Shown: positions 1-35,688 of the stretch, piece after piece
How the letters are laid out: every line of letters starts with the position of its first letter
Numbering within the stretch: position 1 is the stretch's first letter
Virus record (IMG/VR): IMGVR_UViG_2740892230_000015
Length of the DNA: 35,688 nucleotides
Origin: a virus
Lineage: Duplodnaviria > Heunggongvirae > Uroviricota > Caudoviricetes
Strand: one strand, 5' to 3'
The notes under the pieces: generated by a model
What the model saw: only the letters and a program-made list of their open reading frames with translations
Told to the model about the DNA's origin: nothing
Database searches by the model: none
Position numbers and translations under genes: made by a program

Positions 1-355
1 TACGCTGCTCGTTGAGTTTTGATTTTGTCTCCTCAAGCTCAACACGCAGCTTCCCTACCGTTAGCGCAATGTCCTCGTTCTCCTGGTCGCGGCGTTTGAT
101 ATATTGCTGGTTTCTTTCCCGTTCATCCAGCAGTGCCTGCACTACTTTAGGGTTGAAAGCTGCGATAAATTCTGCGTTGTTCTCTGCATTTTTCTGGCCG
201 TCAAAGCCAGGCCATTTGATAATGTCTCCGCAACGTTCATCCCCCGGCGTATGCACCGCATATGTATCAGTGCCCGGCGAAATGAATGCGACCCATTCGC
301 CCTGTGTTGCCTGTTTTGCTAACTCACGCAGTGCCTGATAGTCAATCTTGCTCAC
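1..355 (-). CDS. Ead/Ea22-like protein, partial (3' end runs off window)
   Basis: Open frame from GTG at 355 to the window edge with no stop; RBS GGAGG 6 nt upstream. N-terminus [21 protein letters not shown] and a coiled-coil tail recall Ea22-type proteins of lambdoid phages. Not in the ORF track (non-ATG start, no stop in window). Confidence 0.4.
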
Positions 356-519
356 TGGTTGCCTCCTTTACGCCACATCGCATTCAGATATTTGTTTTGA
401 TTCACTGATGGAAAAGAATTTCTCTTAAGCAATTCCTCTCTCGATGGCATTGGCTTTACGCGCTGGCGAATAATCATTTCTGCCGGAAGAATGCCGGGAT
501 TGTATGCAAGTCCTCTCAT
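352..519 (-). CDS. small hypothetical protein (55 aa)
   Basis: ATG at 519 overlaps the stop of the upstream gene (ATGA); its own stop overlaps the GTG of the next gene (GTGA). Inferred from translational coupling only. Confidence 0.3.
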
Positions 520-806
520 GATTTACTCTCCACGAACTGGTCAATAGCCATGCTAAGTGACACACCTAAAGTCTCGATATGCTGCTGAATATCCTGTAGC
601 GTCTGCGCCTGAGATAACAGGATTTCACGGTTGCATAACTCTTTAACCAGATGCTCAAACTTGCTGTAATAACCGATACGACTTAGTGTTTCTTTCCCTG
701 CATTCTCGTCTTCTTTGATAATTCCTCTTTCGCTAAGAATCAGATCGTGTTTTGTTCCGGTAATAACGTATTTTCCGAGGTCGATGTTTAGCTTCATTGT
801 TTTCAT
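516..806 (-). CDS. hypothetical protein
   Basis: ORF 516..959; preferred start is ATG at 806, preceded by GAGGAA. An alternative ATG at 824 overlaps the upstream stop. Confidence 0.45.
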
Positions 807-816
807 TGTTAATTCC

Positions 817-1113
817 TCAGTCATTACTGATAGCGCCATAGCGTGAGCGGTAATTACGCAGGCGCGGGTCGATATATTCAGGGAAGTGGGTGTATGTGGC
901 TTTGCGGAATGGTCGGATTGATGTCTGGTAAATTCGCTCGCGTTCTTCTTTCTCTGCAAGCCATATACAATGGCGAAATTCCTTTTCCTCTTTCGTTTCC
1001 TGCGGTAGCGACATTATCAGGTCGTAGTTTTTCCTGAATTTATCCAGCACCTCCGATACGGAATTGCCGGAACAGCGGCGCGGGTCATCCGCACCATACA
1101 GAGGCGCTGGCAT
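817..1113 (-). CDS. hypothetical protein (98 aa)
   Basis: ATG start with AAGGA RBS 7 nt upstream; lies directly downstream of ssb in the same operon. Confidence 0.5.
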   Translation of the reverse strand: MPAPLYGADDPRRCSGNSVSEVLDKFRKNYDLIMSLPQETKEEKEFRHCIWLAEKEERERIYQTSIRPFRKATYTHFPEYIDPRLRNYRSRYGAISND

Positions 1114-1136
1114 AATTAAATCCTTATTTTTCTAAA

Positions 1137-1520
1137 TCAGAATGGGATGGAATCGTCGTATACAGGAGTGTTCTGCTGGTTACTACTTTGCTGCTGCGGG
1201 CTGTTTCCTGAAGTTGCAAATCCAATCTTTGCATTCAGTAATTCAAGAGTGATGGATTGACCATTTTGCCCCTGATAAACATCAACCCTGATGTTTTCTC
1301 CGGTAATTTCCACAATGCCACCTTCAACAAGAACACTACGGTAGTAATCCGCTTGCGCTCCCGGCTTGGCAAATACAACGGTGCTGTAGTTTGTCCATTC
1401 TTTCTTTTTTGTCTGGCGATCGTAATACTGAACGCCAGCACGGATGTTGAATCCGATATTTTCCCCGGCCTGAAACTCTCTTGCGGGCTTGTTTAGTCTT
1501 ACAGTAATCGAATGTGCCAT
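1137..1520 (-). CDS. ssb: single-stranded DNA-binding protein (phage SSB)
   Basis: OB-fold-like N-terminus, Gln/Ser-rich linker and the acidic C-terminal tail ...YDDSIPF typical of SSB. ATG at 1520 overlaps the erf stop (TAATG). Confidence 0.8.
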   Translation of the reverse strand: MAHSITVRLNKPAREFQAGENIGFNIRAGVQYYDRQTKKKEWTNYSTVVFAKPGAQADYYRSVLVEGGIVEITGENIRVDVYQGQNGQSITLELLNAKIGFATSGNSPQQQSSNQQNTPVYDDSIPF

Positions 1521-2125
1521 TAAGCAGCAGCTCCTTCTAATTCGTCTCGTCTGATGTTGTAAACGTCCTGCGCTTTGTGCTGCTCCGGTGTGCCTTCGAG
1601 CATCTTCCACGCTTTGGCGAACGCCTGTTTAAGCTCTTCCACGGTGTTTTTCTGCAATGCTGCGTCAGTGAATGCTTTTAGAACCTGTTCAGGTGTAGGT
1701 GATGGTTTTGATTGCTTTGCTGCTGCGTTCTGCTGATGTTTATGCTCGTCGGTATCTGCATCTTTCGCATCATCAATGCCGAACAAACCATTGAGGCAAT
1801 ACTTGCGTGCATAAGAGCTTGTAGCTCCCGTAACTTGTGCAGAATCCATTCCTTTCTTGCTTTCTTCCTCTCGTGCAAGAGCGGTTGCCGTATGACTGTT
1901 TTCGCCATCGGTAATAGTTGCCGTGGCTTTCACGTAATACCGATCACCAATCAACACAACTTCATCGCTGATTGATAAAAACAGGCCATTCAGTAACGGC
2001 TTAACGCCTTCAAGAATGTCTTCGCAGCTTCTGTATTTATATTTACCGAATGAGTTGTACTGATTCTTTGGCGCGTTCAAGTTCTCCTGAATAGCTGCCA
2101 GTCTTGCGTAAAATTCTTTGCTCAT
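1520..2125 (-). CDS. erf: ERF-family single-strand annealing recombinase
   Basis: N-terminus MSKEFYARLAAIQENLNAPKNQYNSFGKYKYRSCEDILEG and motif SSYARKYCLNGLFGIDD match the Erf family. The track start at 2155 is TTG; ATG at 2125 is preferred. Confidence 0.8.
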   Translation of the reverse strand: MSKEFYARLAAIQENLNAPKNQYNSFGKYKYRSCEDILEGVKPLLNGLFLSISDEVVLIGDRYYVKATATITDGENSHTATALAREEESKKGMDSAQVTGATSSYARKYCLNGLFGIDDAKDADTDEHKHQQNAAAKQSKPSPTPEQVLKAFTDAALQKNTVEELKQAFAKAWKMLEGTPEQHKAQDVYNIRRDELEGAAA

Positions 2126-2135
2126 ATGTTTGTTC

Positions 2136-2306
2136 TCAGAATGGGCATGGCCCAAGGAAATAACGCTGATTTAATACTTCAGTCTTTGCCGCATTTAAAA
2201 ATACGCGAACACCTTCACGATCTCCCTTCTGGCGATACATTAACGCCTGCTGCGTGTACATGCGTCTCTGTAACTTGCTCTCCTTCACTGTGGTTGCAAG
2301 TGACAT
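2136..2306 (-). CDS. small hypothetical protein (56 aa)
   Basis: ATG at 2306 with a strong RBS (GAAGGAGATATTC-ATG). Overlaps the 3' part of the 2215..2385 ORF in another frame, so only one may be real. Confidence 0.25.
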   Translation of the reverse strand: MSLATTVKESKLQRRMYTQQALMYRQKGDREGVRVFLNAAKTEVLNQRYFLGPCPF

Positions 2307-2385
2307 GAATATCTCCTTCGTTACCGATTAATTCTTTCATCTGACGAATGAATTCTTCGTCTGACCAGTTATCTGTAAAACTCAT
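2215..2385 (-). CDS. small hypothetical protein (56 aa)
   Basis: ATG at 2385 overlaps the stop of the upstream gene (ATGA coupling); translation MSFTDNWSDEEFIRQMKELIGNEG... Confidence 0.3.
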   Translation of the reverse strand: MSFTDNWSDEEFIRQMKELIGNEGDIHVTCNHSEGEQVTETHVHAAGVNVSPEGRS

Positions 2386-2552
2386 GGACGGCCTTGTTGT
2401 TTCAAAATATCCCAAAGCTTTTCGAGCAAACTTTTCATTCTTGGTTGTTTAAAGTCTGCTCCGGTTAAAATATTTTTTCGTGAATGCTGTACCGATAAAA
2501 TCGGGTTGAAAGGGCGAACCGATGCCGCCCCTGCAATAGCGAACTGTTGCAT
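2382..2552 (-). CDS. small hypothetical protein (56 aa)
   Basis: ATG at 2552 with AAGGAG RBS 7 nt upstream; first gene after the intrinsic terminator at 2612-2641. Confidence 0.35.
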   Translation of the reverse strand: MQQFAIAGAASVRPFNPILSVQHSRKNILTGADFKQPRMKSLLEKLWDILKQQGRP

Positions 2553-2611
2553 AGGATGCTCCTTCTGTTTGATTGCATAACGAAAACGCCTCGAGTGAAG
2601 CGTTATTGGTA

Positions 2612-2641
2612 TGCATATAAAAAGGCCCTCACACTGGAGGG
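2612..2641 (-). terminator. rho-independent terminator (minus strand)
   Basis: On the minus strand, hairpin GCCCTCCAGTGTGAGGGC followed by a T-rich tract. Confidence 0.45.
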
Positions 2642-2746
2642 CAAAGAAGATTTCCAATAATCAGAACAAGTCGGCTCCTGTTTAGTTACGAGCGACATTG
2701 CTCCGTGTATTCACTCGTTGGAATGAATACACAGTGCTTACTCGTA

Positions 2747-2984
2747 CTAATAAAATACCCAATTTTCTGTTTCTTGGTTGTGCCCAAAGTTATATTCAAT
2801 ATCTGGTGTTGATGTATCAATATTCTTCATCCCATCAACAAGAGTTGATACAACAGCNNNNNNNNNNTAGTGCCAGTGCCACCGATGGCGTGAACGCCAT
2901 ACGAAACGCCACAAAATTTTGATGCATAGGTTCTGTTTCTACTGCAACTGCCGCATCTCGCAGTGCCTGATAGTCAATTGTCAT
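2747..2984 (-). CDS. hypothetical protein with Ea22-like N-terminus, interrupted by an assembly gap
   Basis: ATG at 2984 overlaps the upstream stop (ATGA). N-terminus MTIDYQALRDAAVAVE resembles the 1..355 protein. The N-run at 2858-2867 lies inside; the frame is open on both sides but offset by 1 if the gap is exactly 10 nt. Confidence 0.3.
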
Positions 2985-3625
2985 TCTCGCCATCCTTCAC
3001 AGTTGTAATCACGACAGCCTTCAAAATCATATGGGCTGTACTGCCAGGTTATTTTTCCGCAATGCGGACAATTCCAACGCACCTTCCCGCTTCGCGACTT
3101 CTTTCTTCTGTTCTGCTCTTTCAACCAGTCAGGCATGACCAAACCTGCGCCCTGAACCATTGTTCTGCGGTTAAAGTTATTGATATTGAACGTCCGACGC
3201 TTTGCTGCATCAGCAATGGAAAATGGCAACCAAACTATTCCTGGTTCGTTTTTGTTGGCGACGCTAAAGATGGTCGCTTTACTGAAGTCATCTGTTGGCA
3301 ATCCACCGTGTTGAAGCCAGTAAACATCGTTGCCGTTCCAGCTACCTTTTTTGTAGGCCACATACGCAGTGCAATCTGACTCAATCAGGCTTTCTGTGGG
3401 GATGTACTGGCAATCAACGTGCCACACAGCCATTGCATCCACGCTATCAGCGCAAACAGGCTGATCGATATCTCGTCCACAATTCCAGGCTTTTTGGGCT
3501 TCTTCCAGCGTGTAAACATGAGCGCGATCGATATCAGAACTGTAACCATTGCCGTTATGGCAATGGAATGAGGCGTTATTACCCACAGTTTCACGCAAGC
3601 ACATCATGTAAAAGCGGTTATTCAC
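2981..3625 (-). CDS. hypothetical phage protein (214 aa)
   Basis: GTG start at 3625 preceded by GGAGGCAACCA; Cys/His-rich. No family recognised. Confidence 0.5.
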   Translation of the reverse strand: MNNRFYMMCLRETVGNNASFHCHNGNGYSSDIDRAHVYTLEEAQKAWNCGRDIDQPVCADSVDAMAVWHVDCQYIPTESLIESDCTAYVAYKKGSWNGNDVYWLQHGGLPTDDFSKATIFSVANKNEPGIVWLPFSIADAAKRRTFNINNFNRRTMVQGAGLVMPDWLKEQNRRKKSRSGKVRWNCPHCGKITWQYSPYDFEGCRDYNCEGWRE

Positions 3626-3878
3626 TGGTTGCCTCCGCTTCCCACGTTTTCAGACTTTCACCACAGAACGGGCAAAATGAAACTCGAATAGGCGATTTAG
3701 AAAATTCACCAGACCGCAGCATGATCAGGTCTTGTGAATGAATTAATTCATGGTTATAGATTTTGTATTTCAGCAGACCTTTTCGCGTCGTGTATTCAGC
3801 GTCATGCTCCAGGGATTGTGCCAACGCCGCGCACGGTTCTATCTTGTTGCCATTAATTTGGCATTTTGACTCACTCAC
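3618..3878 (-). CDS. putative zinc-ribbon protein (about 86 aa)
   Basis: ORF 3618..3902; preferred start GTG at 3878 in the repeated context GGGGGCAACCAGTGA, overlapping the upstream stop. Contains C-x8-C ... CPFC. Confidence 0.4.
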   Translation of the reverse strand: MSESKCQINGNKIEPCAALAQSLEHDAEYTTRKGLLKYKIYNHELIHSQDLIMLRSGEFSKSPIRVSFCPFCGESLKTWEAEATSE

Positions 3879-4452
3879 TGGTTGCCCCCTGAATACGCTC
3901 AAACTCTATTACCCACACCCAAGGATTAGCGTTCCAACTATCTTCGCCATAAATTGATTTCCATAGGCTACGGAAACCTGGGTAATGCTTATCGCCAATG
4001 AGGGTCGATTCTGTTGGTGCGCCCTCAGCCCTTGCATCGCATTCGCTGATATCGTTCAACCGCTCAACGCGCACGTTGGTAATTTCCAGAAGAATGCGCG
4101 ATGCCCAGCGCGGCATGTGAATTGATGGCGTCCACTTTTCTGATACTGGTTTATTACAAACCTCGACCGGAACCCGGTGCGTTTGTTCTGTCCAGGAGTT
4201 ACGCACGCTTGCGCGATAAACCAGCGTTGCGACGTCCGTCGCTTTGCCATGTACCCGGTAGGTTTCGCGAACCCAAATACGATCGCCCGGTTGACCATAT
4301 GGACAATGCTTGGCAAGCAACTCTGCGGCCACTGCCCGTCCATAGAATTTTTCTTCAACAATCCTGCGAGTCTGTGTTTTATTCCCGCCAAGAATTGCCC
4401 GGACCATCTCATCGTTAAAAATCATGCCGCGCTCTTTCACTTCGCCTTTCAT
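3871..4452 (-). CDS. ASCH/PUA-like domain protein
   Basis: ATG at 4452 with GGGGGA RBS. Motifs FNDEMVRAILGGNKTQTRR and SIHMPRWASRI resemble the ASCH fold; a call from memory of the motif. Confidence 0.45.
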   Translation of the reverse strand: MKGEVKERGMIFNDEMVRAILGGNKTQTRRIVEEKFYGRAVAAELLAKHCPYGQPGDRIWVRETYRVHGKATDVATLVYRASVRNSWTEQTHRVPVEVCNKPVSEKWTPSIHMPRWASRILLEITNVRVERLNDISECDARAEGAPTESTLIGDKHYPGFRSLWKSIYGEDSWNANPWVWVIEFERIQGATSE

Positions 4453-4461
4453 GCATCCCCC

Positions 4462-4548
4462 TTACCCATGTGCGACGATGCCGCCAAAAGTGATAGAGAA
4501 CAGCCAGAAATAGATCGCGGCCATAATGATTTTGAATGCCGTGTTCAT
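4462..4548 (-). CDS. small hydrophobic peptide (28 aa)
   Basis: ATG at 4548 with GGAG RBS; translation MNTAFKIIMAAIYFWLFSITFGGIVAHG is a single predicted transmembrane helix. First ORF downstream of the operator-promoter at 4617-4647. Confidence 0.3.
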   Translation of the reverse strand: MNTAFKIIMAAIYFWLFSITFGGIVAHG

Positions 4549-4616
4549 ATTTTCAGCTCCTGTGATTGATTGGATACATGCCGCGCCTTGCGGCATGTTT
4601 TTATTTTCACTTTCTC

Positions 4617-4647
4617 TGTTTTAAAAATCAATATTTATTAGAGCAAT
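4617..4647 (-). promoter_or_regulatory. C1-operator-like site overlapping a sigma70-like promoter
   Basis: Minus strand reads ATTGCTCTAATAAATAT (16/17 to the P1 C1 operator). TTGCTC as -35, 17-nt spacer, TAAAAC as -10. Confidence 0.55.
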
Positions 4648-5153
4648 CATTGTTGATGGAGAAGCGCGTTTTCATACTCCCTGACCATTAACGTAAGCAC
4701 GCCGTGCCTCCTGAAAACACGCGCCACTTCAATCTTATCTTCCAGCGCGAACGCGATTTTACTTAGACCAATTTTCTTAAGGAGATCAATCTTTGCTGGG
4801 CCGTCATTTCTGTCATCGGTGGCAGGACGCATAGATAGCAAAGGCTCAGCCCCGTTTGTTACGTACTTCCGCAGCCAGGCTCGTGTTTTATCCCTTGCGA
4901 TCTCACAGCGCCCGGTTACAAACCAGACCGTGTAAACGTTAAATAACTGGCGCACCATATCAATAACTGGAGTGATGGGAGTATCGGTGTCACAGGCGAG
5001 ATTAAACTCGTTCCAGTCCTTTGTTAATGCACCTTTACCTGGTGGCGGAAGCAAATGCAGTCTGTCTTCAGTTGCCTCTGATATTGTTCCATCAATATCA
5101 ACTATGACGATATACGGACGTTCCTGGTGTGCGTGTTTATTGAAAATACTCAA
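4647..5153 (-). CDS. HAD-superfamily phosphatase (polynucleotide kinase 3'-phosphatase-like)
   Basis: N-terminal motif I VIVDIDGT; size and layout fit a HAD phosphatase. TTG start at 5153 with AGGAGG upstream. Confidence 0.55.
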   Translation of the reverse strand: MSIFNKHAHQERPYIVIVDIDGTISEATEDRLHLLPPPGKGALTKDWNEFNLACDTDTPITPVIDMVRQLFNVYTVWFVTGRCEIARDKTRAWLRKYVTNGAEPLLSMRPATDDRNDGPAKIDLLKKIGLSKIAFALEDKIEVARVFRRHGVLTLMVREYENALLHQQ

Positions 5154-5172
5154 ATGCCCTCCTCATTGGACG

Positions 5173-5204
5173 AAAAAAATGCTGGTGGGCGCACTCCACC
5201 AGCA
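5173..5204 (-). terminator. rho-independent terminator (minus strand)
   Basis: Minus strand hairpin TGCTGGTGG-AGTGCGC-CCACCAGCA followed by T7. Confidence 0.5.
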
Positions 5205-5225
5205 TTAAAAGTGACACTGTAACTG

Positions 5226-6488
5226 TCAGCGAACGTAAATAGTGCCGCCGTTCTCTTTTTCCCATGCATCGCTACGTGCATAGCAAACATCGAGAAGTCT
5301 TCTTGCCGCTGTTTCCTCTAAACCCAATTCGACAACCAACTGCTCATGACGGCGGGTAACCACATCAAACAGGGTATGCAGCCCTTTAGTTGCCAGATCA
5401 TCAATAAATTCCGGTTCGAACGGCAGCTCTGCATCTGCCAACATAACCTCTTGCGCCCACTCGACACGGCGGACCAGTTCCGGGCGGCGGCTTTCCATCT
5501 CTTTACAGATCAATTCATGGAAGAACTCTACCCAACCTTCCGGCTGGAACTCGCGGAAAATGGCCAGCGGCTGGAAGTTTGGCATCAACCATTCGTTGAT
5601 TCGGATATCAATGGCATAGCCCATGTCGCAGCAGAACTGATAAGCAAAGTCCAGCTTAGAAACGATATAAGGACGCTCGTTATTGAACTCTTTAGGCGAT
5701 GAGATCCCATAAGCCAGGAGGCGCGGGAAGAAGGAGATTTGCCCTAACGTCGGATGAAGTTTGCTTGCAGGGAAACGGCGCTCAGTAATGCCATACATTT
5801 CCTTCTTGAGCGTCGCAAATTTGGCATTCTCATTAACCAGCGCGGTAACCTCTGCTTTTTTATTAGCAAATGCCACGCGCGCTTCGCTTGCATCTTTAAT
5901 AGTTTTTTTGAGCTGTTGGTTAAGGTCGGCGACCTGCTTACGCAGTTCCTGTCGCTCGCTTTTAGCTTTGTTATAGCGTTTCTCAAGGTTAAAAGGATCA
6001 AGTTTCATGATCTCTTTATATTGAGATTTTAGCGTTGAAATCTGTGAGTTCCGCAGTTCAACCATCGCGGTCATTTCATTGAGTTTTGTTTCCAGCTCAA
6101 TGCTTATACGTTCGGCATTATCAGCACGCTGGTTGGCGTCATGCGTCGCATCGTCGATCGCGTCCTGTTGCTGGCGTTTCAAATGTTCAATTTGCAGCTG
6201 AAGCTCTTCAATTTCTTTACCCTTCAGACCGAGATCCAACTGCATATTTTCAGCTGCATCTACCAGGGAGTTATGGCTATCAGCTTCTGCGTTATAAACA
6301 TCAATAAGCTGTGCGTGAAGCATCTCCGCTGACTGAACCGCATTATCAAAAAAACGTGCTGTGAGGTCATCACAACTAACGCGGCGTTGCGCGGCCCGGA
6401 TGTTCTGGATAATGGCCGGGATACCGGCATTCAGGACATCAGGGATAGATACATTTTCGATTGATTGGTTTTGTGCTGAAGTGCTCAT
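5226..6488 (-). CDS. coiled-coil protein of unknown function (420 aa)
   Basis: Long ATG-initiated ORF; the central about 200 aa is heptad-rich and charged (EIEELQLQIEHLKRQQQ...). No enzymatic motif recognised. Confidence 0.6.
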   Translation of the reverse strand: MSTSAQNQSIENVSIPDVLNAGIPAIIQNIRAAQRRVSCDDLTARFFDNAVQSAEMLHAQLIDVYNAEADSHNSLVDAAENMQLDLGLKGKEIEELQLQIEHLKRQQQDAIDDATHDANQRADNAERISIELETKLNEMTAMVELRNSQISTLKSQYKEIMKLDPFNLEKRYNKAKSERQELRKQVADLNQQLKKTIKDASEARVAFANKKAEVTALVNENAKFATLKKEMYGITERRFPASKLHPTLGQISFFPRLLAYGISSPKEFNNERPYIVSKLDFAYQFCCDMGYAIDIRINEWLMPNFQPLAIFREFQPEGWVEFFHELICKEMESRRPELVRRVEWAQEVMLADAELPFEPEFIDDLATKGLHTLFDVVTRRHEQLVVELGLEETAARRLLDVCYARSDAWEKENGGTIYVR

Positions 6489-6489
6489 T

Positions 6490-6708
6490 TCAAAGTTCCG
6501 TATTAGCTTGTGCTTCGGTCATTTTTCCTAAGTATGAAGGAGGAAGGACTACGCAATTTGTATCCAGTCCCTCACCTATGGCAGCCTGTAAAATTCTGGC
6601 TAAGGTGAGTCTCTTGTTGCGATACCTGGTGATGACATGCCTGATACCGCCGGTCGGCGTAACAAAGGCGATCAGCCAGTAGTGATATTTCCGTCGGAAT
6701 GGCCACAT
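6490..6708 (-). CDS. hypothetical protein (72 aa)
   Basis: ATG at 6708 with AAGGTG upstream; first gene after the operator-promoter at 6723-6788. Confidence 0.45.
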   Translation of the reverse strand: MWPFRRKYHYWLIAFVTPTGGIRHVITRYRNKRLTLARILQAAIGEGLDTNCVVLPPSYLGKMTEAQANTEL

Positions 6709-6722
6709 AGTGCACCTTGTAG

Positions 6723-6788
6723 ATTGCTCTAATAAAAAACGTGATGAGTGTACATCACGTTTTAAAAATATGGAATTATTAGAGCAAT
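6723..6788 (-). promoter_or_regulatory. paired inverted C1-operator-like sites flanking a hairpin; promoter for the 6708 operon
   Basis: ATTGCTCTAATAAAAAA at 6723-6739 (plus) and ATTGCTCTAATAATTCC at 6772-6788 (minus). On the minus strand TTGCTC-N17-TAAAAC. A 9-bp-stem hairpin at 6738-6761 with flanking A/T runs sits between them. Confidence 0.5.
6733..6761 (-). terminator. hairpin terminator ending the upstream operon
   Basis: Stem AACGTGATG/CATCACGTT with a 6-nt loop; T-run follows on the minus strand. Confidence 0.4.
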
Positions 6789-6789
6789 A

Positions 6790-7491
6790 TTATTCTGATT
6801 CTCGCTCAAAAAATGAGCTGATAAGGGGAAGCCAATCCTCTGACACTTCGCGAGGTCGCGGTTTGCCGTGGAAAAAGATTATTCGGCAGTCTTTTGGTAA
6901 TGCCCCATTCCCCCTGGAGTAACGCGCGCTCGCATATTTTGAACCAGGTTCCACAACATCGGCCTTGTAACTTACAAACCATCCTGGATACAGATCCTGA
7001 AATGCTGGTGTATCATCGCCCATAACCTTTCGTAAGAACCCCTGGTCACCCCAGCACTCAGTAGTGACACAACGAGAAATCCAACCTTCCGGATCTTGCC
7101 AGAATGAACTCCAGATATGCGCTTTAACACTATTTGGTATCCACAGGGCACCGCTGCCACGATATTGTGGATGGTAAAAATCCCTAAGCATGGTGAAGCT
7201 GGTTGGTGGATGCTCTAGGATTGGGCGTATATCACCGGCAATAACCGTGTCCAAATCCAGATAGAACAGATCATCGGTTATATCCGGTCGGAACAACTCG
7301 ATTTTCGCCCACCAGCCACGGCACTTTTGCCACTGGTTGATCAATGGGACAACTTTGACGCCAGGTACATGTAAACGCTTCAGGTCTGTCAGGCAAATAA
7401 TTTCATAGCCTTTTGGCAGTTGATTAACCAGCCACTGCACATCGGAAGCGTTATAGTCACCACCAGAGCGAAAAACTAAAGCAATCTTCAT
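6790..7491 (-). CDS. putative nucleotide-sugar glycosyltransferase-like protein (DxD motif)
   Basis: 233 aa; Rossmann-like N-terminus [13 protein letters not shown] and a candidate DxD motif YLDLDTV. Stop overlaps the phosphatase gene by 4 nt. Function is weakly supported. Confidence 0.35.
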
Positions 7492-8180
7492 GCTGCACCA
7501 TCACCTTTCACTTTCATCAATGTCAGGTTTCCGCAAAATACGGCACCAGTGTCGATATACTGCTGATTCCAGAATGTCTTCGGGCTTTTCACCGGAGTGT
7601 GACCAAAGATAAAACGATCTGCGCCCGAAATTTCGCCACCAATATCATCCATCGAATCACTGATACGCTCGCGCGCCCAGACAACGTTGAAAAGCGGCAC
7701 CTCCTTACCGAATTGGTATTCATTATCCGGATAGTCGGCATGGGCTATAACGATAGTTTCTTGCCCCGTGTTCAACTCAATGATATAGGGCAGACGCTTT
7801 ACCAGCTCCACCAGCGCCCAGGCTAATATTTCCTGATCAGTGTCCAGCATGAAGAACCATTGTCCGCCATTCATTAGCCAGTTATTCACGTTGCCATCTG
7901 GACTTAACGCATCAATCATCAGCCGCTCATGGTTCCCCATCACTGCCCTGAACCAGGGCATCTGCAATAGTTCCAGACATTCGACATTTTCAGTACCGCG
8001 ATCGATAAGGTCGCCGACCGATATCAGTAAATCCTGCGCCGGGTCAAAATCCACACGATGGAGTTCGGACATCAGTCTGGTGTAGCAACCATGCAGATCA
8101 CCAACAACCCAGACATTCCTGTATTTGGTACCGTCGATACGGTGATAAATTGTGGGTGCCATCATGTATTCTTCAGCCAT
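7488..8180 (-). CDS. ppp: Ser/Thr protein phosphatase, lambda-PPase family
   Basis: Canonical metallophosphoesterase motifs GDLHG, GDLIDRG and GNHE in order. Confidence 0.85.
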
Positions 8181-8788
8181 TCTTTAAGAGTCATCTGCGG
8201 AATACCTCCCATTTTCCCGCATGAAACAACGTCAATCTGTTCACGCGCAGACTGGAATAACAAAGGCAGGTGACTTAGATTTTTTGGCGTGCCGCCGGAG
8301 TGAACGCGTAGTTCTTGCGTAGCGTCAACGCCCACCAGAGCTACATGTTTGAATCCGATATGGAAAGCCAGGTTCAGAGCACCATATGCACTATTGCCGC
8401 TGGCAATTTCATTCTCATCTTCGCAAAGGCCGAAATGTGCGGACCAGCGCCACGCCCACCACTCGGGAGAATTCGTATTTTTTGGCTCCATGCCGCGTTC
8501 AGCCACACGACGGAAGCACAGAACGCCATCTCTGACTTCACGTTCTTTAACATCGGGTAGTGCCATGCAATAACAAACACCACGGCGACGGCGGCCACGA
8601 CCAACGCGCCGCATATTGTCTGGGGATGGATCAAGGGTGAAAAAATAAGAAGCGCGGTTAAGCCAGTCGATGGCCCCATTGACCGCTATAATCGGCACTC
8701 CGCGCGGCGCAACAAAGTTTGCGGCGCTTGGGCCACTGCCGACGATAATAACGCGATCACTGCCTCTAAATTTATTCTTGGGAAACAT
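8162..8788 (-). CDS. DUF115 / Maf / GT42 sialyltransferase-like protein (paralog 2)
   Basis: N-terminal VIIVGSGPS...IIAVN and central [26 protein letters not shown] resemble the Cst-II/Maf fold signature. ATG at 8788. Confidence 0.55.
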
Positions 8789-30119: not shown

Positions 30120-30170
30120 CTCTTCCGAAAAGGGATTCACACAAGTGCCTTGTGTTTAAGGAAGAGTAAA

Positions 30171-31877
30171 TTGAGTAACTTACGCGAATACCAGAATCGT
30201 ATTGCAGATATCGCAAAACGCTCTAAAGCTGTGCTTGGCTGGGCAAGCACTGCGCAGTTCGGTACTGATAACCAATTCATTAAAGATGATGCCGCGCGTG
30301 CCGCATCTATCCTTGAAGCTGCACGTAAAGACCCGGTTTTTGCGGGTATCTCTGATAATGCCACCGCTCAAATCGCTACAGCGTGGGCAAGTGCACTGGC
30401 TGACTACGCCGCAGCACATAAATCTATGCCGCGTCCGGAAATTCTGGCCTCCTGCCACCAGACGCTGGAAAACTGCCTGATAGAGTCCACCCGCAATAGC
30501 ATGGATGCCACTAATAAAGCGATGCTGGAATCCGTCGCAGCAGAGATGATGAGCGTTTCTGACGGTGTTATGCGTCTGCCTTTATTCCTCGCGATGATCC
30601 TGCCTGTTCAGTTGGGGGCAGCTACCGCTGATGCGTGTACCTTCATTCCGGTTACGCGTGACCAGTCCGACATCTATGAAGTCTTTAACGTGGCAGGTTC
30701 CTCTTTTGGTTCTTATGCTGCTGGTGATGTTCTGGACATGCAATCCGTCGGTGTGTACAGCCAGTTACGTCGCCGCTATGTGCTGGTGGCAAGCTCCGAT
30801 GGCACTAGCAAAACCGCAACCTTCAAGATGGAAGACTTCGAAGGCCAGAATGTACCAATCCGAAAAGGTCGCACTAACATCTACGTTAACCGTATTAAGT
30901 CTGTTGTTGATAACGGTTCCGGCAGCCTACTTCACTCGTTTACTAATGCTGCTGGTGAGCAAATCACTGTTACCTGCTCTCTGAACTACAACATTGGTCA
31001 GATTGCCCTGTCGTTCTCCAAAGCGCCGGATAAAGGCACTGAGATCGCAATTGAGACGGAAATCAATATTGAAGCCGCTCCTGAGCTGATCCCGCTGATC
31101 AACCACGAAATGAAGAAATACACCCTGTTCCCAAGTCAGTTCGTTATCGCGGCTGAGCACACGGTACAGGCAGCGTATGAAGCACAGCGTGAATTTGGTC
31201 TGGACCTGGGTTCCCTACAGTTCCGCACCCTGAAGGAATACCTGTCTCATGAACAGGATATGCTGCGTCTTCGCATCATGATCTGGCGTACTCTTGCGAC
31301 CGACACCTTTGACATCGCTCTGCCGGTTAACCAGTCCTTTGATGTATGGGCAACCATCATTCGTGGCAAATTCCAGACTGTATATCGCGACATTATTGAG
31401 CGCGTTAAATCTTCTGGTGCGATGGGGATGTTTGCTGGTGCTGATGCAGCATCTTTCTTCAAACAGTTGCCGAAGGATTTCTTCCAGCCAGCCGAAGACT
31501 ATATCCAGACTCCGTATGTTCACTACATCGGTACCCTGTTCGGTAACGTGAAAGTGTACGAAGTACCTGCTGGTATTTGTAAGAACTTAACGACAGAGAA
31601 CATTCAGTTCAGCTCGATGGATGTGCTGTGCTACGTCCGTGATGAAAATCCGGGTAAAGCAGGCTTCGTGACTGGTGATGCTGTCCCGGCTATCCCGTTC
31701 CAGCATCCGACCACTCCGGCGCTGGTCAACCGTACCACACTGTGGGGTTCGGCTATCAACGATATGCACCCACGCAACGGCGCTGATTACTTCACTCGTG
31801 TAACGCTGACAATGGCCAAAAAAGGCGGGCTTAACTTCATTAGCGGCGACACGATTGATGCCGGTGACTCTGAGTAA
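30171..31877 (+). CDS. 23: major capsid (head) protein
   Basis: Large ORF just after parS; TTG at 30171 has an AAGGAAG RBS 6 nt upstream. Assigned by P1-like gene order and size, not by motif. Confidence 0.6.
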   Translation: MSNLREYQNRIADIAKRSKAVLGWASTAQFGTDNQFIKDDAARAASILEAARKDPVFAGISDNATAQIATAWASALADYAAAHKSMPRPEILASCHQTLENCLIESTRNSMDATNKAMLESVAAEMMSVSDGVMRLPLFLAMILPVQLGAATADACTFIPVTRDQSDIYEVFNVAGSSFGSYAAGDVLDMQSVGVYSQLRRRYVLVASSDGTSKTATFKMEDFEGQNVPIRKGRTNIYVNRIKSVVDNGSGSLLHSFTNAAGEQITVTCSLNYNIGQIALSFSKAPDKGTEIAIETEINIEAAPELIPLINHEMKKYTLFPSQFVIAAEHTVQAAYEAQREFGLDLGSLQFRTLKEYLSHEQDMLRLRIMIWRTLATDTFDIALPVNQSFDVWATIIRGKFQTVYRDIIERVKSSGAMGMFAGADAASFFKQLPKDFFQPAEDYIQTPYVHYIGTLFGNVKVYEVPAGICKNLTTENIQFSSMDVLCYVRDENPGKAGFVTGDAVPAIPFQHPTTPALVNRTTLWGSAINDMHPRNGADYFTRVTLTMAKKGGLNFISGDTIDAGDSE

Positions 31878-31937
31878 TCAGGGGAAGTTCTCCGTTTAAC
31901 ATAGCGCCCCCGTGCGGGGCGCATAACAGGGAAAGTT

Positions 31938-33527
31938 ATGTCTCAATATTCAATTCAACAGTCATTAGGTAATGCATCCGGCGTCGCGGTTAGCCCGATC
32001 AATGCCGATGCGACGTTATCTACCGGTGTTGCATTAAATAGCAGCTTGTGGGCTGGTATTGGCGTATTTGCGCGTGGCAAGCCGTTTACTGTTCTTGCGG
32101 TTACTGAGTCCAATTACGAAGATGTTCTTGGCGAACCGCTGAAGCCGTCTTCCGGCTCACAGTTTGAACCAATTCGCCATGTGTACGAAGCTATTCAGCA
32201 AACGTCTGGTTATGTTGTCCGTGCTGTTCCGGATGATGCGAAGTTCCCGATTATTATGTTCGATGAATCAGGCGAACCGGCTAACAGTGCGTTGCCATAC
32301 GGTTCTGAAATTGAACTTGATAGCGGCGAAGCCTTTGCTATCTACGTTGATGATGGTGATCCGTGTATTTCACCTACCCGTGAGTTAACCATCGAAACGG
32401 CAACAGCGGACAGCGCGGGTAATGAACGCTTCCTCTTAAAACTGACCCAGACGACTTCGCTCGGCGTGGTAACGACCCTGGAGACACACACTGTGTCTTT
32501 GGCGGAAGAAGCGAAAGATGACATGGGCCGCTTGTGTTATCTGCCTACGGCTCTGGAAGCCCGTTCTAAATATCTGCGCGCGGTTGTTAATGAAGAGCTG
32601 ATTTCGACAGCGAAAGTAACAAACAAAAAATCGTTGGCGTTCACTGGCGGTACCAACGGCGATCAGTCGAAAATCTCAACCGCTGCGTACCTGCGTGCGG
32701 TTAAAGTGCTGAATAATGCGCCGTACATGTACACCGCTGTTCTTGGCTTGGGCTGCTATGACAATGCGGCTATCACCGCATTAGGTAAAATCTGTGCAGA
32801 TCGCCTGATTGATGGCTTCTTTGATGTCAAACCGACATTGACGTACACGGAAGCGATCTCTGCTGTTGAAGATACCGGTTTACTTGGTACCGATTATGTA
32901 AGCTGTGCTGTCTATCACTACCCGTTCTCCTGCAAAGACAAATGGACCCAATCCCGTGTGGTCTTTGGTCTGTCTGGCGTGGCGTATGCGGCGAAAGCTC
33001 GTGGCGTCAAGAAAAACTCTGATGTCGGCGGTTGGCATTACTCACCGGCTGGTGAAGAACGTGCCGTCATTGCTCGTGCGTCAATTCAACCGCTGTATCC
33101 GGAAGATACCCCGGACGAAGAAGCAATGGTCAAGGGCCGTCTCAATAAAGTATCTGTTGGCACCTCTGGCCAGATGATCATCGACGATGCTTTAACTTGC
33201 TGCACGCAGGATAACTATCTGCACTTCCAGCACGTCCCATCCCTGATGAATGCAATCAGCCGTTTCTTTGTCCAGTTAGCCCGACAGATGAAGCATAGCC
33301 CGGACGGTATTACTGCGGCTGGCCTGACTAAAGGGATGACCAAACTTTTAGATCGCTTTGTCGCCTCCGGCGCTCTGGTGGCTCCTCGTGATCCTGATGC
33401 TGACGGTACAGAACCGTATGTGCTGAAAGTTACGCAGGCGGAATTCGATAAATGGGAAGTAGTCTGGGCCTGCTGCCCGACTGGCGTAGCCCGTCGTATC
33501 CAGGGCGTACCGCTGCTTATTAAGTAA
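31938..33527 (+). CDS. 22: tail sheath protein
   Basis: 529 aa, immediately after the capsid gene; size and order consistent with a contractile-tail sheath. Confidence 0.6.
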   Translation: MSQYSIQQSLGNASGVAVSPINADATLSTGVALNSSLWAGIGVFARGKPFTVLAVTESNYEDVLGEPLKPSSGSQFEPIRHVYEAIQQTSGYVVRAVPDDAKFPIIMFDESGEPANSALPYGSEIELDSGEAFAIYVDDGDPCISPTRELTIETATADSAGNERFLLKLTQTTSLGVVTTLETHTVSLAEEAKDDMGRLCYLPTALEARSKYLRAVVNEELISTAKVTNKKSLAFTGGTNGDQSKISTAAYLRAVKVLNNAPYMYTAVLGLGCYDNAAITALGKICADRLIDGFFDVKPTLTYTEAISAVEDTGLLGTDYVSCAVYHYPFSCKDKWTQSRVVFGLSGVAYAAKARGVKKNSDVGGWHYSPAGEERAVIARASIQPLYPEDTPDEEAMVKGRLNKVSVGTSGQMIIDDALTCCTQDNYLHFQHVPSLMNAISRFFVQLARQMKHSPDGITAAGLTKGMTKLLDRFVASGALVAPRDPDADGTEPYVLKVTQAEFDKWEVVWACCPTGVARRIQGVPLLIK

Positions 33528-33536
33528 GGGAATACA

Positions 33537-34352
33537 ATGAGCAAAAACTTTTTTCAATCCGGGGCATTTTGGGGGAATGGACTGTCCCGTTTCGCTTTGA
33601 ACTCTGATCCTGTGCAGCTGATGGAGTCTGCCCGAGCAAGCGCTGAACCGCCAACAGATCCGGTTATTAATAATAATCCGGAACCGGCGGCACAGACTAA
33701 CGATAACGTTCCATCTGCCCCGGCTCCTGAGCAAATCCTGGAAGGGAAAGACGGTAAAGAATGGACCGTCGAACAGGCGCACCAGATGATTCTGGAAGCT
33801 GCAAATCGAAGTGCTATGCAGAATGCGTTGAGTGATGCGGCCGACGCCGTTTTCGCCTGGGCTGATAGCGGTGATCTGACTTTCGACTCCCTTGATGGTT
33901 TCGTTCAGGCTATCGCTGGTATCTCTGATGACGACGACTCCGAAGTTACAGAAGAACAGGACGATGCCTATAACGAAGCATGGGCAAATGTTGCTGACTT
34001 CCTCGCAGCATGCGGTGTAGATGATGACCTGATCGAAGCACTGGCTGACGATGAAGACGACGACGCAGCTGCTGATGTTGGTGCCTCTATCGCTGGTTTA
34101 GATAGCGACGACCGCGACGAACTGGAAGCGGCGTTTGTTGTTGCTGGCACTTCTGATGAAATGCTGACTGAAGCATTTAAGAAGGTTGTTCGTAACGGTG
34201 AGATCAAACTCATCCGTAAACGCCTGCGTAAAAAACGTCTGACTGCGGCTCAAAAATCGGCGCTGAAAAAAGCGCGTCGAAAAGCCCAGACCGGCGCGGC
34301 AAAACTTGCCCGCAAAAAGTCAATGAAACTGCGCCGTAAGCGCCTTGGCTAA
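33537..34352 (+). CDS. acidic protein with strongly basic C-terminus (structural-operon protein)
   Basis: 271 aa; long D/E-rich stretches then a K/R-rich tail (RKRLRKKRL...KLRRKRLG). Confidence 0.45.
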   Translation: MSKNFFQSGAFWGNGLSRFALNSDPVQLMESARASAEPPTDPVINNNPEPAAQTNDNVPSAPAPEQILEGKDGKEWTVEQAHQMILEAANRSAMQNALSDAADAVFAWADSGDLTFDSLDGFVQAIAGISDDDDSEVTEEQDDAYNEAWANVADFLAACGVDDDLIEALADDEDDDAAADVGASIAGLDSDDRDELEAAFVVAGTSDEMLTEAFKKVVRNGEIKLIRKRLRKKRLTAAQKSALKKARRKAQTGAAKLARKKSMKLRRKRLG

Positions 34353-34387
34353 AGGAGGAGGCCGGAGAACTCCGGCCTTTAACTTGA

Positions 34388-34969
34388 ATGGCACCTATAC
34401 CTTATGGGGTTTACAGCCAGGCTGACGGTGTATCGCCATTTCTGAAAGTTACTTTAACGAACTCTCAGTACCAGGTTACCGGATATATCAGCCAGGGGGC
34501 GGCAATGAACATGGCCCAGAATTGGGAAGCACCTTTTACTGGTATGTCCATGGGTTCTGTTGCTGGTGCCTTCAGTGGTTTTGCGCAGGTTGGTACTGAA
34601 ACAACGTCTGTTGCTCGTTGGAACAGCTTAATGGTTTGGGAAGGGGGAACACCGCCGACTTTCACGCTGCCAGTAACTTTCATCGCTTTGTTTGACCCAT
34701 TCACGGAGGTTTCAGGAGCTATCGCCGCATTGTCAGCGATGATTAGCCCGGAACTCAAAGATGCCAGTATTGGTGGTCGAATCCCGGAGCGTGTGACGCT
34801 AAACATTGGTCGCCGGATCAACATCATTGATGTCGCTATCCAGGACATAAGTTTCGATCTCGATGCGCCCAGGGACAGCAATGGGCATTTCCTGAAAAAC
34901 ACCGTCAACCTCCAGTTGACCGGTTCTTCGATATATAACAGCTCCGATATTGTTCGGGCGTTCCAGTAA
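34388..34969 (+). CDS. putative tail structural protein
   Basis: ATG-initiated 193 aa ORF between sheath-side genes and the tube-like gene. Confidence 0.4.
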   Translation: MAPIPYGVYSQADGVSPFLKVTLTNSQYQVTGYISQGAAMNMAQNWEAPFTGMSMGSVAGAFSGFAQVGTETTSVARWNSLMVWEGGTPPTFTLPVTFIALFDPFTEVSGAIAALSAMISPELKDASIGGRIPERVTLNIGRRINIIDVAIQDISFDLDAPRDSNGHFLKNTVNLQLTGSSIYNSSDIVRAFQ

Positions 34970-34980
34970 AAGGATTTTAT

Positions 34981-35490
34981 ATGGGGCACAATAACACTAA
35001 GGGAAACCGTAAATTTATTAAGGGCCGCTATACTGCCAACGCGGCCAAAGGCGAACGACTGGTATCTTCTGAATTCCAGCTCACTTTTGCAGGCCATGAA
35101 GATATCAGCGTACTGGTTCGCACGTCGCAAATTCCTGAAATGACCCGCGAGGATGTGGAGGACTATGGTCCGAATGGTGTGAAGTTCAACCAGCACGGTC
35201 CAATTCGAAACTCTGGGGAAATCCAGGTCCAGTGCGTGGAGACTATCGAAGGCGATATTCTTCAGTTCATTAAAGATCGCATTGCGGCGAAGGACTATGT
35301 TGATATCACGATGGCTGCGACCCCTGAATCCAAATCTTCCGGGGTTAACGCTGTGACAAAAGCTGCTACAACAATTGAAATGTTGGACTGCAAAATCTAC
35401 AGTGATGCAATCGACTTTAGTACCGAAGATGTGACTGCCGCTGTGCGCCCGTCACTTCGTATCGTCTACAACTGGATTGAGTGGGATTAA
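34981..35490 (+). CDS. putative tail tube protein
   Basis: 169 aa; size and C-terminal pattern loosely resemble T4 gp19-type tube proteins; followed by a strong terminator. Confidence 0.4.
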   Translation: MGHNNTKGNRKFIKGRYTANAAKGERLVSSEFQLTFAGHEDISVLVRTSQIPEMTREDVEDYGPNGVKFNQHGPIRNSGEIQVQCVETIEGDILQFIKDRIAAKDYVDITMAATPESKSSGVNAVTKAATTIEMLDCKIYSDAIDFSTEDVTAAVRPSLRIVYNWIEWD

Positions 35491-35509
35491 GAGTCATCCC
35501 TTGTATTTT

Positions 35510-35536
35510 AAAGCTCCTTCGGGAGCTTTTTTATTT
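35510..35536 (+). terminator. rho-independent terminator
   Basis: Hairpin AAAGCTCC-TTCG-GGAGCTTT followed by TTTTATTT. Confidence 0.6.
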
Positions 35537-35688
35537 GGAGAGGAAAGGGTGCATTGAGGATACCTGACACACGAAGAGTGGCGGAGATCTCTCCCCGCCA
35601 GGTCTCTTACCTTTCAGATTCGTAGGCTGTGAAGACAGTGACCTCCGTCTGGCTGGTTCGGATTCGTACCTCGCAGAGGTCTTTCCTC

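Follow-up and report, generated by a model that had tools for sequence, protein, structure and literature searches.

A probable cassette-exchange junction in two phage accessory operons scaffolded together in a virus contig

The left end of a virus contig (IMG/VR record IMGVR_UViG_2740892230_000015; the whole 35,688-nt stretch analyzed is called the window here) carries a run of small minus-strand genes below an operator, and nearly the same sequence recurs at three of their junctions. Do these genes form one operon, and what is the recurring junction for? The original prediction described at least twelve genes in a single coupled operon reaching from the operator through Erf and SSB, and suggested modular gene gain by recombination at a conserved junction. 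Here we find it likely that the interval is two known, separately regulated early accessory operons scaffolded together, and that the motif is a widespread junction for cassette exchange.

Two phage types joined at a gap

The only run of Ns in the window separates sequences of different origin.

2858..2867, no strand: scaffold gap of 10 N, P1/P7-type to the right and lambdoid to the left, with flanks that match different replicons

Over bases 1-2857 the sequence has 100% identity to a lambdoid prophage in the E. coli 55989 chromosome; to the right of the gap, identity is 99.6% to P7 over 2868-5400 and 98.8% to P1 over 5400-30000. A gene is cut on each side of the gap, and the two truncated genes are out of frame across the 10 nt. 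A repeat of ~100 nt, common to the other Ea22 gene, starts exactly at the end of the P1-like piece. No record holding at least 80% of the interval was found among 50,697 phages, 5,426 complete E. coli genomes, and 72,556 plasmids, and the P1-like/lambdoid adjacency was not found in IMG/VR or GTDB representatives. Most probably the join arose during assembly, as an artefact at Ea22-type repeats common to both elements.

The P7-type part

We read the right part (2868-4647) as a "hea" operon of P7 type from a P1-like phage-plasmid, under C1 repression at the 4631-4647 operator, with the order small membrane ORF, Upf86.8-like, Upf87.4-like, Upf87.6-like, and Ead/Ea22-like.

4631..4647, minus strand: P1-type C1 repressor operator ATTGCTCTAATAAATAT, counterpart of P7 Op(hea), 16/17 bases against the C1 consensus
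4462..4548, minus strand: hydrophobic small ORF of 28 aa, MNTAFKIIMAAIYFWLFSITFGGIVAHG, first after the operator
3871..4452, minus strand: Upf86.8-like, 193 aa, C-terminus ...IQGATSE* (P7 upf86.8; phrog_874, E=5e-87)
3618..3878, minus strand: Upf87.4-like, 86 aa, GTG start, C-terminus ...EAEATSE* (P7 upf87.4, of equal length; phrog_4030, E=5e-44)
2981..3625, minus strand: Upf87.6-like, 214 aa, GTG start (P7 annotation; phrog_2457, E=3e-119)
2868..2993, minus strand: 5' fragment, 42 codons, of a P7 Upf88.3-type Ead/Ea22-like gene with an IDYQALRD block, cut by the gap

An operator-promoter had been placed at 4617-4647, and the C1 operator match within it is genuine. The site overlaps the pap stop at the head of the accessory operon, P7 annotates a protein_bind feature, Op(hea), at the homologous site, and the five matches to the C1 operator consensus in the window all lie in its P1-like part. 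Gene order, GTG starts, and operator in 2868-5400 are like those of the P7 "hea" operon (upf86.8-upf87.4-upf87.6-upf88.3; NC_050152), except that the window copy is interrupted within upf88.3 by the gap and that its 28-aa ORF is unannotated in P7. This ORF had no Pfam or PHROG match; the matching region of phage SJ46 includes a listed "membrane protein". Homologues of the Upf86.8-like protein are called "ASCH domain-containing" in RefSeq, and the protein had no match in Pfam or PDB. The Upf87.6-like protein had no match in Pfam, NCBIfam, PADLOC, or PDB, and is not a DUF2528 protein. The Upf88.3-type fragment contains the exact 20-nt core of the boundary sequence bsq3 (see below) at 2959-2978, its second in-frame ATG (2984-2982) shares an ATGA with the Upf87.6-like stop, and its full-length P7 homologue matches PF13935.

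The lambdoid part

We read the left part (1-2857) as the distal section of a lambdoid prophage's pL operon, ordered cIII, two ORFs in the kil/arf position, Erf, SSB-like, Abc2, DUF5405, DUF2737, and Ead/Ea22-like.

2747..2857, minus strand: 3' fragment (last 36 codons and stop) of a 156-aa lambdoid ORF (WP_000167595.1, E. coli 55989 prophage), cut by the gap
2585..2642, minus strand: two terminator-like hairpins in a 195-nt non-coding stretch upstream of cIII, at the tL2 position of lambdoid pL operons
2382..2552, minus strand: cIII-like, 56 aa (phrog_550 "CIII", E=1e-22)
2136..2385, minus strand: two small, mutually overlapping ORFs in different frames (2215-2385, phrog_2123, E=4e-40; 2136-2306, phrog_1723, E=5e-34)
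1520..2125, minus strand: Erf single-strand annealing recombinase, 201 aa (PF04404, E=2e-44)
1137..1520, minus strand: SSB-like, 127 aa, DDSIPF C-terminal tail (phrog_44, E=4e-27)
817..1113, minus strand: Abc2 anti-RecBCD protein, 98 aa (PF11043, E=4e-63)
516..797, minus strand: DUF5405 protein, 93 aa (PF17399, E=1e-5)
352..519, minus strand: DUF2737 protein, 55 aa, C-terminus ...WRKGGNQ* (PF10930, E=9e-32)
1..355, minus strand: first 118 codons (5' part) of an Ead/Ea22-like gene continuing past the window's edge (PF13935, E=1e-37)

Erf and SSB are thus both present, as originally predicted, and the SSB-like start overlaps the erf stop (TAATG). Only 2136-2306 of the two overlapping small ORFs is annotated in RefSeq; both lie in the cIII-erf interval, the place of kil and arf in P22. 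The DUF2737 gene is the final conserved gene ahead of the hypervariable ea region. The small proteins had been put forward as candidates for anti-defence or host takeover. Abc2, an anti-RecBCD protein, and cIII have known functions; the other small proteins had no function-assigning match in Pfam, NCBIfam, PADLOC, or PDB. This part matches the HK97/P22-type pL recombination module (cIII, kil/arf-position ORFs, erf, ssb-like, abc2, ea region) of the 55989 prophage, HK97, HK446, and Sf6, of which the window has the distal part only. HK97-group phages are 94-98% identical over the common parts (39-42% of the 5.4-kb query), and Sf6 has erf, ssb, abc2, ..., Ea22 in the window's order.

A lambdoid pL operon is natively transcribed from pL with N antitermination. 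The window has no pL, N, or nutL; the lambdoid piece is without these, and without the 5' two-thirds of the 156-aa ORF, because it stops at the gap. The hairpins upstream of cIII, where tL2A and tL2B are annotated in HK620, would by lambda biology halt a transcript unmodified by N. Together with the out-of-frame 10-N join, the left flank's perfect identity to a chromosomal prophage, and an adjacency seen in none of the collections searched, these points argue against a real, contiguous coupled operon of at least twelve genes in a novel P1-lambdoid hybrid that gained its Erf/SSB/Abc2 module via recombination in Ea22. We consider such a hybrid improbable, even though its halves lie on the same strand, Ea22-type repeats and the junction motif in both halves make the recombinant mechanistically possible, and cassettes do move between P1-like and lambdoid elements. 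The single operon was therefore abandoned in favor of two operons from different replicon types, joined by Ns and with tL2-like terminators between. The overlapping stop/start codons described for it were found at 7 of about 13 junctions; the others have spacers of 9-23 nt, besides the one long non-coding stretch.

The junction motif

The motif GG(A/G)GGCAACCAGTGA has three minus-strand copies of 15 bases in the window, each at a stop/GTG-start junction, and no copy arose in 100 shuffles. They lie where repeats had been noticed, near 355, 3625, and 3878.

3875..3889, minus strand: junction motif copy 1, GGGGGCAACCAGTGA, GTG at 3878-3876, upstream stop at 3873-3871 (GTGAGTGA overlap)
3622..3636, minus strand: junction motif copy 2, GGAGGCAACCAGTGA, GTG at 3625-3623, upstream stop at 3620-3618 (GTGAATAA overlap)
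352..366, minus strand: junction motif copy 3, GGAGGCAACCAGTGA, GTGA stop/start overlap

In every copy a 6-nt spacer separates GGAGG or GGGGG from a GTG, and this GTG overlaps or just precedes the upstream stop. The ribosome-binding site and GTG start predicted for each junction are thus in place, and the same starts are annotated in P7 and RefSeq. Read as sequence, the motif stops upstream genes entering in either of two other frames, 0-11 nt from the GTG. The three copies probably represent one junction element widespread in enterobacterial temperate phages, which supplies a strong Shine-Dalgarno sequence, the spacer, and the GTG start, in a layout that would suit termination-reinitiation coupling.

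The junction in related phages

An exact-motif scan of IMG/VR, which selects its sample by the motif itself, gave at least 120 loci. Among the matches listed, 112 junctions link 28 upstream with 31 downstream protein classes in 74 combinations, including 26 complete 2x2 squares, the pairs not being phylogenetically independent. Upstream ORFs among these matches end within the motif in two frames, as ...KGGNQ* and ...EATSE(QD)*. On 74 locus strands the motif occurs two or more times in the same orientation, with 241-2435 nt between copies. In 73% of pairs of heterologous junctions similarity is lost at +15 to +17, and in 79% at -1 to -7, again for pairs that are not phylogenetically independent.

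Further sets were picked by protein, without reference to the motif. In 65 of 67 Upf87.6 homologues GGAGGCANCCA precedes the GTG, behind diverse upstream sequences (24 distinct 40-mers). DUF2737 homologues carry GGAGGCANNCAGTGA at their end in 75 of 77 cases, followed by at least 7 gene families. The sequence upstream of DUF2737 forms 4 clusters, and that downstream of it 21. Positions 7-8 of the motif are variable in these protein-anchored sets.

Could translation alone explain this conservation? The 15-mer would then be kept as a coupling signal of Shine-Dalgarno sequence, spacer, GTG, and stop, and would travel with its gene rather than serve as a crossover site; as in the Hendrix-type model, illegitimate recombination would occur anywhere and selection would retain only the joints at gene boundaries. 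We regard this explanation as unlikely. Spacer bases C5, A6, C9, and A10, which to our knowledge have no Shine-Dalgarno role, are near-invariant across many partners and two upstream reading frames. The end of similarity at both motif edges would require the motif to belong to the upstream 3' end and the downstream 5' end at once, and genomes carry the motif several times on one strand, around single cassettes. What a translation signal does explain is that GGAGG and GTGA are invariant while positions 7-8 vary among A, T, G, and C, a variation that Shine-Dalgarno/start selection alone fits equally as well as recombinational homogenisation. It also agrees with the general literature, where most mosaic boundaries are without conserved sequences (PMC3029335). 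On sequence comparison, the combinatorial pattern in relatives supports an exchange of cassettes among phages at the junction. The search of relatives thus favored the proposed modular gene gain: they carry the motif at gene boundaries, in the scan and in the protein-anchored sets alike, and there it joins many different genes.

Relation to boundary sequences

Recombination at such a junction is a published idea and not new in kind. Clark, Inwood, Cloutier, and Dhillon reportedly described lambdoid boundary sequences in 2001 and proposed them as recombination foci that reassort modules. One of these, annotated as a boundary sequence in Sf6 (GenBank AF547987), occurs in the window.

324..354, minus strand: 31-nt block equal to Sf6 "bsq3; boundary sequence" (31/31), coding for 10 residues including IDYQALRE

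Two ORFs had been noticed to share an N-terminal IDYQALR(E/D) block; both are Ead/Ea22-like (PF13935), and the same 20 nt recur in them, at 327-346 and at 2959-2978. As in the window, bsq3 is a short conserved block at the start of an Ead/Ea22-like gene in the early-left region, and HK620 has GGAGGCAGCCAGTGA at its hkaH-hkaG junction. Read against the Sf6 annotation, the 15-nt element appears to be the 5' flank plus core of bsq3; the Sf6 feature begins at the motif's TGA, and Sf6 is without the GGAGGCAACCA part. Unlike bsq3, the 15-nt core also stands ahead of Upf87.4, Upf87.6, and at least four further families outside the Ea22-like group, and is present in P1-like phage-plasmids as well.

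Routes of cassette exchange

We also weighed whether a dedicated enzyme, for example a site-specific recombinase or a homing/HNH endonuclease, recognises the motif and mobilises cassettes in an attC-like manner. A sharply bounded element whose repeated same-strand copies flank cassettes would suit such an enzyme, and an HNH endonuclease gene is listed in one related prophage region. However, no recombinase or nuclease gene consistently adjoins the junctions in the window, P7, the 55989 prophage, HK620, or Sf6, the motif always occupies a stop/start junction and the coding strand, where a translation signal is expected, and reading the junction sequences by eye revealed no inverted repeat. A dedicated enzyme therefore seems very improbable. 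Integron gene-cassette arrays likewise combine promoterless same-strand cassettes, short conserved separators, one upstream promoter, and combinatorial content. Unlike them, the junction has neither an integrase nor a structured attC-type site, its element is a translation-initiation and stop signal, and exchange presumably proceeds via general or annealing-protein-mediated homologous recombination. The junction cassettes are outside the integron family.

With the same 15-35 nt between many different cassettes, the junction offers short homology for cassette exchange. The modular theory of Susskind and Botstein is said to invoke "linker" homologies between interchangeable modules. Such linkers, and relaxed Rad52-like recombination, involve short homology between modules as here, and Erf is encoded at 1520-2125. 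Rad52-like annealing proteins of the Erf or Red-beta type, or RecA, might use it to swap cassettes between co-resident phages, or to delete or duplicate them. An identity of 15 nt is short for homologous recombination, and a crossover at the motif is our inference from sequence. According to De Paepe et al. (2014, PMC3945230), Erf-type and other Rad52-like recombinases outdo RecA when homology is short or diverged; the junction homology of ~15-35 nt is below the length of the substrates tested in that study. The swaps would include exchange between lambdoid prophages and P1-like plasmids, presumably by recombination, and Upf87.6 homologues at least 97% identical occur on both ~40-kb lambdoid and ~95-kb P1-like contigs.

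Two replicons joined at a gap

Minus-strand ORFs run from about 4548 to position 1, and the original prediction grouped them into a single coupled operon of at least twelve genes. This cannot be maintained, since a gap cuts genes on both of its sides and the two halves match different replicons. The gap is a run of 10 N at 2858-2867, the sole N-run in the window. Positions 1-2857 match a lambdoid prophage of the E. coli 55989 chromosome at 100% identity, while 2868-5400 is 99.6% identical to phage P7 over 2533 nt, and 5400-30000 is 98.8% identical to P1. The N-run joins this lambdoid prophage fragment to a P1/P7-like phage-plasmid of about 32.8 kb, with a GC content of 0.448 on its left and 0.477-0.484 on its right. 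The P7-type Ead/Ea22 gene (upf88.3) is cut by the gap after codon 42, and a 156-aa lambdoid ORF is cut so that its last 36 codons are left. The P1-like piece ends exactly at the start of a stretch of about 100 nt in common with the other Ea22 gene (window 30-137). Short-read contigs tend to break at the edges of such shared stretches.

No single record among 50,697 phage records, 5,426 complete E. coli genomes, and 72,556 plasmids covered at least 80% of the 5.4-kb interval. A pattern for the adjacency across the gap, with 0-30 nt allowed, gave 0 matches in IMG/VR and the GTDB representative genomes. Based on the N-run, the two origins, the cut genes, the repeat edge, and the absence of the adjacency from these collections, we infer that the join is a scaffolding artefact. 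The main value of the window here is as a warning: the apparent hybrid Erf/SSB operon under a P1 operator would be a product of scaffolding, and any annotation or operon model that spans 2858-2867 would be wrong or unreliable.

Tandem Ead/Ea22-like genes do occur elsewhere. Escherichia albertii plasmid pEA18_2 (locus L283, 1159-2402) has two of them after an Upf87.6-like gene, linked by the same junction (98% match to window 323-372). We considered this pair as an explanation of the scaffolder's join; the second copy is just 94% identical to window 2-142, so pEA18_2 alone does not account for it. Since some P1-like plasmids carry such a pair and P1 itself has pmgT-upfO there, the P7-type locus after pap varies between P1-like plasmids.

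Gene content of the interval

Every gene of the interval has 99-100% identity to deposited phages. The proposed Erf was confirmed by a match to PF04404 (E=2e-44). The proposed SSB was confirmed as SSB-like: the ORF following erf encodes 127 aa, hits the SSB family phrog_44 (E=4e-27), and has the C-terminus DDSIPF. Abc2 was also identified (PF11043, E=4e-63). Both ORFs with the IDYQALR block are Ead/Ea22-like (PF13935), with 20 nt (327-346 and 2959-2978) the same in both. The Ead_Ea22 profile scores 130 bits for window 2-355 and 63 bits for P7 Upf88.3, the full-length homologue of window 2868-2993, with a gathering cut-off of 27. Mosaicism of Ea22 proteins has been described (PMC10834534), and lambda can do without ea22 and the genes next to it (PMC10695390).

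A pair of 56-aa ORFs (2215-2385 and 2136-2306, minus strand) lie in different frames and overlap by 92 nt. Each has a strong match to its own PHROG, phrog_2123 and phrog_1723 respectively, both labelled "recombinase", and RefSeq annotates just one of the two.

The small proteins had been put forward as candidates for anti-defence or host takeover. Known functions among them are those of Abc2 (anti-RecBCD) and cIII. The Upf86.8-, Upf87.4-, and Upf87.6-like, DUF5405, and DUF2737 proteins match PHROGs or Pfam DUFs without an assigned or tested function, aside from the match of the DUF5405 protein to phrog_154, which is labelled "replication initiation protein". These five had 0 matches in NCBIfam and 0 in PADLOC, and the Upf86.8-like and Upf87.6-like proteins had 0 matches in a PDB sequence search. 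Anti-defence roles for the small proteins are a reasonable guess.

Several names in existing records deserve comment. RefSeq names the Upf86.8-like protein ASCH. The label DUF2528 for the Upf87.6-like protein, taken from a RefSeq feature list, was rejected: the protein has no Pfam family, and DUF2528 is lambda Ea10. In the P7 record Upf87.6 is listed as a putative tyrosine phosphatase; our profile searches gave no backing for this. The Upf87.4-like (CPFCGESL) and Upf87.6-like (CPHCGK...CRDYNCEGW) proteins, at 2981-3878 on the minus strand, have Cys pairs near their C-termini that resemble zinc-ribbon motifs.

Regulation of the two halves

The operator half of the predicted "operator-promoter" was borne out. 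The site ATTGCTCTAATAAATAT at 4631-4647 agrees at 16 of 17 bases with the consensus of the asymmetric, 17-bp P1 C1 operator, ATTGCTCTAATAAATTT, with one mismatch. There are five C1 operator matches in the window, all within the P1-like part, and P7 annotates the site homologous to 4631-4647 as Op(hea). A simple sigma-70 consensus scan called no promoter at the operator; by eye, TTGCTC, 17 nt, and TAAAAC can be made out there as a weak candidate. Downstream, the sequence is collinear with P7 upf86.8-upf88.3 (99.6%, 2533 nt) and has the same CDS boundaries. The P1/P7-type half has both an operator at its head and collinearity with P7, as expected of a C1-controlled operon.

The gene pap (4647-5153, minus strand) adjoins the operator upstream, and its stop codon is overlapped by it. 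Its product has a match to PF25109, the PNKP-type HAD phosphatase domain (E=5e-12). Between the operator and the first ORF is a perfect 10-bp GC-rich hairpin (4576-4598), which scores as a terminator on the plus strand only, a strand apparently without transcription here; for the minus strand, the hairpin is part of the operon leader.

The lambdoid half follows the pL gene order cIII, erf, ssb-like, abc2, and ea genes. Natively, these genes are expressed from pL under N antitermination. The lambdoid piece ends inside a gene at 2857, and the window lacks the pL/OL operators, N, and nutL expected ahead of the recombination genes; in E. coli 55989 the repressor and its neighbours are located farther upstream. 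Two terminator-like hairpins sit where HK620 annotates its tL2 terminators:

2642-2625, minus strand, terminator-like hairpin in the 195-nt non-coding stretch upstream of cIII
2604-2585, minus strand, terminator-like hairpin in the same stretch

A repeated junction between genes

The motif GG(A/G)GGCAACCAGTGA was found in the three minus-strand copies predicted, at 352-366, 3622-3636, and 3875-3889, with a count of 0 in 100 dinucleotide-preserving shuffles. Each copy consists of GGAGG or GGGGG, 6 nt, and then GTG, and the GTG starts that had been proposed are the same ones used in the P7 annotation and RefSeq. At the copy at 352, the upstream gene ends at the TGA of the motif (...KGGNQ*). At the other two copies, the upstream stop comes 5 nt later, in GTGAGTGA and GTGAATAA, with both proteins ending in ...ATSE*. 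Upstream genes therefore run through the same 15 nt in two frames.

Overlapping stop and start codons had been proposed throughout the interval. They are present at 7 of about 13 junctions (GTGA, GTGAGTGA, GTGAATAA, ATGA at three, and TAATG), and the claim does not hold for the rest. These 7 look like coupled gene pairs at the sequence level: stop and start overlap or abut, and the upstream gene contains the Shine-Dalgarno.

The junction in other phages

IMG/VR has exact matches to GGAGGCAACCAGTGA at no fewer than 120 loci; nearly all of the matches listed lie where a stop codon meets a GTG start, on contigs of lambdoid or P1-like type. The motif is thus neither missing from relatives nor displaced from gene boundaries, either of which would have counted against it. 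A 67-nt consensus of the junction is matched by 389 phage records, in 254 cases over at least 80% of its length.

We clustered the proteins flanking 112 junctions among the matches listed and obtained 74 combinations of 28 upstream with 31 downstream classes, including 26 complete 2x2 squares in which both upstream genes are paired with both downstream genes. Upstream genes at these junctions also end in the motif in two frames, and at least 24 of the 112 are genuine second-frame cases, comprising Upf86.8, Upf87.4, and ...EATSEQD* proteins. About 14 further junctions were placed in the second frame by a longest-ORF rule and were rejected, the true tail ...AAQIRKGGNQ* being in the other frame. 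A T7-8 run precedes the motif by 25 nt at these junctions. In this class (GGAGTCTTTTTTTTCGTGCATCGCAGCGCAGATCCGCAAAGGAGG..., e.g. loci L013, L018, L019, L026, and L042) the long open frame switches at the run, the length of which varies between contigs; sequencing noise, pseudogenes, or slippage are possible.

Because the 112 junctions were chosen by the motif, an information-content profile would be circular at the motif positions, and we used protein-anchored sets and a pairwise analysis of where similarity collapses instead. For Upf87.6 homologues, 65 of 67 have GGAGGCANCCA before the GTG, behind diverse upstream sequences (24 distinct 40-mers). For DUF2737 homologues, 75 of 77 end in GGAGGCANNCAGTGA, followed by at least 7 unrelated gene families; the 300 nt upstream fall into 4 sequence clusters and the 300 nt after the motif into 21. 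When junctions alike on one side only were compared, the point at which similarity breaks down was +15 to +17 for 73% of 3,995 pairs and -1 to -7 for 79% of 2,170 pairs; the pairs, like the class combinations, are not independent of one another. A second, smaller step at +42 to +46 corresponds to the end of the IDYQALRE block. With many upstream and downstream genes combined, and similarity ending at the edges of the motif, the predicted gene exchange at a conserved junction holds up.

Two or more same-strand copies occur on 74 locus strands, spaced 241-2435 nt apart and flanking one or a few genes. Upf87.6 homologues at least 97% identical are found on both lambdoid contigs of about 40 kb and P1-like contigs of about 95 kb.

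Relation to boundary sequences

In the GenBank record of Shigella phage Sf6, a misc_feature at the start of the Ea22-like gene 21 is annotated "bsq3; boundary sequence", and window 324-354 is identical to it at 31 of 31 positions. The 15-nt core overlaps the bsq3 feature by the TGA only, and Sf6 is without the GGAGGCAACCA part of the motif. HK620, in which the boundary sequences are said to have been defined, carries GGAGGCAGCCAGTGA where hkaH meets hkaG. Seven boundary sequences were reportedly described by Clark et al. in 2001. Such short conserved sequences were proposed as recombination foci in lambdoid phages by these authors and earlier by Susskind and Botstein, as cited in PMC3029335. 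Like bsq3, the junction is a conserved short block at a module or gene boundary within the early-left region of mosaic lambdoid genomes, with unrelated flanks in different genomes. It belongs to the boundary-sequence class published in 2001 and is in this respect already known. The literal motif is absent from the searchable literature, where the only matches are unrelated primers. We did not find it stated elsewhere that the 15-nt core joins non-Ea22-like genes as well, or that it connects lambdoid with P1-like phages.

Most phage mosaic joints are commonly held not to fit the "linker" or boundary-sequence idea (PMC3029335), of which the junction is an unusually clean example. Since one 15-nt block joins dozens of unrelated gene pairs, in two frames, in both lambdoid and P1-like phages, the idea becomes directly testable here.

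How the junction may work

As read directly from the sequence, the element combines a GTG start with a strong Shine-Dalgarno 6 nt ahead of it, which in most copies is AAGGAGG. An upstream gene in either non-fused frame terminates within 0-11 nt of the GTG, in one frame at the motif's own TGA and in the other at GAGTGA, GAATAA, or GATTGA/AATTAA within the first Ea22 codons. This layout appears suited to termination-reinitiation coupling. We know of no Shine-Dalgarno role for the spacer bases. Since these bases are kept behind dozens of partners in two frames, and the similarity edges coincide with the element, it probably also acts as a short homology for cassette exchange. The shared homology is often 30-60 nt because many upstream proteins have a common tail (...AxQLRKGGNQ*) and many downstream ones the IDYQALRE block. 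Rad52-like phage recombinases, including the Erf family, perform better than RecA on short or diverged homologies (PMC3945230), and an Erf is encoded in the lambdoid half.

A more speculative proposal, which we consider rather unlikely, is that the core GGAGGCA(N)CCAGTGA is more than a bsq3 edge, being both a frame-tolerant universal adaptor that can place any cassette behind any other and a hotspot for swaps by annealing proteins (Erf/Red-beta). As an adaptor, it would stop upstream genes in either non-fused frame and restart translation at the GTG. As a hotspot, it would permit swaps across unrelated temperate phages, from lambdoid siphoviruses and podoviruses to P1-like myovirus plasmids. 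If true, phage early operons would contain an integron-like cassette system that works without an integrase. The likeness to integrons is by analogy only, with no integrase annotated beside the junctions in P7, the 55989 prophage, HK620, or Sf6.

The cassettes between motif copies are accessory cargo worth screening for counter-defence. Many otherwise different coiled-coil upstream proteins, including Ea22-like and HK97 gp37/hkaH-like proteins, share the internal block TPATDAFLAEVRAQGV and the tail (F/I)A(A/E/D)(Q/E)L/IRKGGNQ*, so that cassettes often have conserved ends on both sides.

Follow-up and report, generated by a model that had tools for sequence, protein, structure and literature searches.

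A probable intrinsic terminator nested between the paired C1 operators upstream of pmgR-pmgS in a P1/P7-type phage-plasmid

The interval between pmgQ and pmgR in P1/P7-type phage-plasmids is, as we propose with fairly good confidence, a C1-controlled promoter-operator region that precedes pmgR-pmgS and has a transcription terminator nested within it. The operator-promoter architecture as such is already known: both operators are annotated in the P1 and P7 records and the promoter, PpmgR, is predicted in the P1 record, all of which has been public since 2004, and the significance of the present analysis is small for that reason. Our additions are likewise small, namely a terminator-like hairpin between the two operator sites and the retention of the paired-site layout in distant relatives. 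The locus had been picked out in an earlier note, whose author recognised real regulatory sites from the raw sequence, and which we correct with respect to one of the three promoters that it proposed (Op68/Pdmt). For P1 biology and for the engineering of P1-based vectors, what matters is a probable, unannotated terminator that would insulate the essential pmgR-pmgS unit from a non-essential upstream operon, together with a paired-operator layout that distantly related P1-like plasmids of different immunity specificity also conserve.

Results

The operators lie between pmgQ and pmgR in P1/P7-type DNA

The stretch of DNA that was analysed, hereafter the window, is 35,688 nucleotides long (IMG/VR record IMGVR_UViG_2740892230_000015). 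Its positions 6450-7050 (601 bases) are 100% identical to P7 (AF503408) and 99.8% identical to P1 (AF234172), and a 3-kb stretch around Op86a/b shares 99-99.9% identity with the P1-type phages P7, P1, SJ46, RCS47 and others. The same stretch is carried by 687 plasmid records, among which Escherichia and Salmonella predominate. Judged by these matches, the window is P1/P7-type phage-plasmid DNA. It is oriented as the reverse complement of P1 and spans approximately P1 53.2-88.9 kb; the repressor gene c1, at 93231-94082 in P1, lies beyond this span. At 3871-4452 (minus strand), downstream of Op88, the window encodes the P7-type upf86.8 (193 aa) and not the P1 gene pmgT (309 aa), so that here the element resembles P7, while elsewhere it matches P1 or SJ46 slightly better. 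Three tRNA genes that are also annotated in P1 are found on the minus strand (17932-18007, 19439-19514 and 19517-19592; anticodons CAT, TGT and GTT), the one with the CAT anticodon being tRNA-Met according to ARAGORN and tRNA-Ile2 according to the P1 annotation.

Following transcription along the minus strand, the genes near Op86a/b are pmgN, pmgO, pmgP, ppp and pmgQ, and then pmgR and pmgS. In the P1 and P7 records pmgQ (hdmD in P7; 6790..7491, minus strand) is the final gene of the pmgN-pmgO-pmgP-ppp-pmgQ unit. The first gene behind the predicted promoter PpmgR is pmgR (shtA in P7; 6490..6708, minus strand), which is preceded by the Shine-Dalgarno sequence AAGGTG at 6713-6718 on the same strand. 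The second gene of the pmgR-pmgS unit in these records is pmgS (shtB in P7; 5226..6488, minus strand), and our terminator scans place a terminator-like hairpin with a T-run, closing the unit, directly 3' of it (5178..5206, minus strand). The upstream unit had been labelled a glycosyltransferase operon in the earlier note. The label is borne out in so far as PmgQ matches PHROG 1962, 'glycosyltransferase', with E = 2.5e-128, but a Pfam search with PmgQ and PmgR returned zero matches, and the designation of pmgQ/hdmD thus comes solely from the name of PHROG 1962.

It has been reported that pmgR is essential for the formation of infectious particles (PMC9024508). CRISPRi targeting of pmgQ left plating unaffected (PMC10695390), an outcome that is compatible with an independent pmgR promoter, although the point is a weak one, since the same screen also missed pmgR.

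Op86a and Op86b are inverted C1 operators with perfect cores

Both reference records (P1, AF234172; P7, AF503408) annotate two protein_bind sites for 'phage repressor C1' at this locus: OpmgRa (former Op86a; ATTGCTCTAATAATTCC, 6772..6788, minus strand) and OpmgRb (former Op86b; ATTGCTCTAATAAAAAA, 6723..6739, plus strand), which in P7 are named Op(sht[a]) and Op(sht[b]). Op86a starts 2 nt past the pmgQ stop codon and is described in the P1 record as 'monovalent C1-controlled operator OpmgRa; former Op86a; controls expression of pmgR and pmgS'. The two sites are inverted and each has a perfect 13-nt core; each also has three mismatches to the 17-bp consensus ATTGCTCTAATAAATTT, all of them in the A/T-rich tail, which places both sites inside the range of 0-7 mismatches covered by the 13 annotated P1 operators. 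Op86 reportedly goes back to surveys of C1 binding sites made in the late 1980s. In Op86b the mismatches at positions 15-17, where AAA replaces the TTT of the consensus, coincide exactly with the T-run that is described below, and the last six bases of the operator are the template for the minus-strand U-run.

Sites of this kind are dispersed over the window. There are five exact copies of the core TTGCTCTAATAA, and seven if one mismatch is tolerated, compared with a mean of 0.22 in shuffled sequences, where 0 of 100 shuffles reached seven. The 17-mer consensus ATTGCTCTAATAAATTT has seven sites with at most three mismatches, where 0.14 are expected. In all, nine annotated operator sites fall within the window. 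Besides Op86a and Op86b, the annotation includes OpmgT (former Op88; 4631..4647, minus strand; P1 and P7 records), which goes with the predicted promoter P2pmgT; Odmt (former Op68; 23783..23799, minus strand; P1 record), which goes with the annotated promoter Pdmt; the divalent Obanab (former Op72ab; 20250..20277; P1 record), made up of two overlapping inverted 17-mers; O26 (former Op82; 10396..10412, plus strand), listed in the P1 record and recovered by our consensus search; and Oppp (former Op83; CATGCACTAATTAATTT, 9489..9505, plus strand; P1 record). Op83 is absent from the three-mismatch search because it has four mismatches; it lies downstream of the predicted promoter PpmgN and is reversed with respect to transcription, the same geometry as that of Op86b. 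PMC8546580 restates the operator consensus and gives approximately 22 as the number of dispersed operators in P1.

Consensus match, dispersed copies and reference annotation together identify Op86a and Op86b as P1-type C1 operators. What had been described from the letters alone as operator-like sites in opposite orientation bracketing a hairpin is, accordingly, a curated pair of inverted operators with perfect cores and with the hairpin between them. Note that one further copy of the core, TTGCTGTAATAA at 661-672 (plus strand), has a single mismatch and is not annotated as an operator; by its P1 offset it falls in the doc gene region and may be a chance match.

The predicted promoter PpmgR has its -35 hexamer inside Op86a

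The P1 record lists a 'predicted sigma 70 promoter PpmgR', the -35 hexamer of which, TTGCTC (6782..6787, minus strand), lies inside Op86a; the -10 hexamer TAAAAC (6759..6764, minus strand) follows 17 nt past the -35 and overlaps the 5' arm of the hairpin. The earlier note had gone further and proposed three promoters of one design, with TTGCTC inside the operator as the -35 and a 17-nt spacer beginning TAATAA. The pattern itself can be read directly on the minus strand at all three sites: TTGCTC, 17 nt starting with TAATAA, and then TAAAAC (4618-4623), TAAAAC (6759-6764) or TATGTC (23770-23775). As promoters, two of the three agree with predictions of the P1 record that use TTGCTC as the -35, namely PpmgR and P2pmgT (-35 TTGCTC at 4641-4646, -10 TAAAAC at 4618-4623, minus strand). 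The third, at 23769-23799, differs from the promoter annotated at Op68, the 'sigma 70 promoter Pdmt' of the P1 record (-35 TTGTTT at 23783-23778, -10 TACCAT at 23759-23754, minus strand), the -35 of which begins on the last base of Op68. Op68 and Op88 have 24 nt in common (ATTGCTCTAATAAATATTG.TTTT), so that operator plus spacer resembles a repeated cassette; despite this, the dmt promoter is placed in the P1 record 3' of the operator and not on TTGCTC.

The three sites are weak matches to the consensus, and PpmgR looks weak on paper, with hexamers that are poor and incompletely conserved: the -35 matches the sigma-70 consensus at 3 of 6 positions and the -10 at 4 of 6, with the final T missing. 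A generic promoter scan called neither PpmgR nor the other two sites. TTGCTC is also the -35 of P1ban at Op72a, a promoter that the P1 record lists without the word 'predicted', and at Op86a, as at Op88, TAAAAC stands at the identical 17-nt offset after the same T-run. A literature search for mapped P1 transcription starts found none. An antisense promoter reading out from Op86b was considered and rejected, as the hexamer 17 nt past the plus-strand TTGCTC is AGTGTA, no -10 element, and there is no plus-strand gene.

A terminator-like hairpin and U-run separate the two operators

Between the operators, the minus strand folds into a hairpin at 6736..6763 (5' arm 6763-6753, loop 6752-6747, 3' arm 6746-6736) that reads AAAACGTGATG-TACACT-CATCACGTTTT and then TTATTAGAG. 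Its core stem consists of 7 bp (CGTGATG/CATCACG, with four G-C pairs) around a 6-nt loop and folds at -8.5 kcal/mol, or at -13.4 kcal/mol with the A.U extension. Directly after the core stem comes the T-run TTTTTTATT (6731..6739, minus strand), evident in the sequence and in our custom terminator scan, which would constitute the U-tract of an intrinsic terminator. The stem starts 27 nt past the pmgQ stop codon on the transcribed strand. When an 81-nt region is folded, the energy reaches -26.9 kcal/mol (z = -8.1), a value that includes the automatic pairing of the inverted operators with each other.

The built-in terminator scan missed this hairpin, apparently because that scan prolongs the stem into the T-run. 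A custom scan, in which the T-run was permitted to begin within the closing A.U pairs, yielded 11 terminator-like sites in the window, the Op86a/b hairpin among them, versus 0.9 in shuffled sequences. The P1 record annotates no terminator at this hairpin, nor elsewhere in the 36.5 kb that we fetched, but this is uninformative, because the record omits even textbook hairpins such as the one at 5206-5178. An Rfam search of 6600-6900 with E values up to 1 returned no family, and a search of the whole window returned only the three tRNAs. Searching the literature for mentions of Op86, or of a terminator close to pmgR, gave nothing relevant (Lobocka 2004 and Velleman 1987 were outside its reach), and a search for P1 Term-seq or Northern data found none. 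The possibility that the stem represents an Lpa (-22) box of a P1 late promoter was rejected, since the annotated boxes AAGTGACTT, AAATGACTA and AAGTTACTT are unlike CGTGATG/CATCACG.

By its form, its position and the covariation of its stem, the hairpin with its U-run is a probable intrinsic terminator. This is in good agreement with the earlier proposal of a terminating hairpin 3' of the upstream gene: it has the form of a terminator, it lies just past the stop codon on the transcribed strand, and its stem carries compensatory changes. Termination may be partial, since the core measures only 7 bp (-8.5 kcal/mol).

The stem and the T-run are maintained while the surrounding spacer diverges

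The 13-nt core of Op86a is unchanged in all of approximately 79 IMG/VR copies, and that of Op86b is changed in one. The gap between the 12-nt cores (TTGCTCTAATAA) measures 40 nt in 167 of the 171 environmental copies and 41 nt in the remaining 4. Compared with P1, the gap of Salmonella plasmid pCFSAN058588 and of three IMG/VR contigs is different at 12 of its 40 positions; four of the differences fall in the stem, where they make up two compensatory pairs (G-C to A-U, A-U to G-C), an outcome that we estimate to arise by chance approximately once in 189 cases. Compensatory pair changes occur in the Salmonella, L097 and JK004 loci. Both TAAAAC and the T-run are identical in the P1 and Salmonella lineages, and the 11-nt spacer before TAAAAC differs at 5 positions in the Salmonella-type locus. 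In Cronobacter phage JK004 the stem persists with a single U.G wobble, and the -10 is TGAAGC; among the 171 environmental copies, the -10 reads TGAAAC in 5 and TAAAGC in 10.

When 17 distinct variants are compared, both partners change in two stem pairs and only one partner in five others, which mostly remain paired; 97.3% of the stem cells are paired, and the T-run is invariant in 17/17. The outer helix that the operators would form (helix 1) has zero covariation among the same variants. The hairpin loop and the spacer next to it diverge by 45-50%, with the stem kept through compensation, and several single copies have stem-breaking changes. The stem covariation derives from essentially one divergent lineage, or from few lineages. 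A strand-specific preference for G.U wobbles in the stem was looked for and set aside, as wobble-compatible transitions outnumber incompatible ones by approximately 10 to 4, which is not significant (p ~0.09). Among copies that are otherwise nearly identical, a small hot spot of variation is found at 6719-6722 (CTAC on the minus strand), between Op86b and the pmgR ribosome-binding site and beside the invariant operator core, where the 4 nt vary freely and the variants are CTAC, CTAT, TTAC, ATAC, CCAT, CAAA and CCAA.

Distant relatives keep the operator pair, with other motifs and without the hairpin

P1-like plasmids of Citrobacter freundii and Pantoea encode PmgR homologues with 34-45% identity; a PmgR scan of the genome contigs returned only two identical loci. 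Directly upstream of the pmgR homologue, both kinds of plasmid carry one tight pair of inverted arms, ACCATACTAATT-N20-AATTAGTATGGT in Citrobacter and AGATACTAAAATAT-N18-ATATTTTAGTATCT in Pantoea, and in three Citrobacter-type loci, two of which are further IMG/VR relatives, the arms are conserved and the spacer is divergent. The motifs are also dispersed: ATACTAATT is found 12 times on the Citrobacter plasmid NZ_CP056338, compared with approximately 0.5 expected, and all 12 copies are intergenic, while ATACTAAAA is found 13 times on the Pantoea plasmid NZ_CP034366, compared with 0.8 expected. Both plasmids encode a C1 homologue (27-28% identity) that adjoins the terminase genes, as in P1. We regard the dispersed motifs as candidate operators, given that they behave like operators in these respects, and the two plasmids as probably representing new P1-type immunity specificities.

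Both a G/C hairpin and a T-run are absent between the arms of the Citrobacter and Pantoea loci. Since these relatives keep the pair without the hairpin, the paired layout would be older than the hairpin, and the terminator would be dispensable for the module. On our reading, a plausible -35/-10 pair straddles the first operator in the loci of both kinds. A comparison of helical phasing across the lineages (31, 35 and 53 bp on the CTAA core) was abandoned, as its result hinges on how the centre of a site is defined.

Discussion

The mechanism that we propose for the Op86a/b region combines repression of initiation with termination of upstream transcripts. The immunity repressor C1 would recognise the inverted perfect cores of Op86a and Op86b, as annotation and sequence both indicate, and in the lysogen C1 on Op86a would shut off initiation at the predicted PpmgR, because the -35 TTGCTC lies inside this operator. 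Transcripts coming from the pmgN-ppp-pmgQ unit would be stopped by the hairpin and U-run, as suggested by form, position and covariation. Transcripts from PpmgR, for their part, would start in the hairpin loop, at approximately 6753-6751, because the -10 (6764-6759) overlaps the 5' arm (6763-6753); lacking that arm, they would pass the U-run unterminated, and their predicted leader folds with little structure around the Shine-Dalgarno sequence. At Op86b, which would occupy approximately +14 to +30 and also encodes the U-run, bound C1 would add a second lock, by standing in the path of RNA polymerase as a roadblock or by holding C1 more firmly on Op86a. In the prophage the essential head-completion gene pmgR would be silenced tightly, and after inactivation of C1 its expression would not depend on the upstream operon.

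A broader reading, to which we give somewhat less than even credence, joins these elements into a history: an old, conserved paired module that later acquired a hairpin, and a dual-coded Op86b at which C1 acts as an elongation roadblock. Both arms would have co-evolved with at least three repressor specificities, whose motifs are ATTGCTCTAATAA (P1), ACCATACTAATT (Citrobacter type) and AGATACTAAAATAT (Pantoea type), and a hairpin of approximately 20 nt would have been inserted between them in the P1/P7/Salmonella/Cronobacter branch. The terminator would be 'self-immune', in that upstream transcripts are stopped and the local promoter starts inside the loop, and Op86b would be at once repressor site and U-tract.

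The most serious rival, which we consider unlikely, is that the hairpin is no working terminator but spacer DNA, an incidental palindrome or the leftover of an insertion, that C1 acting on the DNA accounts for all regulation here, and that upstream transcription reads through into pmgR. The core stem is indeed short (7 bp, -8.5 kcal/mol), the built-in scan made no call, distant relatives have the pair without the hairpin, and several single copies have stem-breaking changes. The P1 record likewise has no terminator here, but it annotates none in the whole 36 kb, even where they are obvious. Against idle spacer DNA stand the two compensatory changes, which hold the stem while the loop and adjoining spacer diverge by 45-50%, and the T-run, which is invariant and is created by a departure from the operator consensus.

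Much less probable is a second rival, according to which PpmgR is not real, pmgR-pmgS are expressed by read-through from upstream, and the whole block is a repressor-dependent stop combined with a leaky attenuator, similar to the 'stoperators' of phage L5. In L5 and other cluster A mycobacteriophages, the repressor gp71 binds as a monomer to asymmetric sites of 13-17 bp throughout the genome, some of which lie within transcription units, where the bound repressor blocks elongation (PMC6550527). Op86b and Op83 resemble these sites in lying downstream of predicted start sites, and Op83 provides a precedent within P1 for a reversed operator downstream of a promoter. PpmgR has poor hexamers, and JK004 and 5 of the 171 copies carry G at the key second position of its -10. 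The repressor protein and the host are unrelated to those of L5, however, and most L5 sites point along the direction of transcription, while Op86b and Op83 face the other way from the sites that overlap promoters. The L5 definition of a stoperator calls for a site remote from promoters and in line with transcription; being at approximately +14 to +30 of a predicted promoter and reversed relative to Op86a, Op86b falls outside it, although it may still act as a C1 roadblock. As to the promoter, a terminator directly upstream of the essential pmgR would be costly if no promoter followed it, TAAAAC recurs at the same offset after the same T-run at Op86a and Op88 and is conserved in the Salmonella lineage, and a plausible -35/-10 pair straddles the first operator in the Citrobacter and Pantoea loci. 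Plating was undiminished under CRISPRi roadblocks in pmgQ (PMC10695390), which points the same way, if weakly, pmgR having been missed as well.

Finally, the operator arms and the inner hairpin could form, in read-through RNA, one long interrupted stem (-27 kcal/mol) that serves processing or stability, for example as an RNase III site separating the pmgQ and pmgR mRNAs, but for all the strength of the 81-nt fold (z = -8.1; 13 + 11 base pairs) this is highly improbable: the outer helix follows automatically from two invariant inverted operators, shows no covariation and hence gives no independent support, a one-sided bulge of 12 nt lies between the two helices, Rfam has no matching family, and the outer 3' arm would rarely be transcribed if termination occurs at the inner hairpin.

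The P1 and P7 records (AF234172 and AF503408; Lobocka et al. 2004, J Bacteriol 186:7032) describe the same locus as ours, with identical operators, orientation, promoter hexamers and flanking genes, and only the marking of the hairpin as a terminator is missing from them. Within P1, the closest parallels to the C1-controlled region before pmgR-pmgS are the divalent operators Obanab (Op72ab) and Oc1ab (Op99ab), which likewise consist of inverted asymmetric 17-bp C1 sites with their A/T-rich ends facing each other, and in which the TTGCTC of one site is the -35. They differ in spacing: the sites of the divalent operators overlap by 6 bp, whereas the 17-mers of Op86a and Op86b are 32 bp apart, and this interval holds the -10, the predicted start and the terminator-like hairpin.

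The hairpin shares with enterobacterial intrinsic terminators a G/C-containing stem-loop, a U-run directly after it and a position just past a stop codon, and its upstream A-tract gives it the two-way look that such terminators have. It differs from them in that its core stem is short and embedded in a promoter, the transcripts of the downstream promoter would begin in its loop, and its U-run doubles as part of a repressor site.

Two other hairpins were noted in the window. A two-way terminator-like hairpin, AAAAGCCCGG...CCGGGCTTTT, lies at 15238-15260 (both strands) between the convergent dbn and gene 5. At 4576-4598, on the plus strand and thus opposite to the phage genes, a strong hairpin of 10 bp with six G-C pairs is followed by a T-run and sits within the leader downstream of the Op88 promoters; it is possibly the terminator of an acquired fragment, as the P1 record notes 96-98% identity to DNA downstream of hsd restriction loci (EcoDXXI, R124/3).
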